Source of the DNA: Candidatus Kerfeldbacteria bacterium
GTDB lineage: Bacteria > Patescibacteriota > Patescibacteriia > SBBC01 > CAIJZX01
DNA length: 61,890 bases
Direction of reading: 5' to 3'
Assembly: GCA_903825245.1 (NCBI GenBank)
Contig: CAIJZX010000029.1
Coordinates: 1 to 61,890 of the forward strand
In this document: positions 1 to 61,890 of the stretch, piece by piece
Numbering within the stretch: the first letter of the stretch is position 1
Layout of the letters: every line of letters begins with the position of its first letter
Translations under genes and position numbers: made by a program
Notes under the pieces: model-generated
Told to the model about the DNA's origin: nothing
What the model saw: the letters and a program-made list of their open reading frames with translations, nothing else
The model's database searches: none

Positions 1-2298
1 AAACTTGCCGGCTTCAATCTTCGAGACGTTGAGGAATTGGTTGATCAGCCGGATCATACGCTGCGATTCGCCGAGCAAATCGACGAGTATTTTTTGGTGT
101 TCCGGTTTAATTTTACCGAAATCCCCTTGTGTCATCATCGACAAGTATCCCATGATGCCCGTCATCGGCGTCCGCAATTGGTGCGAGGCGATTGATACGA
201 ATTCCGATTTCGCCCGGTCGAGTTCTTGCAAGTGTTTGTTGGCGTCTTCCAGCTGATCGTTCGTTTTGCGAATTCTATCGAAGAGCGTGATGTTTCGAGC
301 GACAACGCCGAGTTCATCAGCCATCGATTGCAAGGTTTCGATTTCGCGCTGGGAAATTTGCGCTCGCTCGCGTTTCGCCCCGACCTCAATCACGCCGATA
401 ACTTTTTGCTCGGACACAATCGGCACGAGAATCATGGTCCGAATGCCGATCGCCTTCTGCATCGCATTGGCAATGAGCTTCGGAATCGGCGGCGACAACA
501 CCTCTGCCATACTGTTTGAAAATCGAACTTCACCAGTATTGATGACATCATATGCTAGCGTATGTTGGCTTTGATTCGTTAGGTCTGTTGTGTACGTCGA
601 AACTTGCTTCGGTAACAATTTCATCGCTTTCGTTGTCAACGGTGTTTCGGTTACGGCGCGCGCGCGAAGCGTTTTCCCGTCGTCATCGAGTAAAATAAGA
701 ATCGCGCCTAAGAAACCGAGCTCCGTCGCAACAGCGTTAGCAATATTTTGTACGACCTTACCAAAATCAAGCGTACGGGTAATGTCCTTCGTAATCGTTT
801 GCAGGGTTTGCAACGACACGTTCCGATCGCGCAATTCTTTTGTTGCGTCGTCTACTTTTACTTTTAGATCTTCGCTGAACTCGCGGACTTCTTCGTACAA
901 GCTCGCTTTTTGAATCGCTGACCCGATTTGTGGCGCGAGGACATCAATCAACTGCGTATCCTCGTTCGAGAACGAATCGCCGGAGAGTTTTGGTCCAAGC
1001 GTTAAGACGGCAACGAGATGATTTTCCGAGAAAATTGGCGCAACCAGGGCAACACCAAGACGTTCAAACTCTGCTTTCGAAGCAATTTCCTTATCGCGAT
1101 CCGGTCCTTCCGGGGTATCTTCAATTTTTCGTTCTAACGCTTCGAGTAATGATAGGTGTTGGTGGTCGCGGACGAAACGAATAAGCGGGCTATCATTTGC
1201 AATAACAATATCTGTCTTAGGATAAACGTCCTCAGCGGTCACCGAAAACTTCGTCGTTTTGCCTTGTTTATCTTGGGTGCGCAGTAATATCAAGCTATTT
1301 TTTACTTTGAGACCTTGCGTCAGTTCTTTTTCAAGATCATCGAGCAGTTTTTGGAGATCGAGTTCTATTGAAATAATTGAACTTAGGTTTTGTAGTAGTT
1401 TTGTATATTCAATTTTTGCTTGAAAAAAGACCTTATCGGTAGTTTTTGACAATAATCTTTTTAACGGGTCTAAGCCAGTAACAACAAGTATGGCAATTAC
1501 TATTGAAATTCCAGTTCTAGCGCTAGAAGAGCCATTAAAAAATTGTGCAGAGAGTAATAATACAGAAATAAACAACAATGCTACTAATGTCACTAGAATA
1601 CCGTATATCAGTGACCTAGTAAGGACAACCCTAATATCGAGTAGCCTATGCCGTATGATCGCATAAAAAGTGAAGCCTACCCAAATTAATGAGCTTGGAC
1701 TATCAAGGAAGGCGAGATTTGGAAAACCGATTGATGTAAACAATACGCCAGCAGTTATAGCCAGAAGACCATATCCAACCATCCCGAATAAAGTGTATCG
1801 TAGTTGCTCTCTTAAAACCCCATGCGAATTTTTATAATATCTATTCGTAATAAGTACCACATAAATGAATGTAAAAAGTTGGGCTACCAACATCACATCG
1901 AACCATGGTCCGGACACACCCTTAAATACGATTGGGGATATTCTATGGATATTAGTTAAAAATCCTGGCAAAAATGTAATAAGAAAAACAAAAAGGCCAA
2001 GAATAATAAATGGTACTATTTTCTTTAGTGAAACAGATCTGCCTTCTACAAAGTACTGAACCCATATAATTCCTGCACAAGTCAAAGACACTCCAATTCC
2101 CCATATTGGTGGGAGTATTTGGGTCAATCCAGTCAATCGTAATAGAATATTTAAAACTCCAATCAAGGAAGACAATATGGCAATAACAAAAAACCATTGA
2201 TTAGAGATGTTTCTACTATTTCTCTTCAACGCAAGTATTCCAAGAAAAGCATTCGAAACCGCAGCTATCGACATTATTATTAATGCTGCTTGGTACAT
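1..2298 (-). CDS. Sensor histidine kinase: N-terminal 7TM (HisKA_7TM-like) domain, extra TM helices, two GAF-like domains, HisKA; 3' end runs off the window
   Basis: Not in the ORF track because it is truncated. Hand translation from ATG at 2298 (MYQAALIIMSIAAVSNAFLG...) is open to base 1. It contains hydrophobic helices ending FYAIIRHRLLDI, GAF-like segments (LVAPIFSENHLVAVLTLGPK; ILVPIVSEQKVIGVIEVG) and the H-box ELDRAKSEFVSIASHQLRTP. Confidence 0.9.
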   Translation of the reverse strand, partial: MYQAALIIMSIAAVSNAFLGILALKRNSRNISNQWFFVIAILSSLIGVLNILLRLTGLTQILPPIWGIGVSLTCAGIIWVQYFVEGRSVSLKKIVPFIILGLFVFLITFLPGFLTNIHRISPIVFKGVSGPWFDVMLVAQLFTFIYVVLITNRYYKNSHGVLREQLRYTLFGMVGYGLLAITAGVLFTSIGFPNLAFLDSPSSLIWVGFTFYAIIRHRLLDIRVVLTRSLIYGILVTLVALLFISVLLLSAQFFNGSSSARTGISIVIAILVVTGLDPLKRLLSKTTDKVFFQAKIEYTKLLQNLSSIISIELDLQKLLDDLEKELTQGLKVKNSLILLRTQDKQGKTTKFSVTAEDVYPKTDIVIANDSPLIRFVRDHQHLSLLEALERKIEDTPEGPDRDKEIASKAEFERLGVALVAPIFSENHLVAVLTLGPKLSGDSFSNEDTQLIDVLAPQIGSAIQKASLYEEVREFSEDLKVKVDDATKELRDRNVSLQTLQTITKDITRTLDFGKVVQNIANAVATELGFLGAILILLDDDGKTLRARAVTETPLTTKAMKLLPKQVSTYTTDLTNQSQHTLAYDVINTGEVRFSNSMAEVLSPPIPKLIANAMQKAIGIRTMILVPIVSEQKVIGVIEVGAKRERAQISQREIETLQSMADELGVVARNITLFDRIRKTNDQLEDANKHLQELDRAKSEFVSIASHQLRTPMTGIMGYLSMMTQGDFGKIKPEHQKILVDLLGESQRMIRLINQFLNVSKIEAGKF

Positions 2299-2305
2299 GA
2301 TTATT

Positions 2306-3517
2306 CTACTCCTTGATGGTTTTAAAGAATTCGATTACTTTATTTACGTCACCCTCTGTGTGTTGTGATGTAAAGTTAAAGCGCACACGACTTTCACCCC
2401 ATGGTACTGCGGGATACCTTACTACGGAAGCCATGATCCCGGCTATTGCCAATTCCTTCTCTACTTCGATGGATTTATTGTCATCACCAAGCATTACAAG
2501 CATAACTGGAGCGTTACCTCCAAGCACCTCAAACCCTAAATCAGCTATTCCGTGTTTAAATTGTTTGGCTAATAATATTATTTTTTTTCTGTCTTCAGAA
2601 GACTGTTTCACTAACTTAATTGATTCATTAACGGCTGCCGAAAGTATCGGCGGCAACGGCGCCGATAATATGCTTGTTTTTGATGCGACACGGATATAAT
2701 CAATCAAGTCATGATTACCGGCAACGAACCCCCCAAAAACCCCAAAGGCTTTTGTCATAGTGCCCATATAGAAATCCACATCTTTAATATTTTGATCAAA
2801 ATATTCGGGGGTACCGCCTCCATTCTCGCCTAAAACCCCAATAGCATCCGCATCATCAAGCCACAGCATAGCTGAATATCTTTTCTTTAGTTCAATAATT
2901 CTAGGGAGAGGCAATATACTACCATCTGTTGTAAACACTCCCTGTGTAATAATTAATTTTCTTTCCGTTTTACAATTTTTTAAAGCTTTTTCCAATTCGA
3001 CCATGTCATTATGTTTATATACAACCTTTTCACATTTCGCTAGTCTAATCGCATCATGTATACTTCCATGATTACTTTTGTCACTAAAAACCGTTATCTC
3101 ATCTCGTTTAGGATCACGTCCCGACATTCCCGGGATGTTAATCGGATTTATTATTGTGGGTAAGGCTCCAATATTAGCCATATAACCAGTTGAAAAAACT
3201 ATTGCGTCATCAGCCCCGATAAATGCTGCAAGGGTTTTTTCAAGTTCCTCGTGAATATCATGACTACCACCTAAAACTCTTGTCGAACCAGAGCTAATCC
3301 CATATTTCTTTAAAGCAGCAACTACTGCATCCTTAACCTTTTCATTATCTGACATCCCTAAATAATTATTTGAGGTAAAATTTAAAACCTCCTTGCCTCC
3401 TATTTGTACTTTTGATTTTGAACCAGATGTGTGAGAAATCGTTGGCTTTGGGAAAAGGCCAGCTTTCTTTATTATTTCTATAATAGCGGAGTAAACTGAG
3501 GTGGGAGAGCTATACAT
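2306..3517 (-). CDS. PLP-dependent alpha-oxoamine synthase family protein (BioF/Kbl/SPT/CqsA-like)
   Basis: Motifs NFTSNNYLG, FSTGYMANIG, NHGSI, GTMTKAFGVFGGF (PLP lysine), YPAVPWGESRVRF. Confidence 0.9.
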   Translation of the reverse strand: MYSSPTSVYSAIIEIIKKAGLFPKPTISHTSGSKSKVQIGGKEVLNFTSNNYLGMSDNEKVKDAVVAALKKYGISSGSTRVLGGSHDIHEELEKTLAAFIGADDAIVFSTGYMANIGALPTIINPINIPGMSGRDPKRDEITVFSDKSNHGSIHDAIRLAKCEKVVYKHNDMVELEKALKNCKTERKLIITQGVFTTDGSILPLPRIIELKKRYSAMLWLDDADAIGVLGENGGGTPEYFDQNIKDVDFYMGTMTKAFGVFGGFVAGNHDLIDYIRVASKTSILSAPLPPILSAAVNESIKLVKQSSEDRKKIILLAKQFKHGIADLGFEVLGGNAPVMLVMLGDDNKSIEVEKELAIAGIMASVVRYPAVPWGESRVRFNFTSQHTEGDVNKVIEFFKTIKE

Positions 3518-4367
3518 GTTTTTCGATAGGTTTATGGTTTGCTAAGTAATCTTTCTGCATCGCACGAAAATCAATTATAAGATTTTTGGTTATAGCACCA
3601 ACCGAACCCCCCAATATTAACTTATTATCAACTTGAGTTACTGGCATTATGTTCATTGATGTACTCGTAATGAAACACTCATCAGCAGTATATACTTCTT
3701 CCAAAGTGATATTATCCTCCAAATATTTATAGCCCGAATCGATTACTTCAAGTAATTTTATTCTTGTAACCCCATCTAATATATCGTTAATTTTTGCACT
3801 TTTTATAACTCCATCTTTCACAATAAAAAAGTTCGTTCTGGTACCTTCGGTTACAAATCCTTTACTATTGATCAGCAGACTATCCATTGCTCCCTGTTGC
3901 ACCGCCATCGAATATGCAACGTAGTTCAAGAGAGTATTAATTGATTTTGCCTTTGGAATAAATCTCTCGCCACGATATGTCACCAACTTTGCACCTTGAG
4001 AATAAATGGCATCCTTATAAAAGGTTAAGCCTAAATGGAAAATATATACATCTGAAGAAGTATTTTTCTCGGCATCCCCAAACATAATTATCCTAATTAA
4101 GCCATCTTTAATCTTATCGATTGAGCATTTCTTTTCTATCCATCCAGTTATATCGGTTTCAATATAACTATTGTTAATACCAAGTAGAGAGGCCGAATTC
4201 AAGAGTCTTTTAGCATGTAATTCTGGATAGAAAATCTTACCCTGTAGCACTTTTATTGACTCATATACACCATAATTAAACCATATCGCTTTATTCGAGA
4301 CGTGGACTGTTGCATCAGCGAAATTTAGTATTTCCCCATTACGAATTATTTTTTGATTATTATCCAT
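3510..4367 (-). CDS. Class IV (fold-type IV) PLP aminotransferase (IlvE/D-amino acid aminotransferase/PabC-like)
   Basis: YGVYESIK, KAKSIN (lysine), EGTRTNFFIV, ILDGVTR, ADECFITSTS; overlaps the next gene by 8 nt. Confidence 0.9.
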   Translation of the reverse strand: MDNNQKIIRNGEILNFADATVHVSNKAIWFNYGVYESIKVLQGKIFYPELHAKRLLNSASLLGINNSYIETDITGWIEKKCSIDKIKDGLIRIIMFGDAEKNTSSDVYIFHLGLTFYKDAIYSQGAKLVTYRGERFIPKAKSINTLLNYVAYSMAVQQGAMDSLLINSKGFVTEGTRTNFFIVKDGVIKSAKINDILDGVTRIKLLEVIDSGYKYLEDNITLEEVYTADECFITSTSMNIMPVTQVDNKLILGGSVGAITKNLIIDFRAMQKDYLANHKPIEKHV

Positions 4368-4428
4368 ATTTAATTTATCTCTATACCTAAACCGCTAGGC
4401 CAAGTAAGTTAGTATAGCATTAAAGCAT

Positions 4429-5106
4429 TCATTTCTTTCTCGAAATAATTAATACCGTTCCTCCAATTAAAAAACCACTAGGCAAAACGGCCAATAACGG
4501 ATTTGTAATAACTGCAAAGAAGGTTGCCCACAAATTTAATATAATTGCAGGAACACCGCCCACGACTATAGACGCTATTAGGATTGCTAGATTCTGTTTG
4601 TGTGGTCCATCAATCTTATTATATCTAATAATTAGCAATATTATTGCCAAAATGAAGAGGAACGCAATGGAAATTTGAAAAAAAGCAAACAATGGACCCG
4701 GAGTTAATATGCCAGGACTATTAGGCGTGATTTGATATGAAGAATATATTGTTTTTGTAAAGAAAGCCAGGCAAGAATAGATAATACCTATTGAAATAAA
4801 AAGTAGTTTATGTATTTTATCAAACCTAAAAATCGGATATGGATAAATAAAACTAAAATATATTAACGATAAAACGAAAATAATGGCAAATATAAAAATT
4901 GAGTTAACTGCTACGTTAATAAAAATACTTGGGTTAGTATATGAGGTTAGAGCATTTGAAATAACCCATAAACCGGTACTTATCACCATAATCGACATCA
5001 CTTTACGAATTTCGCTTTTCGAGTTTGTCACCCAAAAAAATACGCCGAGTATCAACTCCCCAATCCCCACCAAATACGTTAACGTCAGTAAAATATCTTT
5101 TGTCAT
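4429..5106 (-). CDS. Stand-alone HisKA_7TM-like membrane sensor domain protein (copy 4)
   Basis: About 7 hydrophobic helices. Start moved to the ATG at 5106 (MTKDILL), which overlaps the upstream TGA as ATGA. N-terminus LTYLVGIGELILGVFFWVTNSKSEIRKVM is shared with its neighbours. Confidence 0.8.
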   Translation of the reverse strand: MTKDILLTLTYLVGIGELILGVFFWVTNSKSEIRKVMSIMVISTGLWVISNALTSYTNPSIFINVAVNSIFIFAIIFVLSLIYFSFIYPYPIFRFDKIHKLLFISIGIIYSCLAFFTKTIYSSYQITPNSPGILTPGPLFAFFQISIAFLFILAIILLIIRYNKIDGPHKQNLAILIASIVVGGVPAIILNLWATFFAVITNPLLAVLPSGFLIGGTVLIISRKK

Positions 5107-5756
5107 TTCTTTCGTACGATATATGTTGTCGCCCCTAGCCAAACAATACTTGAAATCGGCCCATACAAGTAGTTATAGGGCACGTTTTCCATGAAGTGGA
5201 ATATTGCAAAGAACACACCTGGCAATCCGGCGATAAGCAATGAAAAAAAGATTATCATTGTGTTCTTTTTAGCTACACCTTCCAGTTTCGTTAATTTCCA
5301 TATAATTAACCCTAAACCCAAGAAATATAACAGGGCAAGGTAAAAATTGAACGCTGGAAAAATTGAACCTCCAGTTGTGTATCCAGCGTTATTTACAAGA
5401 TACATGTCCGCCACAACAACCCTTGTCCATAAAAGTAAGTAAGAAAAGAAAGCCCACGGAAGATATAGACCTAGCACATGTAGCCGATCGAAAGTAAATT
5501 TTCGATAAGGAAAAACAATGGCAAAGTGAACCATAGCCGTTAGTAACAGTGCGCCGAATACAAAAGGTAACACTCCAACCAATGAATACTCACTGTTTGT
5601 CATGGCGTTCGTTATCCCCCACCCTGCCGTCGCAAAAGCTAAGATCGCCATAACCCGTCGAATTTCACTCTTCGAATTCGTCGCCCAAAAGTAGATGGCG
5701 AGAATAAGTTCTCCGATACCAACCAAGTACGTTAATGCCAGTAGCAGTGTCTTCAT
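5103..5756 (-). CDS. Stand-alone HisKA_7TM-like membrane sensor domain protein (copy 3)
   Basis: Start at ATG 5756 (MKTLLL) with ATGA overlap; LTYLVGIGELILAIYFWATNSKSEIRRVM; ends WLGATTYIVRKK. Confidence 0.8.
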   Translation of the reverse strand: MKTLLLALTYLVGIGELILAIYFWATNSKSEIRRVMAILAFATAGWGITNAMTNSEYSLVGVLPFVFGALLLTAMVHFAIVFPYRKFTFDRLHVLGLYLPWAFFSYLLLWTRVVVADMYLVNNAGYTTGGSIFPAFNFYLALLYFLGLGLIIWKLTKLEGVAKKNTMIIFFSLLIAGLPGVFFAIFHFMENVPYNYLYGPISSIVWLGATTYIVRKK

Positions 5757-6427
5757 TTTCGCATGACTATGTAACTTGTTGTTCCCAACCAAATGATCGT
5801 CGAAATCGGTCCTATAAGTGGATAACTTCCGCCATTAGTAAAAATAGGCACAATAACATCTAAATAAATAGAAGGTAAACTACCTAAAAATAATGACAGC
5901 ATAACCCCTAATGTGTTCCGACGATGAATTCCGTCAGCCTTTTTATATTGCAACCAAAAAACTACGATGGAAATAAGAAAAACGATCAGGATGAAAAATG
6001 TATAAAAAGGATACAGCGGACCTCCCGACCATTTTCCTGAAACATTGGGGTTGAAAACTGATTGAGCAATACTTGGTTGATCTTTAACCAGAATTGCAGC
6101 AAACATGACCGATGGTATGTACATAAGTACATAATGTAATTTATCTAGACGTATCAGTGGATATGGATAAAGAAGGGCTAGATTAAACAACGCGGTAACC
6201 ATAAACGGCGCTAAAGAAAAAGTGAGGTTGTCTACGGATTTGATCACCTCGCTACTACCCGAATAGGACGTAAACGCATTCGCTACCACCCAAATTCCAG
6301 TGGCAAGAGAAAGAAAGGCCATTACCTTCCTGACTTCATTTTTCGAATTCGTTTTCCAAAAATAACCAGCCAGTAACAACTCTCCGAACCCAACCATATA
6401 CGTTAAGGTGATAAGAAATATTTTCAT
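5753..6427 (-). CDS. Stand-alone HisKA_7TM-like membrane sensor domain protein (copy 2)
   Basis: LTYMVGFGELLLAGYFWKTNSKNEVRKVM; ends WLGTTSYIVMRK; ATGA overlaps at both ends. Confidence 0.8.
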   Translation of the reverse strand: MKIFLITLTYMVGFGELLLAGYFWKTNSKNEVRKVMAFLSLATGIWVVANAFTSYSGSSEVIKSVDNLTFSLAPFMVTALFNLALLYPYPLIRLDKLHYVLMYIPSVMFAAILVKDQPSIAQSVFNPNVSGKWSGGPLYPFYTFFILIVFLISIVVFWLQYKKADGIHRRNTLGVMLSLFLGSLPSIYLDVIVPIFTNGGSYPLIGPISTIIWLGTTSYIVMRK

Positions 6428-7089
6428 TTCCGTGCCAAAACGTAAGTAGAAACGCTAAATAAAAGTAGTGCATGAAGACCGCCAATCGGAATCCTCGGAT
6501 GGCCGAGCGCCGGACGAATGACATCGAAGAACACCGCTAGTCCCGTCGTAACAAATAAGGTCAACACAAAGAGTCGAATCGAGCTTTGCGAAACGCCCTG
6601 CGCTAATGGAACTTTCTTCAGCAGTACTACAACACTAGCAATAAATAGGGTGCAGATAACTACCGGAAAGAGCCAAAAAAACAGGCCATACGTCTCATGA
6701 ATACCGCCGGAAACGAATTCGACGCTCTTCAGAAACGACGGATTGAGGAATATATAGGGCAAAAAGAACGCAATCGGCACGATCCAGAGCAGCGCATTTT
6801 TCACCGGAAGGCGTTTCGTCGGAAATGGAAAGAAGAGGCTAAACATCAGAATCATCGAAAACGTCCAGACGCCTCCGAAAAAACCAATCCGATCAAACAG
6901 AAGCGCAATTGAGGCGTCTTTTGTCGAAAAGAGTACTACTTGAGCCGTCATCATTATCGCCAAACCGACCAACACCCCGGAAAGATACAAGACCGAGTGG
7001 GAGCGTTGGTATTTCTTGACCATCCAAAACGCCGTGGCGATCGAAACCGCAATAAACACCGCGTAAATAGCGACGAGGAAGCTATTCAT
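6424..7089 (-). CDS. Stand-alone HisKA_7TM-like membrane sensor domain protein (copy 1, divergent)
   Basis: Same length and hydropathy pattern (FSLFFPFP, TYGLFFWLF, ends STYVLARK); more GC-rich than copies 2-4. Confidence 0.7.
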   Translation of the reverse strand: MNSFLVAIYAVFIAVSIATAFWMVKKYQRSHSVLYLSGVLVGLAIMMTAQVVLFSTKDASIALLFDRIGFFGGVWTFSMILMFSLFFPFPTKRLPVKNALLWIVPIAFFLPYIFLNPSFLKSVEFVSGGIHETYGLFFWLFPVVICTLFIASVVVLLKKVPLAQGVSQSSIRLFVLTLFVTTGLAVFFDVIRPALGHPRIPIGGLHALLLFSVSTYVLARK

Positions 7090-7286
7090 TGCGCATAGAC
7101 AATTTCCCGCTCCGGTTGTCCCGGGTGGGCAATAAAACTGATGTCACTACTTCTTTTTTTGTGATAACGCCTGAAAAGTCAGTCACGGCGAAGATGTATT
7201 AAAATACACCATGACTATAACAGAAAGACCGAAAAAATGCAAACTATACTGCTTTTAGCTGAAACCCACCAAAAATTGAAAACGCT

Positions 7287-8546
7287 TTACTGTTCTATGC
7301 CAAGAAATGTGTAAATAATTGAGCCAACCTTTACCTTGTTTGCCTCGGGCACTTTGCTATCCGCGGGTTCGCGCATTTCACCAACAACCTGGTTAAACAG
7401 AATCCGGGCTTTATTGGTTCGCAAATCTTGGATAACTACTTTCTTCGGTCCCAACCCATTATTTGTGGTAAAGATGGTAACCGGGACAAACCGGGATGTT
7501 GGGTCAAAGTGCTGCACCTCACCAGCAATGGTGATCTGACGATCACTGTTATGGGTAAAATTATGATACCACTCGCCGTTATTCTGGTAATAGTACCCCG
7601 CTAAATTGCGATCCAAGACGTCTGGATAATACTTAAGGATTGGGGTGATATTGGTAAAGGCAGAAGTCATCAGGTTAAAACGGACATATTGTGCGCCATA
7701 ATTATCGCTCGCCATATCACGCTTAAGAAAAATGACGCTTTGACCATCTGGTTCAAGCCATTGATACGTATATGTTAGCCCGGCATCACCGGTTGGCGAC
7801 TGAAAGTTCCGTTGAAGTTCTGTAAATGTCCCCGTTGATAAATCAACCATTCCTAAAACTTGCAAATTGAGTTCCTCTTGTGAATTAATTTGGATCAATA
7901 CCTTGGCATCAGACTGAAAATCTAAAACATCAATTTTGAGTGGAGCAACGTTACCAACGCCGAAGTCTTTTTGTTGAAGAGTTTTTGTTGAAAAAGTTTT
8001 TGTATCAAAAATGCGAAAGGAAAATACCATCGGACAAGGACCCTCTTTAACGACCGCACTACACGTAAGGTCAGTAGTAACTACATACGTACCGTCGGGA
8101 CTTTGTCGCGTTTTGATAAAAGGATTAGCGTCTGTTATTTGCTTGTCTGTCACCCGCACTGAGATAACCTTGCCCTGTTTATCGAGCGTCGTAATCGTGC
8201 CTATCGGCGCCGGCGTTATTGCAACAGAACTCTCTTTCTCTAAAAAATCAGTAATCGTCAATCCAGAAGGGGTAAACTTTGCTTGATCGGAATACATAAC
8301 AAGGTTTGAATCCGTAAATATTTTTCTTGGAGCTCCAGTCATTCCGTCTACACGATAGATGGTATTCCGACCGCGGGCATTTCCGGCAAGATCAAAGCCA
8401 GTGACCGATAAAGCCGAATAGTATGCCGAAAAATGAGTTTGGTTATTATTGATAATATTACCTAAATACCAGAAAGCTGTGCTACAAATAATGAAGAATA
8501 TGACGCTGACAACCGTTATATATGATGTACGTAATGTTCGATACAT
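7287..8546 (-). CDS. Membrane-anchored extracytoplasmic beta-propeller-like protein
   Basis: One N-terminal TM helix, then beta-rich repeats with SPDG/EPDG/DPTS turns (TolB/PD40-like). Confidence 0.6.
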   Translation of the reverse strand: MYRTLRTSYITVVSVIFFIICSTAFWYLGNIINNNQTHFSAYYSALSVTGFDLAGNARGRNTIYRVDGMTGAPRKIFTDSNLVMYSDQAKFTPSGLTITDFLEKESSVAITPAPIGTITTLDKQGKVISVRVTDKQITDANPFIKTRQSPDGTYVVTTDLTCSAVVKEGPCPMVFSFRIFDTKTFSTKTLQQKDFGVGNVAPLKIDVLDFQSDAKVLIQINSQEELNLQVLGMVDLSTGTFTELQRNFQSPTGDAGLTYTYQWLEPDGQSVIFLKRDMASDNYGAQYVRFNLMTSAFTNITPILKYYPDVLDRNLAGYYYQNNGEWYHNFTHNSDRQITIAGEVQHFDPTSRFVPVTIFTTNNGLGPKKVVIQDLRTNKARILFNQVVGEMREPADSKVPEANKVKVGSIIYTFLGIEQ

Positions 8547-8618
8547 AGTATAGAAAAATAAAAAGTGGGGTACTAAGAGTAAGAATACTCTGTTCCCCCA
8601 TGATTGAGAAGGTGCGAA

Positions 8619-9341
8619 TTAGAACTGTTTCATGTATGTCGGCTTGTAGGCCGTGTAGCCGCCCAGCTGATTCCACGCGAACGAGTGACGAGCAATCACG
8701 AAGGTTCCGTTGCGATCGACATTATTCGAGTCGATCAAATCCAGACCCCAACCGAGATTAGCCGCCACAATGGCACTATGTTCGCCAGGACTCAGATGCT
8801 GTATAACCCACCCAGTTTTCGCCTGGGTGATATCACAAGGTGTCATGTAACCGCTGTAGTCGTAACCACCACCAGGCAGCACCAGATGCCAGCCGTTTCC
8901 GATACCGTACGACGAACGGTACAGAACCAGATCGACGAAGAACTTGCAGTAGCCGCCGAGGTGACCACCACCATACGTCCCGTCGATACTTCCACGGTTA
9001 ACTGTCCCGCCAATGTAGCTGGTCATGACATTCAATGCAGTGTTATCACTGCGCACGTAGTCCCAGTCGCCGAGATGGATGCCCTTGTAGACGATAGTCG
9101 ACGACCCGGTCCGGTAGACGTTCAACGCATAGCATGCTTCACTAAACACGTTGTTACTCCAGTCCACACCGGTATACGTGGCATCCGGCGTTGCCACCGG
9201 CTTCTGGACGTGACTCGTGTCCGTAACTGCCTGGACGTCCGTTGCCGTCGGCTCAGTCATCTTGTTCACTTTCGAACAAGCGCCGAGAGACATGGCCAGC
9301 ATCATCATTGCTACGAGGCACTTCACCTGATTCGCCTTCAT
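8619..9341 (-). CDS. Lipoprotein with CHAP/NlpC-P60-like cysteine hydrolase domain
   Basis: Signal peptide with lipobox LGAC; Cys...His...acidic pattern GGYCKFFV / GEHSAIV / LIDSN; SD AAGGAG upstream. Confidence 0.7.
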   Translation of the reverse strand: MKANQVKCLVAMMMLAMSLGACSKVNKMTEPTATDVQAVTDTSHVQKPVATPDATYTGVDWSNNVFSEACYALNVYRTGSSTIVYKGIHLGDWDYVRSDNTALNVMTSYIGGTVNRGSIDGTYGGGHLGGYCKFFVDLVLYRSSYGIGNGWHLVLPGGGYDYSGYMTPCDITQAKTGWVIQHLSPGEHSAIVAANLGWGLDLIDSNNVDRNGTFVIARHSFAWNQLGGYTAYKPTYMKQF

Positions 9342-9749
9342 TGTGTACTCCTTGGCTTCTCCACACAGGGTGTGGGAGCGTCTGTACTTCGGGATTTTCG
9401 GCCTACGGCACTGCGTGGAGTGAATTGTCTTTCACCCCCTTTCGCGTACGTACTTTGTGAAGGATGCTCTGTGTAAAGCTTACTTAGGCACTACGTGTTT
9501 GGGCACCTCCTTTTCGATTTGTAAAGAACGATGAACCGTTGGCTTGCACAGGTTTGCGATCGGTATTTCCAGTGTTCACCGGAAATTCGACAACACAAAA
9601 CCGGCCTGATGCAGGATGTTTTCCTACACCGCCATCGTTTGCCTCACCTTAGCGAAGAACAAAACGGTGGCACGACCTTCTCCCCAAGAGGAGAAGAGCA
9701 AGCCACCGATTCGTACTTCTAGGGTACTCTTTTTTTGGGGAAAGTCAAG
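9220..9749. repeat. Direct repeat copy 1: promoter, long leader and first ~40 codons of the lipoprotein
   Basis: Aligns by eye with 11533-12092. Near-identical over 9220-9355 and 9529-9715, diverged between. Confidence 0.95.
9529..9715 (-). ncRNA. Candidate structured leader RNA (multibranch core), copy 1
   Basis: Closing stem GAATCGGTGGCTTGC / GCAAGCCAACGGTTC encloses four hairpins. It begins just after a TTGACT-N16-TACCCT promoter (9721-9748). Confidence 0.65.
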
Positions 9750-9773
9750 GGGATAAACGGCATTGAAATGCAA

Positions 9774-10913
9774 CTATTTCACTATCGCTGCGCGAATGAT
9801 ATTATTTACTGAATCGACATATTGGTTCTGTACTTTCATCATAGAGGAAATCGTTCTTGTAGAAATCCAGCCGACCTCTTGAAGTGGCGGAATATCAAGG
9901 AGAAGCTTTGTGCCGTCGGGTGACCAGACTGATTGCCCAAGATTTATATTCTCGGTGAATGGCGTGGCGGACAAAGTCGTTTCGTGTTGTGTTACTAAGT
10001 CAAGTCGAGTAAATACTCCCGCCTCTTGGCCAGAAATTTTCTTTACATAGATAACCGATTTACCATCAGGGCTCGGCAAACTCACTGGGCCATCTGACCA
10101 CGTGGTAATAGGATAATCAGTTGTAGTTGCCGTTTCAAGATGGTAGCTGTGTAGCCCTTGACCATCGAGCCAAAGCAGAATTGATTGTTGACCGCTATCT
10201 GGTGTTGTGGAAATAGCACTGTTCATGTAGATAGCACTGGAAATATTTTCTTTTATTTCCGAAGCTTTCCCGTTATCCGATCTATACCACGTAACACCTT
10301 CGGTCATATTTCCAATGACATATACTAAATGCTGCAAGTCATCGCTTGACCAAATAAAAGTAAATCCGTTTTTTGATGCAGGTAATGTTGTGGCAACATC
10401 AAGCACTGTTTGAACCGTTTTACTGGAAATACTCAGTTCCACGACAGATGTGATAACTCCTTCCGTTCCATCACTCGTCGAACTATTCGGATCAATAAGT
10501 TCAACAACTAAACTATTTTCATTGGCAGTCCAAAATACACTTCGTATTTGTTGTGATGCTGGAGTTGTATACAGTAACGTCAGTGTTTGTTCTGGATACT
10601 GCAACAGATACAGGGAACGATTATCTGTTGTGAGAATCGCTTCTTGTTTTTTTGAAGGCGCAAGATATTGAAGCGTTTTCACGAAGGACAACTTGCTCGC
10701 CGGAATACGTGTATATGCAACCCCGGTAGCAGCATTAATACGGTAATCGTTAGTCAAGAGGTCGCAATTACAAAAAGTGTTCAGCGTCGAAATAGTAGCT
10801 TGGCTACCCTTCGGTTTAGGTTTGTTTTGTAAATTCACATAGAAACATCCTACACCCACGATGAGCATGATAATAACCACAGCTGCAAATATTTTAGTCG
10901 GATAATTTTTCAT
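9774..10913 (-). CDS. Membrane-anchored TolB/PD40-like beta-propeller protein
   Basis: Start moved to ATG 10913 (MKNYPTK), 6 nt after a TATACT -10 box. TM helix, then WTANE/WSSDD/PSPDG/WSPDG repeats. Confidence 0.7.
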   Translation of the reverse strand: MKNYPTKIFAAVVIIMLIVGVGCFYVNLQNKPKPKGSQATISTLNTFCNCDLLTNDYRINAATGVAYTRIPASKLSFVKTLQYLAPSKKQEAILTTDNRSLYLLQYPEQTLTLLYTTPASQQIRSVFWTANENSLVVELIDPNSSTSDGTEGVITSVVELSISSKTVQTVLDVATTLPASKNGFTFIWSSDDLQHLVYVIGNMTEGVTWYRSDNGKASEIKENISSAIYMNSAISTTPDSGQQSILLWLDGQGLHSYHLETATTTDYPITTWSDGPVSLPSPDGKSVIYVKKISGQEAGVFTRLDLVTQHETTLSATPFTENINLGQSVWSPDGTKLLLDIPPLQEVGWISTRTISSMMKVQNQYVDSVNNIIRAAIVK

Positions 10914-10951
10914 GTATAGAGTATAATAAAATTCTACAATATTGTCGAAAG

Positions 10952-10988
10952 AAAAAGTGCTGGGTGAAGCTTGAGCATCACCCAGCAT
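10952..10988 (-). terminator. Intrinsic terminator after lipoprotein 2
   Basis: Minus strand TGCTGGGTGA-tgctcaagct-TCACCCAGCA followed by CTTTTT. Confidence 0.75.
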
Positions 10989-11000
10989 GAACGAGGAGGC

Positions 11001-11654
11001 CTAACCGCCAATGACCTGGTAAATAGTGTAACTGCCGCCAGAAGTCGATTCGAATTTGGCGTAAGTCACATAGTGGATTTCCAAGCCACCGAGAAAGTCC
11101 ATATTGCAGTCAATGACGTAAACGCCATTTCCGTCATTGGACCAGATGATCATGGTGTGGGGCCAACTTCCCCAACTGGCCTGGACGATCTGTCCACGCT
11201 GAGCGCCGTTGATCGGCATACCAGCAGGACCATAGCCAGGAATGTTAACATACTGGCCAGCTGCCCATCTCGACCACGACGTACTCGCGGGTAGGGAGGC
11301 GACGTTACGAGAAGCAACGAGAACAACGTGCTGTGCCCAGGTCTTGCAATTGTATCCGGACGGACGAGAAAGCTTGTTGAGTCCGCCGCCAAGCGCAACC
11401 ATTTCGGTATTTGCTTCCTGGCAAATCGCTTCGTTTCTCTGCGCCTGGGTAAGGCTCCGCCACCACTGCTGATTCGCAACAGTACCGCCGAAATTACCTG
11501 CCCCCGGCTTCTGAACGCCAGAAACGCTGGAATCCGTAACTGCCTGGACGTCCGTTGCCGTCGGCTCAGTCATCTTGTTCACTTTCGAACAAGCGCCGAG
11601 AGACATGGCCAGCATCATCATTGCTACGAGACACTTCACCTGATTCGCCTTCAT
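11001..11654 (-). CDS. Lipoprotein with CHAP/NlpC-P60-like cysteine hydrolase domain (paralog with divergent C-terminus)
   Basis: Start at ATG 11654; first ~40 aa identical to 8619..9341. Motifs GYNCKTWA / WPHTMII / VIDCN. Confidence 0.7.
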   Translation of the reverse strand: MKANQVKCLVAMMMLAMSLGACSKVNKMTEPTATDVQAVTDSSVSGVQKPGAGNFGGTVANQQWWRSLTQAQRNEAICQEANTEMVALGGGLNKLSRPSGYNCKTWAQHVVLVASRNVASLPASTSWSRWAAGQYVNIPGYGPAGMPINGAQRGQIVQASWGSWPHTMIIWSNDGNGVYVIDCNMDFLGGLEIHYVTYAKFESTSGGSYTIYQVIGG

Positions 11655-12092
11655 TGTGTACTCCTTGGGCTTCTCCACGCGGTGCGTGGGAGCGTCTGTA
11701 CTGCAGGATTTGCAGCCAATCGGCACTGCGTGGAGTGAATACTTATTCACCTCCCTTCGCGTGCGTATAACGTGAAGGATGCTATGGGATTAAGCATTTT
11801 CAGGTACTACGTGGTTGAACACCTCCTTATGATTGTCACGTAAATCTTTCGCCACGTGGCACTGTAATGAGCGATGAACCGTTGGCTTGCACAGGTTTGC
11901 GATCGGTATTTCCAGTGTTCACCGGAAATTCGACAACACAAAACCGGCCTGATGCAGGATGTTTTCCTACACCGCCATCGTTTGCTTCACCTTGGGTAAA
12001 ATCAAAACGGTGGCACGACCTTCTCCACAGAGGAAGAAGAGCAAGCCACCGATTCGTAACTACAGGATACTCCTTCGGAGGAAAATGTCAAG
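11533..12092. repeat. Direct repeat copy 2
   Basis: Matches 9220-9749; promoter TTGACA-N16-TATCCT at 12064-12091 (minus strand). Confidence 0.95.
11872..12058 (-). ncRNA. Candidate structured leader RNA, copy 2
   Basis: Same fold as 9529-9715; differences are limited to two hairpin tips and preserve pairing. Confidence 0.65.
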
Positions 12093-12120
12093 AACAAACA
12101 GAAGAAAAACGCGTCGCTGA

Positions 12121-12303
12121 TTAGGCTACGCGTTGGCCGGAGAATTCCGGAACGAGCTCGAGGATACTGACGTCTGGTGGTGTCGGCATCAGTCGCACGA
12201 CCTCACCGCCAGATTCGCCTGACACATGCTCGTAGACAAGAACTGTTGTTGCTTTGGTCATCTTGTGGACGAGCGTACTGTTTTCGTACCACACGCACCA
12301 CAT
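12121..12303 (-). CDS. Small hypothetical protein
   Basis: 60-aa ORF with GGAGG 5 nt before the ATG, directly after murF. Confidence 0.4.
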   Translation of the reverse strand: MWCVWYENSTLVHKMTKATTVLVYEHVSGESGGEVVRLMPTPPDVSILELVPEFSGQRVA

Positions 12304-12321
12304 GGCGCCTCCGACGGTCAG

Positions 12322-13587
12322 TTAGTGTCCATGGACAAGGAACAGTATATCGCGTTCTGGATTATCGAGTAAGATGGCAACTGCTTTTTCCAATTGGGAA
12401 GCGAAACGCGAGCCTTTCAACAACACGGCCACGCCCGGCGCCAGCATCGGCTGCACCACGGCTGCCGCCGCTTCAGCGTTTGTCACATTCGTGATTCGAT
12501 CGGTCGGCATACCCGATGCCGCGGCGGCTTTCCCGATCCGATCGGCTAACGGCCCAACGGTCACTAGGTAGTCAATGCGAAGTTGCGCGACTTCGTGTCC
12601 GATCCGGTCGTGCCATTCAGCAGCCATCGCACCCAGTTCGGACATTTGGCCGAGGACCGCGATACGTTGTCCAGGAATCGCCAATTCATGTAAAGAATGT
12701 ACGGCGGCCATAACCGCTTCGGGTGAGGCATTATACGTATCGTCAATAATGAGCGACCGATCCCGGCCGTGGAATAACCGCATCCGACCCGGCGGCGGCG
12801 TATAGGCGCTTAATCGTTGGATAATGGACATCACGTCGTCACCCAAAGCGCGGCCAACAGCAATCGCCGCCAGCAGCGGATAGACTTGGTGACGGCCGAG
12901 TACACCGGGCAAAGCGATCGGGATCGTACTTCCGTCGACCGATATTTTAACGACCATGCCATCAGGTAGTGCATGATCATCATTCGTGAGGCTATATGAT
13001 ACCGCGCGAATCATCGCTGTCGATGACCATCCATACGATATTACCTTGACCAACGGCGTCATCGGCATATCAGCAATCCGAGTATCATCAATATTGATTA
13101 CCGCAAATCCTTGGGGCGGTAGCCGCCGAACGACAAGCGATTCTTCTTCAACCACCGTCGCTTCATCACCAAAAAATTCTAAATGCTCCGGCGCGGCTGA
13201 GGTTAAAACGCCAATCGTCGGTCGCAGGAGGCTGAGCAACGGATCGAGATCGCCAGGATGGTCGGCCGCGAGCTCAAGTACGAGCACTGGCGGATATCGT
13301 CGATTCGATATTGCCTGCCAGACGCCGCGCCACAACAATGACAACCATTGACTCATTCCTTTTGGCGCGCCACCGGCACTCATAATAGTGGCCGGAACAC
13401 CAATCTCGGCATTAAAATTTCCTTCGGTTTTTCGGACGCTTCGAGCGACGCCGGCTAGTCCAGCAGCAATCGCATCTTTCGTCGCCGTCTTTCCCACTGA
13501 TCCGGCCACGGCTATCACGATCGGATGTGCTCGATATAGGATGATCCGAGCGAGAAACCGAAAGACGGATCGTACGAACCGTTTCAT
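12322..13587 (-). CDS. murF: UDP-N-acetylmuramoyl-tripeptide--D-Ala-D-Ala ligase
   Basis: AVAGSVGKT, NFNAEIGVP, IIDDTYNASP, VLGQMSELG, LLKGSR; dcw context. Confidence 0.88.
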   Translation of the reverse strand: MKRFVRSVFRFLARIILYRAHPIVIAVAGSVGKTATKDAIAAGLAGVARSVRKTEGNFNAEIGVPATIMSAGGAPKGMSQWLSLLWRGVWQAISNRRYPPVLVLELAADHPGDLDPLLSLLRPTIGVLTSAAPEHLEFFGDEATVVEEESLVVRRLPPQGFAVINIDDTRIADMPMTPLVKVISYGWSSTAMIRAVSYSLTNDDHALPDGMVVKISVDGSTIPIALPGVLGRHQVYPLLAAIAVGRALGDDVMSIIQRLSAYTPPPGRMRLFHGRDRSLIIDDTYNASPEAVMAAVHSLHELAIPGQRIAVLGQMSELGAMAAEWHDRIGHEVAQLRIDYLVTVGPLADRIGKAAAASGMPTDRITNVTNAEAAAAVVQPMLAPGVAVLLKGSRFASQLEKAVAILLDNPERDILFLVHGH

Positions 13588-15335
13588 TATTTCGTTGTTA
13601 TTGGACGAGTCGGCTGAATATGATCATATAACATTAAAAATTTCGCGAGCGAGCCAAACAGCGGTGCCGCCGAGCTTTCAGCAAATTGCACATCACGCGG
13701 ATGCAGAAGTTGCACTACCATCACAAATTGTGGATCCTCAACCGGGGCAAATCCGGCGAAAGTGCCGTTCGTCGCACCGACCATGTACTTACCGGTGGTG
13801 AGATCTGGAATTTGTGCGGTACCTGTTTTTCCGGCCACGTAGTAACCGGGTACAGCCGCTTTTTTCCCATGACCATTCTCAACAACATCCACCAACATTC
13901 CCGAAATGGTAGCAGCTGTTTCTGCCGAAATAACTTGGCGCACAACCTTCGGCTGTGTTACTACTTCTGTGCCGTCCGGTTTCTGTACTTTCGCCACAAT
14001 ATACGGTTGCATAAGCTTACCGCCATTCGCCATCACACCGTAGGCTGCCGCCAATTGTAATGGCGTGACCGTTAGCCCTTGACCGAACGCTCCAGTATCA
14101 GCATAAATATCTTTCTTGCTGGCCACGCCGCTAATGTTCCCGCTCGATTCATCGAGATCAATATTTGTCGGCGATCCGAAACCAAAAGCTTTCACGTATT
14201 GCGAAAATTTATCAGCACCGATTTGACTCATGGCATAAATTGCTCCAGTGTTCAGCGACTCATCAAGAACTTGTTTCATGGTTTGTACGCCATGCGCTTT
14301 TTCATCGGAGTTCTTAATGGTGAAGCTGCCAACTTTTACTTCGCCGGTATCCGTGTAGGTCGAGTCCGGCGTCACTTTACCCTCATTGAGCGCGGCGGAC
14401 ATAGTGAAGGCTTTGAACACCGATCCTGGTTCATATGGAACTTGGGTAGCGGCATTAGCAAACACTTTGGCGTCGGTCACTTGATTGAAATTGTTCGGAT
14501 CGTAATTCGGCGCACCGCACATCGCAATGATCGCCCCCGTCTTCGGATCCATAATCACCAGACTCCCACCATCGGCGCCGTGCTTTTGGACGGCATCATC
14601 TAACTGTTGGCAGGCTTCGAACTGAACCGTGCGATCAATCGTTAATAGTAAATTCGATCCGTCGATCGCTGGTTGCCACGATTGTGTCGCCGTAGCGATC
14701 AGCTGACCGGAGGCATCCTTTTGCGCATTGATATATCCTTGCTGACCAGCCAATTCTTTTTGGTACCAGCCTTCTAAACCATACCGGCCGACTTTAAGGT
14801 TTTGCGCGTTGTATCCGACGAACCCTAAAATTTGCGAGCCAAGGTTTTTATCCGGGTAATAGCGCGTCGGTTCATCACTGAACGCCACCCCGGTGATTTT
14901 CAGCGCCGCAATCGCTGTCTGCTGATCATCGGTCATGCTGTGCTGAATCGGTTCATAGAGATCATTCGCCTTGCTCAACCGCTTCAGCAATTCGTCTTTG
15001 GGCATCGTCACCAATGGCGCTAGCGCTTCCGATGCTGCGATCGGATCAGTAATTTGTTTCGGTACGACGTAGAGCAAGTGCAGGGTTTTATTTGTGGCTA
15101 ATGGATAGACGCCCGTCGATGATTGCGGATCAGAAACGAGAATCTGCCCCCGCGTCGGCAGAAGCTTCTCATTTAATTGATGGATATCCGCAGCCAGGGC
15201 TGTATAAAAACCGTGCTGCAGTACTTGCAGAGTAAATAATCGTAAGCCAAGCAATAAGGCAAAGACCACAAAAAAACCAATCACGATGCTCTCACGATTG
15301 ATCCGTCGATTTCCCGTTCCCCGGCGTTGGGCCAT
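13587..15335 (-). CDS. ftsI: Class B penicillin-binding protein (FtsI/PBP2-type transpeptidase)
   Basis: N-terminal TM, PTRGQI, YEPGSVFK (SxxK), ESLN (SxN), AGKTGTAQ. Confidence 0.9.
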   Translation of the reverse strand: MAQRRGTGNRRINRESIVIGFFVVFALLLGLRLFTLQVLQHGFYTALAADIHQLNEKLLPTRGQILVSDPQSSTGVYPLATNKTLHLLYVVPKQITDPIAASEALAPLVTMPKDELLKRLSKANDLYEPIQHSMTDDQQTAIAALKITGVAFSDEPTRYYPDKNLGSQILGFVGYNAQNLKVGRYGLEGWYQKELAGQQGYINAQKDASGQLIATATQSWQPAIDGSNLLLTIDRTVQFEACQQLDDAVQKHGADGGSLVIMDPKTGAIIAMCGAPNYDPNNFNQVTDAKVFANAATQVPYEPGSVFKAFTMSAALNEGKVTPDSTYTDTGEVKVGSFTIKNSDEKAHGVQTMKQVLDESLNTGAIYAMSQIGADKFSQYVKAFGFGSPTNIDLDESSGNISGVASKKDIYADTGAFGQGLTVTPLQLAAAYGVMANGGKLMQPYIVAKVQKPDGTEVVTQPKVVRQVISAETAATISGMLVDVVENGHGKKAAVPGYYVAGKTGTAQIPDLTTGKYMVGATNGTFAGFAPVEDPQFVMVVQLLHPRDVQFAESSAAPLFGSLAKFLMLYDHIQPTRPITTK

Positions 15336-15351
15336 CGATGTCAGAGTTTCA

Positions 15352-15699
15352 TTAACGAGCTGCCACCGCGCCGCCAGTCGGAGCCAAATATTGGAATGTA
15401 TCGGCCGACACCATGCCCAGTTGTGTACTCGACGCCTGCACCGCTGCGAGTGCCTGCAAATCGGCGGATTTCAATTCCAGTTTCTGATTATCGGCTTGCG
15501 TCTTGGCGATTTGCTGCTGTAGACCTTTAATGGCAAAACCTTCCTGCGCCGTCTGGTTGGTCATAAAGACATAACCAAAGCCCGTAGCCACTGCACCAAT
15601 CGATACCAGGATGGCAAACTTCTGGGTGGAGAGTTTCAAGGCATGCCACCAATGATGTTCGGGAGACAGTATTTCGCGGGAGTTGAGTTTACGAGCCAT
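15352..15699 (-). CDS. ftsL: FtsL-like cell division protein
   Basis: Single TM plus coiled coil, located between rsmH and ftsI. Confidence 0.6.
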   Translation of the reverse strand: MARKLNSREILSPEHHWWHALKLSTQKFAILVSIGAVATGFGYVFMTNQTAQEGFAIKGLQQQIAKTQADNQKLELKSADLQALAAVQASSTQLGMVSADTFQYLAPTGGAVAAR

Positions 15700-15720
15700 A
15701 CGTTTGTATTAGTTGTTTGT

Positions 15721-16611
15721 TTATATCTTCGTAAGAATTCTGAGTTTTGCGCTTCGCGATCGCGGATTAGCAAGTTGTTCTTGTCGTGTTGGCGCGATAA
15801 CGTGTTTGGTATTAATCGTTACATCGGCGTCGGGTAGTGACTTCATCCAGCGCTTGACGATGCGATCCTCACCGGAGTGAAAGGTAATGACTGCGAGTCG
15901 ACCGCCGTTGGCTAACAGTCGTAGTGCCGCCGGCAAAGCCGTGGTAATTGCGCCGTACTCATCGTTAACCGCAATCCGTAACGCTTGGAAAACATTCGTG
16001 GCCGGATGAATTCGACCGCGCCGATGTTTCACTGTTTCAATCGCCGTCACCAGTTGTAACGTCGTAGAGAACGGTTGGCTGCGGCGCTCATCAATAATTC
16101 TTTGGGCAATGCGTTCCGCTACCGGCTCCTCACCATATTCTCGAAAGAGTTGGACGAGTTGCAATGCGGAATACTCATTCACGATATCGGCCGCGGTTGT
16201 CGTCTGCGCACTTTGATCAAACCGCATATCAAGCGGACCGTCAGCTTGAAAGGAGAATCCTCGTGTCGGATCGCCGATCGTCATGGACGACACGCCGAGG
16301 TCGAACAATATTCCTTGAACATTCGAAATATTGTTTGCTTTAGCCAACTCTTCCAAGTTACGGAAGTTTCCATGCAGAGGAATGAATCGCTGGCCGAAGG
16401 AATTCAGCGTGCCCTTCGTTTCCTGCAGTGTGCGTTCATCCGCTTCAATGCCGTAGAGCTTTCCGTTTGGAGCACACACTTCAAGCATCGCCTTCGCATG
16501 ACCGCCGCCACCGAGCGTGGCATCAATCACATTGTCATTTGCTGTAAGGTGCAACCCGACAAGAACTTCTGAGAGAAGAACCGGAACGTGATCCGGCATA
16601 GCGTTAGGCAT
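15721..16611 (-). CDS. rsmH: 16S rRNA m4C1402 methyltransferase
   Basis: HVPVLL, DATLGGGGH, DLGVSS, GPLDMR, ITFHSGEDRIVK, NPRSRSAKLR. Confidence 0.96.
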   Translation of the reverse strand: MPNAMPDHVPVLLSEVLVGLHLTANDNVIDATLGGGGHAKAMLEVCAPNGKLYGIEADERTLQETKGTLNSFGQRFIPLHGNFRNLEELAKANNISNVQGILFDLGVSSMTIGDPTRGFSFQADGPLDMRFDQSAQTTTAADIVNEYSALQLVQLFREYGEEPVAERIAQRIIDERRSQPFSTTLQLVTAIETVKHRRGRIHPATNVFQALRIAVNDEYGAITTALPAALRLLANGGRLAVITFHSGEDRIVKRWMKSLPDADVTINTKHVIAPTRQEQLANPRSRSAKLRILTKI

Positions 16612-17043
16612 TTAGACGCCGAGCTCGCCAAGAGCTTCAGCGATATCCCCGCTCTGCCGTTCCGCCCCGCTCCGGTACCTCTCCCAAGTGTCTTTGTCCC
16701 AAAGTTCTAAACGATTGTAGAGACCGGCGACCACCACGACTTTCTTCAAATTGGCATACGTCCGCAAATATTCCGGCACATTCCCCCGCCCCTGGCCATC
16801 GATATCGAGTTCCATCGCCCCGGCCAGCATCAATCGGGCAAAGGCGCGCGAGTTCGCTTTGGCAATCGGTAATTTGGATAACTTTTCCGCCATCACGAGC
16901 CACTCTTTCTTGGTGTAAATAAACAAACAACGGTCGAGTCCACGCGTCACCACTGCACCGGCTTTCAAATCAGCGCGAAACTTGACCGGAATCTGAACGC
17001 GGCCTTTTTCGTCGAGTGAGTGATGATATTCTCCGATAAACAT
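16612..17043 (-). CDS. mraZ: Transcriptional regulator MraZ
   Basis: MFIGEYHHSLDEKGRVQIP, DGQGR, RLELWD. Confidence 0.96.
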   Translation of the reverse strand: MFIGEYHHSLDEKGRVQIPVKFRADLKAGAVVTRGLDRCLFIYTKKEWLVMAEKLSKLPIAKANSRAFARLMLAGAMELDIDGQGRGNVPEYLRTYANLKKVVVVAGLYNRLELWDKDTWERYRSGAERQSGDIAEALGELGV

Positions 17044-17076
17044 GAACGTGGTGATTTATGCACTTTTTTGGCAGGC

Positions 17077-17170
17077 TGTGGATAATCCCCACTTTTTCCC
17101 ACCTACACCCATTTTACACCACAATTGGACAAGCGTCAACACAATGTTCCACGAGGAACACGGTGGATAA
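17077..17170 (-). promoter_or_regulatory. mraZ promoter with four MraZ boxes, two DnaA boxes and a parS-like palindrome
   Basis: TTGACG(17134-39)-N17-TAAAAT(17111-16). (G/A)TGG repeats begin (minus strand) at 17122, 17112, 17102 and 17092, a 10-bp period. TGTGGATAA 17077-85, GGTGGATAA 17162-70, TGTTCCACGAGGAACA 17145-60. Confidence 0.8.
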
Positions 17171-17329
17171 CTCGACCATTTTCAGGCTGAATTGTCCATA
17201 TGGGGTCGTAAAACCCCATGCCGTGATCCCGATAGCGTAAACGCATCGAGACTTCCTCCATTCCCCTCAATAAGGGGAAAGGTATAAGAAAAACTCCATG
17301 CTGTTCTGCATGGAGGTATTTGATATATT

Positions 17330-17806
17330 TCAGCTGACGCGATGAGCTGACGCAGTTAGGAGATTGCCGTCCGTATCGTACGTGACGTCCGCGGTAAATT
17401 CTTCACCGCGTTGAACATACCCGATCCACGAACGATTATCCTCCATCATCTGGCTAATGGTTGCATCGTTGATATCGTACCAACCGACGCGCTCAAGCTT
17501 CTCGATACTCTGCGGCTCACTGTTGTAGTCCATCGCTCGATAGACGCAGAGTTCAATCGTCGGTCCATCAACGTGCGTGATGTGAATGATTCCGAGCGGT
17601 TTTTCATCGAGTACAGGGATGACACTCGTCTCCTCGCGAGTTTCGCGCACCGCACAGTCTTTCGGGGTTTCGTTCAACTGCGCACGACCACCAGGCGGTT
17701 TCAGCTTGCCGGCACAAAACGGCGCCGAGAGCGGTTGATAGCCGAGGACGACTTTTCCATCGGATCGAAAGACGTACACAACGGTTTGTATCTTTGATAT
17801 ACTCAT
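17330..17806 (-). CDS. NUDIX hydrolase (MutT/MTH1-like)
   Basis: Nudix box PGGRAQLNETPKDCAVRETREETS. Confidence 0.85.
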   Translation of the reverse strand: MSISKIQTVVYVFRSDGKVVLGYQPLSAPFCAGKLKPPGGRAQLNETPKDCAVRETREETSVIPVLDEKPLGIIHITHVDGPTIELCVYRAMDYNSEPQSIEKLERVGWYDINDATISQMMEDNRSWIGYVQRGEEFTADVTYDTDGNLLTASAHRVS

Positions 17807-17955
17807 GGATTTCTCTCCTGAGGCAATGAGCGAAACGAAAGTTATTTGCCACTAGACTACGGCGATTGAAATCACTTGTCAACAGTATTTCGGGTGAATT
17901 GTAGGAATGAAAATATCGGCTCGGAATTTCTCCGAGCCTTCGCGCCTTTTCTCTG

Positions 17956-18729
17956 TTAAACCCCTGCTAGCTCTGCTTCCTGCTCCGGAACAGGCAATAG
18001 TGAAAGTTCAACCCGACCTTCTTGAGCAGCGATATATTTCTCCAGTTGTTCTTGTGTTGTTCGATCCAATTCACCGACCGCAATAATTTTAAGCGGATTG
18101 TCTGCCGTAAATTCTCCTAATCCGTGAGACCCGGAAGCTATGTCAACGGCTAACCGTATGTCGTTCAAAATATCTGCAACCGCTGCGGACTCGGTCGATA
18201 CGACAAAACCTTTCGGCAATTCTCTATTCTTCAATGGCTTGATATCGCCGACGTAAATAGCTGAGGCATCATGTAGCTCGGGAGGTCGTGACATTTTTTC
18301 TGGTGAAATAAATCGATACTCAGCTCCGACATCCGCGGCCAGTTCCTTTGACCATGTAGCAGCATACCGATCAATGGTTTCCTGAGAAACATCGTGTTCG
18401 TTCGGATGATCCCGCCGGTAGGCAATTCCTGCTGCTCCACAATTTGCATGGGCGGTAATTTCTGATACCCCACGTTTCCGTAGTTTACTGACGAGTGTCG
18501 CTCGATCTTCACCGGCCATAATATATGAACCAGCATTGCGGTCCCCTTTCATACCCTCCGGAATATCGATACCGTCGTCCATACAGGCCACACAAATCTT
18601 CGGACCTTGTTCAAAAACAGGTCCGAGTTCTTCAGGAGTAAATGCTAATAATGGCTTTTTTTGTTGTTCGCTAAACCGGCTTGCTTCACGTTCCATTTCA
18701 CTGCCTTCAGTTTCGTGGGTAAATGACAT
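17956..18729 (-). CDS. Hypothetical protein with a beta-carbonic-anhydrase-like Zn site
   Basis: CxD (ACMDDG) and HxxC (AHANCGAA) motifs with appropriate spacing. Confidence 0.55.
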   Translation of the reverse strand: MSFTHETEGSEMEREASRFSEQQKKPLLAFTPEELGPVFEQGPKICVACMDDGIDIPEGMKGDRNAGSYIMAGEDRATLVSKLRKRGVSEITAHANCGAAGIAYRRDHPNEHDVSQETIDRYAATWSKELAADVGAEYRFISPEKMSRPPELHDASAIYVGDIKPLKNRELPKGFVVSTESAAVADILNDIRLAVDIASGSHGLGEFTADNPLKIIAVGELDRTTQEQLEKYIAAQEGRVELSLLPVPEQEAELAGV

Positions 18730-18953
18730 ACATCGTTGACAACTATATGGCTAATGAAGCAACACTACCCGATACATAACGAATAGTCAAAGAATGTTGT
18801 CGAGAAAAGTTTTCCCCAGTCTTGACGAAACAGTTTTTTTGCGCTATTATAGATATCCTAAAAAAATATTTTAGACCCTGAAGCGCATCGAATTCCACGG
18901 TGTCACCTCGTGCTTCACGTTCAACGGTCATAGTTCTCATCCCCAAATCTCCC

Positions 18954-19199
18954 ATGGTACTCACCCTCCATATTCCTTGGATCATGTTTACCGCTGATAC
19001 GGTACATCCAAAACCGGCGCTCGTTCCGGCTGGGACATACGCCGTGGAACGGATTCCGAATCCGCGGCATGTCGGTGGGCGACCATGGATCATCATTGAA
19101 GGAACCACGATCGGCATGAATGAACATCTGGCTACGGAAATGACTCACGTCCACTTTGGCGATTTTCAGCTAGAGCTGGCCCTTGAAAAAAAACCCTGA
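18954..19199 (+). CDS. Small hypothetical protein
   Basis: ORF fills the intergenic space on the + strand; start uncertain. Confidence 0.4.
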   Translation: MVLTLHIPWIMFTADTVHPKPALVPAGTYAVERIPNPRHVGGRPWIIIEGTTIGMNEHLATEMTHVHFGDFQLELALEKKP

Positions 19200-19213
19200 C
19201 GTTTCCGTGACGG

Positions 19214-19618
19214 TTACTGGTGATGACGACGCTCGCCGAGCGCCACATAGCCTTGTAGGACGTCAATTAATTCGGCTTCGGCGGCGTTAGTCTCGACGCT
19301 GGTAAAACAGCGAATCTTTCGAGCTTCGGCCAATATCACCTCACCGATGATCTGTTCCTAGGGCAGCGTGATCGACGGATTCCAGGCAAGGCCGTTTCTG
19401 GCGGTTTTTGCATACGCCTGTTGCAGTGCATTCAGTAACAACCGCTTACGAGCTGATGACTCAAGTATACCCGAATACGATGGCTAGACACTGATTGTTT
19501 TACCTCGGCGACTGACCGTACAAGATCCAATCTCCACATTTGGAACAAGTCATTGAACAATCGTCCGACGGTCATATCCGCCTCCATCGTTAAGGAGCGA
19601 CATGCGTGTATTGCTCAT
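19214..19618 (-). pseudogene. Possible degraded ORF (135 codons, three in-frame stops)
   Basis: ATG 19618 to TAA 19214 in one frame with TGA 19550-52, TAG 19484-86 and TAG 19358-60; protein-like helical C-terminal half. Weak evidence. Confidence 0.3.
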
Positions 19619-19716
19619 ATCTGCACGCTACCGCCAGCAGCAGTTGTCAATGTATTGACGTCCGAGTACATGTTTCGTATACTCGACGCACCTATTCGCA
19701 ATAACAACCGTACTGC

Positions 19717-19987
19717 TCCGGGATCGTCTCATGGTAGGACTCCATCCAGCACCACACTGGGTGCTGGATAAAGGTTCCCCGGCCCGCTTCGCCTGCTCCT
19801 AAATTCAAAATGTTTTCTGATTCCGGGATCGTCTAATGGTAGGACTCCAGGTTCTGGACCTGGCTATCTTGGTTCGAATCCAGGTCCCGGAGCCACAAGA
19901 CATGTTGAATTACCTCTGGATTTCGTCGGCGAAGCAAACGGGGCGGGCTGGACCTGGCTATCTTGGGTCGAGTCCTGTGCCTGGGAA
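19717..19987 (+). pseudogene. Split, degenerate tRNA-Gln whose halves flank the intact tRNA
   Basis: 5' half TCCGGGATCGTCTCATGGTAGGACTCC (19717-43), AGGTT (19772-76), 3' half CTGGACCTGGCTATCTTGGGTCGAGTCC... (from 19948). Confidence 0.7.
19822..19895 (+). tRNA. tRNA-Gln(CTG)
   Basis: Acceptor TCCGGGA/TCCCGGA, anticodon arm CCAGG-TTCTGGA-CCTGG, T-loop TTCGAAT, encoded CCA. Confidence 0.96.
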
Positions 19988-20114
19988 GGGGTGGATTTTT
20001 TGTTGTTATGTTAGTCCTTTAAGACTTTGTACATTGAGTTTCCCAAGATTTTGAGTTGGTTCTAGTCTCACGACTGGTACCAAAAATTTCAACCCAAAAT
20101 ATCCCAAGTTGTTT

Positions 20115-20672
20115 CTATAGAGCCCAATCAATCGTAGCTCTTTCCGCCTGTAGTTTCGTATCAATAATTACGCTTATAACGCCCTGATCAGCGCACCACG
20201 TGCCTTCGTGAGAATAGAAGCGATCTCCTCCCCAAGGTCTAGGTTCACAATTCGGTGAAAAATACCAATCAACAACATACTTGTTATTGAGATACTCTTC
20301 GTTTTTCGGCCATTGTTTCGGCGAGTTGTATTCGATAAAACCTGGAGCGTGAATCATAAACCAGTTTTTTGAAAGGCCGTCCTTTGCTAATTCCATTTCC
20401 GGTGTCGCTATGAATGAGGCGGGTAAATCAGTGTTGGGGTTTTGAAGATTTAGGTCACGACTGTAGATAGGTCGACCATCAAGAAAATAGTTACGAGCAA
20501 CGGATATCAGCTGCTTATTGCTGATGCCATTGGTTGATTGACTATAAAGTGGAGAGACATTCGCACGCTTCTGTGCTATAAAAAATAACGTTTCATTTCC
20601 TACGCGCCACAGAAGCAAAGCTCCTACAATTGAGGAGGTCATGATTCCCAGCACGATAATGCCCTTTTTCAT
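20115..20672 (-). CDS. Hypothetical membrane-anchored or exported protein
   Basis: N-terminal hydrophobic helix; 185-aa ORF. Confidence 0.6.
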   Translation of the reverse strand: MKKGIIVLGIMTSSIVGALLLWRVGNETLFFIAQKRANVSPLYSQSTNGISNKQLISVARNYFLDGRPIYSRDLNLQNPNTDLPASFIATPEMELAKDGLSKNWFMIHAPGFIEYNSPKQWPKNEEYLNNKYVVDWYFSPNCEPRPWGGDRFYSHEGTWCADQGVISVIIDTKLQAERATIDWAL

Positions 20673-20944
20673 AAGGTTGTCTTTGAATTAAGCTAAAAAT
20701 AGCATGGTATAATACGCATAGCAAATATGGTTCGACCCCGTGTATTTCCGTGAAAGTCGAATTTGAAACACGAGACATTACCTACTAAAGACTGCCCCAT
20801 TTGCTTCATGTATTTTCGAAAATTTCTTAAATTTGCCAAAACCATCCCGAACGATGCACCGGGTTTAATCCAGACCGGAGTGGCGAGCAATGCGGTGGTT
20901 TTGTTTCTTATACAACACCATTCCGCGCTCCCTTTTTCGTCACA

Positions 20945-22576
20945 TTAACTAAAACTTGCCACCACTTGGTCCCACAGATCATTTTTCGGTGCCAGCGGCT
21001 TAACCGCAGACACCGTTGGCGCCGGCGTACGAATTGGTACTGGAACATTAACTTCCTGAGATTTCTGTGGTAACTCTGTCACCGGCAGATCAGTGACAAT
21101 AACTCGAATATGTACCGATTGCCCCAGCGCCTCATCTAAGGCGGTTTTTAAAGGCCCGCTATATTTCGGGTCGTTCAGTCGATCGGCGTGTAGTTTAAAC
21201 GGCACATGCAATATAACTTCCGTATCGTTTACATCACCAATCACGGCATGTTGAATACTCAAACCAATGCTGGGATACGAATGGCCGATCGTCCGCTGGA
21301 TTGCCCCCCAAACATCTCGAACGGCCTGTAGCGTTAACTGCGCGCCACTAACCGGCTTCTTGTGTATTGTTGGTGCTAATGGCGCTGGTGGTGGATCGGA
21401 AGGTTTTTCTGTGGGTAGCGATGATGGTGATGACGTCAGTTTCACTGACATTGGCGGTGGTTCTGTGCGATCACCTAAACCGTCCAATGTGGAATACGAA
21501 ATAATTGCTAGTTCAACTGGAAATTCAGTCATGGTCGCGGTTGACAATCGTCTTTCGGCTTTCAGAAAGGCCTCCACTAGTCGTTCGAGATCGTCGACCG
21601 TCGTCATGGTCGCCATTTCGGTCAGCCGCACGACGTCACTTTGATCGAAATCTGCCGCTACCTGCTGAATCAGCCGTTGATCCACTGCACACAGGAGCAA
21701 CCCGCGAACAGTCCGCAAGACATCATGCACCAACGTCGGAATATCCCCGCCTTCATCACAAAAATGATGGAACATGGTGATCGCTTCCACCGTTCGATGG
21801 TGTACAAGTTCCGTCAGTAAGGCCAGGATAAATTGCTGATCTGAATGTGGCAAGACGATATCAGCCAACGTATTGGTAATGCGTTTCTCGTCAAAGGAAA
21901 ATAATTGTCCTAACATGGTTTCCGCGTCACGAATCGAACCGCCGGACTGACGAGCAATCCTCCGGGCAACATCGTCATCAAGTACTCGCTGCTCCGCGGT
22001 CGCTATTTTCTGTAACCGCGTGGCAATGTCTTCTACCCCAACTTTTTTAAAGTCAAATCGCTGGGTGCGGGAAATAATCGTCTCAGGAACGCGATGCACC
22101 TCCGTTGTCGCTAAAATAAACATCGCGTGTGCCGGAGGTTCCTCTAGTAACTTCAGTAATGCATTAAACGCCGACATCGATAGCATGTGTACCTCATCGA
22201 TGATAAATACCTTCCGGCGTGCAAGGGTGGGAATTGTTTGCGCACTGTGGATAATGTTCTCCCGCACATTATCAACTCCAGTTTGCGAGGCGGCATCGAT
22301 CTCGATAATATCGAGACTGCTGTTCGTTAACATCGCGATACAGTTCGGACACGTATTGCAAGGCTCATTATCCTTCGTTCGTTTCGTGCAATTCACCGCT
22401 CGCGCTAAGATCCGAGCCAACGTCGTCTTACCAACCCCGCGCGGACCAACAAAAAGATATGCATGAGCGACGCGATCTTGTTGGAGGGCGTTTTGGAGTG
22501 TGATGCGAATATGCTGTTGATCGACAACATCAGAAAAAACTTGCGGTCGATAGGTACGGTATAATGCTTCAGCCAT
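20945..22576 (-). CDS. dnaX: DNA polymerase III subunit gamma/tau
   Basis: LYRTYRPQ, GPRGVGKTT, Cys cluster, IIDEVHML, FNALLKLLEEPP. Confidence 0.96.
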   Translation of the reverse strand: MAEALYRTYRPQVFSDVVDQQHIRITLQNALQQDRVAHAYLFVGPRGVGKTTLARILARAVNCTKRTKDNEPCNTCPNCIAMLTNSSLDIIEIDAASQTGVDNVRENIIHSAQTIPTLARRKVFIIDEVHMLSMSAFNALLKLLEEPPAHAMFILATTEVHRVPETIISRTQRFDFKKVGVEDIATRLQKIATAEQRVLDDDVARRIARQSGGSIRDAETMLGQLFSFDEKRITNTLADIVLPHSDQQFILALLTELVHHRTVEAITMFHHFCDEGGDIPTLVHDVLRTVRGLLLCAVDQRLIQQVAADFDQSDVVRLTEMATMTTVDDLERLVEAFLKAERRLSTATMTEFPVELAIISYSTLDGLGDRTEPPPMSVKLTSSPSSLPTEKPSDPPPAPLAPTIHKKPVSGAQLTLQAVRDVWGAIQRTIGHSYPSIGLSIQHAVIGDVNDTEVILHVPFKLHADRLNDPKYSGPLKTALDEALGQSVHIRVIVTDLPVTELPQKSQEVNVPVPIRTPAPTVSAVKPLAPKNDLWDQVVASFS

Positions 22577-22702
22577 GGTTGATAGTTAACATTGCAAAAT
22601 GAAGAAGCTCGTGGCAACGGTGGCTCAGAGCCTCCGTAACCGAGTATAGTGTACCTGAAAAAGGCACACTCCTGCAAGGTGCTTTCGAAACTTTTAAAGC
22701 AA

Positions 22703-23329
22703 CTACAGCAGTTCTTTCGCTGTATCGCTCTGTTTAATGATGTTTTCTACGGCTGCCCAGCGAGAGTCGCCAACTGCCGGTACCAACACCACCACATCAT
22801 CGCCCGTTTCGCCCTTGAAATACGTGATCGAGGCCAGGAGGACTTTAAAGCTTCGCCCATCAGCTACCACCCGATACTCGCCCGTGACCTCATCACGAGT
22901 CAGTTGACCGATAAGCCGTTGTCGATCAATTGGTCCGATCTGTTTGTAAATAAACGAACCATCGCGCGTGATCGTCAGTTTCAACACATCACCTTCGACC
23001 AGTTTTGATTTGGAAGCATAGTTGGCCGGGACAGAATACTGTTTCCCATCAGGACCAAGCATATTCTGACCATCGAAGGCTCCCTCGATAATTTTTGATC
23101 CTTCCGGATCTGCGGTCGTAGGAAGTGAGGCGTTTCGGACACGAATTGCTGGAGCGATATGTACACCCCGAACCGAAAGCATGTGGCGAATCGTATCGAT
23201 CGCCTGTTGAGCAGATTCGAGTAAGGGCAGGATTTCGGATGCGTCAATCGGCTCAACCGGAGGGGTGTCCGTTGAGGTATCGTCAGTGGTGTCAGTTGTC
23301 GGTGCTAGCTGTTGGTCAAGTTCGTCCAT
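22703..23329 (-). CDS. Conserved hypothetical protein (CPR-type)
   Basis: IIEGAFDGQNMLGPDGKQYSVPANYASKSKLVEGD segment recalled from Patescibacteria proteins; acidic N-terminus. Confidence 0.7.
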   Translation of the reverse strand: MDELDQQLAPTTDTTDDTSTDTPPVEPIDASEILPLLESAQQAIDTIRHMLSVRGVHIAPAIRVRNASLPTTADPEGSKIIEGAFDGQNMLGPDGKQYSVPANYASKSKLVEGDVLKLTITRDGSFIYKQIGPIDRQRLIGQLTRDEVTGEYRVVADGRSFKVLLASITYFKGETGDDVVVLVPAVGDSRWAAVENIIKQSDTAKELL

Positions 23330-23468
23330 ATATTTTGTGTGGGTATAACTTAATGTTTATTTTAGTGAACGTCCCCAGGGTAGCAAAAAGAAGATAATCC
23401 GTCAAACTGGCTACCAGCATAGTCGCTGAACCTGAGTAAGGACTGAACACCAGAAGTGTTCACCCTTC

Positions 23469-23999
23469 TTACACCCGATACAACCACACCGCCATAGTTC
23501 GCGGATTGGGTTTGTCCTTCGACACCGGTTGCCACCCGGCGATGGAAAAAGCGAACGACACAATTCTTGTCCCGGAACGTAATTCTCGTCGAAATTTTTC
23601 ACCCAATTTCTTCATAGCCGCCGGTGTCAAAAAACATACCACCACATCAGCATCTGATAAATTTTCGTAAAAGAAATCCTTCATTACTATGGTTGCTGAA
23701 CCACCAAGCCTGGCTCGCCAGAGCCGGATTTTTGCCACCATATACGGAAGCAGTGAAATTTCATACCCAACGGCTAGAGCATGATAGTCGCGGGCAGCGG
23801 TCAAAATAAACCTTCCATCACCGGCACCTAAATCAACGACCTTCTCTCCCGGCTTGAGATCGGCAATCCGTAACATCCGTTCAACGTCATGTTGCCGCGT
23901 CGGCACATACGGTGCCGCTCGCCACCCAGCCCAGGCTGCAGTTGCCGCCACGATAAATACGACAAGTAACGCTACCGTCCACAGAAGGGTGCCAATCAT
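23469..23999 (-). CDS. Membrane-anchored class I SAM-dependent methyltransferase
   Basis: N-terminal TM, APYVPT, VDLGAGDGR. Confidence 0.85.
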   Translation of the reverse strand: MIGTLLWTVALLVVFIVAATAAWAGWRAAPYVPTRQHDVERMLRIADLKPGEKVVDLGAGDGRFILTAARDYHALAVGYEISLLPYMVAKIRLWRARLGGSATIVMKDFFYENLSDADVVVCFLTPAAMKKLGEKFRRELRSGTRIVSFAFSIAGWQPVSKDKPNPRTMAVWLYRV

Positions 24000-26497
24000 T
24001 ATCGTGAGGTTTCCGCTACCGGCGCCGCGGGCACTGTGGCTGGCGAACCAAGTTGCGTCCGCTCTAAGATATCCGCCTCGACAAAGCTTCGCTCTTTGCC
24101 ATACCGAAGACGAGAATATTGTTTGATGGCTTCGGCAATCTCCGGCGTTCCTGGCGACAGTGGATAGGTAGCGATATGAAACGGCGGCGCGGCGGTATTG
24201 TCAATCAATAACCGCAAATACGCCGTATACTTCTTTTGGTTGACCATGTCGTACGCGGTAAATCGCGGCGCGAATTGTTTCTCTAATATTTCCGCATCAT
24301 CAACGCCAATACGAAATGCGACCATCGTTCCCACGTTTCCTAAGATTGCATCACGTACCTTGGTATCATTATTCTGAGCCAATTGGCTCATGTATTGGTG
24401 AGCCATAGTCAAATTGAGTTTGTACTTTCTCGCCTCCGAGAGAATGGTGGCAATCGAATCGGTAATGAAGTTTTGGAATTCGTCAACATACAGATAAAAG
24501 TCTTGACGTTGATCTTCTGGAATATCGGCGCGGGACAAAGCCGCCATTTGCAGTTTGGAAACAATAATCAACCCTAACAGAAAGGCATTCACTTCGCCAA
24601 CCTGTCCCTTTGATAAATTGACCAACAAAATCTTTTTTTCGTCCATAATCTGCCGGAAATTAAAGGCCGACTTCGATTGACCGATAATGTTTCGCATCAT
24701 AGCGTTTTCCACGAATCGCCCAACCTTGGAAATCAGATAGCCAAGCATTTCTGATTTATGAAAATCGCTCGTTTTGGCCATTTCTTTTTCCCAAAACGCT
24801 CGCACCACCGGATCTTTCACTTTGGTCAATTTATACGCTTGAAAAGCCTTGTCGGTAAAGATGCGCGGAATATCGGCGATCGTACCCGGCGACTCCTCAT
24901 CTTCCATCAACGTCAGCATCGCGTTACGCATGTTGTGCTCAAACATCGGACCAATCATCTCCGGCGGAAAGAGTTTCATGAAAATAGCCACCATCTCCTG
25001 CGCCGCCGCATCACGTTCTTGCGGCGTATGTGCTTCCATCATGTTCAAACCCATCGGCCGTTCCAGATCAGCAGGATTGAAAAGAATCACATCGTGCATC
25101 CGTACCGCCGGGATATGCTCCATAATGTCTTTGATTAAATCTCCGTGCGGATCAACGACGCATACGCCTTCACCGCGAGCTATGTCCTGAATCGCCATGT
25201 TAGCCAGCAAGATCGATTTACCCACACCGGTAGTACCAACGACATAGACGTGACGTCGCCGATCACCGGGCTTGATTCGCACAACTAAGTCTTGTCCACG
25301 ATACTCGTTGTGTCCTAAGGTAATTCCTTCTGTCGGCAACGCTACCGGTGCCGCAGCTTGTTGGGCAGCTAACCAGGAAATATTCGGCGTATCCATCGTC
25401 GAAAGTGGGAAATGATAGAGACTATTTATCTCTTCACTATTGAGGATCATCGACGTCCGATGGAAATTCCGCCAAATCGTGTCCCAAATCACTCGTCCGG
25501 AACTTCGCACCCGACGACGTTTAAACGTCGTACCAGACTCCGGTGCTTGAAATTGCGTAAAGGCATTGACGACGTTTTCTAAATGAACCCGGGCATTTCG
25601 TTCATTCGGCGAGCAGGTAACGATACGTATATTCACTTCAAAGGCTGGCTTACCCGCTTTCTCCTCCAACGATTTTATTAACTCCTGTTCTTGCGGTGTA
25701 ATATTTGGCATCTTACTCATCGCCGGCTCTTGGTTGGTTTTGAGTGACGACGTCAGCACCGAAAAAATTCCGCCAGCCGAGGTACTTCGTCGATCTTTAC
25801 CTTCTTGCATCAATTTCGCTTTTGTCATTCCCGCTTTTTCCCAACCACGTCGTTTGGTTCGAATACAGATTTGGATAACCGCGCCTTCACCGGCTTGCAC
25901 TTTCCCGAGCGCCATCGTCATGGCGTTCAATGGATCGCTGTCGAGCTTCTTATACGTCCGAATCGAATACATTGACGGTTTGGTTAATTTCAGTTCCGTA
26001 CCCTGAACAAAACTATTCGGACTGAAAATATTGTAGTCTTCTATTTCTTCGATTTGCGCCTTCGGATACTGGGCCAGAATTTGTGACTCAAGAAGTTGCC
26101 GCAAAGCGCGTGGCGCGACAACATAGAAAAAGATTTGCCCATTTGTGGCCACCATTTCAAATGACATGTGGTCGTGGCGGCCATACCAAAACTCAAACCA
26201 CAATTCGCGCACCTTACCGTTACCCGGACGATAATGTACTCCGCCCAAGGTAATGAAAAGCGTTTCGTACGTGGCTAATGTTTCCCGCCAATCACGTTGC
26301 GATTGTCCCGGTTCGGCAACTTCTTTCGGCAGACTGACCCGCAGATGCACATAGGCATGTAACTGATCGACTCGACTATGCCGCTGTAACCACCAGCGCA
26401 AGAGATATACCGTCAAAAATAAAAACACTACAATCCCAGTAATGATACCGGGCACCATCCAGTTTATCGCGGTGAAAGGATTACTCAATGAATACAT
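23999..26497 (-). CDS. VirD4/TraD/HerA-like ATPase fused to an N-terminal membrane-anchored domain
   Basis: RRRHVYVVGTTGVGKS, VDPHGD, LYVDEFQNF, LSEARKY, AHQY; start placed at ATG 26497. Confidence 0.85.
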   Translation of the reverse strand: MYSLSNPFTAINWMVPGIITGIVVFLFLTVYLLRWWLQRHSRVDQLHAYVHLRVSLPKEVAEPGQSQRDWRETLATYETLFITLGGVHYRPGNGKVRELWFEFWYGRHDHMSFEMVATNGQIFFYVVAPRALRQLLESQILAQYPKAQIEEIEDYNIFSPNSFVQGTELKLTKPSMYSIRTYKKLDSDPLNAMTMALGKVQAGEGAVIQICIRTKRRGWEKAGMTKAKLMQEGKDRRSTSAGGIFSVLTSSLKTNQEPAMSKMPNITPQEQELIKSLEEKAGKPAFEVNIRIVTCSPNERNARVHLENVVNAFTQFQAPESGTTFKRRRVRSSGRVIWDTIWRNFHRTSMILNSEEINSLYHFPLSTMDTPNISWLAAQQAAAPVALPTEGITLGHNEYRGQDLVVRIKPGDRRRHVYVVGTTGVGKSILLANMAIQDIARGEGVCVVDPHGDLIKDIMEHIPAVRMHDVILFNPADLERPMGLNMMEAHTPQERDAAAQEMVAIFMKLFPPEMIGPMFEHNMRNAMLTLMEDEESPGTIADIPRIFTDKAFQAYKLTKVKDPVVRAFWEKEMAKTSDFHKSEMLGYLISKVGRFVENAMMRNIIGQSKSAFNFRQIMDEKKILLVNLSKGQVGEVNAFLLGLIIVSKLQMAALSRADIPEDQRQDFYLYVDEFQNFITDSIATILSEARKYKLNLTMAHQYMSQLAQNNDTKVRDAILGNVGTMVAFRIGVDDAEILEKQFAPRFTAYDMVNQKKYTAYLRLLIDNTAAPPFHIATYPLSPGTPEIAEAIKQYSRLRYGKERSFVEADILERTQLGSPATVPAAPVAETSR

Positions 26498-26507
26498 GTT
26501 TGGTGTG

Positions 26508-26987
26508 TTATGCGTCGTGACGCGGCGTGTGACCAAGCGCTACAATCGCATCGGTTTTAATTTTTGCCTGTTGTTCAAGAAAATACGGATTGACCTTGGG
26601 AATAATACGTAGCCAACGGAGTAACAGTGAAACAATTTTTTTTACGCGGATTTTTGATTGTTGCAACAACTTACTAATCGCCGTGGCTGTTTCCTCTCCG
26701 GTTTGCTTAAATTTTTGTTGAGTTGCTGGGTCCATTGCCGTGAAAGCATCCTCTAGACCTTCCGCCATCGCGGCTTCGATATTTTTTACCAACAGGTCGT
26801 TTGGCTGATGTATTGCCACTGGCGCCGGCGCCACATTCGGCATGGGCACCAGATCAACTGGCTGAACTTCCGGTTGACGTTCGGCGCTTGAGTAATTGAA
26901 TTCTGGGGTCGATTCGAGATGCGACGATCCAACTTCTTGCACCGGTCGCGGTATTTCTGGAATATGTACTCTTTGTGGTTCGGGCAT
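26508..26987 (-). CDS. Conserved hypothetical protein upstream of the ATPase
   Basis: Pro/Glu-rich N-terminus, helical C-terminus WLRIIPKVNPYFLEQQAKIKTD. Confidence 0.7.
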   Translation of the reverse strand: MPEPQRVHIPEIPRPVQEVGSSHLESTPEFNYSSAERQPEVQPVDLVPMPNVAPAPVAIHQPNDLLVKNIEAAMAEGLEDAFTAMDPATQQKFKQTGEETATAISKLLQQSKIRVKKIVSLLLRWLRIIPKVNPYFLEQQAKIKTDAIVALGHTPRHDA

Positions 26988-27443
26988 GTGTTTACTATAC
27001 CACTTTTTTTATCGATTGACGACCCGCGCTTTCTACGAGACTTCCAGATCACAAATACTTAAGTGGTCTGGAAAATACTTTACACTTCACTATTAGTGCT
27101 CACCCAAATGACAGCAATCATGATAATCTTTTTCCCTCATCAAGAAATGTGACACAAATAATCGTGCTTGATTACTGGATTCAAAGCACCCTACGACAGA
27201 TGTACATAAGTTGAATCGACTTCCATAGAGCTTGACCCAGCACTACAATAGCTAGTCAAAAATTGAATAAAAAGCTAGTCGGTTAACAATAATTCGACTA
27301 CACCTCATATTCATTGCTCCATTGTGGTACGGGCTTGACAAAATGACGAAAGTATGATAAGACTGTACGTTCATCTTTGAAAACCCAGTAGTCCTGCACC
27401 ATATACCGTTCCCTAGCGGAACATCTACCACAGGAGGACTCAA

Positions 27444-27974
27444 ATGAAGAATTACGTTTCTGGTTTCACCCGCGTGCTGATGGTTACCATCATGGCGATC
27501 ATCATGACCAGTGTCATGACGAGTTGCATCACCGACCCGAAGGAAGAAAAGTACGCTTTCGAGGCGCAGAACTACACGAGCGATCCGACGTCGTGGACGA
27601 TGACCACACGCGACGGTAAGGAGTCTTTTGCCTTCGACGTGTCTGCGCTCCGCGACAACAAGTCCGGCAAGTCTGAGCTGTACGTTCACAACTGTGACTA
27701 CGAGGTGAAGATTTATCTGAACACGCGTGATCACACGCTGGTCTGCGACCAGTGGATTCACATCGACGGTACGCGCGACAATGCCAGCCTCGACGGTATC
27801 ACGGCGGATGCGATCGGTGCATGGTACGGCAACGGCCTGGCGGTGCAGTCCTCTGCTCAGCCGGCTGACAGCATTGCCACCAGCGACGCGCCCCACGACC
27901 TGTATTTGCTGAGCATCAAGCCCGTCACGCATAACCGCATCAAGCCCATCTCGGCATCCACCAAAGTGATGTAA
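27444..27974 (+). CDS. Putative lipoprotein
   Basis: SD AGGAGG; signal peptide ending VMTSC; GC3-rich codons. Confidence 0.7.
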   Translation: MKNYVSGFTRVLMVTIMAIIMTSVMTSCITDPKEEKYAFEAQNYTSDPTSWTMTTRDGKESFAFDVSALRDNKSGKSELYVHNCDYEVKIYLNTRDHTLVCDQWIHIDGTRDNASLDGITADAIGAWYGNGLAVQSSAQPADSIATSDAPHDLYLLSIKPVTHNRIKPISASTKVM

Positions 27975-27987
27975 GGAGGAAGCGATA

Positions 27988-28515
27988 ATGCGCAAAATCC
28001 GTATGTTGTTCTCACTGTTCGCAGTCGCACTCCTGATCAACGGATGCGCTGCCGGCGGCTGGATGCACCAGCTCGCTAATATGCCGATACCGCCGGTCGA
28101 GTGTTACCCCACCGACAATGGTGCTCGGTTCGAAACGCATTACGACGCCAGCCAGATCCTGCCAACATTCTGGCCCAACATCTGTGCTGAGACGTATTTG
28201 CGCCAACAGACACAGGATCGATCCTGGCCAATGATTCATGGTCAGCACATCTACTCCCTCGGATATGATGATCCATATGTCGACGGACGATGGATACATC
28301 TCAAGCTCATCACGGCAGGCGTGGTACACAGTGCCTCGTTTGAATGCGATGGGATCAAGTATCCTGTTGGCACCGACAATGGTTGGATCGCCAATATCCC
28401 GAACACCGGAGATGGCGGAACACATTTGCTCACGGTGACCCTGATTTACAACAACATCGGGCAACCGCAGCGGAAGTTTCCCATGCCTCCGTTCTTCATC
28501 GAATTCGAACGTTAG
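27988..28515 (+). CDS. Putative lipoprotein
   Basis: SD AGGAGG; signal peptide ending LLINGC. Confidence 0.7.
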   Translation: MRKIRMLFSLFAVALLINGCAAGGWMHQLANMPIPPVECYPTDNGARFETHYDASQILPTFWPNICAETYLRQQTQDRSWPMIHGQHIYSLGYDDPYVDGRWIHLKLITAGVVHSASFECDGIKYPVGTDNGWIANIPNTGDGGTHLLTVTLIYNNIGQPQRKFPMPPFFIEFER

Positions 28516-28531
28516 AACAGGCAAGTTTCCC

Positions 28532-28563
28532 GGGACGAACGTTTACACCGTTCGTCCCTTTTT
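28532..28563 (+). terminator. Intrinsic terminator
   Basis: GGGACGAACG-tttacac-CGTTCGTCCC followed by TTTTT. Confidence 0.85.
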
Positions 28564-28638
28564 CTTACCCAAAAACATTTGACTTTTTGTCTAAAGTGTG
28601 CTAGAATAGGGGAAAGTAAAAGAAAAACATAAGTTCAT

Positions 28639-29304
28639 ATGGCAATTCACGAACTGCAAACTGCAGCGGCTCACGTCCTTCATGTCGAGCATATTACCGA
28701 TGCTGATAGTGCTCAGCTTCGTTCACGTTTTGGCTTCCATCCGCTCGACCTCGAGGGGCTGTTTACGGTACCTATCGAATCTACGTTCAGTTCCTATGGA
28801 ACGTATGGGATCTTGACCATGCTCTGGCCGGAAGTGAGCACCAACACCACGAGTGATATTCGATTTTTTCTTGGACGTCATCAACTCGTTATCGTTGGTG
28901 ATACGATTGATCATCGCCTCCAAGATTTTATCGAAACACTGGCGTCCAATCCGGGTGATCAATCTGAGCCAGCCATGCTTTTGCAAACCATGGTGATGTG
29001 GCTGATGAAGGATCTGAGCGACGCCGTTGGTACTCGAGCAATTGCTCGACATCTCGCATCAGTGGCGTTGGCCGTTCGTCAGCTCGGTCGTTGGCTACAA
29101 GACCAGAACCGAAAGCAGGCAGTGCCGCTTCTCATTCTGACCGCGCATCGGCTTGATCTTGATGTTGATCGAATGAATGATGTTGTACCCTCCCCTACCA
29201 CTTCGGTGATGTCGCAAAAACTGCCGCGCTTTATGCGGTCGTATGCCGTGGTCTCCGCAGTGATGGTCGTGGTGGTGTTGCTAACACTTTCGCTTCACTC
29301 ATAA
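28639..29304 (+). CDS. Degenerate CorA-like protein (N-terminal domain plus one TM)
   Basis: LRSRFGFHPLDLE resembles the CorA N-terminus; no GMN motif; single C-terminal TM. Confidence 0.5.
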   Translation: MAIHELQTAAAHVLHVEHITDADSAQLRSRFGFHPLDLEGLFTVPIESTFSSYGTYGILTMLWPEVSTNTTSDIRFFLGRHQLVIVGDTIDHRLQDFIETLASNPGDQSEPAMLLQTMVMWLMKDLSDAVGTRAIARHLASVALAVRQLGRWLQDQNRKQAVPLLILTAHRLDLDVDRMNDVVPSPTTSVMSQKLPRFMRSYAVVSAVMVVVVLLTLSLHS

Positions 29305-29310
29305 CTATTT

Positions 29311-30351
29311 ATGAATACCTCTCTCGCCGATATTTTTTCCGGCCTCGCTAGTCCAACAGGATGGTTTACCTTACTCGCCTTTGCTGGGGTGTTTTTAATC
29401 TTCGGGATTCTCCTCTTTCGTGAAACAAATAAGGAACGTTTTCGTGGTTCAATTCTTGAACTCTACTCCCAAGATCTTACGGCCTTAGCGCGAAGCAATA
29501 AACTCGATCCGGTCATCGGCCGGAACAACGAAATTGAACGCGTCATCCAAATTCTTTCTCGCCGAACAAAAAATAATGCTGTGCTCGTCGGCGATAGCGG
29601 CGTCGGCAAAACAGCGATCGTTGAGGGTTTGGCAAACTTGATCGCTAACGGTGAAGTCCCCGACCCGATCAAGAATAAACGAATTCTGGCTCTCGATTTA
29701 TCCGGGCTCGTGGCCGGCACGAAGTACCGCGGTGAATTCGAAAAGCGGCTAAAAGGAATTCTCGATGAAGTCATAGCTTCGCAACGGCAAATTATTCTCT
29801 TCATCGATGAACTCCAAACCTTAGCCGAAGCCGGTGAAGCCTCCGGCGCGATCGATGCCGCCGATATTTTAAAACCGGCACTGGCCCGCGGCGAACTGCA
29901 AGCGATCGGTGCCACTACTGAAAAGGAATATGAGCAGTACATTGTTCAGGACATCACCCTCGAGCGACGCTTCCAGCCGGTACTCGTCAACGAACCAACA
30001 CCCGAACAAACATTACAAATTATTACTGGCTTGCGCCCACGATACGAACAACACCACCACGTAAAAATTTCCGACGAAGCATTGCAAGCCGCCGTTGCTC
30101 TTTCCGGAACTACCTTGAAAGATCGCCACTATCCGGACAAAGCTATTGATGCTATGGATGAAGCTGGGGCGAAAGTTCGTTTACACGCTATCAAGCTCCA
30201 TGATACTTCTGAGCCAACGGTCACTGCTTCGGATGTGAAGACGGTTATTGACGAGTGGGCGCGAGATATCGTGTGCTTTAATTCTCATAAAGAACAAAAA
30301 GGTCGACCTCCCCTACCGCCCGGTGTTCAGCCGACGGCCGACGGAGCTTAA
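29311..30351 (+). CDS. Membrane-anchored single-module Clp/Hsp100 AAA+ ATPase (D1 only)
   Basis: TM helix, then [42 protein letters not shown]; no D2 module. Confidence 0.85.
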
Positions 30352-30420
30352 TCACCCTGAACGAAAATTCGTCCGTCCTTCTCCGGAGAACGGATGACAG
30401 ATAAATAAAAAAACAAAACC

Positions 30421-30618
30421 ATGGAAAATACAACCTCAATGCCAGCGGCAGAAATACCAATGGCGACACCGGCCATTTTGCCAGAGGTAAAGCCGATGAA
30501 AAAGAAAGACCATTGGCTGGTTGAAGTCGTTGGTGGTTTAACCATCGCTTCAACAATGGTCTCAGCACTCGCTCTTTTCTACTTAGCGCTCCTGACGATT
30601 ACTACTTCTCCTATCTAA
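30421..30618 (+). CDS. Small membrane protein
   Basis: 65 aa with a C-terminal TM, followed by a terminator. Confidence 0.55.
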   Translation: MENTTSMPAAEIPMATPAILPEVKPMKKKDHWLVEVVGGLTIASTMVSALALFYLALLTITTSPI

Positions 30619-30642
30619 GTAGGTTTCTTTGCTCTTTAACCT

Positions 30643-30684
30643 CCCCCGCGTCAAATCGCCCGGCGACACGCGGGGGTTTCTTTT
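30643..30684 (+). terminator. Intrinsic terminator
   Basis: CCCCCGCGT...ACGCGGGGG followed by TTTCTTTT. Confidence 0.75.
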
Positions 30685-30711
30685 CCTCGCAAAATCCGAT
30701 AGAATACCGAC

Positions 30712-32085
30712 ATGACATTGAAGCTCTACAACACCCTCGGACGGAAACTCGAGACATTTACCCCCCGACATAGTGATGAGGTTGGGCTGTACACCTGCGG
30801 GCCGACAGTCTACAACACGGCACACATTGGTAATCTGCGTACCTATATTTTTGAAGATATCTTGCGCCGCACGCTCCAGCTAGACGGTTACCGCGTCAAG
30901 CACGTCATGAATATCACCGATGTCGGTCATTTAACCGGCGACGGCGATATGGGTGAGGATAAAATCGCTAAGGCTTCACGGGAAACAAAACGCGACGCGT
31001 ACGCTATTGCTCGCGAATTCGAAGTTGCTTTTTTTTCCGATATTCAAAAGCTCAATATTCTCCCGCCGACCATTACACTTCGAGCAACCGAGACGATTGC
31101 CCTACAAATCGAATTGATCGAAAAACTCGAATCAAACGGTTTTACCTACCGCACCTCTGACGGGATATATTTTGACACCGCTAAGCTTCCGACCTACGGC
31201 CAATTGAGCGGGCAAAGCTCGGCAGACAAGAAGGCCGGAGCCCGCGTTGAAGTAAACGACGAAAAACACACTCCCACCGATTTCGCGCTGTGGAAGTTTT
31301 CGAAACCAGAAGATCAGCGGCAAATGGAATGGCCAAGTCCGTGGGGTGTTGGCTTCCCCGGTTGGCACATCGAATGTTCCGCCATGTCGCTCAGTGAATT
31401 CCCGAATGGTCTCGACATCCACTGCGGCGGGATTGACCACATCGCCGTCCACCATGAAAACGAGCTAGCGCAGAACGAAGCCGCCGGTCGGAAAGATTTC
31501 GTGAAGTTTTGGATGCACGGTGAATTCCTGGTAACCGATAAACGGATGGGCAAATCTGAGGGTAATGCAGTGACACTCAGCGATCTCGGTGTTGATCCTC
31601 TTTTCTACCGTTACTTGTGTTTACTCACGCACTATCGCAAGCAGCTATCCTATTCTCAAGACTCTTTGCAAGCGGCCGGCAACGCATTGATGAATTTATG
31701 GATGAAGCTTGACGGAGAAAAACTTGATCGTAGTATTAAACCCATCAGCAAATACATTGAGTCGTTTACTTCGGCGCTCAATAACGATCTGAATACTCCA
31801 GAGGCTTTGGGTATCATGCATGAAATGATGTCAGATAAAGAATATGAACGATCCGAGAAAGTTTCGACCTTAGCAGTATTCGACACCGTCTTGGCGCTCG
31901 ACTTGACGCCGGAAGCGGCCGCGCCGCACATCGCCACGACCGGCCACGAAGCATTGTTGCTCGAGTACATCACCGCGCGTAAAGAACACCGCTTCGACGA
32001 TTCCGACAAGATTCGTCAGCAATTTTCTGACCTCGGAATTCTCGTTGAGGATACGCCGTCGGGATCGCGGTTGCGCAAAGCGTAA
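30712..32085 (+). CDS. cysS: Cysteine--tRNA ligase
   Basis: YTCGPTVY, HIGN, DFALWK, PGWHIECSAM, RMGKS. ATG lies 6 nt after TAGAAT, so probably leaderless. Confidence 0.97.
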   Translation: MTLKLYNTLGRKLETFTPRHSDEVGLYTCGPTVYNTAHIGNLRTYIFEDILRRTLQLDGYRVKHVMNITDVGHLTGDGDMGEDKIAKASRETKRDAYAIAREFEVAFFSDIQKLNILPPTITLRATETIALQIELIEKLESNGFTYRTSDGIYFDTAKLPTYGQLSGQSSADKKAGARVEVNDEKHTPTDFALWKFSKPEDQRQMEWPSPWGVGFPGWHIECSAMSLSEFPNGLDIHCGGIDHIAVHHENELAQNEAAGRKDFVKFWMHGEFLVTDKRMGKSEGNAVTLSDLGVDPLFYRYLCLLTHYRKQLSYSQDSLQAAGNALMNLWMKLDGEKLDRSIKPISKYIESFTSALNNDLNTPEALGIMHEMMSDKEYERSEKVSTLAVFDTVLALDLTPEAAAPHIATTGHEALLLEYITARKEHRFDDSDKIRQQFSDLGILVEDTPSGSRLRKA

Positions 32086-32108
32086 ACGTCAGGTAGTGTA
32101 CTAGAACT

Positions 32109-33098
32109 ATGGCTACCAACTTTTGGTTACAATTGAAGAAGCCGATTCTGGCATTGGCTCCAATGGAAGGTGTAACCGACTTTGCTTTCCGCACACTGTG
32201 CCGTGAGCAAGGCGCTGACGTCGTCTATACCGAGTTCGTCGCCGCCGAAGCGATTATTCACGGCGGAAAATCAGTGCTCCAAAAATTACGCCGCGGCGAG
32301 TCCGAGCGTCCAGTGATTTGCCAAATCTTCGGCACCTCGCCGGAGGCGTTTGCCGAAGCCGCGGTCAAAGTGGAAGCGATGGGATTCGATGGTCTTGATT
32401 TAAACTTCGGTTGTCCGGCACGTAAAGTCGTTCGGCGCGGCGCCGGCGTCGCCTTATTGCGCGAACCGTCGTATGCACGGCAACTCATTGAGGTCAGCTT
32501 AGAAAAAATTACCATTCCGCTTTCCATTAAAGTTCGATCCAGTATTCGCAAAGAAACGAAGGACGTCGCCAACACCGAAGAACGTTCAACGGCGCTCGAC
32601 CTGGTCGAAGCAATTCGCGATTTGCCGGTTTCTGCCATCATGATCCACGGCCGCGGATTTGAACAAGGACATAAGGGCGATATTGACACCACGATGATCA
32701 AAGCCGTTAAAGAACGATTCCCCGGCATTGTCTTAGCCAACGGCGGCATTACGTCGCCGGAGCGCGTCAAATCTATGCTCGATGAAACTGGAGCTGATGG
32801 CGTCGGCATCGCGCGCGGATCGTGGGGTCAACCGTGGATATTTACGCAGGCGCGACAGCTCCTTGACACCGGATTGTTCCAGCCGGTCGATCAGCAACAC
32901 GTTGCCCACACCATCCGCCGTCATGCTGAGCTCTTGTTTGAACACAAAGACGCACACGGCCTGTTGGAGTTCCGCAAGCACTTTGGTCGCTACATCACTG
33001 GTTTTCGTGGTGCAGCCGAATTACGATCTCGAGCGGTGCGTGTCGAAACACTTGGGGATATAGAATCAATCATTACTGCACTCACCAACCGCGAATAA
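32109..33098 (+). CDS. dusB: tRNA-dihydrouridine synthase (DusB-like)
   Basis: LAPMEGVTD, DLNFGCP, IHGR, ANGGI, GVGIARG. Confidence 0.88.
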   Translation: MATNFWLQLKKPILALAPMEGVTDFAFRTLCREQGADVVYTEFVAAEAIIHGGKSVLQKLRRGESERPVICQIFGTSPEAFAEAAVKVEAMGFDGLDLNFGCPARKVVRRGAGVALLREPSYARQLIEVSLEKITIPLSIKVRSSIRKETKDVANTEERSTALDLVEAIRDLPVSAIMIHGRGFEQGHKGDIDTTMIKAVKERFPGIVLANGGITSPERVKSMLDETGADGVGIARGSWGQPWIFTQARQLLDTGLFQPVDQQHVAHTIRRHAELLFEHKDAHGLLEFRKHFGRYITGFRGAAELRSRAVRVETLGDIESIITALTNRE

Positions 33099-33107
33099 CA
33101 AGAATCC

Positions 33108-33141
33108 AAAACAGCGCGAGGCTTCTGCCTCGCGCTGTTTA
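33108..33141. terminator. Bidirectional terminator
   Basis: AAACAGCGCGAGGC-ttct-GCCTCGCGCTGTTT between convergent genes. Confidence 0.85.
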
Positions 33142-33154
33142 TTTCTACCGAATG

Positions 33155-33868
33155 TTATTTAAGGATAACCATCCGTTTCGCCAGCATGTAATTGCCGACG
33201 GAATTCCACGAACCTCGAACCTTCACCGTTTGGCCATTTACCAAATCACTAATTGCCTTGACCGTACCATCTTTCGCGACATACGTCGTGGCGCTATCCA
33301 TTTTTACCGTCGTGGTGTACTGAATCCCCTTCATGGTTACCGTTAAGGTAAATGCCATACCGGACGTGTTCAGGTTGCTGACCGTGCCGGTTACTTCGGC
33401 GGACCAAATCCCTTTATCCCAAATCAATGTAGCTGCGCCATTCGTTAATGCCGTGTTCCAGACTTGGACCGAATCGCCGACCATTACTTCATTAATGGTT
33501 GCTGTACCCTTGAACTTGCGGATTACTTTCGTCGACGAATTGACCGTGAAAGTGTAGGACTTCGTCGTCACCGTCGTGCCGGTATTCGTATTGGCATTCG
33601 CAGTACTGTCGCTTAATTTCGTTTTCACCGAGACAGTAATTGATGTCGCGCTCACCGCAGTGACCGTACCGGTCACTACATGGCGCTTCGTATTCTTTAC
33701 TTCGCTATTGTACTTACCGATAGCATTAGCATCACCCTTGCTGTCGATGGCAATTGGGTTTGATAATTTCGGAAGTTTCACCTTCGTTTTAGCGAAGACC
33801 ATGCTTGGAACCACGACGCTTGCTGTGAGGGCAAGGGCGCCGAGACTGAGGAGGAATCGTTTATTCAT
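33155..33868 (-). CDS. Secreted protein with tandem OB-fold (DUF5666-like) repeats
   Basis: Signal peptide; two repeats of GTV..V...T/F.V...D/E(L/V)..G..V.V. Confidence 0.7.
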   Translation of the reverse strand: MNKRFLLSLGALALTASVVVPSMVFAKTKVKLPKLSNPIAIDSKGDANAIGKYNSEVKNTKRHVVTGTVTAVSATSITVSVKTKLSDSTANANTNTGTTVTTKSYTFTVNSSTKVIRKFKGTATINEVMVGDSVQVWNTALTNGAATLIWDKGIWSAEVTGTVSNLNTSGMAFTLTVTMKGIQYTTTVKMDSATTYVAKDGTVKAISDLVNGQTVKVRGSWNSVGNYMLAKRMVILK

Positions 33869-33964
33869 ACGATCGTTGATTAGCCCTGAACCCGGCCGGT
33901 TGCCGGTAATAGGGGTCGAATAAATGAAAATGTATAGATGGTAAACGTAACGCCGTATCAGGGG

Positions 33965-34297
33965 TCACTTTATTACCGACATGTCTTTTACTTTACTGAC
34001 ATTCATTATCGTTAGTTTGGTGACATTCTTTTGTCCCCACACCCAGATACGATCATTAACTCTCACTTCTGACAGGGTTCGCAACTTAGATTTTTCATTC
34101 TGGTATACTGTTTTTGACGATACGGATACGACATATAACTTTTTACCAACAACAACTGATAACGCACTCTTCGTCACCGAACGAACCGTTCCGTAGGTCG
34201 CCGACGTCGGTAGAGTTGTCGTTTTAGCCAAAACAGTGCCTGGCATAAACGCCATTCCCATCAACAAACTGAGACTAATAAACGCCTTTCTTTGCAT
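33965..34297 (-). CDS. Small secreted DUF5666-like protein
   Basis: Signal peptide (VLA|K); GTVRSV...LSEVRVNDRIWVWG. Confidence 0.65.
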   Translation of the reverse strand: MQRKAFISLSLLMGMAFMPGTVLAKTTTLPTSATYGTVRSVTKSALSVVVGKKLYVVSVSSKTVYQNEKSKLRTLSEVRVNDRIWVWGQKNVTKLTIMNVSKVKDMSVIK

Positions 34298-34335
34298 AAC
34301 TGTTATTACAAAGTAAAAACACCTCTATACAGTTA

Positions 34336-34362
34336 TACGCAAGAGTAGGGAAAAGAGTTTCA
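34336..34362 (-). promoter_or_regulatory. ECF-type (SigW/SigM-like) promoter
   Basis: TGAAAC-N17-CGTA directly after the ECF sigma/anti-sigma pair and upstream of the DUF5666-like genes. Confidence 0.65.
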
Positions 34363-34758
34363 ACGACGACCGTCGGTCTTGGTTTTTTGGTTATACTCAG
34401 CAATACTCGCCTGTTTTCGACGGATGGTTGTACGCTGTCGACGGGTTAGGACGAGAATAACAATCGCTAGAATTATGGTCGAAACGGCCGGTAGGAGATG
34501 ATGACGAGGGATGTCGTACCATACCGAACGGAGGGCATCAAACCAGCCTTGCCGTAAAACGTCCCAACCTTCAGTATAAATATCAAACACTTTCAAGCTT
34601 TCTCGTTCTCGAAGGGTGAGAAAGATCGAAATCACCGACAGGACGACAAAGATAACCAACACACCCACCACGACCCAAAACACAGCTAACCAAATGCGCG
34701 TTCGGCGTCGTTCAAGACGGACGATTTTCTGCATGATTTGTTGTTCGGGATCAGTCAT
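34360..34758 (-). CDS. Putative membrane anti-sigma factor
   Basis: Two TM helices; overlaps the 3' end of the ECF sigma gene. Confidence 0.6.
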   Translation of the reverse strand: MTDPEQQIMQKIVRLERRRTRIWLAVFWVVVGVLVIFVVLSVISIFLTLRERESLKVFDIYTEGWDVLRQGWFDALRSVWYDIPRHHLLPAVSTIILAIVILVLTRRQRTTIRRKQASIAEYNQKTKTDGRR

Positions 34759-35320
34759 GGGTGTGATCGAGTTCTCGTCGTAATAATTCCTTCGCGCGTC
34801 GCAAATGTGTTCGGACGGTGTTCAGCGGCAAGTGCATCACCCGCTGAATTTCTTCGTAGTTGAGTGTATCAAAATAATAGAGTTGCAGCACGTGACGATA
34901 TTTTTCTTCCAAAGTGCTGATTGCCCGTCGGACATATTCACCATCACTCGCCTTCATGAGACGCTCCTCAATCGGGTCATCATCCGCAATATGTTCGGCG
35001 GCATCAAGCGGAACAACGTCCTTCATCTTTCGCCAAGTAGAAATTGCTTGATGCTTAGCGATGGCATGAAGATACGTGGAAAATCGCTGAGAGGTATCGA
35101 CGCGATCTATCGTCCGATATAAATTCAAAAAGGCGTCTTGCACAACTTCCTCAACTGTCGCTTCGTCCTGGATCATGCGCCGCAAAAAAGCAAACAAGCG
35201 GGCATGGTACCGTCGAACAATATATTCAAAGGCCCGGATATTGCCACTTTGCACCTCCAGAACCAGCGCCTCATCGGGCCAATCTTCAAACTCGGTCAAC
35301 CACGAGTTATTGTTCGGCAT
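34751..35320 (-). CDS. ECF RNA polymerase sigma factor
   Basis: Region 2 (EEVVQDAF, FSTYLHAIAK) and region 4 (YEEI...LPLNTVRTHLRRAK). Confidence 0.92.
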   Translation of the reverse strand: MPNNNSWLTEFEDWPDEALVLEVQSGNIRAFEYIVRRYHARLFAFLRRMIQDEATVEEVVQDAFLNLYRTIDRVDTSQRFSTYLHAIAKHQAISTWRKMKDVVPLDAAEHIADDDPIEERLMKASDGEYVRRAISTLEEKYRHVLQLYYFDTLNYEEIQRVMHLPLNTVRTHLRRAKELLRRELDHTHD

Positions 35321-35415
35321 AGGGACATGCTACAGGAAGACGGCCTTGTTGCCAATGGGCATAACGCAAACCAACGCATAGTGATTACCAAACGCCAGCA
35401 ATTGTTTTGAATTAA

Positions 35416-36012
35416 TTAATCGTAATCCGCGTTTGATCGACTTGATCGCCGTTTTTCCGCCGCTCCGCCTTTCACCATGACCATCGCCAGAATCGGCGCG
35501 ACGATCCAGAGGAACCGACCGGTATCGTGGACAAACACTTGTTGTGTCAACGGCGCAAGATGTGCGGATGCCGATGGTGGAAGAAAGGACAGCGTAATCG
35601 AAATCAGTAGCCCAACATGCAAAAAGCTGAAGAGCAACACTTGCCACCATGAACCACGCGAGTCGGCTGAAGCTACAGTCGATAACAGCGCCGAGCGAGA
35701 CATCAGGAAGAACAGCGCAATGAAGACCACCACGAACGTCGAGACGCGGAAGCCGAAGAATTGATTGATGCCAATGTCCGCTTGGTAGTTGCCGATGAAC
35801 GGCGCCGAGTTGACGACCGCTAACGCCATATACACCGAAATCAGAATCACGATCACACGATCGCGACCAAGCGACAAGCCGTACAAAAACGCCGCTACAA
35901 TAAAGAACAGGACAATGAATAAATCCCAACTCGGTTGTGCCCAGTTAATGTTGGCAACGAAACTCTTGGCTACCGTTGGACTTTGGACGAGTATAGCGGA
36001 GAAGATTGGCAT
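35416..36012 (-). CDS. Conserved integral membrane protein
   Basis: About 5 TM helices, loosely CvpA-like. Confidence 0.7.
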   Translation of the reverse strand: MPIFSAILVQSPTVAKSFVANINWAQPSWDLFIVLFFIVAAFLYGLSLGRDRVIVILISVYMALAVVNSAPFIGNYQADIGINQFFGFRVSTFVVVFIALFFLMSRSALLSTVASADSRGSWWQVLLFSFLHVGLLISITLSFLPPSASAHLAPLTQQVFVHDTGRFLWIVAPILAMVMVKGGAAEKRRSSRSNADYD

Positions 36013-36135
36013 TTGTTTTATTAGGTTGTGTATAGTATAGCATAATTACAAAGAACTGGCAATATTCAACTTTGAACACTCCCCGGAGCATATAGTTATT
36101 ATGAAATAAGAAAAAACGCCGAATCAATCGACGTT

Positions 36136-36474
36136 CTACTGCGTGGCAGTTCGAAGGACATAGGACTTTTCCCACTGACGCAGAAAAGACTTTTGTCGGC
36201 GCAGAATGAGCCAGTAGCATACGAGGAAGAAGTACGTACCGAAATCCTCAAGACGCGCAGCACGATCTGCAGCCATGTCGCAGTCGTATATCGCATAGAG
36301 CATGGCGGCGACAAACGTCACGTGTTCCAACTGTCCCGTAGCTTGCAGATACATGTACAATAACGGTTCGAATTTCCGATGCCATTCCCGTTTCCTGTAC
36401 ATCCACTGCAATGAGGCATAGTTCATCAACAGCATTGCCAACCAGACCATCAACATGATGAGTGGTCCTTGCAT
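36136..36474 (-). CDS. Small hypothetical membrane protein
   Basis: SD AAGGAGG, own TTGACG-N17-TACAGT promoter, hydrophobic segments. Confidence 0.6.
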   Translation of the reverse strand: MQGPLIMLMVWLAMLLMNYASLQWMYRKREWHRKFEPLLYMYLQATGQLEHVTFVAAMLYAIYDCDMAADRAARLEDFGTYFFLVCYWLILRRQKSFLRQWEKSYVLRTATQ

Positions 36475-36531
36475 CCGTCCCTCCTTGTCGTAAAAAGAGC
36501 CGCGATACTGTAACCGATTATTGCTAAAACG

Positions 36532-36987
36532 TCAAGATTCTCGTCCAGGAAAATTCGCCACTTCTACAACCTGGTTGTTCGTGACCACCAATCGTTTCCC
36601 ATGGAGCACGAGTGGCAACCACCGCACACTACCGGAAAACATCTGCGCTAGCGGTAAATCGTTTTTCGGCCACCAATGAAAATCTTTCAGCGATGCTTCC
36701 TTCGCTTGCAATTCTCCGCGCCATGCGTGCGCCAGAAATACGTGCAACAGCAATTCCGGCGAAACATCAATCTGCGCAACCTCTTCAACATCTTTTTTCT
36801 CAACAATAATTTCCGTTTCTTCCTGCATTTCCCGCACGACGCAATCTTCAAGCGATTCCCCTGCCTCAACATAACCGCCGATGCCGTTCCATTTCTGATC
36901 GCCGGGTGCGTATTCAATCAACGCTAATAATACGCAGTCTTTTTCAACGATGAAACAAACTGTGCCGTGACGTTGTTGTGTTTGCAT
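36532..36987 (-). CDS. NUDIX hydrolase (8-oxo-dGTPase/MTH1-like)
   Basis: WNGIGGYVEAGESLEDCVVREMQEET; start placed at ATG 36987. Confidence 0.88.
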   Translation of the reverse strand: MQTQQRHGTVCFIVEKDCVLLALIEYAPGDQKWNGIGGYVEAGESLEDCVVREMQEETEIIVEKKDVEEVAQIDVSPELLLHVFLAHAWRGELQAKEASLKDFHWWPKNDLPLAQMFSGSVRWLPLVLHGKRLVVTNNQVVEVANFPGRES

Positions 36988-37120
36988 AATGTGTAGTATC
37001 GTATACCGCGACATTGAAATAGGCAAACACCCACACCTTGACATCCTGGCAGTTTTGTGATAGAACAATATGTTCGTTACAAAACCAAACAACCACTTCC
37101 CTCTCAAAGGAGGTTGCACC

Positions 37121-37657
37121 TTGAAGAAACGTCGCCGCGTCTTCGAATACCTGCCGGGATTCATCGGTTTAGCATTGCACCTGTACGAGGCCTACCAACT
37201 CCTGCTTAAGCTCGACGAGAAGGGTCAGCGCAAGTTCCGAGTCGTCGGCGTCTGTGGCTATCTCTGCCAGAAGCTGGGCAGTTACGAAAGAGGCTTTGCC
37301 GCCTACATGTCGCTGGTGAAGGTAGGTCTTGTTCAGTCGCTCGGACGCGTGTCTGGCAAGGGCAACCTCTGCGAATTCATGGTGTACCGCAAGCCCGTCA
37401 AACTCTTGCGCGTCGACTACCGCGAACATAAGAAGTCGTCGAAGCGAAAAACGAGTGGTCACCACGCGGTTGCCACGAAGAAGCACGTCAGCGGTATTGG
37501 CGCCTACAAGCCGATTCGGCGCGCCACGCCCGCAAAGAAAAGTCGAAACGTCGCGTTCGAACCGCCGAGGAAGTTGCTCATCGCGCTCCTGAAGCACGCC
37601 GGCCTGGACACGAAGGTCCTGCCGAAACGCACTCTAGTCGATTTCATCTTCGACTAG
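37121..37657 (+). CDS. Highly basic hypothetical protein (possible winged helix plus Lys/Arg-rich tail)
   Basis: SD AGGAGG (37108-13) before TTG; own promoter; terminator at 37665-37690. Confidence 0.65.
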   Translation: MKKRRRVFEYLPGFIGLALHLYEAYQLLLKLDEKGQRKFRVVGVCGYLCQKLGSYERGFAAYMSLVKVGLVQSLGRVSGKGNLCEFMVYRKPVKLLRVDYREHKKSSKRKTSGHHAVATKKHVSGIGAYKPIRRATPAKKSRNVAFEPPRKLLIALLKHAGLDTKVLPKRTLVDFIFD

Positions 37658-37700
37658 ACTCACCCGCTCGTCCCCCGCGAGCGGTTTTTCTTTGTGCAAA

Positions 37701-38287
37701 TTATTGAACTTCTGGCTTTCTTTTTATTGATGACCTACGAATAATAAGCAATACGGCAAACAATAAATTAGCAATCGTCCATGTGAGCGGATACAGCCAC
37801 GTGACAATCGTATACTTGGACAGTGCACCTATACCGAGCGCGTGGCGAAATGTCGTGATGAGATAAAATGATAGTGTTTCAGAGTGGGGCTGATGCCATG
37901 TTTTTCTGACGGTCGGAATAAACCCGAGCATTTCGGTCGTTGACAGCAATATGATTGAGATGACTGGTTGTTTCGCGTATAGCCAAAAGATCAGCGCAAG
38001 TATTGCTAGGCCGAGAAACAAAAAATCCGTCGGTCGAATAAGTTTCGAACCATTCTTCAAACTCCAGATAAAAACGCCAAGCGAAACGATTGTTATCGCG
38101 AGGGTAATCCAGGCACCTGACCCTGCGCCTGCCTGAACCTGCAGTCCATACACAATCCCCGTAACCAGCGTCCAAATAAACCACGAAAAATATGCGGCTG
38201 AGTCTTTCCTTTTTTTATATCACGAACATACGGCACATAACCGATGAAGACGAGGATGATAGCAATAACACTGAGTACTTCTTTCAT
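37701..38287 (-). pseudogene. Frameshifted membrane protein (PQ-loop-like)
   Basis: Two overlapping ORFs join into ...QPHIFSWFIWTLVTGIVYGLQ... if one T is added to the T5 run at 38186-38190. Confidence 0.75.
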
Positions 38288-38288
38288 A

Positions 38289-38819
38289 TTACGCTAATTC
38301 GTACTTCCACCCCGGCTGCCAATGCCACGGCGCTGGAATAATTTCAGCGTACGGTTTTCCGAGAATCCAATGTTCTAATCCATACTGCGTGACGCGGTGG
38401 CCGATAATCATGACACGTTTGCCGTCGTAATTTTTTTTGAGATCATCAAGAAATGACTTCATTCGTTCTGATGTTTGTTCGTAGCTCTCACCGTTCGGAA
38501 ACGGTTCATGAATACGTTTTGGTTTTTGGACATCAACTTCAGCACTCGGATGCTGAGTAAAGTCACCGTAATCGCATTCGCGCAACCGTTTATCAATGAC
38601 AATGGGGAATCGATCACCTAAACCAATTCTTGCGCTGTCGACAGCCCGTTTTAAATCTGAACAGAAAATCGCGTCGAAATGATCGTCCTTATAGCGCTCG
38701 GCCATTTCCTTCGATTGCTGAATACCGAGTGGCGACAACTCGACATCATTCCAGCCCGACGATTTGTGGGCTTCGTTATCGAATGTTGTGCCATGAGCTT
38801 CAAAGATGATCGTCACCAT
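38289..38819 (-). CDS. Histidine phosphatase family protein
   Basis: EAHGTT, SDLKRA, LRECDYG, PNGESY, IIGH. Confidence 0.88.
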   Translation of the reverse strand: MVTIIFEAHGTTFDNEAHKSSGWNDVELSPLGIQQSKEMAERYKDDHFDAIFCSDLKRAVDSARIGLGDRFPIVIDKRLRECDYGDFTQHPSAEVDVQKPKRIHEPFPNGESYEQTSERMKSFLDDLKKNYDGKRVMIIGHRVTQYGLEHWILGKPYAEIIPAPWHWQPGWKYELA

Positions 38820-38823
38820 ATTA

Positions 38824-39705
38824 TTACGTGTACCCCATGTCTTGAGCTAACTCCTGAAAGGTCATCGATTGTCGTCGTTGTAATACCACATCGATACTGG
38901 CAATTGTTTCATCAAAGTGACGAAAGAGATCATGAAGTACCTCTTGTTCAGCCGGAGTAAATACAGCAAGCTCTGTATCGAACATTGCTTTTCGTCCAAC
39001 AGCAAATCCGGCTGATCGCGTCATCCATGCGACCATGCGCTGTCGGAATTGTTCTTGTATGTTGTCAGGAATCGGCTGACCGGAATTTAAGGCATCCAGA
39101 ATATCGAGATTTCCTTCTCGAAACAGCGCGTCACTTGTTTGATTGTAATTCTCTGGTCCCTCCATTCCGGCAATACCCAGATCGGCTAAAGCTAGAGCAC
39201 GAGTAATGATCGATGACACTTCTCTTACGTTCGGCTGGGTTGTCGTCCCAAGTTTTGTTTCGAACGCCGGCACAGTACCGTCAATTGCCTCGTTCACCCG
39301 TTGTTCGTCATCAGCAGAAAAAACATCATATCCTAGTTGGGTATTCTGCTCGCGCATAAAGGCAATTGCCTCTTCCGCGCTAGCACGTTCGCTCACCCCG
39401 ACATTCTGACCAGGGACTGACCTGATATGGACGGTATCATGAAAACCTCCGGCTAACCGACCAATTTGAATATCTCGTTCCGAAACTCGTTCGGGACTCA
39501 CGTCGCGAAGAGCGCGAAGAATCGTCTCCGTCCGCCGAATGACACCCTCGGTGTGATCAGTATTATGATACGGCAACCGATTGCGAATATCGGGGGCCTC
39601 GTCAAATCGTTCGCGAATTGTTTGCAATGCCAGCGCGATGACGGCATCAACGCTTTTTCTTAACTGCTCGAGTTGCGCCTCGGGATTGTGCTCGCGTTCA
39701 GGCAT
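38824..39705 (-). CDS. HD/PDEase-like metal-dependent phosphohydrolase
   Basis: PYHNTDH...FHD...ALADL metal-ligand pattern. Confidence 0.75.
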   Translation of the reverse strand: MPEREHNPEAQLEQLRKSVDAVIALALQTIRERFDEAPDIRNRLPYHNTDHTEGVIRRTETILRALRDVSPERVSERDIQIGRLAGGFHDTVHIRSVPGQNVGVSERASAEEAIAFMREQNTQLGYDVFSADDEQRVNEAIDGTVPAFETKLGTTTQPNVREVSSIITRALALADLGIAGMEGPENYNQTSDALFREGNLDILDALNSGQPIPDNIQEQFRQRMVAWMTRSAGFAVGRKAMFDTELAVFTPAEQEVLHDLFRHFDETIASIDVVLQRRQSMTFQELAQDMGYT

Positions 39706-39806
39706 GTGCGGGAGTGGCTTTGTTACGAAGTTTCATGCAATATCAAGAGCATTCTGCAATCACCATGAAAAATATCTACTAGTTCAAAAAGTTAAAAAAC
39801 CTGCGA

Positions 39807-40106
39807 TTACGATTCCGATTTTTCGATATGCCGACCTTCAATTGCAAATCGTACTGCCGGAAAATCAAGTTCCTCGGGATCAGCGCCCTCCTTTATCAGT
39901 TTTGATTGAATCATGTCTAAATCGCGCTCTCGTTCTACATCTCGATATGGTCCATGATGCACCGTATCGCGTAATCGGCCAACAGCCTCACGTATTCCAG
40001 GCTCGTTATGGAGCGATCCATTATCGCTTAGCGCCTGTGAGATCTTATCCAGAGCGGTATTTGCTTCGAGTTTATAATCACGTTCTGTCATTTCTCTTTC
40101 ACGCAT
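39807..40106 (-). CDS. Hypothetical protein
   Basis: 99-aa charged ORF after alaS. Confidence 0.55.
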   Translation of the reverse strand: MREREMTERDYKLEANTALDKISQALSDNGSLHNEPGIREAVGRLRDTVHHGPYRDVERERDLDMIQSKLIKEGADPEELDFPAVRFAIEGRHIEKSES

Positions 40107-40163
40107 ATGGTTATTGTTAATTGTGAATAGCTATAGTATATCGACTTAAAGCAAGAATAACAA

Positions 40164-41975
40164 TCAACTCACGACCGCTTTTATCCGGCGCAGCCCGGAG
40201 CCGACCGACTGCTCGGCCGTGATCTTGAACTTCCCGACTTGCGCCGTGTGGTCAACGTGCGGGCCGCCGCAGAGTTCTTTCGAGAAATCGCCCATCGAGT
40301 AGACCTTCACTTCGTCGCCGTACTTCTCCTTAAAGAAGGCCATCGCGCCGGCGTCGATTGCTTTTTGGTAGGGCATAATTTCGAAGCTGACCGGTAAATC
40401 GGCTTGCACTTTTTCGTTGACGAGATCTTCGACCTGCTTCTTCTCGTCGTCGGTGAGTTTTCGCGGGAAGGTAAAATCAAAGCGTAAGCGTTCCGGGTCG
40501 ATGTCGGAACCGGCCTGATGCACGTCATTTCCGAGGATTTTGCGTAAACTCGCTTGCAAGAGGTGCGTCGCGCTGTGTAATCGTTTCATCATGAAGATCT
40601 GCTCGGCCGTGTATTTCGTATCGAGATCCGGATCGTTTAAACCATGACCGCCGAATTTCTTCGTCGCGCCGGCGCGGGAAAGCTCCTGGTGAGCCTCGAT
40701 TTTTTCGTTCACGAGCTTCTTGTCAAACGTAAAGCCTAGACGCTCAAGCCTATCAAGCGATACACCGTGCGACGTGAACAAATTAAATGCTTCATCAGGA
40801 GAGAGTTCAGTGCTCGACACGCCGGTCGGATCACTACCTTCCTTGTGTGGTACGAACTTTCGCATCTTGATGACCAGCTGACCGATATCGAGATTGAACA
40901 CTTTGCGATACTGTTCGAGTTCAATATTCAGGTGTTCCTTAATTTGCGCCTGTTCGCGTTTCAATTCCGGATAGGCGTCGCCGAAATGCTTGACCACCGC
41001 GTCAACGACATCATCAAAACTAAATTCGAGCACAAGGAATTGATCGGCCGCGCGGCGGACGATACGACGCAGGATGTAGCCTTGATCTTTGTTGGAGAAA
41101 CGAACACCGTCGGCGAGTAAGAAACACGCCGCGCGAAGATGGTCAGCGACGATACGTTGACGCCGCTTGTTAATTTCTGTTTGTTCACTGTCGCCGAAAC
41201 TCGGGAGCTTTGCCACGACCGCCATAATGGGCTTGTAGATGTCGGTATCATACAAGTGGTTGGCGTCTTGCATTACCATCACCAACCGTTCAAAACCCAT
41301 GCCGGTATCAATATTCTTCTTCGGCAGCGCCGTCAGTTTCCCCTGCTCATCTTTATTGTATTCGGTGAAAACCAAATTCCAAATTTCGACAAACTCATCA
41401 GTCTCATTCGGCTTGCCTTTTGGCGTATCGACAAGCTGAACGTGGATTTCGGAACACGGACCACACGAACCGGATTTTCCCGGTGGCCCCCAGAAGTTAT
41501 CTTGCCCACAAGCCACGATGCGTTCTTGTGGTACATATTTCAACCACAATTGTTCCGACTCCGTATCACGCGGCACGTCACTGTCACCAGCATAAATGGT
41601 CACCCACAGTTTCTCTGGCGGAAATTTCAGGACTTCCGTCAGGAATTCCCAGGCCATATCAATTGCGCCCTCTTTAAAGTAATCGCCGAAGGAGAAGTTG
41701 CCGAGCATTTCGAAGAACGTCAGGTGCGACGTGTCGCCAACTTCGTCGATATCCGAGGTGCGGAAACACTTCTGGACAGTCGTGACGCGCGGCGCGCCGA
41801 AATCCACCAACGGATCTTTCAATCCTAAGAAGTACGGCTTGAATTGCTGCATGCCGGCCGTGGTCAGTAATACCGACGGATCGTTATCTGGAAGTAACGA
41901 CGATGACGCCACAATTGTATGCTGGTGTTCATTGAAGTATCTGAGGAAGGCGTCGCGAATGGATTGGGATGTCAT
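40164..41975 (-). CDS. alaS: Alanine--tRNA ligase (compact, no C-Ala domain)
   Basis: TTAGMQQFK, FFEMLGNFSFGDYFK, IDTGMGFER, HSATH, ELCGGPH. Confidence 0.97.
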   Translation of the reverse strand: MTSQSIRDAFLRYFNEHQHTIVASSSLLPDNDPSVLLTTAGMQQFKPYFLGLKDPLVDFGAPRVTTVQKCFRTSDIDEVGDTSHLTFFEMLGNFSFGDYFKEGAIDMAWEFLTEVLKFPPEKLWVTIYAGDSDVPRDTESEQLWLKYVPQERIVACGQDNFWGPPGKSGSCGPCSEIHVQLVDTPKGKPNETDEFVEIWNLVFTEYNKDEQGKLTALPKKNIDTGMGFERLVMVMQDANHLYDTDIYKPIMAVVAKLPSFGDSEQTEINKRRQRIVADHLRAACFLLADGVRFSNKDQGYILRRIVRRAADQFLVLEFSFDDVVDAVVKHFGDAYPELKREQAQIKEHLNIELEQYRKVFNLDIGQLVIKMRKFVPHKEGSDPTGVSSTELSPDEAFNLFTSHGVSLDRLERLGFTFDKKLVNEKIEAHQELSRAGATKKFGGHGLNDPDLDTKYTAEQIFMMKRLHSATHLLQASLRKILGNDVHQAGSDIDPERLRFDFTFPRKLTDDEKKQVEDLVNEKVQADLPVSFEIMPYQKAIDAGAMAFFKEKYGDEVKVYSMGDFSKELCGGPHVDHTAQVGKFKITAEQSVGSGLRRIKAVVS

Positions 41976-42051
41976 CCCGTTAGAAATCTAAGTGGGTAAA
42001 GAAATCGAACCTCGAATGACCACGTTCTACACAGGATATTTCTAACGGGAT
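41974..42051. mobile_element. 78-bp MITE/REP-like element with 14-bp terminal inverted repeats on the alaS start codon
   Basis: ATCCCGTTAGAAAT (41974-87) / ATTTCTAACGGGAT (42038-51); shares its outer 11 bp with 53738-53818. Confidence 0.65.
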
Positions 42052-42121
42052 CATAGAGCCATAGTATACTGACATTCAACTGCAAAATCAAGAAAAAACT
42101 GATCGTGAGGATTAGTTGGAA

Positions 42122-42376
42122 CTACCGGAATACGTCCGCGCGACTTGGGATCGGCTTTACCCAGAATTGGACGACGAGCGTGGCAATAACGTGCCACACG
42201 ACGACCACAACCAATAACGGGCCAGAGCCCTCCCGCAAGCTGCCGAGCAGAATTCCTAACGTCAGGACGCTGAACCTGGAAACAGCGCCATAACCCTTAG
42301 CGAAACGATAAATATCGTACGCGCCGAGCAACGCCCCGAGAATCGACATCAACACCAAGGGAATAGCCATGTGCAT
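42122..42376 (-). CDS. Small membrane protein
   Basis: SD AAGGAGG; three hydrophobic segments; promoter TTGACA-N16-TAGCTT. Confidence 0.6.
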   Translation of the reverse strand: MHMAIPLVLMSILGALLGAYDIYRFAKGYGAVSRFSVLTLGILLGSLREGSGPLLVVVVVWHVIATLVVQFWVKPIPSRADVFR

Positions 42377-42442
42377 TTGTCGCCTCCTTGAAAGGTACTG
42401 ACTTTATTGTAAGCTACCATATTTTTTACCCATGTCAATCAG

Positions 42443-42627
42443 AAAAAACCCGACGGACGTATCCATCGGGCACCGCGCTCGTTCGCAATCCCCATCGGGA
42501 TTGCAGTTGAGCAAGGATCTTGATTCTCCCTTGTCATCCGGACCTCTGCCGGCAGATTGGGAACCGTTTTTCCCCTCAAGCGTTACGCGTGGCCCAGTCC
42601 CCAGAAAACCACGTGAACTCGGGGAAT
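42443..42627 (-). ncRNA. Candidate stand-alone structured sRNA
   Basis: TTGACA(42656-61)-N16-TAGGCT(42634-39), three hairpin domains, terminator CCCGATGGA-tacg-TCCGTCGGG-TTTTTT. Confidence 0.6.
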
Positions 42628-42754
42628 ATGGTGAGCCTATACCTTCTAACTGTAGTGTCAAGTACTAAGGTGATGACCACACTCCCGACGTATTCGTTGA
42701 ATATATAAGGCAAGAAAAAACCACGCACTTCACGTCGTGGCTATATCCTAACCT

Positions 42755-43000
42755 TTACGCAGGCAATTTCTTTGCGAACATCTGCATGACGTGCGCCAGG
42801 GTCATCCCTTCATCCATCACGATCGGGCCGTCGGCTAGGCTAAACGTCAGCACGGTGCAAATTTCGAAATACGCAGCACCGACCGGCGTACTATCAGTGA
42901 TGTATTGCGGAGCAACGTCGTTGGCTAAAGCAATCCTCTGTATGAGGTATGCGCGCAGCTCTTGCTGTGAACGCAACCGGGGTACCCGAAGATCGTCCAT
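42755..43000 (-). CDS. Small hypothetical protein with an ACP-like pattern but no DSL serine
   Basis: SD AGGAGG; spacing IALANDVAPQYITDSTPV...TLAHVMQMF resembles a carrier-protein fold. Confidence 0.5.
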   Translation of the reverse strand: MDDLRVPRLRSQQELRAYLIQRIALANDVAPQYITDSTPVGAAYFEICTVLTFSLADGPIVMDEGMTLAHVMQMFAKKLPA

Positions 43001-43091
43001 TGTTTCCTCCTATGCCGGAAAGAACAAACCGTCCTTGTCCTACCACAGGGCAAATTCCTTGTCAAGGATATCTTCAACGAACGAGGCTTTA

Positions 43092-44168
43092 TTATACGAT
43101 CACCGCGCTCCCAACACATTCGTCGCCGTTGTAGAACACAGCGAACTGTCCCGGCGTAATTGCGCGTTGCGGTTCCTTGCAGATGACGCGAATACTTTCG
43201 CCTTCGGGTAGCAATGTCACCGGTACATCGGCTTGACGATAACGAAACTTGGCTGTTCCGGTCCACGGGAACGAACAGGCGTAGCGAATCCAGTGCGCGT
43301 CACTAACGAGAAATTCTTGCATTTCTACGCTTTCTTTTTCTTCCGCCGGAGCAATAACGATTTCATTTCGATCCACGTTCTTTGCCGCGATAAACATGGC
43401 TTTCCCGGCACCAATCGTATCGGCAATCTTTTTTTGGTCGAGACCAGCACCAAATCCGTGACGTTGTCCGATAGTGTAGAATTGCAATCCGCTGTGCGTA
43501 CCAACGTTGGTGCCGTCGCTAAGAACGATATTTCCCGGATTCGGTGGAATATATTTCGATAAGAATTCAATCATCTTTTTCTCGCCGATAAAACAAATAC
43601 CAGTGCTTTCGGGACGATCCCAATTCGGTAACTTCGCTTCTTGAGCGATTACACGCACCTCAGTTTTTTTTATTTCTCCAAGCGGGAATAACGTTTGCTT
43701 CAACGCCTTCGACGTAATCGCCGATAAAAAATATGATTGATCTTTGTCGTCATCAACTGCCTTGTAGAGGCGTCCATCTTTCGTTCGCGCGTAATGGCCA
43801 GTCGCAATGAGCGGCGCAGATTGCAGCGCGCGATTAAGAAATAAGGAAAATTTAATTTCACGGTTGCAGAGAATATCGGGATTCGGTGTTCGTCCTTTTT
43901 TGTATTCCTCAATCATCGCCGAAAACACCAAGTCGCGATACTCTTTTTCGAAGTTCCATGTTTCGAGCGGTATACCAAGATGATCAGCGGCGGCTTTGGC
44001 TGACGCCTGGTCTTCTTCCCACGGACACGGTCCGCCGAAATCATCTTCTGACCAGTTCTTCATAAACACACCGCGCACGTCGTACCCTTGGCGTTGCAAC
44101 AACAACGCCGCCACGGCGCTGTCGACCCCGCCGGATATTCCAACAACCACCTTTTTCTGTTCAGTCAT
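43092..44168 (-). CDS. mnmA: tRNA-specific 2-thiouridylase
   Basis: SGGVDS, TPNPDILCN, ATGHYA, KDQSYFL, GICFIG, TPGQ. Confidence 0.97.
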   Translation of the reverse strand: MTEQKKVVVGISGGVDSAVAALLLQRQGYDVRGVFMKNWSEDDFGGPCPWEEDQASAKAAADHLGIPLETWNFEKEYRDLVFSAMIEEYKKGRTPNPDILCNREIKFSLFLNRALQSAPLIATGHYARTKDGRLYKAVDDDKDQSYFLSAITSKALKQTLFPLGEIKKTEVRVIAQEAKLPNWDRPESTGICFIGEKKMIEFLSKYIPPNPGNIVLSDGTNVGTHSGLQFYTIGQRHGFGAGLDQKKIADTIGAGKAMFIAAKNVDRNEIVIAPAEEKESVEMQEFLVSDAHWIRYACSFPWTGTAKFRYRQADVPVTLLPEGESIRVICKEPQRAITPGQFAVFYNGDECVGSAVIV

Positions 44169-44180
44169 AGATCAAACTTT

Positions 44181-45101
44181 TTACGTATGTATTTCGGCAA
44201 CAATTGTTTTTTGACGATTCTTCATAAACGACCAAATCAAAACGAATCCCAAAAATACAATTTCACTCAGCACAAACCACAGTCGTGTCACCAGTGCGAT
44301 CAAACTCGCCATAGCGTTCGGAATAACTCGTGCCGTCAGCTTCACAAAAGCCACTTCGCGAACGCCGAGACCCATCGGTGTTATTAGGGTCACGTAACCG
44401 ATAAACCATGCGGCCACGTTAACACCGGTCAACCACAGAAGCGTGACTACCGGAACGTTCGGAAAACTCCAGTAGATCATAGCTGTAGCCAAACCAAATA
44501 CTAACCACACCACACCATACCACAAAAGTAACCCCAACGATTCAAGAACAGAAATTTTCGGAACCTCGCTCCACCGCTTCCATTTCGATAACAGTTGAAT
44601 CAGGAATGGTACGAGAAATGGAAAAATCAGTAGGATGACGACGGCAATCCACCATAAATGATGGACATCATACAACAAAACGGCAGTGATGGCGGCGCCG
44701 GTCATTTGGGAAAATCCCTCGATGCCAAGCGCTTGGAGTGCGGCTGCCGGTTTCGCCCCGCCGTCGACAGAGCCGCGATACTTGGCAGCAAACGACCAAA
44801 CGTTGCCCGGTACATAACGTGCTAATTCGCTCAGTGTCCAGGTTTTTAGGGTTTGATGTCGTTGGGCCTCAGAACCGTGACGTTGGACAATAAATTCCCA
44901 AGCAAAATACCGTAGGAGAAACCACACTTGAAACACTAGGACAGAACCGACAAGCCATATAACCCGTAAATGTCGTAAGCTTTGCCAAACGCTATGGTCA
45001 AGCTTGAGTAACCATCGTCCGACAAAAACTAGCGCCAGAATGGTTACCACCCAGCCAATCACCTGCCACCAATTTACTTTCGGGCGAGAACGATCGTCCA
45101 T
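44181..45101 (-). CDS. Lysylphosphatidylglycerol-synthase-TM / flippase-like membrane protein
   Basis: ARYVPG, ITPMGLGVRE, multiple TM helices. Confidence 0.8.
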   Translation of the reverse strand: MDDRSRPKVNWWQVIGWVVTILALVFVGRWLLKLDHSVWQSLRHLRVIWLVGSVLVFQVWFLLRYFAWEFIVQRHGSEAQRHQTLKTWTLSELARYVPGNVWSFAAKYRGSVDGGAKPAAALQALGIEGFSQMTGAAITAVLLYDVHHLWWIAVVILLIFPFLVPFLIQLLSKWKRWSEVPKISVLESLGLLLWYGVVWLVFGLATAMIYWSFPNVPVVTLLWLTGVNVAAWFIGYVTLITPMGLGVREVAFVKLTARVIPNAMASLIALVTRLWFVLSEIVFLGFVLIWSFMKNRQKTIVAEIHT

Positions 45102-45658
45102 GGAAAAGCTGAAATACTTTTTTCAATCGTCAGTTCATGACCAACGAAACGACTAAATTTCTTTTTCGTCCACATATTGATGTGTTCCGGATGATTACCA
45201 AACCGACGCACATGACGACCGCGAGCAAAATTCCCCAACCGAAACCACGGTTCATTCGGAACTGACAATAACACATAGCGTTTCGTTACCCGTTTTAGCT
45301 CCCGAATCGCCGCTTTTGGATCATCGAGATGTTCCAGCACCTCGCTCGCTATTGTTACATCCCAACTCGCATCCGGCTGGTGAATGTGATAGATATCGCC
45401 GGACTCTAGTTTCAACCCTGGAAACAAATGATGGCCTTCCTGCAGAGCCGCAGCAAGAGTATCGAGACCCAACATCGGCGTGGCCGGAAGTTGTTGGTGA
45501 ATTTTATTCAATAAATATCCCTCGCCACAACCAAGTTCGAGAATCGATGTTGGTTGTACCGAAACCAGTGTGGCTAAAAATTGACGATGAAAATTACCGA
45601 TCAGGCCTTGCTGAATCGGTGTTTGGTTCAGGAATTTCTGTTGATTCGTGGTACTCAT
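45074..45658 (-). CDS. Class I SAM-dependent methyltransferase
   Basis: LELGCGEG, SEVLEHL, LSVPN. Confidence 0.88.
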   Translation of the reverse strand: MSTTNQQKFLNQTPIQQGLIGNFHRQFLATLVSVQPTSILELGCGEGYLLNKIHQQLPATPMLGLDTLAAALQEGHHLFPGLKLESGDIYHIHQPDASWDVTIASEVLEHLDDPKAAIRELKRVTKRYVLLSVPNEPWFRLGNFARGRHVRRFGNHPEHINMWTKKKFSRFVGHELTIEKSISAFPWTIVLARK

Positions 45659-46545
45659 TTTTTTCGTCGTTGTTGGACAATGAGGTCACCGAGCAATCCG
45701 GTAAACAGCAACTGTAATCCGGACAACACGAACAGCATGCCGAAAATGAGCAATGGTCGTTCACCGATAGCTTGTCCCATAAAATGAAGTACCGACAAAT
45801 ACCCTAGAATAATTATACCGATGCCGAAAAGTACGGCACCCCACTTGCCGAAGAAATGGAGCGGGCGCCAACGATATTTCGTCACCATCAGCAAACTCAT
45901 CAAATCGAAAACACCGTTCAATCGTAAACCATATTTTGAAACGCCGTGCTGGCGTGGATGGTGCGTGACCGGCAATTCAATTGCTTTCCAACCTTGTGCT
46001 GTAGCTAACAATGGAATAAAGCGATACAAATCGCCATAGAGATCCAGTGAATCAACCACCTCCCGTCGATACACTTTCAGCCCACAATTGAGGTCACGAA
46101 AATTCGTGCCCAGTGCCCGATTTGCTAATCCGTTAAATGCCTTTGAAGAAATAACTTTGACGAACGGATCGTGCCGTAATTGTTTCCAGCCGCCGACCAT
46201 ATCAGCATTTTGTTCATCCAATGCCGCAACTAATTTAGGAATTTCTTGCGGATCATCTTGCAAATCTGCATCGAGTGTGACCACAATATCACCGGTAACT
46301 TCAGCGAATCCGAGCATCAGGGCGCTCGATTTTCCTAAATTCCGTCGTGAACCGGCCAGGTGAATGCGCTGATCATGCGCGACCCAATCGGTAACAATAG
46401 ATGACGTGGCGTCCGAACTACCGTCATTCACCACAATCAACTCCCAATCGGGAAATTGTGCCAATACGGGCAACAGTGCCGCTTTCAGGTGCGGCAGGCT
46501 TTCGGCTTCGTTATAGGCCGGGACAACACAAGACAGCTTCTTCAT
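45655..46545 (-). CDS. GT2 polyprenol-phosphate glycosyltransferase (ArnC/GtrB-like)
   Basis: VPAYNE, NDGSSD, DADLQDDP, two C-terminal TMs. Confidence 0.9.
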   Translation of the reverse strand: MKKLSCVVPAYNEAESLPHLKAALLPVLAQFPDWELIVVNDGSSDATSSIVTDWVAHDQRIHLAGSRRNLGKSSALMLGFAEVTGDIVVTLDADLQDDPQEIPKLVAALDEQNADMVGGWKQLRHDPFVKVISSKAFNGLANRALGTNFRDLNCGLKVYRREVVDSLDLYGDLYRFIPLLATAQGWKAIELPVTHHPRQHGVSKYGLRLNGVFDLMSLLMVTKYRWRPLHFFGKWGAVLFGIGIIILGYLSVLHFMGQAIGERPLLIFGMLFVLSGLQLLFTGLLGDLIVQQRRKK

Positions 46546-46584
46546 AGAAGCGTAGTATAGCGAACTGAAGCGCCTTCGACAAGA

Positions 46585-48408
46585 CTACGGCAAATGGACG
46601 ACCTGACCCGGCTGAAGCTTCGTTCCCGTGTGCGACGGTTGCGGCACACGAGTGACCGAAGTTGGTGGGACTGGCGGTGCGATTGGACGTAGCGGGTTCA
46701 ATGTTGGCACCGGTGACGATAGCGTCGGTTTTTCTTCCGGTTGCTGCTTAGGCAACAGATCTTGAAGCGAAATTGATTTTTCCGGAACCGGCGAAGCTAT
46801 AGTTTGTGGCCGACTGCTTCGTTGACCTTGTGGCGGCCGAGCGTTACGCATTGGTGGACGCGAATTTTGCCGTTGTGGTTGATCATTACGCCGGGGTGTG
46901 GGTCTCGGCGCCGACGTTGGTTGGCGTGTCTGTGTTAGAGTTGTGTGTTGTAAGGCTTGTTGCAACGTGATTTCATTGGCGGCAGGTATGGCTACCGGTT
47001 TTCGGTCAACAACGATTATTTCCTGCTCCGGTTCACGTCGTTCCCGGCGCATAGGATCATTATTTCGTTGCGATCGATTTTCTTCAGCCGCCGTAGCCGC
47101 AAACGTTTCGGCCATTCCGCTCCAGCGCGCAATTTTATCTTCTACCACGGCTCTAGTTTTTGCGTACCGTTCGCGGGAAACTTCAATAATCGTTGCTTCA
47201 AGGTTATCGGGGTTTGGCACCGGCGGTAAACCCGTAGCAGAAAATGGCTCCGATGCTACACCATCAATCATGAGTTTCAGATACATATCGTACTTCGTGA
47301 GATTCAACAAATCCGGTTCTTCAAACACCGGTGTAAATTCTTTAGCTAAAAATTCTGCATCCGCCGCGCCAACACGGAAACAAATAATCGTGCCGACGTT
47401 GCCGAAGACGGCGGCTTGAACCGTTTCATCCAATTGTTCGATATACTGGTGGGCGATAATTAAATCAAGCCGGTATTTTCGCGCTTCAGATAAAATACTG
47501 GCAAATGATTCGGTGGCAAAGTTTTGAAATTCGTCGACGTAGAGCAGAAAGTCGCGACGATCGTTTTCTGGAATATCGATACGGCTCATGGCCGCCAATT
47601 GCAACTTCGTAATCATCATCGCCCCGAGTAATCCGGCATTATCTTCGCCGATGCGGCCTTTGGCCAAATTGAGTAATAGTATTTTTCCATTGTCCATTAT
47701 TTCCCGCATGTCAATCGTCGATTTTGGCTGACCGACAATATTACGGATGATTGAGCTGGAGAGAAATTGACCGATTTTATTTTGAATTGGCGAAACGGCT
47801 TCCGATCGGAACTTGTCGTTGAACGAAGCGAATTCATCACGCCAAAAAGCTTTGACAATCGGATCCGAGAGATGATCAACAACTTTTTTCCGGTAATCTT
47901 TATCAACCAGCATGCGCGTCACACCAAGAAGTGTCGACCCAGGATATTCGATCAACGCTAGAATCGTGTTCCGTAGAATGTGCTCGAGCCGTGGTCCCCA
48001 GGAATCGGCCCACAATTTTTTAAAAACACTGATCAAGCCTGAGGCCACTAAGTGGCGATGCGTCGGATCAACAGATTCGAGTATATTGAAAGCAATCGGA
48101 AAATCAACGTCTGCCGGATTAAGATAAATAACATCATTGATGCGGTATGACGGGATGTATTTCACTACCTTCTCTACCAAATCTCCGTGCGGGTCAACCA
48201 CGGCCAAGCCGCGTCCGGCGCGAATGTCCTGGATGATCATATTCTCCAGCAACGTTGACTTACCCATACCAGTTTTCCCGATGACGTACATATGCCGTCG
48301 CCGATCATCAAGTTTAATCCCAAACGGAATCAACGAACCACGGTAGTTCGTCTTGGCAAAGAGGGTGATGTCGCCGTTTGGATTGTGTTCTGTTGTTTGT
48401 TCTGGCAT
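46585..48408 (-). CDS. VirD4/TraD/HerA-like ATPase with a disordered Pro/Gln/Arg-rich tail
   Basis: RRRHMYVIGKTGMGKS, VDPHGD, LYVDEFQNF, LSEARKY. Confidence 0.88.
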   Translation of the reverse strand: MPEQTTEHNPNGDITLFAKTNYRGSLIPFGIKLDDRRRHMYVIGKTGMGKSTLLENMIIQDIRAGRGLAVVDPHGDLVEKVVKYIPSYRINDVIYLNPADVDFPIAFNILESVDPTHRHLVASGLISVFKKLWADSWGPRLEHILRNTILALIEYPGSTLLGVTRMLVDKDYRKKVVDHLSDPIVKAFWRDEFASFNDKFRSEAVSPIQNKIGQFLSSSIIRNIVGQPKSTIDMREIMDNGKILLLNLAKGRIGEDNAGLLGAMMITKLQLAAMSRIDIPENDRRDFLLYVDEFQNFATESFASILSEARKYRLDLIIAHQYIEQLDETVQAAVFGNVGTIICFRVGAADAEFLAKEFTPVFEEPDLLNLTKYDMYLKLMIDGVASEPFSATGLPPVPNPDNLEATIIEVSRERYAKTRAVVEDKIARWSGMAETFAATAAEENRSQRNNDPMRRERREPEQEIIVVDRKPVAIPAANEITLQQALQHTTLTQTRQPTSAPRPTPRRNDQPQRQNSRPPMRNARPPQGQRSSRPQTIASPVPEKSISLQDLLPKQQPEEKPTLSSPVPTLNPLRPIAPPVPPTSVTRVPQPSHTGTKLQPGQVVHLP

Positions 48409-48414
48409 ACGATG

Positions 48415-49878
48415 TTATCCGATCGGTAAATTTGGCGGCGGTGTGCCAACGTGACGCACCGGTTGTTGCTCTGGCGGTATTTCAGATACCGTCACTGGTT
48501 GCGGGATCACTGGAAGATGCGTCGGCACTACTACATCTTTTTCCGATTTCGCTTTTGGCACATACTCAACTTCCTCGCCGACCGGTAACGCTACCGGTGG
48601 TTCACCGCGTTTGGCTTCTTGCTTCTTGACCTGCGGTGCCTTAACCGTAAGAACCGGGAAGTGCCACAGCGAAGCCAGCTCTTCAATATTTAAAACAAAA
48701 ACTTTTCGGCCGCGCCAAATACTCCGGTACTTATAGCCCCATAATATTCGACGCTTTAAATTGGCGACACGACGTTGAACGAAGAAAAAGTCGCGCGATG
48801 TTTTCATTTTGCTATCGGGCTTAAAACCGTTCAGATCAAGCGTATTGAATTGCTTTAAGGCACCGGTAATGGCAGAAACCCGCGCCTTGCTAAACACATC
48901 AACCGAACCGAAGTACAATGTCCGGAACTTCACATCAAACCCAATTTTGGAAATTTTCATACCAATTGCTTCAATGACATTTTTCACATTCGACGGCAAA
49001 TGCATCATCATGCTCGGCGGCTCGTTATCATTTTTCGTTTTGGTACTCGTTTCACCAGGATCAAATAGGGTGCGCGTAATCGTTTCCCACGTCCCTAAAG
49101 CCAAATTTGCCGGTGCTTCAGTGAACATCGCGGCTAATCCAGCGTTCTTTTTCTTGGCTGATTTCAAGCCAATGATTTTATTAATAGCGTCAAGCCCTTT
49201 TTGTCGCCATTTATTGTCCGCGTTTGGGCGAAGGACGAGTTGTAACCATATTTGTTCGCTCGATTGCAAGCGCCCCATCATTTCTAACGTCGAAGCCAAT
49301 GGATCAAGAAATGTTTGCGTTAAACTATGTTCCCAACTCGGATAGGTTCGGATTGGATAATACTCTGGCGCCGTTAAGGTCATTTCCGCGCCCCACATAT
49401 CATATTCATCATTCGGAAACTTCGCGGCAAATTGATCGACATAATCTTCAACTTCAGAAATTTCCGCATTCGGGTATTGAGCGTAAATTGCCGCTTCCAC
49501 GAGATCTCGTTGTGGAATCGGTGCGCGAATAATAAATTGGATAAACCCACCGAGTGAAATGAGCTCAACCGTAATCGTCGGCTGAACATAACCGTCACGA
49601 TATTTTTCGAAAAAATTAGGATTTTTATGAATTCCATGAAAATGGCTAAACAAGTGTTCGACCGCTTTCGGTGTCTGCTCATTTTCTTTCGGCACATCGA
49701 TAGCGAGCAACACGTATTTCGTGTTCATGATAAACCGACCCTGAATGTAATCCAGGTAGAGCCACCAAATACCAAAGCCGATGGCGAGAACTAATACAAT
49801 CCACCCACCATGCAAAAACGCCCACAACATGGCATCGAGTGGGGTAGAAAACGTAGGAATCGTTATCGTCACATTCAT
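48415..49878 (-). CDS. Membrane-anchored partner of the ATPase (homologous to the N-terminal half of 23999..26497)
   Basis: AQYPNAEISEVEDY vs AQYPKAQIEEIEDY; YPIRTY vs YSIRTY; LNIEELASLWHFP vs LNSEEINSLYHFP. Confidence 0.8.
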   Translation of the reverse strand: MNVTITIPTFSTPLDAMLWAFLHGGWIVLVLAIGFGIWWLYLDYIQGRFIMNTKYVLLAIDVPKENEQTPKAVEHLFSHFHGIHKNPNFFEKYRDGYVQPTITVELISLGGFIQFIIRAPIPQRDLVEAAIYAQYPNAEISEVEDYVDQFAAKFPNDEYDMWGAEMTLTAPEYYPIRTYPSWEHSLTQTFLDPLASTLEMMGRLQSSEQIWLQLVLRPNADNKWRQKGLDAINKIIGLKSAKKKNAGLAAMFTEAPANLALGTWETITRTLFDPGETSTKTKNDNEPPSMMMHLPSNVKNVIEAIGMKISKIGFDVKFRTLYFGSVDVFSKARVSAITGALKQFNTLDLNGFKPDSKMKTSRDFFFVQRRVANLKRRILWGYKYRSIWRGRKVFVLNIEELASLWHFPVLTVKAPQVKKQEAKRGEPPVALPVGEEVEYVPKAKSEKDVVVPTHLPVIPQPVTVSEIPPEQQPVRHVGTPPPNLPIG

Positions 49879-51029
49879 TGGGCCGGGGTCGACGCCGTCG
49901 GTTCAGCCAAATCGTATCGGCCATCCGGCAATCGTCGGAATTTGTTTTTATTTGTTAATGCCAACGCCACAGTATTCTTTTTTACCATGCGTTGTTGCAT
50001 AACGCGTTTCATAAGTTCTTCACGATCCATCGGCTGACCAACCTCGCGGATGATGTCCGCTAAAACGTCGGCTACGACGCCGGGCTTGTATCCCCATTCA
50101 CGAAGCGCGTAGATTCCCCGTCCAACCAGAACGTACTCCTTATTCAAAATAAGTTCATTGTGCACCGTTGGTGGATACGCTTGGCGATGATCAAAGCCAA
50201 TTTCATTTATTTTCTGAGTAATTTCATTAAAATGCATTGGTTTTCCGTGCTTCCGCATCACCAGCAATATTTTATCATGCATTCGTTTTGGAACGATTGT
50301 CCCCCAGGTACGTAAACCAAGTTCACCGAACGGATTTCGTTCAACCGATCGTGCCACGGCCAGGTAGCTGAGTAGTGTTTCGTCTACCAATTGATCCGCA
50401 TGCTGTTGCACCAGCGGCGTCTGCCGTAAGCGCTGAAGAATGTCCGACTGTGATAGCGGTTTTGCGGCCGTTCGAAGCACATCCTCTGCGGCGGCAATAG
50501 TTTCCGCCACCAACGACGTATTCACGAACTTCAGTTTCCAATATGGCTTATATTCTGACACATCGACGCGCTCGACTTTGTCGTCGAGCAACTGTTCAAG
50601 CAAAAAACTGACAGCTGCTTGTCGTACTCGTACGGATTCCCCGGTTCCTTGCAAACGCTGGAGAAGTTCTTCTTCGATCATCAAACCGCCGCTTTTTTCC
50701 AATAATTGCTGAAGCACCAAGGTTAAGCCGTGCAGTAAATGATTGGTGCTGCCCGACTGCTTGATATGGGCAATGGCCCAATGCTGAATTTGTCGAACAC
50801 GTTCTCGGGTCACTTTATACGATTGACCGATGACCTCCAATGTTTCCGGCTCATTCGCGCTAAAACCATACCGTCGACGTAAAACATCGGCTTCTTTTGA
50901 CGATAAAAGCTTCAGCAAGTTGTTAACCGTCTCGAGCGGGTCGAAGTGCTCAAGGGTCTCACTTTGCTGGCTTTGCAGGACACGGTCGAGTAAATTCGAC
51001 AGCGGTTGTGGTTGTTGAGAATCTTCCAT
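49875..51029 (-). CDS. Sigma70 region-4-like plus winged-helix (RNAP delta/HARE-HTH-like) protein
   Basis: RRRYG...TLEVIGQSYKVTRERVRQI; PMHFNEI...TVHNELI...VGRGIYALREWG; start placed at ATG 51029. Confidence 0.8.
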   Translation of the reverse strand: MEDSQQPQPLSNLLDRVLQSQQSETLEHFDPLETVNNLLKLLSSKEADVLRRRYGFSANEPETLEVIGQSYKVTRERVRQIQHWAIAHIKQSGSTNHLLHGLTLVLQQLLEKSGGLMIEEELLQRLQGTGESVRVRQAAVSFLLEQLLDDKVERVDVSEYKPYWKLKFVNTSLVAETIAAAEDVLRTAAKPLSQSDILQRLRQTPLVQQHADQLVDETLLSYLAVARSVERNPFGELGLRTWGTIVPKRMHDKILLVMRKHGKPMHFNEITQKINEIGFDHRQAYPPTVHNELILNKEYVLVGRGIYALREWGYKPGVVADVLADIIREVGQPMDREELMKRVMQQRMVKKNTVALALTNKNKFRRLPDGRYDLAEPTASTPAQ

Positions 51030-51185
51030 AAACAATAGCTGAACACTGAACAATCTGAGTATAGCATAATATTGACAGCCTGTCAAGCAATCATTTGAAT
51101 CAGAGCCCAGTTCTTCAATGAACACTAAAATCCCCTCCTTGGCGAATGGTTATCCTATCTTCCGCGACGAATCTTACGCCTACAC

Positions 51186-52085
51186 TTATCGTCGATGATG
51201 TTTCCAGCGCTCGTACACGACCAACAATGGTGTGGCCACGAAGATTGACGAATACGTGCCGCTGGCGATACCAATTAATAGCGCTAGCACGAAATTCTTG
51301 ATCGTCACTCCGCCAAAGAGGAATAATGCTGACAGGACAAGCAATGTCGTGAGCGATGTGTTCAGCGAACGAATTAACGTTTGGTTTAAACTAACGTTCA
51401 CCGTTTCTTCAAACGTCGGCTCTGTCCCGACAATCAGGCGTTCTCGAACGCGATCAAACACCACGATGGTGTCATGCACCGAAAAACCAAGAACCGTTAA
51501 GAGCGCCGTCACAAACAAACTGTCAATTTCAATATTGAAGAAATGTCCAAGAATAGCGAAAATACCAACGACAATGAGAATGTCGTGTGCTAAAGCAATG
51601 ACAGCCGAGGCACCATAGACCCATGACGGTACCGGCCCGATGCCAACTTTTCGAAACGCCCAACTCACATAGAGAATAATCGCTACTAGGACGATGATAA
51701 TAGAAGTAATTGCTCGGTTCACTAATTCCGCGCCTACCGTCGGACCAATTGTTTCGAAGAGTTTTTCTGTGACCCCGCTGTAGTTGGTGTTTAATGTATC
51801 AATAATCTTCTGGCGCTGATCATTCGTCACCGTCGGCATGTTGATGACACTATCGTGATCCCCTGAGGTGATAGCAGTCGCGGTACCATATTTTAAATCT
51901 GTGACTGTCTTGGCAATCGCCTGAGCATCTGGACGCATTCCAGCAAAGGTAACCGTCATGCGCGTACCGCCGGTGAAGTCAATCGACAATCGCATGCCCC
52001 ACATGGCTAAGGCAATCATCCCAGGAATGAGAATCGCCAGCGAGAAACCGAACAGCCAATTTCGTTTTTGAATAATCTTATACAT
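51186..52085 (-). CDS. secF: Protein translocase subunit SecF
   Basis: IDFTGG, IGPTVG, ALAHD, GFSVHDTIVVFDRVRE, GTYSSIFVA. Confidence 0.96.
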   Translation of the reverse strand: MYKIIQKRNWLFGFSLAILIPGMIALAMWGMRLSIDFTGGTRMTVTFAGMRPDAQAIAKTVTDLKYGTATAITSGDHDSVINMPTVTNDQRQKIIDTLNTNYSGVTEKLFETIGPTVGAELVNRAITSIIIVLVAIILYVSWAFRKVGIGPVPSWVYGASAVIALAHDILIVVGIFAILGHFFNIEIDSLFVTALLTVLGFSVHDTIVVFDRVRERLIVGTEPTFEETVNVSLNQTLIRSLNTSLTTLLVLSALFLFGGVTIKNFVLALLIGIASGTYSSIFVATPLLVVYERWKHHRR

Positions 52086-53739
52086 GATGTTCAGGAGTTA
52101 CCGTTTTTGGGGCACTAAAACCGAACAGCCAGAGATGCTTCCCCATCCAGCGACTCACTACGAGGCGCAAGAACGTTCGTGTGACCGTTAAGGCGGAGAA
52201 CATGGAGACCAGAATACCAATGCTCAACGTAAAGGCGAATCCTTTGATGAGACTCGATCCGAAACCGATAAGAATAAAAGCCGTTAGCAAACTCGACACA
52301 TTCGAGTCACGAATCGATAGCCAGGCGCGGCGGAACCCTTCGTCAATTGCTGACATCAGCGGACGTCCCTGCGCTAACTCCTCTTTCGTCCGTTCGAAGA
52401 CGAGAATATTTGCGTCCACCGCCATACCAATCGATAAAATGAAGCCGGCAATTCCGGCCAGCGTTAATGTCACCGGCCAGAGCTTGAAAATGGCTAACGT
52501 AATCAAGGTGTAGATTCCCAAGGCAAAGACCGCTAACAATCCCGGTAAGCGGTAGTACACAATCATGAAGATCGCCACCAGAATCAAGCCGATAAGTCCC
52601 GCCACTAAACTTCGATCAATCGAATCGCGCCCGAGGCTCGGTCCGACATTCGATTGACTAATCAAGGTAATCGGTACCGGCAACGCACCGGCATTCAGCC
52701 GTTTGGCTAGATCTTTGGCGTCTTTCAGGGCGAAACTTCCCGTGATAACTGCGGTACCGTTCGTAATTTCTGTTTGTACGCGTGGCTCGCTAATCGGTGA
52801 TCCGTCGAGATAAATGGCGATAACTTTGTTAAGGTTCGCTTTTGTCAATTCGGCAAAAAGTTTTGTTCCTTCGCTGTTAAATTGTAACTGCACTTGTGGC
52901 GCACCGCTGCTTTGATCAAAAACTACGTCCGCGCGCTTCAACTGTTTACCGGTTAATTGCGTGGTAACGTAATTATTGCTATTGATTGGCGAAGTTACAA
53001 CACCAATCAAAATGTGCGCCGCATGGACTTCCAACACGTCTTTGCCGTTGACATTCGTCGTTCGGGAAGCAATACGTTCAATGATGTGATAGCCAAACTC
53101 TGTTTTTACTGGTGTTGGCGAGACTTGTCCGTCTTTGAGGTTTTTAAAAAGTTCATCGTCAAACGCCGTCACAAACTGACCCTGCTGTGCCCAACCAAGA
53201 TCGCCGCCGGCATCCTTCGTTCCGGTATCATCCGAGTACTGCTTAGCTAAAGCCGTAAAATCGGCTTTTGGCTTCTTCACCAACGCCAGCACGGTATCAG
53301 CCTTCGCCTTAGCATCGGCATCAGCTAAACCTGTTGGCGTCGCCAACTGTCGAAATTCGAGTAATGGGGTTTGGCCGATAAGTTGAATGGCTTGATTAAT
53401 GTCACCGACGCCAACAAGATCGACGCTGACGCGGTATTCCCCGCTGACCCGGCTGGTCTGCACCTGCTGTTCAGCCACGCCGTTCGGGTTCACCCGGCGC
53501 TCAATCACATCGCGGACACCCAACAACGCGGAGGCGCGGTCTGCACTAGGAACTTTTGACATATCGGCGCGATATATCAGGCTCGTCCCACCCTTAAGAT
53601 CAAGACCTAGGACGACATTGAGATCACGATGAAAACTGCCGATATTGATATTCGGTCCTTTCGGGTAATCGACAACACCAACGGCGGCGACCAAGAGAAG
53701 TAAGAAACCGGTAGATATCCAGACCTGACGACGTTTCAT
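52078..53739 (-). CDS. secD: Protein translocase subunit SecD with an inserted parvulin-type PPIase domain
   Basis: LGLDLKGG, GALPVP, GMAVDANILVFER, DSN; insert FTALAKQYSDD...GGDLGW...VKTEFGYHII. Confidence 0.95.
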   Translation of the reverse strand: MKRRQVWISTGFLLLLVAAVGVVDYPKGPNINIGSFHRDLNVVLGLDLKGGTSLIYRADMSKVPSADRASALLGVRDVIERRVNPNGVAEQQVQTSRVSGEYRVSVDLVGVGDINQAIQLIGQTPLLEFRQLATPTGLADADAKAKADTVLALVKKPKADFTALAKQYSDDTGTKDAGGDLGWAQQGQFVTAFDDELFKNLKDGQVSPTPVKTEFGYHIIERIASRTTNVNGKDVLEVHAAHILIGVVTSPINSNNYVTTQLTGKQLKRADVVFDQSSGAPQVQLQFNSEGTKLFAELTKANLNKVIAIYLDGSPISEPRVQTEITNGTAVITGSFALKDAKDLAKRLNAGALPVPITLISQSNVGPSLGRDSIDRSLVAGLIGLILVAIFMIVYYRLPGLLAVFALGIYTLITLAIFKLWPVTLTLAGIAGFILSIGMAVDANILVFERTKEELAQGRPLMSAIDEGFRRAWLSIRDSNVSSLLTAFILIGFGSSLIKGFAFTLSIGILVSMFSALTVTRTFLRLVVSRWMGKHLWLFGFSAPKTVTPEHHV

Positions 53740-53818
53740 CCCGTTAGACAGTCCTAAGCAAATAAGGTAATCCTCGGCTAGACTTCTGGACCCGGTATCT
53801 TGGGCTGTCTAACGGGAT
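53738..53818. mobile_element. 81-bp MITE/REP-like element with 14-bp terminal inverted repeats on the secD start codon
   Basis: ATCCCGTTAGACAG (53738-51) / CTGTCTAACGGGAT (53805-18). Confidence 0.65.
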
Positions 53819-53890
53819 CGTGACAAAAACAAAAATAAAAGAGAGGCTGGTAGAGTATACCCCCTCTTTACCCGTCCGACAAGTCCTGCT

Positions 53891-55333
53891 TTATTTCTCG
53901 ATTACCACCGGCGTCCCAATCGGCGCCCAATCGTACAAGGACTTCGCGTCGGTTAATGTTTGGCGAATACAACCATGTGATACCGGTGTGCCGATGTGGG
54001 CGGCGCCTTCGTATAACTTACCACCGTCTTTCAGCTTCCAATAGGGCAAGGCATGTAATCCCATTGAACCGTCCGGTTGAAATGCCATCCACCATTCCAT
54101 GTACAACCCATATGCTTTCGAATAGGCGTTCGGAATTTTATTGTACGTCTTGTAGATTCCCGGCGGCGTCGGGGTTGACCACTTGCCAGTCGAGACACGG
54201 CGGATAGAAACGATTTGTCCGTTCTCGTACATGGTCAGTGTCTGCTTCGATAACGAAACGACGATTTTCTTTGCCCCGCTCCCGACGCCCGGTTGGCTCG
54301 TCGGCACAGCAACAGGAATCAGCACACCGGCAATAACTGTACCAGCGACACGAATACCGCCGCGGAACAGATTCTCAAACATGACCGTACTCGATTGCAG
54401 CGTACCGTGCATATCGAACATTCGCGCATCCGGTCCACCGCCGAGTGACGGGCCGGTGATGACGCGATCATTTCGAAACGCAACGTTGATTCCGGTTTTT
54501 ACTTTCGCGTCGTAGGCCAACCATTGCGCCAGTTTTGTTTTTGATGTCATTCCCCACACTTGCACCACCGGCTGATCACCTTGCGATGCGCCGACGATGA
54601 CGACGTTTTGCGCAAAGGTATCGCTCCATCCGCCGGCGACTGTGACGCCATTGCCGGACAATTTTCCAAACGGCGAAATTGATTGTACGACTTTCGAACC
54701 CGACGCGGTGTAGACTCGCACTTCATCTTCACGACCGAATCCAGAACCAACGATGATGTAACCACCAGAACCGTTACGTCCAGAAATGATGCCGATATTC
54801 ATACCGCCGGTGTAGCCGGATTCAAACGCGTTAAACTTTCTCAGCAATGTTCCGCTTACATTGAAGACGCGGACTTCGGCGTTCCCGCCGGCTTGCGTTG
54901 CGACCACGATTTGCGTCGAGCCATTACCGTCAATTTGTCCGGCGGCGACCGTGACGCCCGATTTTATTTTTTTATCAAACGCATAAAATTGCGACAACAT
55001 CGTGCCGTCGGCTGTGTAGACTTCGACTATCGGGCCGCCGTTCGGTCCAGCGCCAATAACATACTCATCAACTCCGTCGCCATTCACATCCGCCACCGCG
55101 ACTGTTGCGCCGCCTTTGAACTTCGGAACGAGAATTGGAATACGTGCCGCTGAAGAACCAATTCGCAATTCAGGCGCGCGGGTTCGTGTGACCGGCACGA
55201 CAACTGCCGGCGTCGTCACCTTCTTAGCAGTCGTGGCGGCAAATGTTTTCGGCGCAACGAAAAACGCGACTCCGACGAGCGCTGTGAGAAAGAAAACGTA
55301 TGAAAAAATCCGTTGGTGCCCAACGTGGGGCAT
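53891..55333 (-). CDS. L,D-transpeptidase (YkuD) with N-terminal FG-GAP-like repeats
   Basis: Signal/TM; VAVADVNGDG-type repeats; VSTGK...TPPG, LHALP, SHGCIR; start placed at ATG 55333. Confidence 0.88.
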   Translation of the reverse strand: MPHVGHQRIFSYVFFLTALVGVAFFVAPKTFAATTAKKVTTPAVVVPVTRTRAPELRIGSSAARIPILVPKFKGGATVAVADVNGDGVDEYVIGAGPNGGPIVEVYTADGTMLSQFYAFDKKIKSGVTVAAGQIDGNGSTQIVVATQAGGNAEVRVFNVSGTLLRKFNAFESGYTGGMNIGIISGRNGSGGYIIVGSGFGREDEVRVYTASGSKVVQSISPFGKLSGNGVTVAGGWSDTFAQNVVIVGASQGDQPVVQVWGMTSKTKLAQWLAYDAKVKTGINVAFRNDRVITGPSLGGGPDARMFDMHGTLQSSTVMFENLFRGGIRVAGTVIAGVLIPVAVPTSQPGVGSGAKKIVVSLSKQTLTMYENGQIVSIRRVSTGKWSTPTPPGIYKTYNKIPNAYSKAYGLYMEWWMAFQPDGSMGLHALPYWKLKDGGKLYEGAAHIGTPVSHGCIRQTLTDAKSLYDWAPIGTPVVIEK

Positions 55334-55339
55334 AGTTTT

Positions 55340-55572
55340 ATGTGTAAAAAAGAAAAGGTGGAAGAGAGAGCCGCAAAGGGCAGGTTTCGCCGTAAGGCGA
55401 GACTCACCACTCGGGTGATACCTGGGATCAATGGTTCTCATCCCACGAATCACCTGGCGGCTCTCTCCGCGCTTTTTGTTTTTCTTTGTGTTTCCGAAGG
55501 AACACATTGAGAGTTTTTATTGAAAATTACTCTCAACTACCGTAGTTTAGCACAAAAAAAGGGTTTTGTCAA
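55340..55572 (-). promoter_or_regulatory. Promoter and ~200-nt structured 5' leader of the L,D-transpeptidase
   Basis: TTGACA(55567-72)-N17-TAAACT(55544-49); 11-bp closing stem 55457-67/55364-74 with internal hairpins and a downstream U-rich tract. Confidence 0.6.
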
Positions 55573-55616
55573 CGTGTATTGACTTTCTACTTGTCTTGGC
55601 GTATTCTCCTCGCATT

Positions 55617-55673
55617 ATGAATCTTATTTTCGACATACAAAGTAATTCCTATTATAACGACGCCTCTCAATGA
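55617..55673 (+). CDS. Putative leader peptide MNLIFDIQSNSYYNDASQ
   Basis: 18-aa ORF starting 9 nt after TTGACT-N17-TATTCT, followed by competing antiterminator and terminator structures. Confidence 0.55.
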   Translation: MNLIFDIQSNSYYNDASQ

Positions 55674-55674
55674 T

Positions 55675-55732
55675 CCGAGTGGTGCGCTAGTGCATTGTGC
55701 CTCAATAGCCGCCTTCTCGGGCGGTGTTTTCT
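55675..55732 (+). promoter_or_regulatory. Attenuator (antiterminator/terminator)
   Basis: Terminator GCCGCC...GGCGGT-GTTTTCT (55708-32); alternative pairing CCGAG/CTCGG, GGTG/CGCC, GCTA/TAGC. Confidence 0.55.
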
Positions 55733-55756
55733 TATTTCCATAATACCTCACTTACA

Positions 55757-56425
55757 ATGAAAACTATTGGCATCCTGGGCGGACTTGGCCCACAAACAAC
55801 TTCTGAATTCTTTCTCGACGTCATCAAGCGCGCTACAAAAATCCAACGCCCTGCGCTGTGTATTTGGAGTTTACCATTAAACATCAAAAAGGAGGCTGAA
55901 CATATCGCTACCGGTAAACATGCCGATCATTTTTTAACGTTACTGATACAGGGAACTCAGGTATTAAATCGAGCCGGAGTTGATGAAATTGTCATTCCCT
56001 GTAACACCGTACATGAGTTTCATTCGCAACTCCTCGCTCGTTCACACGTACAAATAGCAAACATTATTGATCTGACCGCTCAAGAAGTAGGGAACAGAAA
56101 TTGGCGGTCAGCTTTGCTATTAGCCACCAGTCAAACCATTCGTCAGGAGTTATTTCAAAAAGCTCTTGCGCGAAGCGGCGTCGATTTACGAATACCTTCA
56201 ACCCACGACCAACAACAACTCGATGCATTAATTCAAGGGCTACTTACTCCCCCACTCTTAAGCAATCCACAAGAATTTTTACAACGAGTAATCAGGCGTT
56301 CACAAACACAAAACATTATTCTTGGCTGTACTGACCTACAACTTGTGCTACAACCAAACGAACATGTTATTGATAGTATGCAAGAGCTAGCAAAACATAC
56401 TGCAATTATTGCGAACCAAGATTAA
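55757..56425 (+). CDS. Aspartate/glutamate racemase family protein (RacX/YgeA-like)
   Basis: MKTIGILGGLG, IPCNT, ILGCTD (two catalytic Cys). Confidence 0.9.
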   Translation: MKTIGILGGLGPQTTSEFFLDVIKRATKIQRPALCIWSLPLNIKKEAEHIATGKHADHFLTLLIQGTQVLNRAGVDEIVIPCNTVHEFHSQLLARSHVQIANIIDLTAQEVGNRNWRSALLLATSQTIRQELFQKALARSGVDLRIPSTHDQQQLDALIQGLLTPPLLSNPQEFLQRVIRRSQTQNIILGCTDLQLVLQPNEHVIDSMQELAKHTAIIANQD

Positions 56426-56540
56426 GATAAGACCAGCTTTAAACTTTCTGTCACAAATTTGGTGCGGTCGAATTATTGGTCATTTTTCGAGTGTCACAAA
56501 AACGAAACATGGTGTATTCGTACTCCCCTGGCCCGAAGTT

Positions 56541-56610
56541 GTCAATACAGTCTCTTGTCATTTCTACTCCCGCGAATGCGGGTGGAGATGATAGGAAGAA
56601 TTGTATTGAC
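56541..56610. repeat. Long imperfect palindrome with a REP-like CCCGC-GAAT-GCGGG tip
   Basis: GTCAATACA...TGTATTGAC outer arms and TCATTTCTA/TGGAGATGA inner arms, between convergent genes. Confidence 0.65.
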
Positions 56611-56656
56611 GCTACGTACGCCATACAATTTTTTTCGATATAGTAACCGCCGTCAA

Positions 56657-57757
56657 CTATATACCTTCTTCTTGAAGTTCTTTGAGCAATTTTTTTGCCT
56701 TGCCGGAGAGCGATGTTGGGATATGCACTTCAACGGTCACTCGTTCGTCGCCGCGACCACGACCGCGAAGATGTGGAATACCTTTACCTTTAATCAGGAA
56801 TACTTTTCCGCTCGGCGTTCCAGCCGGAATCTTGAGCGTTACTTTTCCGTCAATGGTGTCAATATCAATCGTCCCGCCAAGGCTCGCCACGGTTAATGGT
56901 ACATTCGCGTTCACCAACACATCGTCATCATTACGAGAAAATACGGCATCGCGTTCAATATCGACCTCGAGGAACAAATCGCCTGACGGCGTGCCGCGCA
57001 AGCCCGCTTCACCGCGTCCGGTGAGTTTAATGCGTTGGCCTTGATCGATGCCCGAAGGAATTTTGACGGTAATCGTTTCGGTTTGCTCAGTCCGACCTTG
57101 ACCGTGACAGATCGAGCACTTCGTTTTAATCGTCACGCCTTCGCCCTGGCACGACGGACACACCTGGGCGGTGCGGATAGCGCCCAAAATTGTTTGCTGC
57201 ACACTTTGTACTTGGCCGACACCCTTGCAGTTAGCGCAAGTTTCAGTATCCGTACCAGGTTCAGCGCCCTTACCGCTGCAATGCGCGCACTGTACATGGT
57301 GACGTAATTGAATTGTTTCTTCACCGCCAAAGGCCGCCGTTTTGAACGAAATACGAATCGTGGCTTGGATATCGCCGCCGCGCGTCGCTTGTTGTCGCCG
57401 ACGCGAACCGCCGCCAAAGCCGAACATGTCGCCGAAGATATCGCCAAGGTCGCCCATGTCGACACTACCATTGAATCCTCCGCCAAACGGATTTCCGGCG
57501 CCAAACGGACTGCCACCAGCCGGACCGCCGCCTTGGCGTCGAGCTTGGTCATGGGTTTGCCCAAATTGATCGTACTGACTGCGCTTTTCAGTATCACCAA
57601 GAACCTGGTAGGCTTCATTGATTTCCTTAAACTTCTCCGCGTCGCCTGTGGATTTATCCGGATGGAATTGGTGCGCCTTTGTCCGAAAGGCTTTTTTTAT
57701 TTCGTCGGTGGTCGCGCTTTTCGAAACCCCGAGCAGATCGTAGTAATTGGCGGCCAT
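56657..57757 (-). CDS. dnaJ: Chaperone DnaJ
   Basis: J-domain HPD, G/F region, four CxxCxGxG motifs. Confidence 0.97.
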   Translation of the reverse strand: MAANYYDLLGVSKSATTDEIKKAFRTKAHQFHPDKSTGDAEKFKEINEAYQVLGDTEKRSQYDQFGQTHDQARRQGGGPAGGSPFGAGNPFGGGFNGSVDMGDLGDIFGDMFGFGGGSRRRQQATRGGDIQATIRISFKTAAFGGEETIQLRHHVQCAHCSGKGAEPGTDTETCANCKGVGQVQSVQQTILGAIRTAQVCPSCQGEGVTIKTKCSICHGQGRTEQTETITVKIPSGIDQGQRIKLTGRGEAGLRGTPSGDLFLEVDIERDAVFSRNDDDVLVNANVPLTVASLGGTIDIDTIDGKVTLKIPAGTPSGKVFLIKGKGIPHLRGRGRGDERVTVEVHIPTSLSGKAKKLLKELQEEGI

Positions 57758-57777
57758 AAGGATTCAACAATACCAAA

Positions 57778-57804
57778 TTAGCAGTCCTAGGTCAAGAGTG
57801 CTAA
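57778..57804. promoter_or_regulatory. CIRCE (HrcA operator) overlapping the dnaJ -35 box
   Basis: TTAGCAGTC-N9-GAGTGCTAA (one mismatch to consensus); promoter TTGACC-N17-TATTGT on the minus strand. Confidence 0.9.
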
Positions 57805-57809
57805 TCCCA

Positions 57810-58715
57810 TTAATCGTACGATGCTCGATAGACCTGACCGCCGTTATAGTATGACAGTGATTGTGCTGAACGAAGTTGCTCAATTGCGGTACCAGAGATC
57901 CCTTTCGTCCGTCGAATAATTGCCTGTTTCGGCGCTGGCTCGTGATGTGTGACGAGGCCGATCTTCGGCCAATAGAAACGGCGGACCCAATAACCTTTGC
58001 TATCTTTCTTCAGATGCACGGGCATGCGTTCGGTCATGAAATATATACTTTTTTCAGCCAACTCTTTTCGGCGAACATTACTTTGATGTTCAGCAAAACT
58101 AGCGTCATGGAACCGTGCCAAAGCTAAGCGTTCAACGGACACATTACTGCCGGGACGAATATAGGAAAACACTTCGTGGTACGTACTCCAAAATTCGCTA
58201 TATCGCAACGGAAAAAAAAGATACCGCGTCGCCCACTGAATATCGACGATGAAAAAATCTGTGGCTATACCGACATCTGTTTTTTTATATTTCGCCGGCA
58301 ATCCCCATGGGCAAGTCGCCAGGGTCTGCTTATTTTTTTTCATTGTCTTGATGATAGACGCAATATAGTCCGGTTTCAGACACCATGTATCGGCTGCCAA
58401 TACAACAACATACCGGATGGTTGGAAAACGACGATGCAATGTGGCCAAGCCGACATCAATCAAGTCCGCCGCACCTTGGTAGTGTCCCGGATTTTTTTGT
58501 CGAATCAGAATGTCCTCCAAGTGTTGCTTCGGATACCACGAACGGCGGCCATTATAGGCGTGAACCATCGATATTTTGCCAAAATTACCGGAATCATGCC
58601 ACAAGCTCCGGACAATTTCTTGATTGATTTTTGCATCATCCACCCGATCGTGGGTATAGATGAGACAACCAATATGTTCTTTGATCATAGATTTTTCGTT
58701 ACATCCCCCACTCAA
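57810..58715 (-). CDS. Hypothetical GT-A-fold glycosyltransferase-like protein
   Basis: LIYTHDR...YVVVLAADTW pattern; start uncertain. Confidence 0.55.
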   Translation of the reverse strand: MSGGCNEKSMIKEHIGCLIYTHDRVDDAKINQEIVRSLWHDSGNFGKISMVHAYNGRRSWYPKQHLEDILIRQKNPGHYQGAADLIDVGLATLHRRFPTIRYVVVLAADTWCLKPDYIASIIKTMKKNKQTLATCPWGLPAKYKKTDVGIATDFFIVDIQWATRYLFFPLRYSEFWSTYHEVFSYIRPGSNVSVERLALARFHDASFAEHQSNVRRKELAEKSIYFMTERMPVHLKKDSKGYWVRRFYWPKIGLVTHHEPAPKQAIIRRTKGISGTAIEQLRSAQSLSYYNGGQVYRASYD

Positions 58716-59814
58716 CTTTTTCGGCTGGTACGGTTTGATGCGTTATCCTCACCACGTTTGCCGCGCGGTACATTTTTAAAAATACCCACGCACCCCAGAC
58801 CACCACCGCCTGGAGCAGACTGGTGGCGAATCGTAGTACAAAGAAGAGCGCCAATGCCAGCAGCACCGGTACAAAGGTGACGTATCGCTGGACGTAGCGA
58901 TCATACTGCAGACCAATGACCGCTACCAACATATCATGCACTGTTTCGTTGGGCTTGATGGTGACATCGAACCGCTGACTGAGTTCCTGACGCGTACTAT
59001 CAATCGTTTGTTGGCGGAGGTTGAGGAGTTGCTGATCAAGTTGCTGCCGAATCGAAGCTTCGGTTTCTTTGGTGGAAATGTTCAAGCCACTTGTATCAAC
59101 GCCGAGTTTCGATAGTTGGTCATTAATTGCCGTTTGTTGTGCTTGACCAGTGTTCAGTGACGAGAAATTGATATCGCGGAGAATGCTGTCCGCGGTCGGC
59201 ATTTGTGCCCCGATCAACTCATCAACCGTCATCCCCTGCTTATAGCTTTTGTACACGATCGGTAATGCGCGTTCCGTCACGGTCACCGTTTGGTCAATCA
59301 GTTTCTTAGACAAGGCTTCGGTTGTATCGGCGCTACCGCGGAGTTGCTGATAGTACAACAACGATACTGCCACCAGCACACCGAAAATTACATAAGTAAT
59401 ACCACGCGGCAACGAGTGTAACGGCTGCACGGTTAAACGATTGTGGGCATCATCGAAAATCGCTTCCAATCCCCACCCAAGTGTCATGATTAACACTGCC
59501 ACAGCAGCGCCCGTCCACCAGTACAGCGGAAAAAAGATTGCTAACGGTACCGCCGCCACCGCCGCTGACGTCCATCGCATCGATCGCCATGTGCCGACGT
59601 ACGACACAAGCAGGATTGGGCTTAGCCACAACGACAGACAAACAATACCGACCAGTAAAAAAATACCGATGTTAACCAACGCCAAGGTGGTAAACGCAAC
59701 ATGACCGCGGAGCGCCTGTTGAACGAAATACCAAAACACCACGCCGCCAATCACACTCGGTACATACAAGGCGAACAGTTTTTTTGACCAAGGTGTCAGT
59801 CGCGGACTTATCAT
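58699..59814 (-). CDS. Multi-pass membrane protein with a large helical loop
   Basis: About 6 hydrophobic helices and a Gln-rich coiled segment. Confidence 0.7.
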   Translation of the reverse strand: MISPRLTPWSKKLFALYVPSVIGGVVFWYFVQQALRGHVAFTTLALVNIGIFLLVGIVCLSLWLSPILLVSYVGTWRSMRWTSAAVAAVPLAIFFPLYWWTGAAVAVLIMTLGWGLEAIFDDAHNRLTVQPLHSLPRGITYVIFGVLVAVSLLYYQQLRGSADTTEALSKKLIDQTVTVTERALPIVYKSYKQGMTVDELIGAQMPTADSILRDINFSSLNTGQAQQTAINDQLSKLGVDTSGLNISTKETEASIRQQLDQQLLNLRQQTIDSTRQELSQRFDVTIKPNETVHDMLVAVIGLQYDRYVQRYVTFVPVLLALALFFVLRFATSLLQAVVVWGAWVFLKMYRAANVVRITHQTVPAEKVEWGM

Positions 59815-59816
59815 GG

Positions 59817-60107
59817 TTATTCGCTTTTGGTAAATCCGAAATCTTTGACCGGCGCTTCGGAGGCCGTCAACTGGCCAAACTGCGCTTCATACTTTTTAAT
59901 GTTGTCTGCCAACGCCGCCACAATCTGCTTGGCGTGAGCCGGACTCGTTACCACGCGGCTAACGAGATTTCCCTGCGGCGGAAAGAGCGATAGGAAATCA
60001 AAGACAAACTCATCTTTGGTATGAGAAATTTGCAAAGCATTAGCGTACGTTCCGCGAAGCACTTCATCCGGAGCTTTAATTTGGATTTGTTGAGATTGTT
60101 GGGGCAT
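59817..60107 (-). CDS. DUF3467-like protein
   Basis: GTYAN...EFVFDF...SRVVTSPAHAK...L.DNIKKYEAQFG. Confidence 0.8.
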   Translation of the reverse strand: MPQQSQQIQIKAPDEVLRGTYANALQISHTKDEFVFDFLSLFPPQGNLVSRVVTSPAHAKQIVAALADNIKKYEAQFGQLTASEAPVKDFGFTKSE

Positions 60108-60134
60108 AGTGTGAATAAAGTTGATGAGTAATTA

Positions 60135-60557
60135 TTATTTTCCGGTACTCCCAAAACCCCCTGTTCCTCGCTCACTTTCTGGTAATTCTTCAACTACTGT
60201 TACTGTAGTTTTCGGAACCGGCAAGAAGAGGCACTGAGCAATGCGATCACCGATTTGTACGTTATAGATTTCTTGGCTCGTGTTAAGAAGAATTATTTTC
60301 CATTCACCACGATACCCGGCATCAATCACTCCCGCCAGAACATGAATACCTTTACTGCCGAGACTTGATCGATCTTTTATAACTGCAACAAAATCATGAG
60401 GAAAAGCCGCCGAAAAACCTGTAAGAAAACCATGATGTTCACCGGGTCCAATTGAATACCCCTCAATCGTACTCACATCCCAACCGGCATCATCATCGTG
60501 TTGCCGCTGTAGACCTTGACTGAGCGGGTTGATTCTTTTTATTTGGACAGTATTCAT
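60135..60557 (-). CDS. dut: dUTP diphosphatase
   Basis: AGWD, RSSLG, GVIDAGYRGE, GDRIAQ, RGTGGFGSTG; start placed at ATG 60557. Confidence 0.95.
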   Translation of the reverse strand: MNTVQIKRINPLSQGLQRQHDDDAGWDVSTIEGYSIGPGEHHGFLTGFSAAFPHDFVAVIKDRSSLGSKGIHVLAGVIDAGYRGEWKIILLNTSQEIYNVQIGDRIAQCLFLPVPKTTVTVVEELPESERGTGGFGSTGK

Positions 60558-60668
60558 GAGACAATAGTAATAACTTGACAGGCTACACATAGACGACTAG
60601 TGTAGTCTAGCATCAAACGCACATGTTCGTACATTGATCACACCTCAGTCCCGCCTCATGGAGGAGTG

Positions 60669-60878
60669 ATGAACGCTCGTCAAGCCAAGCAGTCTCGCTG
60701 CAACCAGCCCCGTCCCAAGCTCGGATCGAGAGAGCTCTACAGCAATGCCCAACTTAGCGGCGGCATCGCTCAGGTGCTCGCTCACGGCCACGCTATTCGG
60801 CCGACTGACCCGATCAACACCACGTTGCCTTCCCACCGCTCAAACCGACGCTCGACGCGCCGCCCCCGATCAGCCTAA
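60669..60878 (+). CDS. Small basic hypothetical protein
   Basis: SD GGAGGAG, own TTGACA-N17-TAGTGT promoter, Arg-rich ends. Confidence 0.5.
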   Translation: MNARQAKQSRCNQPRPKLGSRELYSNAQLSGGIAQVLAHGHAIRPTDPINTTLPSHRSNRRSTRRPRSA

Positions 60879-60906
60879 GTGCTGGTCTTTTTTCTTGCCA
60901 TAACCA

Positions 60907-60931
60907 AGCGCGGCTCCGAAGGAGCCGCGCT
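60907..60931. terminator. Terminator-like hairpin between convergent genes
   Basis: AGCGCGGCTCC-gaa-GGAGCCGCGCT. Confidence 0.65.
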
Positions 60932-60947
60932 CATCAATTCGATGGAA

Positions 60948-61890
60948 CTATTGGTCAGCCGGAATTTGCACTGGCACTGGTACTCCGCCACCACTTGTTT
61001 TAGTTGATGTCGTAAACACTTGTTGACCGGAAACAATCGACCCACCACCTACGATTTCATAAAGATAATGTGCACCCGGTGTTAAACCGGTAAGCATTGC
61101 TTGATGTGCGACATTTGTGCAGGGCGCAGTCTCTGCTACTGGCTTACTATTCAACTGGTTAGCCACCGTCCCATAATTGATACGGCTACAGGTCGTTCGG
61201 GGTGTGCTCCAGCCTATGACAGCCGATGTGGTCGTAGTACTAATAATGTGAATGTTGTCGTAGTCGTTGCACACAATTGGCTGGGTTAAGAAGATATCTT
61301 TGTACGGCTTACCAGTGGTATCGTAATACACAATATACTTGGCCGGTGAAACCGATTTCGCTGCGGGGAAACACATATTTAGTGTTTGTTTTTGATTATA
61401 CTTCAAGGTCACGGTAATTTGTGGAACATTCACTACATCTGTCCCTGTTCCTCCGCCTAAAGCCATGGTCAACGGCACATAATCACGAGGTGATTCATTG
61501 TTATTTTTCGCCGTCCACGTTTGACCATCAATCACTCCTTGTAACTGGCCTTTGTTGTAGAGATAAATCCCGTGACTTGGATCAATAGTCATCGTACCTA
61601 TGGCTTGCTCAACGCTCGTCGCTTTTAGTCCTTTTGCCATACTTTCCGCGCAGGTGCCGGTCATGGCGGGCTTCGTCAAGAAGATGTCGCTGTATGGGGT
61701 ACCGGTAGTGTCGAAGAAGAAGTGGGAGACGGAGTACGTGGAGTCCTGATTGCGGAGGAACGTAGTTTGCGGTACACAGACCGTAGCCGTGAGTGCAGCG
61801 TCCTTTGCATCCTTACCGACGAGTTGTGCCACCACGCGAGGAAGCGTGTACGTCGTACCAGCAGTGTTGGGATCAACGTAGGGCACCACC
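60948..61890 (-). CDS. 3' part of a large surface/secreted protein with an internal repeat and an FN3-like domain
   Basis: Frame open from the window edge; repeat FFDTTGTPYSDIFLTKP / YYDTTGKPYKDIFLTQP; FN3-like WST...LTGLTPGAHYLY. Confidence 0.7.
   Translation of the reverse strand, partial: VVPYVDPNTAGTTYTLPRVVAQLVGKDAKDAALTATVCVPQTTFLRNQDSTYSVSHFFFDTTGTPYSDIFLTKPAMTGTCAESMAKGLKATSVEQAIGTMTIDPSHGIYLYNKGQLQGVIDGQTWTAKNNNESPRDYVPLTMALGGGTGTDVVNVPQITVTLKYNQKQTLNMCFPAAKSVSPAKYIVYYDTTGKPYKDIFLTQPIVCNDYDNIHIISTTTTSAVIGWSTPRTTCSRINYGTVANQLNSKPVAETAPCTNVAHQAMLTGLTPGAHYLYEIVGGGSIVSGQQVFTTSTKTSGGGVPVPVQIPADQ

Follow-up and report, generated by a model that had tools for sequence, protein, structure and literature searches.

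The window analysed here is the whole stretch of 61,890 nt of a Candidatus Kerfeldbacteria genome (G000; the contig is designated C29). At its beginning, the minus strand carries a tightly packed operon in which all genes run in the same direction:

7090–7286, minus strand: spacer of 197 nt 5′ of the array, with a promoter-like site at 7243–7214
6424–7089, minus strand: free 7TM gene a, first in the array (221 aa; PF16927, 29.5 bits)
5753–6427, minus strand: free 7TM gene b (224 aa; PF16927, 44.1 bits)
5103–5756, minus strand: free 7TM gene c (217 aa; PF16927, 29.2 bits)
4429–5106, minus strand: free 7TM gene d (225 aa; PF16927, 25.9 bits)
3510–4367, minus strand: class IV (fold IV) PLP aminotransferase (285 aa; PF01063, 143.9 bits)
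2306–3517, minus strand: alpha-oxoamine synthase (AOS) of the BioF/Kbl/SPT superfamily, variant 'DDAD' clade (403 aa; PF00155, 172 bits)
2846–2848, minus strand: codon GAT for Asp224 of the AOS, at the site of the family's conserved His in D-D-x-H
1609–2298, minus strand: residues 1–230 of the kinase, the 7TM sensor domain, swapped part as judged from identity and GC content
1–1608, minus strand: residues 231–766 of the kinase, with a linker, two GAF domains and HisKA, running past the contig end into contig C31

The sequence-only reading had described four 7TM proteins of about 220 aa, an aminotransferase, an AOS and a kinase on this strand, and all of them lie where it had placed them. The true start codons of 7TM-c and 7TM-d are the ATGs at 5756 and 5106, the ORF caller beginning at TTG codons at 5792 (ORF 5103–5792) and 5142 (ORF 4429–5142), respectively. 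The three junctions within the array are all ATGA overlaps, the ORFs of the AOS and the aminotransferase share 8 nt, and the kinase starts at 2298, 7 nt past the AOS stop codon, with an AAGGAG sequence in the gap. The site at 7243–7214 (TTTGCA, 18 nt, TATAGT, with a TG) is the only promoter-like one near the operon start, identified by consensus match alone, and such sites are rarer across the region than in shuffled sequence (13 versus 24.1). Low GC content spans the kinase sensor (0.34–0.37), both enzyme genes and 7TM-d (0.331), and 7TM-a (0.474) is near the genome value of 0.493. The sensor-coding part of the kinase gene adjoins the enzyme genes, and linkage alone predicts some co-transfer. 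Homologs are named as Patescibacteria and Candidatus Saccharibacteria, in agreement with the initial assignment of this DNA to a CPR organism.

The enzyme pair

By score, the AOS is nearest to BioF and Kbl, yet it falls under every curated NCBIfam cut-off (bits/cut-off: TIGR00858, 356/426; Kbl, 334/460; SPT, 285/640; CqsA-type, 165/428). Against PDB proteins it reached 244 bits with Kbl, 213 with SPT, 159 with E. coli BioF and 89 with CqsA, and these values do not sustain the kinship with CqsA and LqsA that had been proposed. A grouping with BioF or Kbl had been named beforehand as an argument against a signalling role; the enzyme does come nearest to them, though all curated cut-offs are missed. 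This AOS is the sole one in the genome and has Asp224 at the site of the D-D-x-H His, which is kept by the other 10 AOS of the class. Asp also occupies this site in the five closest database relatives (5/5; 50–77 % identity), and from its sequence the window enzyme is a member of a small clade in which Asp replaces a conserved active-site His.

The aminotransferase is likewise under every NCBIfam cut-off, its top match being a BCAT subfamily (158.6 bits versus 363), and among PDB entries it comes closest to D-alanine aminotransferase (105.7 bits) and BCAT (103.7 bits), in alignments that pair the catalytic Lys. Its close relatives are few, with 64, 46, 45, 43 and 39 % identity, followed by others at 37 % or less.

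An AOS followed by an aminotransferase reproduces the logic of the conversion of KAPA to DAPA by BioF and BioA. Nevertheless, the window AOS departs from BioF and Kbl in its motif and in missing both cut-offs, and its partner is a fold IV enzyme, not a class III BioA. Additionally, a search of the genome, rated 100 % complete, at E ≤ 1e-5 yielded no BioB, BioA or Tdh; the earlier remark that the window holds no other biotin genes thus extends to the whole genome, and the best explanation is probably a role of the AOS outside biotin and threonine metabolism. Among candidate sources of the acyl donor, no acyl carrier protein and only one AMP-binding ligase were found in the genome. The AOS superfamily also includes Spt, which, as described in PMC11087976, makes bacterial sphingolipids together with the acyltransferase bCerS and the reductase CerR. 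In G038, a related locus combines an acyl ligase, an AOS and an NAD-dependent reductase beside a 7TM-GAF kinase. In contrast, the window AOS is far from the Spt cut-off (285 versus 640 bits), the window contains no reductase or second acyltransferase, and a fold-IV aminotransferase is foreign to that pathway.

A mosaic kinase and its exchangeable cassettes

The kinase matches GAF_2 in two stretches (76.3 bits; second GAF at aa 510–665) and has a HisKA domain with an intact H-box (aa 696–764, 62.8 bits). The first 141 nt of C29 are the last 141 nt of C31, so that the gene is cut by the contig end; its continuation on C31 encodes HATPase_c (98.2 bits) and no fused receiver. Next come a DUF559 gene and the gene for a single-domain CheY-like response regulator, in which a domain search found no output or DNA-binding domain. 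The PrsK model matches weakly over the TM and GAF region (aa 133–471, 29.7 bits versus a cut-off of 300).

Three of the four free 7TM proteins pass the cut-off of PF16927 (HisKA_7TM, 28.6 bits) and 7TM-d is just under it, but the kinase N-terminus gave no match even at E ≤ 10. The 7TM pattern first noted there is seen in the motifs and not in a direct domain match: in a five-way alignment the Gly of the G-P/S-x-F stretch is invariant and the last helix ends in Y-x-I/V-x-R-K or R-H, and a comparison with the four free proteins by hhalign gave a probability of only 28 %. However, PF16927 matches 15 of 16 intact full-length kinases at the scanned loci of relatives (37.7–67.4 bits; the exception is G010, and the G007 kinase fragment, with in-frame stops, is left out of this count), and a profile built from 7TM-a to 7TM-d matches the kinase N-termini of relatives with E from 1e-19 to 1e-5. 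Through these transitive matches, the window sensor is homologous to the free 7TM proteins.

The window kinase is a mosaic of a foreign-type sensor on a congener-like core. Its residues 1–230 have 51–66 % identity to the database kinases P0158–P0161 and 15–30 % to that of the congener G002, whereas residues 301–766 have 62–96 % identity to G002 and 21–50 % to P0158–P0161; in blastn, DNA similarity to G002 ends at nt 1440. P0158–P0161 seem to be encoded alongside this enzyme pair as well, co-location being judged from matching longest-contig figures: 39,899 nt for P0159 (sensor), P0005 (AOS, 52 % identity) and P0125 (aminotransferase, 43 %), 52,641 for P0161 and the AOS P0004, and 46,411, with 8 contigs, for the AOS P0003 and the aminotransferase P0122.

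All 51 orthologous kinases analysed have an ORF cassette directly upstream in the same direction, with a recognisable enzyme domain at every locus except that of G080, whose 296-aa ORF has no Pfam match and cannot be called an enzyme. With labels assigned by the analyst, the 'MT' and 'FeeM' classes being heterogeneous, the cassettes comprise TIGR03694-type GNAT (16), methyltransferase sets (9+2), AOS (7), CoaC-TGase-CoaB (5), PlsC sets (5), GT1 (2), ThiF with a PaaK-like protein (2), phosphatidylserine decarboxylase (1; 154.7 bits), other GNAT (1) and unknown (1). Among them are lipid enzymes, such as PlsC, a PlsC-HAD fusion, AMP-binding/acyl ligases, a lysophospholipase-like Hydrolase_4 and GT1 glycosyltransferases, as well as GtrA and CoaB/CoaC. 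As had been supposed, linkage of AOS and kinase recurs, at 8 orthologous loci (6 GTDB families) and beside 2 paralogous kinases, and the locus is polymorphic within the genus: in place of the aminotransferase and AOS of the window, G002 has a wholly different cassette of a dehydrogenase, a PaaK-like ligase, a nitroreductase and ThiF. Single families contain 4–5 cassette types.

Across these genomes the kinase sensor follows the cassette type and the kinase core follows taxonomy, which bears out the expected covariation of the enzymes with the sensor N-terminus. The nearest neighbour of the sensor (aa 1–230) shared its cassette type in 42 of 48 cases, and in 40 of 48 when a neighbour from another GTDB family was required, values equalled in none of 2000 label shuffles; the other six nearest neighbours carry another label. 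For the core (aa 401–766), the corresponding values were 11/48 and 4/48, which 410 and 1851 of the 2000 shuffles attained. Conversely, the nearest neighbour was of the same family in 40/40 cases for the core and 10/40 for the sensor, and the identity profile along the kinase steps at around aa 200. At 11 AOS-linked loci, the Spearman coefficient of AOS identity was 0.49 with sensor identity (55 pairs) and −0.28 with core identity (45 pairs); a correlation is thus seen for the sensor, which co-diverges with the AOS, and none for the core.

The free 7TM proteins are a separate paralog family that tracks taxonomy and does not covary with the cassette, the nearest neighbour being of the same family in 40 of 60 cases and of the same cassette type in 20 of 60. 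This runs counter to the first suggestion that they duplicate the kinase sensor as spares or stand in for it with particular signal variants. The AF2 model of 7TM-b (pLDDT 93.3, pTM 0.91) has seven helices and a beta-hairpin, and its closest relative is a free 7TM protein of G002 (45 % identity). Database proteins such as P0175, P0251 and P0178 have 2–4 tandem HisKA_7TM domains fused to GAF/PAS-HisKA-HATPase, and the four free proteins may be accessory sensor subunits acting with the kinase in trans.

Comparison with known systems and a working model

In Vibrio (CqsA/CqsS) and Legionella (LqsA/LqsS), a gene for a PLP enzyme of the AOS superfamily likewise lies beside that of a polytopic membrane histidine kinase, which senses the lipid-like product of the enzyme in alpha-hydroxyketone quorum sensing. 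The window AOS is outside the CqsA subfamily, however, and its kinase places two GAF domains after a HisKA_7TM-type sensor and lacks a fused receiver on C31; the locus adds an aminotransferase partner and the free 7TM array, and the enzyme-plus-sensor unit is exchangeable class-wide. In staphylococcal agr and Bacillus comQXP, the genes for signal synthesis and the N-terminal membrane sensor form a hypervariable block while the cytoplasmic part of the kinase is conserved, and close relatives carry different matched sets in which one peptide chemistry varies within the species. The variable maker and sensor and the conserved kinase core measured here are alike in this, but the exchange here involves entirely different enzyme families and spans the families of a class, extra free sensor-like proteins are present and no peptide precursor is evident. 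The GNAT of relatives' cassettes passes the TIGR03694 cut-off in the four cases tested (4/4; 125–140 versus 112 bits), and PMC4897644 links synthases of this type genetically to exosortase systems. The window differs from TIGR03694/PrsK systems in having no such GNAT and a kinase far under the PrsK cut-off, and the synthase slot here is open to enzymes of many unrelated types, the sensor matching in each case.

On balance, and with only slightly more confidence than doubt, we regard the locus as one allele of a class-wide modular two-component system in which the enzyme product is sensed by the co-acquired 7TM domain. A vertically inherited core (GAF-GAF-HisKA-HATPase) and the CheY-like regulator would bear an exchangeable front end, made up of a small enzyme cassette and the matching 7TM sensor. 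In the window, the cassette is the fold-IV aminotransferase translationally coupled to the variant AOS. We infer that the AOS forms an alpha-aminoketone by condensation of an amino acid and an acyl thioester, and the aminotransferase might supply the amino acid or aminate the ketone, as in the BioF–BioA sequence. The resulting amphiphilic amine could partition into the membrane, where the 7TM domain would bind it and set kinase activity towards the regulator. Since the sensor follows the cassette and the core follows taxonomy, the enzyme product is probably the cue of the sensor. That the compound also acts between cells seems a little less probable than that it does not.

Because many cassettes encode lipid enzymes, the product could be either a signal or a membrane lipid. 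The cassettes might be lineage-specific housekeeping of membrane lipids made from scavenged precursors, with the 7TM domain reading the bulk membrane state and co-evolving with the lipids. This is unlikely, although PlsC, PlsC-HAD, AMP-binding ligase, phosphatidylserine decarboxylase, Hydrolase_4, GtrA, GT1 and CoaB/CoaC count as standard lipid enzymes, cassette GNATs match OlsB models weakly, the kinase-linked PlsC is the only PF01553 match of the genome in G030 and G293 (two of five genomes checked), and the G038 trio resembles two of the three steps, Spt and reductase, of sphingolipid synthesis as outlined in PMC11087976. ThiF, nitroreductase and ELFV dehydrogenase do not belong to lipid metabolism, however, and G000 has its PlsC and ligase cluster elsewhere (C1:11973–14814). 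Chemically unrelated cassettes in the congeners G000 and G002, and several types per family, would be odd for housekeeping, and the sharp match of sensor and cassette, with its breakpoint where the 7TM domain ends, hints at specific recognition.

CPR bacteria scavenge lipids, and the 7TM domain might instead detect a compound from outside, perhaps from a host, that the cassette consumes or modifies, so that substrate and not product would be shared. The covariation fits substrate and product alike, the small genome with no acyl carrier protein found fits dependence on imported lipids, and the lysophospholipase-like and reacylation enzymes of sister cassettes would act on such lipids. We consider this improbable, however: the AOS and aminotransferase are biosynthetic and their substrates common metabolites, for which a dedicated 7TM sensor is unlikely, and the cassette lies ahead of the kinase within a single coupled operon rather than being a separately regulated target, the regulator having no DNA-binding domain. 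Least probable is a recombination hot spot 5′ of the kinase, with a hitch-hiking sensor end and BioF/Kbl-type metabolism, for although the best family scores are with BioF and Kbl, adjacency predicts some co-transfer and low-depth contigs from three of four runs diverge from the window at 4860 and 7146, perhaps at variable junctions, it would predict scattered breakpoints instead of a step near aa 200 with such uniform matches of core to family (40/40) and sensor to cassette (42/48), and it sits poorly with the co-divergence of AOS and sensor, a genome without BioA, BioB and Tdh, an altered active-site motif conserved in the AOS clade, and a cassette at 51/51 loci, recognisably enzymatic in all but G080.

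The modular two-component system that we favour suggests that each lineage may make and sense its own small lipid-like compound.

Gene order and completion of the kinase gene

The arrangement that the sequence-only reading described is present on the minus strand, including the 7-nt gap between the genes for the alpha-oxoamine synthase (AOS) and the histidine kinase. In transcription order the genes are:

6424-7089, minus: 7TM-a, first of four free seven-helix membrane (7TM) proteins of ~220 aa
5753-6427, minus: 7TM-b, second
5103-5756, minus: 7TM-c, third
4429-5106, minus: 7TM-d, fourth
3510-4367, minus: class IV aminotransferase, after 7TM-d
2306-3517, minus: AOS, after the aminotransferase
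2298 and off the contig end, minus: histidine kinase with two GAF domains and HisKA (Pfam)

The four 7TM genes form an array with an ATGA stop/start overlap at all three internal junctions, the aminotransferase and AOS genes share 8 nt, and the kinase ATG, 7 nt from the AOS stop, has the sequence AAGGAG just ahead of it. A scan of the region yielded 13 promoter-like sites, fewer than the 24.1 found in shuffled sequence, and a scan for terminators gave no convincing internal one.

The window is all of contig C29 of a 1.30-Mb genome (G000; 42 contigs, 49.3% GC, completeness rating 100%). Since its positions 1-141 are identical to the last 141 nt of contig C31 (L006:11860-12000), the two contigs abut, with the kinase gene spanning the join. 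The continuation in C31 supplies a HATPase_c domain (98.2 bits); next come a DUF559 endonuclease-like gene and a single-domain response regulator without an output domain. Judged by the visible H-box, N and G boxes and the receiver Asp and Lys, the kinase and the receiver look catalytically intact. The DUF559 gene (L006:10870-11250, minus strand; 126 aa, Vsr-like endonuclease fold, 93.3 bits) lies after the kinase stop and ahead of the regulator; at least 11 relatives have the regulator directly after the kinase, with no gene between. PADLOC models matched none of eight window proteins, and gave weak matches only for the DUF559 protein and the receiver of C31.

Just upstream of the array are two genes for ~400-aa membrane-anchored proteins with no Pfam match (7287-8546 and 9774-10988, both minus), weak relatives of which (21-28% identity) occupy the same position in genomes G006 and G017, that of G017 having a PD40 beta-propeller repeat. 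A ~530-nt repeat (9220-9749 and 11533-12092, 82-99% identity) covers the 5′ ends and leaders of the genes at 8619-9341 and 11001-11750, which encode lipoprotein-like products identical over their first ~40 residues. At gathering score, the single Rfam match in the whole window is a tRNA (19822-19892, plus strand).

The kinase and its upstream cassettes across the class

Searches with the kinase gave exactly one match (E ≤ 1e-60) in each of 69 of the 401 genomes of the class. Loci from 56 places were fetched and their genes labelled by Pfam, NCBIfam and BLAST; the counts take in 51 full-length orthologous kinases with upstream sequence. Left out were G007 (in-frame stops), G174 (kinase at a contig end), the shorter paralogous kinases of G038 and of contig C24 of G035, the G021 fragment, and the kinases cut at a contig end in G012, G013, G015, G020, G063, G123, G246 and G329; ten further loci were outside the fetched set (G249, G127, G269, G213, G096, G355, G157, G081, G273 and G318). 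A small cassette of same-strand ORFs stands directly upstream of the kinase in all 51 loci, and its content varies between genomes.

Table. Cassettes directly upstream of the kinase
16 loci: TIGR03694-type GNAT, with or without ThiF, methyltransferase and unknown ORFs
9 loci: methyltransferase sets
7 loci: AOS cassette
5 loci: CoaC-transglutaminase-CoaB
5 loci: PlsC / AMP-binding / HAD
2 loci: Methyltransf_20-type
2 loci: GT1-like glycosyltransferase
2 loci: ThiF and PaaK-like ligase
1 locus: phosphatidylserine decarboxylase cassette
1 locus: another GNAT
1 locus: unassigned upstream ORF of G080 with no Pfam match, only possibly an enzyme

A GTDB family holds up to five cassette types, and a single type occurs in up to eight families. 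The slot of the congener G002 contains a Glu/Leu/Phe/Val-type dehydrogenase, a PaaK-like ligase, an Acg-family nitroreductase and an Rv1355c-like ThiF, with no aminotransferase and AOS; the AOS is absent from the four other genomes of the genus and was found in 7 of 41 relatives, G000 included. The enzyme-kinase linkage posited from the window recurs in other genomes, the AOS gene lying directly upstream of the orthologous kinase in G007, G028, G348, G274, G346, G288 and G333. The system is class-wide, and the window locus represents one of its alleles. In G007, the kinase linked to an AOS (G007:C2:780159-782339; L042:7133-9965) has two TGA and one TAA codons inside the match, and may be a decaying allele or reflect assembly errors. 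The PlsC and AMP-binding ligase set that forms a kinase-linked cassette in other families is also seen in G000, on contig C1, where three PlsC-type acyltransferase matches in two frames lie beside the only AMP-binding ligase of the genome.

Cassette labels were fixed ahead of the comparison of the two ends of the kinase, and 48 kinases could be scored, three types being singletons. For the sensor (aa 1-230) the nearest neighbour had the same cassette in 42/48 cases, and in 40/48 with a neighbour from another family (reached by 0 and 0 of 2000 label shuffles), against 11/48 and 4/48 for the core (aa 401-766; 410 and 1851 of 2000 shuffles); because related genomes are not independent, these shuffle counts are not probabilities, and the control is the contrast between the halves of one protein. 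The nearest neighbour belonged to the same GTDB family for 10 of 40 sensors and for all 40 cores. Enzymes and sensor N-terminus thus covary across genomes, a point that the sequence-only reading had put up for testing. Ancient paralogous kinases followed by differential loss were rejected as the cause of this covariation, given the single match per genome (69/69) and the 40/40 same-family placement of the core. When compared in 40-residue bins, same-family pairs of kinases that differ in cassette show 19-29% identity as far as aa 200 and 49-90% beyond it. Pairs that share a cassette but come from different families exceed them in every one of the first five bins and fall below them thereafter. 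This switch at about aa 200 puts the exchange point, as read from the alignments, at the end of the 7TM domain.

The window's own kinase is a mosaic. The database proteins P0158-P0161 match its residues 1-230 with 51-66% identity and its residues 301-766 with 21-50%; for the G002 kinase the values are 15-30% and 62-96%, respectively. DNA similarity to G002 is confined to window nt 2-1440, and GC is 0.48-0.50 at nt 1-1200, going down to 0.33-0.39 over the sensor, the AOS, the aminotransferase and 7TM-d. The closest sensors and the closest enzymes appear to share contigs, judging from equal lengths only: the same longest contig is listed for P0159, AOS P0005 and aminotransferase P0125 (39,899 nt) and for P0161 and AOS P0004 (52,641 nt), while AOS P0003 and aminotransferase P0122 each list eight contigs, the longest of 46,411 nt. 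Beyond P0158-P0161, six of the next seven sensor matches are kinases with an upstream AOS. Among 11 AOS-linked loci, AOS identity correlated with sensor identity (Spearman 0.49, 55 non-independent pairs) and did not track core identity (Spearman -0.28, 45 pairs).

Low-depth contigs from three of four DNA runs (X1, X2 and X3) diverge from the window at 4860, inside 7TM-d, and at 7146, just upstream of 7TM-a, the non-matching sequence being the same in all three. These positions may be alternative junctions in co-existing strains; the runs listed include none of RNA, and the four DNA runs come from one study, contain 24-36% of the sampled words and gave short low-depth contigs only.

The enzymes and the free 7TM proteins

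The AOS was placed by curated HMM scores and PDB scores. It scored below the cut-offs of the BioF model TIGR00858 (356.4 bits, cut-off 426.45), the Kbl model NF005394 (334.2, cut-off 460), three NCBIfam Spt models (285.5, 260 and 217; cut-offs 500-670, 640 for the best) and the CqsA-type model NF005526 (165, cut-off 428). In the PDB the order was Kbl (244 bits), Thermus BioF/Kbl (226), Spt (213), E. coli BioF (159) and CqsA (89), with CqsA chains last among 48 matches. The kinship with CqsA and LqsA from which the sequence-only reading started has therefore to be given up, as both model and structure scores rank CqsA lowest. The remark that the window holds no other biotin genes extends to the genome, in which neither BioB nor BioA was found at E ≤ 1e-5 and Tdh (TIGR00692) had no match. 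Since this is also the only AOS of the genome, roles in biotin synthesis or threonine breakdown are unlikely. A search of the genome for ACP found none.

Lys256, His150, Asp221 and Arg377/379 are invariant in the AOS alignment, which we take to be the Schiff-base (PLP), stacking, pyridine-N and carboxylate-binding residues, respectively. The position of the His of the D-D-x-H motif is occupied by Asp224 (GAT, 2846-2848). The His is retained in 10/10 other AOS of the class, and the Asp is found in all five closest database proteins (77, 76, 51, 51 and 50% identity; alignments A4/A5), which have in addition the altered T-T-D-G-S stretch and the 14-residue insertion of the window AOS. Being common to these relatives, Asp224 marks a conserved sub-clade (‘DDAD’) and not a sequencing error. 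Alignment A5 of this sub-clade, searched against metagenome and genome contigs, found only relatives of 40% identity or less. AOS relatives include fusions to a PlsC acyltransferase (AOS-PlsC; P0014, 640 aa) and to PilZ (PilZ-AOS; P0056, 545 aa). The aminotransferase retains its catalytic Lys and is equally near D-alanine and branched-chain aminotransferases, with fold-IV amine transaminases among its relatives; close relatives are few (64, 46, 45, 43 and 39% identity, then 37% or less).

The proposal that the kinase N-terminus and the four free proteins are of one 7TM type held in part by direct comparison. The HisKA_7TM model PF16927 (cut-off 28.6 bits) is passed by 7TM-a (29.5), 7TM-b (44.1) and 7TM-c (29.2), but not by 7TM-d (25.9), which is 34-35% identical to 7TM-b and 7TM-c; matches to PF16927 in the genome are only in the array. 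The window kinase did not match PF16927 even at E ≤ 10, and its direct similarity to the free proteins is weak (BLASTP E 0.061; hhalign probability 28%). However, PF16927 scores 37.7-67.4 bits in 15 of 16 intact full-length kinases from relatives' loci, G010 being the exception, and a profile of the four free proteins matches the N-termini of relatives' kinases (E 1e-19 to 1e-5), so that homology of the kinase N-terminus with the free 7TM proteins follows transitively. P0158-P0161, the closest sensors, are also without a precomputed PF16927 match.

Of 52 loci, 39 have upstream genes for free 7TM proteins or for 7TM-GAF proteins of 455-490 aa that lack kinase domains. The best matches of the window's free proteins are free 7TM proteins of the same GTDB family, with 35-45% identity even to the congener, against ~25% to kinase sensors. 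The 12 best matches of the window sensor include no free 7TM, and we rejected recent copying from the kinase sensor as their origin on this and on the ~25% identity. The nearest neighbour of a free 7TM in another genome came from the same family in 40/60 cases and from a locus with the same cassette in only 20/60, which speaks against the earlier idea of spare or variant-matched sensors. A profile search of 1.84 billion representatives returned 14,336 relatives at E ≤ 1e-3; among the best 150 of these, 110 are free-standing (262 aa or less) and 14 have 1050 aa or more. In the long relatives, GAF/PAS, HisKA and HATPase_c are fused to two to four HisKA_7TM domains in tandem, which suggests that the free units act in concert with a kinase.

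Other families have 7TM-GAF proteins (~455-490 aa, no kinase domains) as their free modules, and an asparaginase gene often lies close to them (loci L050, L059, L063-L068, L074, L076-L079, L083-L085, L087, L089 and L092). The predicted model of 7TM-b (pLDDT 93.3) is a bundle of seven helices in which a hairpin separates helices 4 and 5. Foldseek matched it to class A GPCRs (best E 8e-4, TM-score 0.50-0.68); with an rmsd of 5-9 Å and 10-15% identity, this was read as the resemblance of generic seven-helix bundles and not taken as homology or as pointing to lipid ligands.

Possible roles of the cassette products

We lean towards the view that each sensor has as its cue the product of the cassette with which it is inherited, for which the covariation of sensor and cassette is indirect evidence. 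In the window, the AOS would condense an amino acid with an acyl thioester to give an alpha-aminoketone, the fold-IV aminotransferase would either supply the amino acid or aminate the ketone, and the resulting amphiphile could reach the 7TM domain within the membrane. A wider version, tentative and rather doubtful, is that of a plug-and-play chemical language, in which the cassette of each lineage makes a different small amphiphile, to be released and read by the matched 7TM domain on a shared kinase chassis. Strain-level ‘chemotypes’ would then let CPR epibionts recognise kin, competitors or hosts, and the free 7TM or 7TM-GAF arrays would widen the receptor repertoire to compounds that the cell does not make.

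The serious rival to quorum-signal reading is a module that tailors membrane lipids, with a kinase that reads the membrane; we hold it unlikely, but many sister cassettes are plain lipid enzymes, and the kinase-linked PlsC is the only one of the genome in G030 and G293, two of five genomes checked. Against lipid tailoring, congeners carry unrelated chemistries, the match between sensor and cassette is sharp, and G000 has its own PlsC and ligase cluster elsewhere (C1:11973-14814). Sensing of a substrate or host compound is improbable, and mere hitch-hiking of the cassette is less probable still.

The cue reading has partial parallels among known systems. As in CqsA/CqsS and LqsA/LqsS, a gene for an enzyme of the AOS superfamily lies beside that of a membrane kinase, here with the 7-nt gap, but the window AOS fails the CqsA-type sequence model. 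The PEP-CTERM system histidine kinase PrsK (TIGR02916) is weakly similar to the window kinase (29.7 bits over aa 133-471, below the cut-off of 300). The agr and comQXP systems combine a variable block for signal synthesis and sensing with a conserved kinase. The present locus resembles them in having a variable block of synthase and sensor N-terminus on a conserved core that differs between the congeners G000 and G002; here, however, whole enzyme families are exchanged across a class, and no peptide pheromone precursor or processing enzyme was found among the window genes. In the literature searched, HisKA_7TM is only listed among sensor domains, with no ligand given, and we found no description of this arrangement.

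CPR bacteria (Patescibacteria) are abundant and mostly uncultured and, to our knowledge, how they perceive partners and control scavenged membranes is largely unknown. The locus offers a candidate source of ligands for the HisKA_7TM sensor domain, in a form that can be tested, and is a natural case of a sensor being swapped, as a single unit, together with the enzymes that match it while the kinase stays constant. Should the ligands be the enzyme products, around a dozen pairs of enzyme and receptor would come within reach at once, and could serve in finding new lipid-like signals or lipids, in studying the specificity of 7TM sensors and as orthogonal pairs for synthetic signalling.

Follow-up and report, generated by a model that had tools for sequence, protein, structure and literature searches.

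An overlapping array of stand-alone HisKA_7TM genes in a hypervariable enzyme and sensor locus of a Candidatus Kerfeldbacteria genome

Four stand-alone genes of the HisKA_7TM family (c1 to c4) lie in tandem on the reverse strand of the window, which here means the whole 61,890-nucleotide stretch of a Candidatus Kerfeldbacteria genome that was analyzed, and they are followed by two enzyme genes and a 7TM-GAF histidine kinase gene. We consider the chances to be evenly balanced that they encode detached accessory receptor subunits of this kinase, located inside a hypervariable cassette of signal synthase and receptor genes that resembles pherotype loci. In two-component systems, the kinase itself normally carries the sensor domain; at this locus, a kinase-type membrane module also occurs as a family of free-standing genes that appear to be translationally coupled, and part of the array belongs to a block that seems to be replaced from one species to the next within a genus, along with signal-type enzymes and the kinase sensor. 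No description of this kind of locus was found in the literature searched.

The array begins with c1 (6424-7089, 221 aa), followed by c2 (5753-6427, 224 aa), c3 (5103-5756, 217 aa) and c4 (4429-5106, 225 aa), all lengths and coordinates being given for assumed ATG starts. The initial annotation had described an ATGA stop-start overlap at every junction, and all three could be read in the reverse strand: c1/c2 at 6427-6424, c2/c3 at 5756-5753 and c3/c4 at 5106-5103. On a crude count, a 4-nt overlap is possible at about 117 of the 641 same-strand junctions of this genome; thus, a single such overlap is ordinary, but three consecutive ATGA overlaps are out of the ordinary. Among the relatives, 11 of 15 junctions between 7TM genes were of the ATGA type, or 12 if one G006 gene begins at an internal Met that is aligned with the other N-termini. 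It should be noted that the overlapping start of C-type genes is often missed by gene callers, with the loss of the most conserved 35 residues. For c2, the database gene call begins at Met36 and gives a protein of 189 aa; the conserved N-terminus favours the ATGA start over this call.

Most of what had been said about the ends and the middle of these genes agrees with our results. The N-terminal motif LTY(L/M)VG(I/F)GEL..(Y/F)FW.TNSK.E.R.VM is common to c2, c3 and c4, whereas the similar C-termini claimed for the same three copies were found in c2 and c3 (WLG.T.YIV.(R/K)K) and c4 fits this pattern only loosely. The middle helices diverge, as had been suggested, with TM3, TM5 and the outer hairpin being the most variable parts. 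The copies also stop where the 7TM domain of the kinase runs on: they end 2-3 residues past TM7, and their RK/KK ends align with kinase residues ∼215-218 (IRHR), beyond which the kinase continues with LLDIRVV and then two further TM helices. The view that these are intact coupled genes and not debris is strengthened by their open frames, by pN values far below a saturated pS and by orthologs in 8 related genomes as well as in metagenome loci. As far as sequence can tell, c1 to c4 are thus supported as intact, constrained and tightly coupled genes. Translation of one frameshifted fusion protein across the ATGA overlaps was also considered and rejected by inference, since seven helices without a linker helix would invert the next module.

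In the family test with PF16927 (HisKA_7TM, Pfam gathering score 28.6 bits), c1 (29.5 bits), c2 (44.1 bits) and c3 (29.5 bits) passed the cut-off, and c4 (26.2 bits) was narrowly below it but matched the profile of its paralogs with an E-value of 1e-107. This family usually forms the N-terminal input region of histidine kinases, with which c1 to c4 share the sequence family, the seven helices and the orientation (N-terminus outside, C-terminus inside). However, the domain is mostly kinase-borne elsewhere, whereas here four stand-alone copies are found in separate ortholog clades and only the gene at 1-2298 is fused. HisKA_7TM was present in 156 of 401 sampled genomes of the phylum, nearly always in long fused proteins, and the stand-alone form was rare in this phylum-wide sample. 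In those parts of the published accounts that were accessible, HisKA_7TM is merely listed as a sensor domain, without a ligand, and we know of no ligand for any domain of this family.

The AF2 model of c2 (mean pLDDT 90.8) consists of seven helices and an outer beta-hairpin. When it was compared using VIA-align, the best 50 of 48,161 chains were all of the GPCR fold (Z 14.8-17.1, rmsd 2.9-3.7 Å, 193-221 of 224 residues), and no transporter appeared among these best 50 rows. Foldseek against the PDB gave only weak GPCR matches (E ∼1e-3), and a sequence search of solved structures found no relative (best E 0.68). The model of c2 has the same seven-helix arrangement as eukaryotic G-protein-coupled receptors, but identity to them is just 5-12% and the G-protein machinery is absent here; the likeness is one of fold alone and implies neither homology nor function. 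The 7TM modules have their N-terminus outside and their C-terminus inside, the K+R count in 28 proteins being 236 for the inner loops versus 69 for the outer loops. Conservation was higher on the cytoplasmic face and in TM1, TM2 and TM7 than on the outer face and in TM3, TM5 and the hairpin (scores of 0.575 and 0.49, respectively; Mann-Whitney p ∼0.001). None of the 8 window proteins tested matched the PADLOC anti-phage models, and among the proteins of relatives only ThiF-like ones did so, with matches confined to the generic E1 part of E1-E2 models.

Gene order points to a single operon, in which c1, c2, c3 and c4 would be followed by the genes for an aminotransferase, an alpha-oxoamine synthase and the 7TM-GAF kinase and, on the neighbouring contig, by a receiver-only regulator gene. 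The class IV aminotransferase gene (3510-4367, reverse strand; branched-chain or D-amino-acid type; PF01063, 8.9e-42) begins 61 nt downstream of c4 and is overlapped by 8 nt by the gene for a BioF/Kbl/serine-palmitoyltransferase-type alpha-oxoamine synthase (2306-3517, reverse strand; class I/II aminotransferase fold, PF00155, 2.5e-50). The profile scores of the synthase point to a family-level member of BioF/Kbl that lies below every NCBIfam equivalog cut-off (TIGR00858, 356 bits with a cut-off of 426; TIGR01825, 327 bits with a cut-off of 535). The kinase gene starts 7 nt after the synthase gene, and its first 766 residues (1-2298, reverse strand) contain the 7TM domain, 2 TM helices, two GAF domains and HisKA. 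The remainder of the kinase and the receiver-only regulator are located on contig C31, whose end and the window start share an identical overlap of 141 nt. The 197-nt intergenic region upstream of c1 (7090-7286, reverse strand) is the likely operon start; a consensus scan gave one promoter-like match there (7243-7214), and the number of sites in the promoter and terminator scan was no higher than in shuffled sequence.

The same arrangement could be identified in other organisms. In all nine array-bearing genomes of families f1 and f2 (G000, which is this one, G002, G005, G006, G007, G008, G010, G011 and G017), the array was accompanied by a downstream 7TM-GAF kinase on the same strand, and intergenic gaps in these operons were mostly 10 nt or less or overlapping. 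Four distinct long metagenome loci (L036, L038, L040 and L042) had the same layout plus a receiver-only regulator. A locus search with narrow alignments gave at least one genome locus and at least 12 metagenome loci, and a word-based protein search gave 4 matches. In every case, the genes found between array and kinase coded for small-molecule enzymes, but the kinds differed by genome: a FeeM/TIGR03694-type N-acyl amino acid synthase with or without a ThiF-like enzyme, alpha-oxoamine synthase, methyltransferases, a PaaK-like ligase and a Glu/Leu-type dehydrogenase.

A profile search covered 1.84 billion proteins, and its top matches together with the word-search matches amounted to 152 proteins. 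Among these, 116 were of stand-alone size (171-260 aa), 18 were kinases with two 7TM modules in tandem in a chain and 4 were kinases with four. In such tandem kinases (for example P0005, P0012, P0027, P0134, P0024 and P0046), serial modules precede one GAF/PAS histidine kinase and are linked by an extra helix; the modules are closest to those of the kinase type and not to clades A, B and C. These proteins seem to have arisen by internal duplication, independently of this array, and not by its fusion. Their use as a strict Rosetta stone was rejected, and because the fused modules are unlike clades A, B and C, they support the subunit model by analogy only.

Phylogenetic analysis placed c1 to c4 in ortholog clades A, C1, C2 and C2, respectively, with clade B absent from this array; c1 grouped with G006_s1 and G011_s1 (100/99), and c4 was sister to G006_s4 (92/96). 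These clades keep the fixed order A-B-C1-C2 among related genomes, and in the tree no kinase 7TM domain falls within the group made up of the stand-alone proteins (100/99). The array paralogs are about 36% identical to each other (20-24% for c1) and are ancient. Between paralogs, pN was 0.16-0.22 over the N-terminal 40 codons and 0.42-0.44 overall, pS was saturated (0.68-0.85 overall, 0.75-0.85 in the conserved N-terminal codons) and the longest exact nucleotide match was 11-13 nt. The N-terminal conservation thus reflects constraint at the protein level and not sequence homogenisation. Together with the ancient, ordered clades, these values give no support to the earlier suggestion that the conserved gene ends could enable array expansion or swapping. 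The ratio dN/dS was inestimable, since pS (0.68-0.86) was saturated in all paralog and ortholog pairs, even in the 81%-identical pair of B genes. Copy number was indeed not fixed among relatives, with 1-4 copies per genome, and in G007 a truncated 7TM remnant lies right after the C1 gene. The idea of swapping itself holds in another form, not through the ends of single genes but for a larger block that runs from the C-type 7TM genes through the enzymes to the sensor half of the kinase.

This block stands out in both composition and identity. A compositional trough at 1000-6400 includes c2 to c4, both enzyme genes and kinase codons ∼1-440, which together make up the most AT-rich stretch of the genome; at 31.5% GC, the 1-kb segment 4001-5000 is the lowest of 2547 such segments (genome mean 49.3%). 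The composition of c1 is typical of the genome (GC3 0.55), and GC3 is 0.36, 0.43 and 0.30 in c2, c3 and c4, respectively, and 0.30 in the aminotransferase gene. In G000 and all 8 relatives, GC3 was low from the C genes through the cassette and into the kinase gene (codons 1-400). Higher values were found in the second half of the kinase gene in every one of these genomes, and in the A and B genes of most; the low GC3 could partly reflect fast evolution and not transfer. Identity between the kinases of G000 and G002, which belong to the same genus, rose from 18% (residues 1-215) through 52%, 67% and 76% to 92% (residues 619-766), as compared with 78-81% for two housekeeping proteins. In a further same-genus pair, G010 and G011, the B gene was 81%, the C2 gene 50%, the N-acyl synthase 27% and the ThiF protein 31% identical, and the kinase rose from 22-26% near its start to 82-90% further along. 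Taking both pairs, the kinase 7TM domain was 18-26% identical versus 82-92% for the transmitter. The constant frame of the locus consists of the A and B type 7TM genes with GAF2 and the transmitter of the kinase; its hypervariable core combines the C-type 7TM genes with the enzymes and the kinase 7TM sensor. Judging by this pattern, replacement of the core has occurred repeatedly among related species. A site-heterogeneous tree of 15 kinase 7TM domains paired the two linked to alpha-oxoamine synthase (99/97) and grouped three sensors linked to N-acyl synthase plus ThiF (98/97). It appears that kinase sensor and enzyme type travel together, a trend based on two small clades with the other 10 sensors unplaced.

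A comparable organization is found in comQXP of Bacillus and agr of Staphylococcus, in which hypervariable signal-making genes and the membrane sensor of a kinase lie beside a conserved transmitter and the variable block has a lower GC content. Likewise, close relatives here carry a hypervariable block of enzymes and sensor next to a conserved kinase transmitter, and this block is of low GC. In contrast to comQXP and agr, no peptide pheromone gene was seen at this locus, the enzymes seem to point to lipid-like small molecules, and there are extra stand-alone sensor paralogs, which neither of those systems is known to have. Alpha-hydroxyketone signalling of the CqsA/CqsS type also places a gene of the alpha-oxoamine synthase family beside a membrane-embedded histidine kinase. 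However, the window synthase scored 165 bits with the CqsA model NF005526 (cut-off 428) and higher with the BioF, Kbl and serine palmitoyltransferase models, and the sensor of CqsS is of a different family from this kinase.

Other likenesses come from the cassettes of the relatives. The TIGR03694 synthase, which is associated with PEP-CTERM/exosortase systems and occurs with PrsK, is present in them (126.8 bits in G005, cut-off 111.95), and the window kinase itself is a weak match to the PrsK model TIGR02916 over the TM-to-GAF region (29.7 bits, E 2.4e-7, residues 133-471), missing the equivalog cut-off of 300. Similar to the acyl-oxazolone pathways OxzAB and TyzABC, these cassettes often pair an N-acyl synthase with a ThiF-like enzyme. 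According to the accessible parts of two reports, such pairs produce acyl-oxazolones in other bacteria (PMC10404671; bioRxiv 10.1101/2020.06.11.147165). Unlike these systems, the window lacks both an N-acyl synthase and a ThiF-like enzyme, and no nitroreductase domain was seen. To our knowledge, there is no known receptor for N-acyl amino acid or oxazolone lipids.

On the basis of these results, c1 to c4 would encode receptor subunits that lack a kinase part and adopt a seven-helix fold like that of GPCRs; they may sit in the membrane beside the 7TM domain of the kinase as accessory sensing or tuning modules. The enzymes might produce a lipid-like molecule of the amino-ketone or acyl-amino-acid type that is detected by this receptor set, and the apparent exchange of the core would match the pattern of synthase and receptor-sensor blocks in pherotype loci. 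The data show directly how the genes are built, their family, fold, topology, orthology and synteny, and the mosaic in composition and identity; physical association with the kinase, a ligand and a signalling role are what we infer for the array. A complex prediction for kinase residues 1-290 with c4 returned a score of 0.00, that is, no answer, and counts neither way. The stand-alone clade is separate from the kinase domains, with only ∼21% identity between c1 to c4 and the 7TM domain of this kinase, which speaks against the subunit model. A bolder form, in which Patescibacteria of this family have several detached GPCR-fold subunits that make up, with the 7TM kinase, a split modular receptor for a self-made lipid-type signal, and in which the synthase, the variable subunits and the kinase sensor are swapped together to give each species a private channel, is tentative and rather doubtful at present.

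The stand-alone proteins might instead act without the kinase, as receptors for other partners or as carriers or exporters of the lipid-like product of the enzymes, by analogy with the membrane processing/export protein in the variable part of agr-type loci. This is possible, if somewhat improbable. No kinase occurs within 8 kb of the stand-alone HisKA_7TM genes in the Patescibacteria genomes G030 and G052, which implies that such proteins can work without an adjacent kinase; in G030 and G035b, an asparaginase-like gene and a gene of ∼200 aa lie beside the stand-alone gene instead, and the C-type genes share the hypervariable block with the enzymes. On the other hand, for clades A, B and C the 7TM kinase follows in a tight operon in 9/9 genomes of f1 and f2 and in 4/4 long metagenome loci, the proteins share homology with a sensor domain, and the modelled bundle is of the receptor type, with receptor folds and not transporters filling the best 50 rows. 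Less probable, and in our view unlikely, is that kinase-less sensor copies serve as decoys or negative regulators, which would bind the ligand or the membrane domain of the kinase and damp or gate signalling. The copies do have the family and topology of the kinase sensor without an output domain, their cytoplasmic loops are conserved, and as the first genes of the shared operon they would be co-made with the kinase. However, all of this fits a positive co-receptor role equally well, and a simple damper would not need four diverged copies that persist as separate ortholog clades in different genera.

In a single-gene version of the earlier swapping idea, the array would be a reservoir of silent sensor cassettes recombining with the kinase gene or with each other. 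This would be in line with the motif shared by c2 to c4, the variable copy number and the G007 remnant, but it is very improbable and largely refuted by the saturated pS of the motif, by exact matches between paralogs of no more than 11-13 nt, by the low identity to the kinase sensor and separate clade, and by the fact that each gene has its own start, stop and orthologs in other genera. The exact coincidence of the gene ends with the end of the kinase 7TM domain could be read as decay of duplicated kinase genes. Such an origin is refuted, with hardly any likelihood left to it, by the intact frames with pN well under the saturated pS, the confident AF2 model of c2, the prevalence of the stand-alone module size (116 of the 152 proteins listed) and the placement of these proteins in their own clades, not nested among kinases.

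If the subunit reading is true, this locus would be a tractable case of the joint exchange of receptor specificity and signal chemistry, and freshwater bacteria with genomes of about 1 Mb would devote several genes to private chemical sensing. Its 7TM proteins would then offer possible receptors for lipid amides and amino-ketones of bacteria, which have none now. In the bolder form, the locus would also represent the first candidate pherotype-like system for communication or partner recognition in these ultra-small symbionts, and its receptors would be a candidate class for sensing N-acyl-amino-acid, oxazolone or amino-ketone lipids. Finally, DNA reads from lake water (four runs of one study) gave short contigs of low depth across a 12-kb stretch, mostly at least 99% alike and too fragmentary to give copy number or to lend meaning to coverage gaps. 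One-contig loose ends at 4860 and 7146 recurred in three of the lake-water runs.

The array consists of four adjacent minus-strand ORFs, c1 (6424-7089), c2 (5753-6427), c3 (5103-5756) and c4 (4429-5106), and both the ORF listing and the sequence bore out the initial annotation in that every junction is an ATGA stop-start overlap. The Pfam family HisKA_7TM (PF16927, gathering score 28.6 bits) was matched by all four products; three exceeded the threshold, and c4 reached 26.2 bits. The c2-c4 proteins were 35-36% identical to one another and 20-24% to c1, and the N-terminal domain of the downstream histidine kinase shared about 21-22% identity with each of the four. Alignment agreed with the shared N-terminal motif and protein endpoints described earlier: the C-termini of c1-c4 are RK or KK, aligned with IRHR of the kinase at the end of TM7. 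A crude count placed 4-nt overlaps at ∼117 of 641 same-strand junctions in this genome (G000), so the overlap type is ordinary; among related genomes, 11 of 15 7TM-7TM junctions had the ATGA overlap. Database gene calls of six C-type proteins (P0001, P0037, P0051, P0073, P0110 and P0112; c2 included) begin at profile position 36, at 187-191 aa, and drop the 35 most conserved residues. It appears that starts within an ATGA overlap are avoided by gene callers.

An AF2 model of c2 (28-sequence alignment; mean pLDDT 90.8) had seven helices, with TM4 and TM5 connected through a beta-hairpin. Across 28 proteins, 236 basic residues fell in predicted inner and 69 in predicted outer loops, indicating an N-out, C-in topology, which is also the orientation that the kinase requires. 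In VIA-align, the best 50 of 48,161 chains were all of the GPCR fold (Z 14.8-17.1, rmsd 2.9-3.7 Å, 193-221 of 224 residues), with weak agreement from Foldseek, and a sequence search of solved structures found no relative. Conservation in the C clade was highest in TM1, TM2, TM7 and the cytoplasmic face, and lowest in TM3, TM5 and the outer hairpin.

The genome (1.30 Mb, 42 contigs, estimated 100% complete) carries the window at the start of contig C29. Following c4 after a 61-nt gap is a class IV aminotransferase gene (3510-4367), which overlaps by 8 nt the gene for an alpha-oxoamine synthase of BioF/Kbl/serine-palmitoyltransferase type (2306-3517). The kinase gene starts 7 nt further on, at 2298; its product has a 7TM domain followed by two more TM helices, a pair of GAF domains and HisKA. 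The gene extends beyond the window, whose first 141 nt (1-141) are identical to the end of contig C31, and therefore the contigs join; C31 (77209-78857) holds the remainder of the kinase with the HATPase part, and also a receiver-only response regulator gene (C31:77619-77209). No HisKA_7TM modules other than c1-c4 and that of the kinase were found in the genome.

In all nine array-bearing genomes of families f1 and f2, small-molecule enzymes are encoded between the array and the kinase (in G017 together with small membrane proteins), and the set varies by genome. The aminotransferase and alpha-oxoamine synthase of G000 are replaced by an alpha-oxoamine synthase in G007 (the two synthases being 37% identical), by an N-acyl amino acid synthase of FeeM/TIGR03694 type in G005, G006, G008, G010 and G011 (four of which also encode a ThiF-like enzyme), by a Glu/Leu-type dehydrogenase, a PaaK-like ligase and a ThiF-like enzyme in G002, and by a methyltransferase in G017. 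N-acyl synthases were reportedly linked to PEP-CTERM systems in a 2011 paper. The same scheme, ending in a receiver-only regulator, was present in four distinct long metagenome loci. Pairs of N-acyl synthase and ThiF in Proteobacteria and mycobacteria produce acyl-oxazolones, lipids whose role is not known (PMC10404671; bioRxiv 10.1101/2020.06.11.147165).

A tree of 28 stand-alone and nine kinase modules placed all kinase modules in a single clade (100/99) and divided the stand-alone proteins into four: A (c1, G006 and G011), B (seven genomes; absent from G000), C1 (c2, G002, G005 and G007) and C2 (c3, c4 and seven others), with c4 sister to one of two C2 genes of G006 (92/96). The order A-B-C1-C2 was constant among relatives and the gene content variable: A-C1-C2-C2 in G000, B-C1-C2 in G002 and G005, A-B-C2-C2 in G006, A-B-C2 in G011, B-C2 in G010 and G017, B in G008, and C1, a truncated remnant and one divergent copy in G007. 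Comparison among relatives, which the initial annotation had proposed, thus found that copy number is not fixed. The changes came about through loss and through old duplication of long-diverged genes, and not through recent amplification. The G007 remnant (L027 2827-2910) is a C-type fragment, an 82-aa frame of which 28 residues match, and it overlaps the C1 gene by 4 nt. The G007 kinase (L027 5133-7965) is broken up among three ORFs (618, 91 and 196 aa), and the locus is either in decay or misassembled.

Composition and identity changed along the locus in the same way. The mean GC content of the genome is 49.3% (SD of 1-kb windows 3.6%), and its deepest trough is at window ∼1000-6400, where 4001-5000 (31.5%) is the lowest of 2547 1-kb windows. 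Against a mean GC3 of 0.52 for long ORFs, values were 0.55 for c1, 0.36 for c2, 0.43 for c3, 0.30 for c4, 0.30 for the aminotransferase, 0.32 for the synthase, mostly 0.17-0.42 for kinase codons 1-440 and 0.40-0.75 thereafter. All eight relatives had a GC3 trough over the C genes, the enzyme cassette and the first 400 kinase codons and the highest GC3 in the second half of the kinase, and A and B genes lay above the trough in most. Kinase identity between G000 and G002, of the same genus, rose from 18% (residues 1-215) through 52%, 67% and 76% to 92% (619-766); two housekeeping proteins were 78-81% identical in this pair and 64-73% in comparisons with other genera, and C-type orthologs were 37-45% identical. 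For G010 and G011, another same-genus pair, identity was 81% for B, 50% for C2, 27% for the N-acyl synthase, 31% for ThiF, and 22-26% climbing to 82-90% for the kinase. Among 15 kinase sensors, a site-heterogeneous tree paired both sensors linked to alpha-oxoamine synthases (99/97) and grouped three linked to N-acyl synthase plus ThiF (98/97), and the other ten, on very long branches, did not resolve. Divergence in place cannot yield enzyme families that differ outright, as those of the cassette do, so the core has been replaced, and the A/B genes and kinase transmitter are the stable frame around it.

With a profile of the 28 proteins, a search of 1.84 billion representatives yielded 7660 matching proteins (E up to 1e-3). 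The best of these, together with matches from a word-based protein search, gave 152 proteins: 116 were of stand-alone module size (171-260 aa), and tandem-module kinases included four with four modules and 18 with two. The best BLAST matches of the 116 were C2 (38), A (14), B (13), C1 (8) and other (43). An even sample of 401 genomes from the phylum contained 156 with a HisKA_7TM domain; among the matches listed, which were all but 60, nearly all frames were 400-980 aa and stand-alone frames occurred only in G000, G005, G030, G052 and G192. No kinase was found within 8 kb of the G030 and G052 genes. The stand-alone HisKA_7TM genes of G030 (L047 6726-8980) and G035 (L033 350-2644) belong to another clade, and each precedes an asparaginase-like gene and a gene of ∼200 aa without known family. 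In G081, from another Patescibacteria family (L051 2243-10993), a 7TM kinase occurs with a methyltransferase and a FeeM-like N-acyl synthase. Divergently transcribed from these are genes for two proteins in tandem, 456 and 453 aa long, in which a HisKA_7TM domain is joined to some 230 aa without assigned family, and then one for a radical SAM/SPASM enzyme. A genome-collection search with the C-type genes gave a sole match, "MAG: Patescibacteria group bacterium", and the sequencing runs containing the window DNA were lake-water metagenomes.

These results fit a two-component system that combines a constant frame with a hypervariable specificity block, which comprises signal-type enzymes, the membrane sensor of the kinase and the C-type stand-alone modules; the layout is like that of the comQXP and agr pherotype loci. 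From indirect evidence, we favour, at about even confidence, c1-c4 as candidate accessory receptor subunits of the kinase, because operon linkage is obligatory within this family, c1-c4 are homologous to the sensor domain, inner faces are conserved and outer faces variable, and kinases elsewhere bear several such modules per chain. However, modules of fused kinases are not orthologous to clades A, B or C, and other lineages have stand-alone modules without kinases. Independent receptors or carriers are a possible but rather doubtful alternative, and a role as decoys seems more improbable still. The papers found to name HisKA_7TM list it as a sensor and say no more, and listings of papers on Patescibacteria quorum sensing/histidine kinases and on N-acyl amino acid/PEP-CTERM kinases contained no account of the locus.

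In the N-terminal 40 conserved codons of c2-c4, pN was 0.16-0.22 and pS 0.75-0.85, and in ortholog pairs pS was saturated with pN at 0.11-0.43. Thus, pN well under saturated pS in paralogs and orthologs rules out debris, the least probable reading, and upholds the earlier description of intact genes. The initial annotation also proposed the conserved gene ends as a recombination route. Recent gene conversion through them is excluded by the high pS and by exact nucleotide matches of at most 11-13 nt in any paralog pair, and an array serving as a recombination store is very improbable.

Some further features were also observed. At window positions 4860 and 7146, three of the four lake-water runs had single contigs of low depth that matched the window on one side only and continued into unlike sequence; relatives or strains whose neighbouring sequence differs are a possible source. 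Upstream of the array, a 419-aa membrane-anchored protein (7287-8546) matched no Pfam or NCBIfam family and, by tblastn against the region of the same-genus relative, nothing at E 1e-10; in several relatives, the array is preceded by a gene of comparable size that also encodes an N-terminal anchor. The 419-aa protein and a second membrane-anchored one of ∼400 aa (9774-10988) each adjoin a lipoprotein gene (8619-9341 and 11001-11654, respectively). A direct repeat of ∼530 nt (9220-9749 and 11533-12092; four segments of 82-99% identity, the best being 136 nt at 9220-9355 with 99%) spans the upstream leader and first ∼42 codons (signal peptide, lipobox) of both lipoprotein genes, and resembles a promoter, leader and signal peptide that underwent recent duplication or homogenisation.

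Follow-up and report, generated by a model that had tools for sequence, protein, structure and literature searches.

Several leader systems comparable to the one reported here have been described. In classical trp-type attenuators, the leader folds into mutually exclusive hairpins (1:2, 2:3 and 3:4). To our knowledge, almost nothing is known of gene regulation in the ultra-small bacteria of the CPR/Patescibacteria, whose episymbiotic members are thought to live on a host cell. Stabilising leaders have been reported in Bacillus: in the STAB-SD of Bacillus thuringiensis cry3A, a 30S subunit blocks RNase J1 (PMC4113751), and Bacillus subtilis aprE, ermC and other messages carry leaders that are stabilised by a 5' stem-loop together with ribosome binding (PMC3997798). 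The ydaO/kimA c-di-AMP riboswitch, in turn, is described as standing before cell-wall peptidase genes, for instance nlpC of Corynebacterium glutamicum (PMC9960051).

The 61,890-nt contig CAIJZX010000029.1 (GCA_903825245.1, Candidatus Kerfeldbacteria bacterium), analysed as a whole and called the window hereafter, carries on its minus strand two lipoprotein genes, with ATG codons at 9341 (A) and 11654 (B), each preceded by a long leader (9342-9716 and 11655-12059, minus strand). These leaders are members of a genuine, uncatalogued family of structured 5' leader RNAs in one family-level Kerfeldbacteria-like (CPR) clade, and the leader probably controls message lifetime or translation. The parts of copies A and B are the following:

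9743-9748, minus strand: copy A, -35 box TTGACT, read directly from the sequence
9721-9726, minus strand: copy A, -10 box TACCCT; TANNNT stands at the same place in other leaders
9661-9712, minus strand: copy A, 5'-terminal stem-loop SL1, with strand a (9712-9698), variable hairpin P2, and strand b with the U-run (9675-9661)
9643-9648, minus strand: copy A, loop motif GGUGAG between b and c, 6 nt complementary to the 16S tail
9631-9641, minus strand: copy A, segment c, with which b can pair in place of a (the AAACGAUGGC arm of the hairpin first annotated)
9608-9630, minus strand: copy A, hairpin P4, GUGUAGGA/UCCUGCAU, 9 pairs
9549-9607, minus strand: copy A, G/U-rich block and long hairpin P5, including AUUUCCGGUG/CACUGGAAAU
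9533-9547, minus strand: copy A, segment d, which pairs with a as the 3' side of a long-range closing stem; genome-specific
9519-9524, minus strand: copy A, UUACAA motif
9504-9513, minus strand: copy A, orphan ('decoy') Shine-Dalgarno (SD) sequence AAAGGAGGUG, 162 nt 5' of the ATG
9408-9451, minus strand: copy A, hairpin with a second SD-like stretch, GGGGGUGAA/UUCACUCC
9356-9379, minus strand: copy A, GC hairpin CCCACAC/GUGUGG, directly 5' of the true SD
9348-9353, minus strand: copy A, true SD AAGGAG
8619-9341, minus strand: lipoprotein gene A, 240 aa, lipobox LGAC
12086-12091, minus strand: copy B, -35 box TTGACA, with the -10 box TATCCT at 12069-12064
12004-12055, minus strand: copy B, SL1, with a (12055-12041) and b (12018-12004)
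11974-11991, minus strand: copy B, GGUGAA motif and segment c
11876-11890, minus strand: copy B, segment d, 3' strand of the closing stem
11829-11867, minus strand: copy B, UUACAG motif, then a 27-nt gap-column insert forming its own hairpin
11820-11828, minus strand: copy B, orphan SD AAGGAGGUG, 165 nt 5' of the ATG
11661-11666, minus strand: copy B, true SD
11001-11654, minus strand: lipoprotein gene B, 217 aa, signal peptide as in A, C-terminal domain different
9774-10988, minus strand: low-GC gene for a membrane-anchored protein, after gene B and probably co-transcribed with it

The initial annotation had placed a sigma70 promoter about 380-410 nt before each ATG. The boxes are there in both copies, but the distance was slightly off: the ATG is preceded by the -35 box at about 402-407 nt in A and 432-437 nt in B, and by the predicted RNA start at about 375 nt (A) and 405 nt (B). 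From the promoter boxes, the RNA of copy A is predicted to start at about 9714-9716; in six leaders counted by eye, SL1 opens 7-10 nt past the -10 box, with the predicted RNA start lying 0-3 nt 5' of SL1. A simple promoter consensus scan called only the promoter of B, and its 6 calls in the region were no excess over shuffles (5.1). Lipoprotein A probably has an NlpC/P60-CHAP-like fold, the lead coming from Atlas only (score 0.90), and no Pfam family matched it; an NlpC/P60-like fold is a lead for lipoprotein B as well, and a phmmer search of both proteins against the PDB gave no match.

Between A and B, the 187-nt core (9529-9715 against 11872-12058) is indeed near-identical, with 179 of 188 aligned columns (95%) in agreement and the differences concentrated in two hairpin tips (alignment A1), where the changes had been said to fall. 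Identity is 71% (154/217) in the 3' part of the leader, 98% (121/123) in the first 123 nt of the coding sequence and 53%, that is, unrelated, in its remainder. The claim that the core is far better conserved than the enzyme domains therefore holds for A against B, but the signal-peptide coding part is conserved to the same degree, so that this pair, taken alone, speaks for duplication or conversion of a module and not for selection. The real evidence of leader conservation is copy C, whose leader is 76-83% identical to those of A and B before an unrelated coding sequence, the conservation beginning at the -35 box and ending at the ATG.

RNAalifold on the three close copies recovered the fold that had been described for the core: a closing stem, whose 14 pairs flank a single unpaired position, encloses four hairpins, which include GCCACCGUUU/AAACGAUGGC, GUGUAGGA/UCCUGCAU and AUUUCCGGUG/CACUGGAAAU, and four pairs persist through two-sided changes. 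In P4, three of the nine pairs carry one-sided changes in copy C with pairing retained in the same fold. The MFE z-scores are -4.6 (A) and -5.4 (B), none of 100 dinucleotide shuffles being as stable. The diverged downstream part likewise keeps its stem before the true SD, as had been proposed, with two-sided changes at two pairs (AU to GC at one, UA to AU at the other). The closing stem, first given as 15 bp, fared differently: its a:d duplex (-23.3 kcal/mol in copy A) is significant only in A and B, where 0 of 200 shuffles were as stable (20 of 200 in C). It is not general in the family, where G006_1 (4 of 200) and G005_2 (9 of 200) alone approach significance, and is specific to this genome. 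The helix that is conserved family-wide is the 5'-terminal stem-loop a:b, which competes with the GCCACCGUUU/AAACGAUGGC hairpin (b:c).

Homologues were detected only through covariance models, protein-anchored loci and motif scans, BLASTN with the 211-nt core having given no match in 60 relatives. Of the 12 genomes of one family (relatives titled Candidatus Kerfeldbacteria), 7 together carry 18 copies, and a further one lies on a metagenome fragment; one to four were detected per genome, often in tandem arrays, and the genome studied here holds four (A, B and two more). By model search, the leader was not found in nine other genomes of the order or, at E<=1e-4, in 147 genomes from other families within the class. 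Model R1, for which the three close copies served as input, proved over-fitted, giving 15-17 bits on true homologues, and model R2 scores copies A and B at 56 and 56.7 bits, respectively. A pattern scan of the genome contigs returned 11 stretches (five judged true leaders, six chance) and one of metagenomes returned six, with one true, partial leader; alignment A6, in which the model search had mixed reverse-strand hits, was excluded from the counts. Since the covariance-model search in relatives, already envisaged in the initial annotation, found homologues with covariation, the leader is not merely a recent duplication. Rfam 15 agrees that no known riboswitch is to be recognised: positions 8000-13500 of the window gave chance-level matches at E<=10 (the best, mir-290, scored 23 bits, its gathering threshold being 51), and seven further loci at E<=1 gave one weak, unrelated match, outside the leaders. 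A literature search for riboswitches of Kerfeldbacteria found none, and none of the matches listed on riboswitches and structured RNA of Patescibacteria/CPR concerned this leader.

The leaders are 146-418 nt long and start about 31-33 nt after the TTGAC box, a near-fixed distance in 18 of 19 rows (the row of G010_3 is mis-anchored). All 17 translated downstream products begin with a signal-peptide-like segment (read by eye); a peptidase domain was found in six (three M23, and one each of CHAP/NlpC-P60, C39-like and M10), and 11 are without a family. The suggestion of a leader controlling cell-wall hydrolases is sustained as far as a conserved non-coding leader is tied to secreted hydrolase genes, whereas an aptamer-like architecture was not borne out. 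The inner architecture is variable, with 5' domains of 128-230 nt, hairpins gained and lost between members, and a domain content between SL1 and UUACAAC that differs widely; an interior of this kind is more easily reconciled with short recognition motifs and hairpins than with a classical aptamer. The motif YUUACAAC, or a close variant, is found in 17 of 19 leaders, G010_3 and the cut fragment L041 having no anchor; GGUGAG lies between b and c in 11 of 19, and the G/U-rich block (GSCYKGUUUNGUGUUGY) is found again across genera.

Strand a of SL1 is almost invariant (GAAYCRGUGGCUUGG) and far more conserved than its partner b, which is variable and is followed by a U-run in 19 of 19 leaders; the hairpin is 50-100 nt long, and the U-run partly pairs with the A-rich start of a. 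In alignment A7 (19 sequences), 90.9% of 285 cells pair, against 30-52% with slid partners, and five pairs have two-sided changes; pair 10:105, for instance, reads GC in 10 sequences but AU in 8, and pair 7:108 AU in 17 and GC in 2. None of 500 shuffles reached the covariation score of SL1, the sequences being few and related, so that shuffle-based figures such as this one overstate significance. A simple terminator scan made no call at SL1.

The two helices a:b and b:c are mutually exclusive and both show covariation. Among the 11 members with GGUGAG, at most two of 8-10 foreign b strands bind c as well as the member's own b does (none in four members, one in six, two in one), own duplexes lying at -12.1 to -21.6 kcal/mol and the per-member means of foreign b strands at -9.6 to -15.7. 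Three or four pair types occur at several b columns, counts that are biased because the register was picked per sequence by energy. At most 3 of 200 shuffles were as stable in 6 of 19 leaders, and a gapless search for c was noisy (z 2.1-4.0 over about 100 offsets). In copies A and C the two states have nearly the same energy; in B they differ by 5 kcal/mol. When a was blocked in silico, the penalty was 10-18 kcal/mol for 16 of the 17 members listed and 2 for G002_2, and b paired with c instead in several members.

An orphan SD is present in 15 of the 18 complete leaders, where 8-12 nt complementary to the 16S tail stand 51-167 nt 5' of the ATG; in copy A, 10 nt are complementary to the 16S 3' tail of the same genome. 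It is followed by no conserved start codon or reading frame, and eight leaders read by eye have no start codon at initiation distance from it. Three leaders are without it, and in G005_3 and the short leader of G008 the SD after UUACA is the real one. In copy B, 33 nt separate the UUACAG motif from the decoy SD, and the G002_1 leader has an insertion at the same place as the 27-nt insert of B. The orphan SD is not predicted to be more accessible than its surroundings (mean unpaired probability 0.34 against a leader average of 0.36), and the predicted accessibility of the true SD is alike in both SL1 states (0.42 vs 0.37), without coupling. A candidate hairpin between the orphan SD and a CCUU-like stretch 5' of UUACAAC was rejected, as it shows no covariation (own -4.4 vs cross -4.7 kcal/mol).

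The genome encodes RNase J (TIGR00649, 517 bits, above cut-off) and RNase Y (603 bits), and RNase E/G was not found in it. We read the leader, in what is nearly an even call, as a cis-acting element with a two-state hairpin that stabilises the mRNA from its 5' end and loads ribosomes. Each unit would be transcribed from its own sigma-70-type promoter, and the leader would act in cis, post-transcriptionally and in the Bacillus manner: RNase J would be kept from entering at the 5' end by the terminal hairpin and by a 30S subunit sitting on the orphan SD, yielding long-lived, well-expressed messages for exported enzymes. Behind the variable hairpins, the leader continues with the conserved G/U-rich block and UUACAAC, the very strong SD-like sequence, the GC hairpin and the true ribosome-binding site. 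Superimposed on this would be a two-state element, in which b pairs with a or with the downstream c; since compensatory evolution has preserved each of the two helices, the 5' end should be able to refold, for example after a has been bound, processed or captured. In copies A-C, a may be captured by its long-range partner d, giving the five-way junction seen at the outset. Against stabilisation as the whole function, the invariant 15-nt 5' strand, the covarying b:c helix, UUACAAC and GGUGAG would be superfluous for it, and these features point to specific recognition. The unremarkable predicted accessibility of the orphan SD, and the three leaders that lack it, likewise count against this reading.

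Recognition is central to the reading of the leader as a sensing switch, either a riboswitch or a leader bound by protein or RNA, which we regard as doubtful. A factor on a or SL1 would decide between b:a and b:c, and this choice would set transcription read-through or message decay, the terminator being SL1 with its U-run or a second hairpin 5' of the G/U-rich block. Two mutually exclusive helices with covariation, a strand a far more conserved than its partner, the U-run after b in every leader, the cost of blocking a and a regulon-like gene set with tandem arrays all argue for such a switch. However, the inner architecture is not conserved, unlike that of known aptamers; the position of c, 3' of the U-run, means that b:c cannot prevent termination at SL1, where the terminator scan was silent; and the accessibility of the true SD is the same in both states. 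Nor was a trans partner of a found in the genome: the sole 15-nt match falls within a long ORF on the minus strand, taken for rpoC on the basis of a single motif, and was judged to be chance. Among the c-di-nucleotides considered in the initial annotation, a ligand of the c-di-AMP kind is unlikely because the genome, estimated 100% complete, has no match to the diadenylate cyclase domain (DAC, PF02457; the control search was positive in 11 of 14 reference genomes), and neither the whole genome nor the window has a match to ydaO/kimA (RF00379). A new CPR-specific switch with the leader as its sensor, in which a metabolite, protein or RNA on the invariant 5' strand flips b from a to c, is rather unlikely in our judgement.

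Translational control of the CsrA type, with a CsrA homologue binding GGA-containing SD-like sites, namely the orphan SD, additional SD-like stretches and the true SD, seems improbable. Each leader has several GGA motifs, and the gene is present in this genome (88.7 bits) and in all seven leader-bearing genomes and missing from G008, the only complete genome of the family with just a short leader; yet it also occurs in six of seven genomes of the sister family and in four family genomes where the leader was not found, the conserved extension GGUGAUC fits the 16S tail and not the CsrA consensus, and the hairpin that would present the sites is the rejected one lacking covariation. It is very improbable that the leader is translated, with a short uORF using GGUGAG as its SD and coupling a ribosome on c to the choice between a:b and b:c: the uORFs range from 3 to more than 65 codons with ends that are not conserved, their peptides are conserved no further than the nucleotide motif dictates, their frames relative to the G/U block differ, the three frames stay open over similar mean lengths, and one-base indels separate copies A and C. 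These observations stand against an ATG, GTG or TTG that 9 of 11 members have 4-11 nt behind GGUGAG (a three-codon ORF in A and B) and an upstream start in the frame xUU-ACA-ACx in 17 of 17 leaders, compared with 6 and 10 of 17 in the other frames. Scarcely credible, finally, is a lack of any RNA function, the locus being a duplicated cassette of promoter and signal peptide or a DNA operator at the transcription start. The near-identical signal-peptide coding parts of A and B would suit the cassette, and the DNA palindrome GAACCA-N6-TGGTTC, read by eye in the first 18 nt in some genera, the operator; but copy C and other genera keep the leader before unrelated coding sequences and signal peptides, compensatory changes preserve the helices in the strand that is transcribed, and the palindrome is missing from copies A-C and several others.

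A single RNA element marks out what looks like a jointly regulated group of exported enzymes that cut peptidoglycan and proteins, and gives a defined regulon with testable parts, namely the 5' hairpin, the alternative helix and the orphan SD. If the leader were a stabiliser, 5' stabilisers of the Bacillus type would be in use far outside the Firmicutes; if a sensor, it would be a new class of riboregulator, the first described for these bacteria, that turns on a battery of secreted lytic enzymes, for example upon contact with the host cell, and it would offer a handle on the control of cell-wall attack and remodelling.

Compared with the known systems, the leader shares with trp-type attenuators three successive segments, of which the middle one pairs either way, and U-rich tracts after the hairpins; it differs in having no conserved leader peptide and a competing helix that lies downstream of the first U-run, and for the 3:4 terminator no counterpart is established (the c:e segments overlap). 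With the ydaO/kimA riboswitch it has in common a structured leader of more than 100 nt before NlpC/P60-type and other hydrolase genes (PMC9960051), but neither the RF00379 signature, nor a diadenylate cyclase domain in the genome, nor an aptamer-like architecture. The STAB-SD of cry3A (PMC4113751) has the same far-upstream, 16S-complementary SD-like sequence that is not used for initiation, in a host with RNase J; the leader family has no sequence relationship to it and is a larger structured leader with a 5'-terminal two-state hairpin, repeated across a gene set. Leaders of the aprE type (PMC3997798) share a stem-loop at the extreme 5' end, which for the present family is the predicted one, and a strong ribosome-binding site before a secreted enzyme gene, in a setting of RNase J/Y without RNase E, to which the Kerfeldbacteria leaders add an invariant 5' strand, conserved motifs and an alternative helix, unneeded for end protection. 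The leader would be a compact natural combination of two classical mRNA-stabilising devices with a two-state fold.

The genes for lipoproteins A and B lie on the minus strand with their ATG codons at 9341 and 11654, and their upstream regions (leader A, 9342-9716; leader B, 11655-12059) can be aligned from the TTGAC box through the ATG into the coding sequence. The 187-nt core of the leader is identical in 179 of 188 columns and its 3' part in 154 of 217; beyond their opening 123 nt the two genes are unrelated, with 53% identity when aligned globally with gaps. Both leaders fold with unusual stability (z -4.6 and -5.4; 0/100 shuffles as stable with RNAfold), and RNAalifold gives the core a 14-pair closing stem with one unpaired position and four hairpins, in which 4 pairs are kept through two-sided changes; covariation was also seen in the stem directly 5' of the true ribosome-binding site. 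The identity, the fold stability, the consensus fold and the covariation thus confirm the duplicated structured leader with four hairpins described in the initial annotation. The gene starts themselves (9219-9341 and 11532-11654, minus strand), which encode the signal peptide, the lipobox and ~20 more residues, are identical at 121 of 123 positions, versus 71% in the adjoining 3' half of the leader, a mosaic that points to gene conversion or module exchange between these units. A Mur ligase and a PBP transpeptidase are encoded directly upstream of unit B (12322-15335, minus strand), so that the hydrolase units stand beside cell-wall synthesis genes.

The own genome (1.30 Mb, 42 contigs) holds two further copies outside the window. 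The third, copy C, recovered by searching that genome, is of the full form (contig C3, 1124-1502; locus L003) and is 77% identical over the whole leader; it is conserved from the -35 box to the ATG, ahead of an M23 peptidase whose signal peptide differs. The fourth is of a short form of roughly 207 nt (contig C31, ~26178-26385; locus L069) and precedes a 158-aa secreted protein of no family. BLASTN returned no match to the leader in 60 relatives, and the only matches to a covariance model built on the core were two weak ones (16.5 and 15.2 bits) which, on reading, are true diverged leaders, one before a protein A homologue and one before a small lipoprotein. Protein-anchored loci together with a motif scan showed that most genera of the family have the leader. 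With a second covariance model, restricted to the 5' stem-loop, 18 copies came up in 7 of the 12 family genomes, the contig C31 copy among them; it gave no credible match in the 9 genomes of the two sister families and none at E<=1e-4 in 147 genomes from elsewhere in the class, all of other families. The family-wide figures are based on 19 related sequences of one family, with parts compared by eye. Among 401 class genomes, the pattern built on a Shine-Dalgarno-like site far upstream of the ATG (orphan SD) was limited to the family; a scan of the whole collection yielded only Candidatus Kerfeldbacteria records, MAGs with the same loci and 6 stretches judged to be chance, and a metagenome scan added one partial copy. 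The copies in the own genome and across the family show that the leader is more than a recent duplication. Tandem units are frequent, with three in ~5 kb in one family genome (G005) and three in ~4 kb in another (G010). Three MAG records titled 'uncultured Gammaproteobacteria' (L031, L037 and L039) share the leader loci of G011, G005 and G010, and their titles look wrong.

The leader measures 146-418 nt in total, and the following order of parts was read from the 19 sequences.

Order of parts of the leader, 5' to 3'
Part 1, promoter with a predicted transcription start: TTGAC box and TANNNT box; the conserved RNA begins 7-10 nt later
Part 2, 5'-terminal stem-loop SL1: almost invariant 5' strand a, variable hairpin P2, 3' strand b, then a U-run in 19/19
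Part 3: variable hairpins; in 11 members the GGUGAG motif, then segment c, the alternative partner of b
Part 4: G/U-rich block GSCYKGUUUNGUGUUGY, the 5' arm of another hairpin in longer forms
Part 5: YUUACAAC motif
Part 6: Shine-Dalgarno-like sequence, 1-6 nt after YUUACAAC in 13 aligned leaders; longer inserts separate the two in copy B and in G002_1, G005_2 and G005_3, leaders of other family genomes
Part 7: variable structure, some 50-160 nt
Part 8: GC hairpin, seen by eye in many members; true SD; ATG

Two helices compete for strand b. In the 19-sequence alignment, SL1 (a:b) has standard pairs in 90.9% of 285 cells, versus 30-52% after the partners are shifted 1-3 columns; two-sided changes occur at five pairs (10:105, with GC in 10 and AU in 8; 7:108, with AU in 17 and GC in 2), and the covariation score was reached in 0/500 shuffles, figures that are generous because the sequences are related. 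SL1 belongs to the minimum-energy fold in most members. For the b:c helix, with b shuffled, no more than 3/200 shuffles were as stable in 6 of the 19 members. When b strands were exchanged among the 11 GGUGAG-type members, at most two of 8-10 foreign strands matched the own b on a given c (none in 4 members, one in 6, two in 1). Duplexes with the own b have energies of -12.1 to -21.6 kcal/mol, versus per-member foreign means of -9.6 to -15.7. Several b columns carry three or four pair types (e.g. U-A 3, A-U 4, G-C 3, G-U 1), counts for which the register was picked by energy in each sequence, which favours pairing. The a:b and b:c helices are mutually exclusive. In copies A-C, a has a long-range partner, d, which together with b:c forms a five-way junction; its energy differs from that of the SL1 fold by only 0-1 kcal/mol in A and C, and in B it is the better of the two by 5 kcal/mol. 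The 15-bp closing stem of the initial annotation is present in the core fold of this genome; across the family, however, A and B are the only copies whose a:d duplex clearly beats its shuffles (0/200; copy C 20/200, G006_1 4/200, G005_2 9/200), and the stem is therefore a local elaboration. A three-codon ORF (ATG GCG GTG TAG) starts 7 nt after GGUGAG/GGUGAA in A and B (9624-9635 and 11967-11978, minus strand), its ATG making the sole A-C mismatch of the b:c helix; a start codon lies 4-11 nt after the GGUGAG motif in 9 of the 11 members.

All 17 translated downstream products start, as judged by eye, with a stretch that is signal-peptide-like, lipobox-like or twin-arginine-like. Pfam assigned three to M23 and one each to CHAP/NlpC-P60, a C39-like peptidase and an M10 metallopeptidase, and gave nothing above threshold for the other 11, A and B among them; for A and B, a language model places NlpC/P60 and CHAP clusters as neighbours (0.90-0.91), which are leads only. 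Several products (loci L007, L015, L021, L037, L039 and L003) share, after the signal peptide and whatever the C-terminal domain, an N-terminal (T/S)WGxxKxxY(R) motif, which may serve them all for targeting or anchoring. At L066 (contig C29 of G002, minus strand; leader at 1501-1561 of the locus), the frame downstream of the leader has an in-frame TAG ~28 codons in, followed by the shared SWGxIKxLYR motif; the gene may be a pseudogene or undergo recoding, or the TAG may be a sequencing error. Downstream of each hydrolase gene, in the same orientation, comes a gene encoding a membrane-anchored protein with a weak PD40/TolB-like match (9774-10988 in the window; L003 ~1-330 and L007 ~1-440, minus strand), whose GC of ~0.39-0.43 contrasts sharply, within one transcription unit, with 0.55 in the hydrolase gene and leader.

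The 16S rRNA of the own genome ends at its 3' side in GGAUCACCUCCUUUCU. In 15 of the 18 complete leaders the orphan SD is complementary to this tail over 8-12 nt, 51-167 nt before the ATG, and G005_2 has two such sites; true SDs match it over 6-8 nt. In 8 leaders read by eye, the orphan SD is not followed by a start codon at initiation distance, and no conserved reading frame was found after it. In one short leader (L016 of G008, ~1375-1490) and in the shortest family member (G005_3, L037 3262-3437), the true ribosome-binding site is the SD that follows the UUACA motif. This suggests for the long leaders that their orphan SD once was the true site or arose as a duplicate of it. RNase J and RNase Y are both encoded in the genome, and RNase E/G was not found in it; this is a Bacillus-type decay machinery. 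The cry3A STAB-SD is described as working through a 30S subunit that blocks RNase J1 (PMC4113751).

We infer that the leader most likely acts in cis as a message stabiliser and ribosome-loading element, since the two features it has universally are exactly the pair of classical determinants, and the enzyme context agrees; on this model it would both protect the message and load ribosomes. Stabilisation does not explain why the 5' strand is invariant, why the b:c helix covaries or why the motifs UUACAAC and GGUGAG are there; these features indicate specific recognition, and a sensing switch therefore keeps substantial weight. A simple translational riboswitch is disfavoured by the true SD, whose predicted accessibility does not differ between the states (0.42 vs 0.37). 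Two points tell against SL1 as a regulated terminator: segment c is positioned past the U-run, and a simple terminator scan finds none at SL1.

No Rfam family matches the leader, which the initial annotation did not recognise as a known riboswitch. CsrA, present in 17 of the 21 genomes of the order, is spread more widely than the leader; the own-genome homologue (65 aa; contig C14, 210-407, L073) adjoins a gene resembling uvrA, and the 1.9 kb covered there contain no flagellar gene. Among riboswitches, the functional analogue of this leader is the c-di-AMP riboswitch, which likewise stands before cell-wall peptidases (PMC9960051); searches here returned neither that element nor any diadenylate cyclase domain.

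Follow-up and report, generated by a model that had tools for sequence, protein, structure and literature searches.

A probable hairpin-bounded cassette with a replacement tRNA-Gln in the anticodon loop of a disrupted tRNA-Gln gene from a Kerfeldbacteria-like genome

Insertions in structured-RNA genes

tRNA genes are classic integration targets, and three sublocations of integration within them (the anticodon loop, the T loop and the 3' end) were reportedly distinguished by Williams in 2002. Self-splicing group I introns occur in the anticodon loops of bacterial tRNAs, and in fungal mitochondria mobile endonuclease ORFs bring with them a duplicate of the gene part that they displace. The phage T4 gene for SegB is described as a free-standing GIY-YIG homing endonuclease gene situated in a tRNA region (PMC2330249). 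Archaeal tRNA genes can contain multiple non-canonical introns, each closed by a helix, and can also be split or permuted, and in Caldiarchaeum a mobile element has been proposed as the cause of such disruption (PMC4390854; PMC3293823; PMC3218864); the bacterial tRNA introns described in the accessible part of the first of these sources are self-splicing (PMC4390854). Within the CPR, the accessible part of a study of rRNA inserts by Tsurumaki et al. 2024 places all GIY-YIG proteins in non-intron-like inserts and reports that many inserts are short, ORF-less and located at the tops or bases of stem-loops (PMC11270868), and the word tRNA is absent from the main text of that study (PMC11270868). 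Lastly, the abstract on the Ssn proteins, members of the GIY-YIG superfamily, describes them as site-specific nucleases of single-stranded DNA and gives their repeat sites as hairpin-type (Chenal et al. 2025, PMC11893778).

The locus reported here lies in a window of 61,890 nt, by which we mean the whole stretch of DNA analysed, and can be set beside each of these systems. As with SegB and the fungal mobile ORFs, it appears to hold a non-splicing selfish insert in an essential gene with which a working copy travels along, and the equivalent insert of a relative (genome G006) contains a GIY-YIG ORF; unlike them, the window insert carries a whole tRNA inside the old anticodon loop, has no ORF and possesses a conserved GC-rich stem, and any cleavage is putative. 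Similar to the islands and prophages integrated at tRNA genes, it has a tRNA target, a functional tRNA is kept, a fragment is displaced and the junctions fall in the anticodon or T loop, but the insert measures 171 nt instead of kilobases, has neither integrase nor att core, and displaces both halves of its target around a complete inner gene. Disrupted archaeal tRNAs likewise have helix-closed inserts at D-loop, anticodon-loop and T-loop positions; here, however, the host is bacterial, its genome yields no EndA or RtcB, the insert contains an intact copy, and it is the outer ones that decay. Group I introns share with the window insert the anticodon loop of a bacterial tRNA, whereas the latter is too short, is mostly tRNA and has no group I match. 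The CPR rRNA inserts occur in the same clade, where structured-RNA genes are heavily invaded, but are without a replacement gene. What the locus has in common with Ssn, a comparison in which the local ORFs were set against Ssn by description only, is the presence of small GIY-YIG proteins together with dispersed palindromic repeats, while a link to tRNA genes is absent from the Ssn abstract (PMC11893778). The logic of a selfish insert carrying a copy of what it breaks is already known; new are the ORF-less 171-nt fold-back, the whole tRNA in the anticodon loop of its predecessor, and the terminal module common to tRNA-Gln and tRNA-Val loci. A literature search outside subscription journals and supplements found no published nested or hairpin-interrupted bacterial tRNA gene.

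The nested tRNA-Gln locus

The window belongs to a metagenome-assembled draft genome of 1.30 Mb in 42 contigs, with a completeness score of 100%, from a Kerfeldbacteria-like group of the Patescibacteria/CPR (the group is taken from the label of a related record). Its neighbour genes, which encode a penicillin-binding protein, MraW, MraZ and DnaX, are bacterial, and the locus is inverted relative to dnaX with an extra 185-aa ORF between the two. ARAGORN calls one tRNA only in the window, a tRNA-Gln(CTG) at 19822-19895, which scores 57 bits with the Rfam tRNA model and is the sole tRNA-Gln(CTG) gene of the genome, the tRNA-Gln(TTG) gene lying on another contig. A first-pass annotation made from the letters alone had proposed that this intact gene is nested at U33/C34 of a second, split tRNA-Gln, and that taking out 19744-19771 and 19777-19947 rebuilds the outer copy. 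The tRNA call, a repeat search and a spliced alignment of the inner tRNA against its flanks all bear this out, and the resulting arrangement is as follows.

19655-19683, + strand: sigma-70-like promoter, TTGACG-17-TATACT, 34 nt 5' of the outer 5' half
19717-19743, + strand: outer (older) tRNA-Gln, positions 1-27; 26/27 bases as in the inner copy, the sole difference being A14 to C
19744-19771, + strand: 28-nt hairpin insertion, ATCCAGCACC / GGTGCTGGAT plus AA, in the outer anticodon stem
19772-19776, + strand: outer tRNA-Gln positions 28-32, AGGTT, the remaining anticodon stem plus U32-U33
19777-19795, + strand: GC-rich terminal stem of the insert, left arm CCCCGGCCCGCTTCGCCTG
19796-19821, + strand: inner tRNA leader, of which 19802-19816 pair with the trailer
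19822-19895, + strand: intact inner tRNA-Gln(CTG) with encoded CCA
19896-19927, + strand: inner tRNA trailer, paired with the leader through AAGACAT/ATGTTTT and TTGAATT/AATTCAA
19928-19947, + strand: terminal stem, right arm GGCGAAGC AAAC GGGGCGGG
19948-19987, + strand: outer tRNA-Gln 3' half, C34 onward; 25/28 bases match up to position 60, followed by a decayed T stem and acceptor strand without CCA

The outer pieces correspond to tRNA positions 1-27, 28-32 (AGGTT) and 33-60, with 57/60 bases identical to the inner gene in the spliced alignment, and they abut exactly: the junction at U33/C34 (standard numbering) has zero overlap and zero gap, with a one-base C ambiguity, and the large insert is a single exact insertion of 171 nt (19777-19947). 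The repeat search recovers the same relationship as a 28-nt direct repeat (19717-19744 against 19822-19849, 96% identity) and a 37-nt repeat (19854-19890 against 19948-19984, 84%). Because a 13-nt exact self-match is expected by chance only about 0.001 times in a 1 kb flank, the nested layout is not a product of chance. Past position 60 the alignment decays and ARAGORN makes no tRNA call on the joined outer pieces of the window, in keeping with the earlier description of the outer T and acceptor stems as decayed and without CCA. That description also had the large insert folding back with the intact tRNA at its tip, and this holds as well: the arms GCTTCGCC/GGCGAAGC are found at 19786-19793/19928-19935, a further 27-nt arm pair (19802-19828/19885-19911) is 81% complementary, and the folding beats shuffled sequence, the two flanks of the inner tRNA co-folding with z = -6.8 and the whole 274 nt reaching z = -4.5, a value equalled by 0/200 shuffles.

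The promoter listed above is the sole promoter-like site in 19400-20200, with none inside the insert, and no terminators were called at the locus. The same promoter type stands 5' of the outer piece in 5/8 nested loci, no such site being found in the other three, and 11-55 nt before the tRNA in 5/6 loci that have no upstream pieces. The insert would then be without a promoter of its own, and the inner tRNA may be made from a long precursor that starts at the resident gene's promoter (19655-19683), presumably to be freed by ordinary RNase P and 3'-end processing.

The smaller insertion, whose perfect 10-bp hairpin spans 19744-19753/19760-19769, is a member of a dispersed palindrome family, CCAGCACC...GGTGCTGG, distinct from the terminal stem. 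As the pattern CCAGCACC-N(3-33)-GGTGCTGG, this family has about 30 sites, spread over 12/21 genomes of the order, with 1 site for the control, and the CCAGCACC palindrome is present as a single copy in the window's genome. We considered the CCAGCACC hairpin as a tRNA-specific element and rejected this, 15/18 of the sites examined having no tRNA within about 800 nt. A search of the genome for the Y1 (RAYT/IS200-type) transposase family, PF01797, gave 0 matches. The occurrence of extra hairpins in dead outer copies fits a passive sink better than a selected decoy, which the first-pass annotation had raised, along with a processing scaffold, as another possibility.

Nested loci in relatives and a shared terminal stem

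The first-pass annotation had proposed comparing the locus in relatives, and there the nested layout recurs. We searched 40 relatives, a small and related sample, with the locus, kept 19 tRNA-Gln loci and aligned the tRNA of each locus to its own flanks. Partial self-copies stand beside tRNA-Gln in 9/19 of these loci, which are the best-scoring ones, so that the fraction is not an unbiased rate, and on both sides in six of the same best-scoring 19 (L007, L009, L012, L013, L014 and L015), which are nested. Outer and inner copies agree in the spliced alignment at 72/72 positions in L009, 71/72 in L012, 69/72 in both L007 and L015, and 66/72 in L014; very short pieces of this alignment are possibly chance matches. 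When joined, the outer pieces are called as tRNA-Gln by ARAGORN in 5/8 loci, and those that go uncalled (the window, L004 and L013) are the ones in which the outer copy is decayed. The insert with the intact tRNA is found at the same anticodon-loop point in six loci and in the D loop in L013, and the outer copies carry further helix-closed inserts in the D loop, anticodon stem and T loop.

Lineage-specific bases are shared by the inner and outer copy of each genome (T25 vs G25; AGGTT vs AGGCT), and the piece equivalent to AGGTT tracks the genome's own tRNA, reading AGGCT in L004 and L012. The outer copy of genome G014 is a different, still foldable allele, with the T stem CGGGG/CCCTG of its family where the inner copy has CTAGG/CCTGG, and the inner copy there is therefore not a local duplicate. 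A resemblance across genomes is seen between the window and G003, of the same genus: the last 17 nt of the window's inner leader agree at 16/17 positions with the leader of the outer, promoter-proximal tRNA-Gln of G003 (0/300 shuffles reach this), and the inner trailer agrees at 11/13 with the trailer of that outer gene (7/300 shuffles reach this). For the window's outer leader and trailer against the inner leader and trailer of G003 the agreement is not significant (25/300 and 217/300 shuffles reach the score), so that reciprocal nesting of the two genomes has support from one side only. Directly 3' of dnaX there is a plain tRNA-Gln in G002 and a nested one in G003 and G004; filled and empty alleles are thus both present at this site among relatives, the window locus with its inverted placement not being strictly at the same site. 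A side observation concerns position 14, where three genomes (L003, L004 and L007) have C in place of A in their outer 5' pieces; this recurrence is left unaccounted for by the reading that we favour below.

The insert behaves as one unit. The flanks of the inner tRNA co-fold in 7/7 nested tRNA-Gln loci tested (z -3.6 to -9.0; 0/40 shuffles each), one helix prolonging the acceptor stem and another closing the insert at its borders, with a helix sequence that varies by genome (16 bp in L007, 9+5 bp in L015, 14 bp in L013). Since the two flanks pair in all of these loci, an origin as two unrelated remnants is disfavoured. Moreover, a terminal stem, CCCCGGCCCGCTTCGCC...GCGAAGC..GGGGCGGG, recurs around tRNA-Val genes that are themselves nested, in this case within the D-loop of another, outer tRNA-Val. 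The module surrounds nested tRNA-Val in G017, G006 and G002, and nested tRNA-Gln in G000, G004 and G014, with the left arm only in G009; this left arm, CCCCGGCCCGCTTCGCCTG, is an identical 19-nt arm across genera, at more than one tRNA and in either orientation. Relative to its cargo the module is reversed in the Val loci (computed for L038 and L168, and judged by eye for L033, where ARAGORN chose a shortened call as the nearest tRNA and the computed orientation is confounded) and has the same orientation in four Gln loci. The opposite orientation of the stem around Val and Gln cargo speaks for a module defined at the level of DNA whose cargo can be exchanged, rather than for an RNA signal that depends on the strand of the tRNA.

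The terminal stem was not found beyond one order in the searches run. The 13-nt core of the arm is present in 8/21 genomes of the order, 2 of them coding noise, and at the level of the class a gapped two-arm pattern matched 10/401 genomes, for the most part coding noise at a rate close to that of the control, and its only addition was the tRNA-Val locus of G006. In public genome contigs the 19-mer arm occurs in at least 119 stretches; of 80 examined, 30 had a tRNA, but 29 of these were an actinomycete coding gene next to tRNA-Pro and were discarded as chance, the only real match among the 80 being a Kerfeldbacteria record that corresponds to L038. A 17-mer of the arm gave 14 matches in viral contigs, all of them GC-rich DNA read as coding and with no tRNA, and the junction of outer half plus hairpin gave 7 matches in metagenome contigs, 6 of them noise without a tRNA and 1 identical to the locus of genome G040.

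Nesting extends to other tRNAs of the window's own genome. Colinear self-pieces are found on both sides in up to 6/52 of its tRNAs: Pro-CGG, Gly-UCC, Arg-GCG and Gln-CUG are nested, and possibly Ser-GCU and Val-GAC, which adjoin related tRNA genes so that their self-pieces are perhaps confounded. For Pro-CGG the outer pieces align over 76/76 positions, 74 of them identical. Downstream 3' pieces alone are common in the genome, being seen at about ten more tRNAs, and apparently no isoacceptor exists solely in interrupted form. Rfam returned no family for the conserved insert of about 100 nt in ten other tRNA loci of the genome.

Origin of the insert

Taken together, these observations suggest, at a probability that we put at roughly 0.7, that the locus is a non-splicing, hairpin-bounded insertion cassette with a replacement tRNA and that the resident gene, once disrupted, became the outer halves. 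The first-pass annotation had offered as one reading an element that carries a replacement tRNA into the anticodon loop, and this is upheld over two att-site duplications by the exact abutment of the pieces, the pairing of the flanks in 7/7 loci and the stem shared with the Val loci. Under this scenario a 171-nt cassette lacking an ORF would have entered the anticodon loop of a resident tRNA-Gln(CTG), bringing a complete tRNA-Gln with it; the split outer gene, not being restored by splicing, would persist as a decaying relic that, free of selection, may gather further small palindromes, the 28-nt hairpin being one. Cassettes in essential tRNA genes would be seen only with cargo that matches the target, other insertions presumably being lost. 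For the window, the sequence comparisons suggest that the inner copy was the imported one; we infer import of the cassette itself.

What would have moved the cassette is a separate matter. Neither a nuclease nor a recombinase or transposase was found in or beside the insert in the window. Small GIY-YIG ORFs number six in the genome, and two, at C16:72077 and C14:10238, lie immediately 5' of tRNAs, one of these being tRNA-Gln(TTG), but tblastn with these six against 18600-20200 revealed no GIY-YIG remnant at the locus, with nothing below E 0.6, and the window insert has no ORF. An ORF with a GIY-YIG domain (PF01541, 56 bits) is present in G006, at L013:1256-1600, within the insert around the inner tRNA-Gln, and it reads into the tRNA. 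We prefer a GIY-YIG engine because of this nuclease ORF in the equivalent insert and because such ORFs adjoin two other tRNAs of the window's genome. In this model the first step would be a cut by a small GIY-YIG nuclease in a loop of the tRNA gene. A copy bearing the cassette would then be the template for repair, the conserved tRNA halves providing the homology on either side. By analogy with Ssn, the nuclease could be directed at DNA hairpins, among them the stem-loops of tRNA genes. For the cassette and GIY-YIG homing as its engine to be correct jointly, we judge the chances to be a little short of even.

A broader proposal, which we regard as speculative and rather unlikely, is that of an undescribed class of mobile DNA, in which stem-closed cassettes would enter DNA hairpins precisely at the loop (in tRNA genes the D, anticodon or T loop, and otherwise the loop of an earlier insert), exist in empty and tRNA-loaded forms, and serially overwrite one another from inside to leave Russian-doll relics; its engine could be a structure-specific single-strand GIY-YIG nuclease.

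A serious alternative to GIY-YIG break repair, even if we consider it unlikely, keeps the same cassette and has a site-specific recombinase or transposase act in trans on its inverted-repeat ends, with palindromic tRNA stem-loops as the targets and the 171-nt unit as a miniature non-autonomous derivative. The terminal stem is kept across Gln and Val cargos in either orientation, insertion is precise with 0-1 nt of duplication, and the loops that are entered (D, anticodon and T) each lie at the middle of a natural inverted repeat, all of which would suit such an enzyme. Large serine recombinases join sites without duplication, and the genome has two of these and three tyrosine recombinases, three of the five near tRNA genes. 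All of them, however, lie on other contigs; Pfam on the 11 ORFs between 13587 and 26536 found no recombinase near the locus, order- and class-level pattern searches found no autonomous copy combining these ends with a recombinase gene, a circular intermediate would measure only 171 bp, which is very small, and the genome has no Y1 (IS200/REP-type) transposase.

Less probable again is a local rearrangement that needs no mobile element, in which faulty repair or replication (fold-back priming, template switching) built the structure and gene conversion then kept the copies alike. The lineage-specific bases common to inner and outer copies in each genome fit local duplication or gene conversion as well as they fit import, and the inserts are long imperfect palindromes of the kind typical of fold-back repair. 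A local origin is nevertheless hard to square with the identical 19-nt arm in different genera, at different tRNAs and in both orientations, with the different alleles that form the outer and inner copies of G014, or with the agreement between the window's inner flanks and the outer flanks of G003.

We give slightly less weight still to a true multi-intron tRNA gene, in which a bacterial splicing route would clear the inserts from the outer precursor and the inner tRNA would be a second gene hosted by an intron. That the joined outer pieces are called as tRNA-Gln in 5/8 loci, one of them 72/72 identical to its inner copy, would be expected of such a gene; a helix closes every insert at its borders, reminiscent of archaeal introns, and the places of insertion are similar to those of non-canonical introns in archaeal tRNAs, as given in the accessible part of PMC4390854. 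But no machinery for splicing was found in a genome scored 100% complete: cmscan gave no group I or II intron match at E up to 10 across 18500-21000 (only the tRNA and two weak unrelated matches appeared), PF01974, the tRNA splicing endonuclease EndA, has 0 matches where the control was positive in 4 archaea, and PF01139, RtcB, has 0 where the control was positive in 10/14 genomes. In addition, the outer copy is decayed in the window, L004 and L013, three outer copies have the invariant A14 mutated to C, the terminal stem stands in both orientations relative to the tRNA, and apparently no isoacceptor is left with an interrupted gene alone. The intron-like reading that the first-pass annotation had also entertained, in so far as it implies splicing, is thus not supported, given the absent intron matches, EndA and RtcB and the decayed outer copy.

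Two further explanations are effectively excluded. Two independent integrase-type att scars, one duplicating the 5' half and the other the 3' half, with both elements since deleted, would draw on the standing of tRNA genes as integration targets and on the downstream-only 3' fragments common in this genome; we find this very improbable, for the halves abut at one point with at most one ambiguous base and no shared core, both halves are displaced, the supposed remnants pair with each other in 7/7 loci, Pfam found no integrase nearby (13587 to 26536), and both elements must have shrunk to 45-52 nt here and to comparably short lengths in the other nested loci. An assembly artefact joining reads of two tRNA-Gln genes, the sort of error to which repeats in a metagenome-assembled draft of 42 contigs are prone, has a negligible chance of being correct, given that contigs from four runs carry the same sequence, two of them spanning the whole structure with 0 differences, and that other genomes have the same layout.

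The runs in question are four lake-water runs of one study, whose Logan contigs show 0 differences to the locus. The contig of X1 covers 19500-20200, this run being possibly the source sample and so not independent, and that of X4 covers 19709-20200 and with it the entire structure; X2 and X3 cover the locus in pieces, X3 with a gap at 19811-19853. The agreement of these separately assembled contigs speaks against the misassembly about which the first-pass annotation had been cautious, and assembly support beyond the one study comes mainly from the other genomes with the same layout. No joint and no alternative or empty allele was seen in the Logan contigs of the four runs, so we see no sign of current mobility.

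If the reading as a cassette with a replacement tRNA is correct, essential single-copy tRNA genes in streamlined genomes would be invaded by miniature elements and replaced from within, supplying a concrete model for the interruption of a gene whose function is never lost. It would also account for the many tRNA fragments found beside CPR tRNA genes, a practical problem in tRNA annotation, and would provide a bacterial counterpart of the disrupted tRNA genes of Archaea. The enzymes behind it may then prove to be nucleases or recombinases that recognise the stem-loops of tRNA genes.

Nested tRNAs and a structured insert in their dead copies

Similar to the tRNA-Gln(CTG) of the window, which lies inside a split and decayed outer tRNA-Gln, we found that three further tRNAs of this genome (G000, with contigs numbered C) are nested within older, multiply interrupted copies of themselves, and in the case of tRNA-Gly(UCC) the outer copy is broken into about five pieces. 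These tRNAs, with the stored tRNA locus (L) of each, are:

G000:C2:13214-13289 (L026), nested tRNA-Pro(CGG)
G000:C37:3849-3920 (L023), nested tRNA-Gly(UCC)
G000:C13:43160-43237 (L025), nested tRNA-Arg(GCG)

Dead tRNA copies in G000 also host, in their D or T loop, a conserved and structured insert of about 100 nt, composed of GTCGAG... followed by a hairpin with loop GAACTGCTTC, then CGAGACGGGCGGCGCGATG... and CAGCGACGCCCCGGA. At least seven copies are present in the genome, in every copy seen the insert has the orientation of the tRNA piece that it interrupts, and an Rfam search over ten further tRNA loci of the genome assigned the insert to no family. The copies are:

G000:C32:3052-3156 (L024:353-457)
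G000:C37:12320-12389
G000:C37:11927-11976
G000:C13:43290-43360
G000:C41:5588-5634
G000:C4:6-76
G000:C37, around 3970-4070

Double-hairpin element and 3'-end copies

A double-hairpin element of the form TCCCGC...GCGGGA is common to the relative genome G004 and to G000, where it was observed in an 'empty' versus a 'loaded' state:

L012, about 1710-1761, 'empty' element, 52 nt long, within the T loop of a dead tRNA-Gln copy of G004
G000:C37, about 3786-3962, 'loaded' element whose second hairpin holds the intact tRNA-Gly(UCC)

Separately, many tRNAs have a perfect repeat of their last ~20 bases 100-150 nt downstream, among them L005, L016 and, in G000, tRNA-Gly-CCC (C16), tRNA-Glu-CUC (C33), tRNA-Leu-CAA and tRNA-Met (both C13). 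Ahead of each such 3'-end copy lies ~90 nt of structured, GC-rich sequence, the left border of which is the T-arm in inverted copy.

Surroundings of the tRNA locus

In three same-genus relatives dnaX is followed directly downstream, on the same strand, by tRNA-Gln(CTG), whereas in the window the tRNA locus is inverted with respect to this arrangement and is separated from dnaX by an unannotated ORF of 185 aa with a hydrophobic N-terminus (ORF and dnaX together cover 20115-20672 and 20945-22576). Upstream of the tRNA locus, the ~0.9 kb at 18730-19650 holds no convincing gene, and the ORF at 18743-19117 has no Pfam match. At 19400-19462 a weak resemblance to a fluoride riboswitch, whose 13.8 bits fall far short of the 34-bit threshold, is probably due to chance. 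Two other features were noted nearby:

23999-26536, ~4 kb from the tRNA locus, 845-aa ORF with type IV secretion coupling-protein domains (TrwB/TraG/VirD4-like)
23428-23936, minus strand, tRNA-His with a 414-nt intron called by ARAGORN in intron mode; it overlaps a methyltransferase-like ORF and is probably a false call

Base changes shared by outer 5' pieces

In three genomes (window position 19730, L004 and L007) the 5' piece of the outer copy carries C instead of A at position 14, which is invariant in tRNAs, and the 5' pieces of L012 and L015 have a T16-to-C change in common. These shared changes might reflect either co-transfer with the cassette or selection, both of which are possible.
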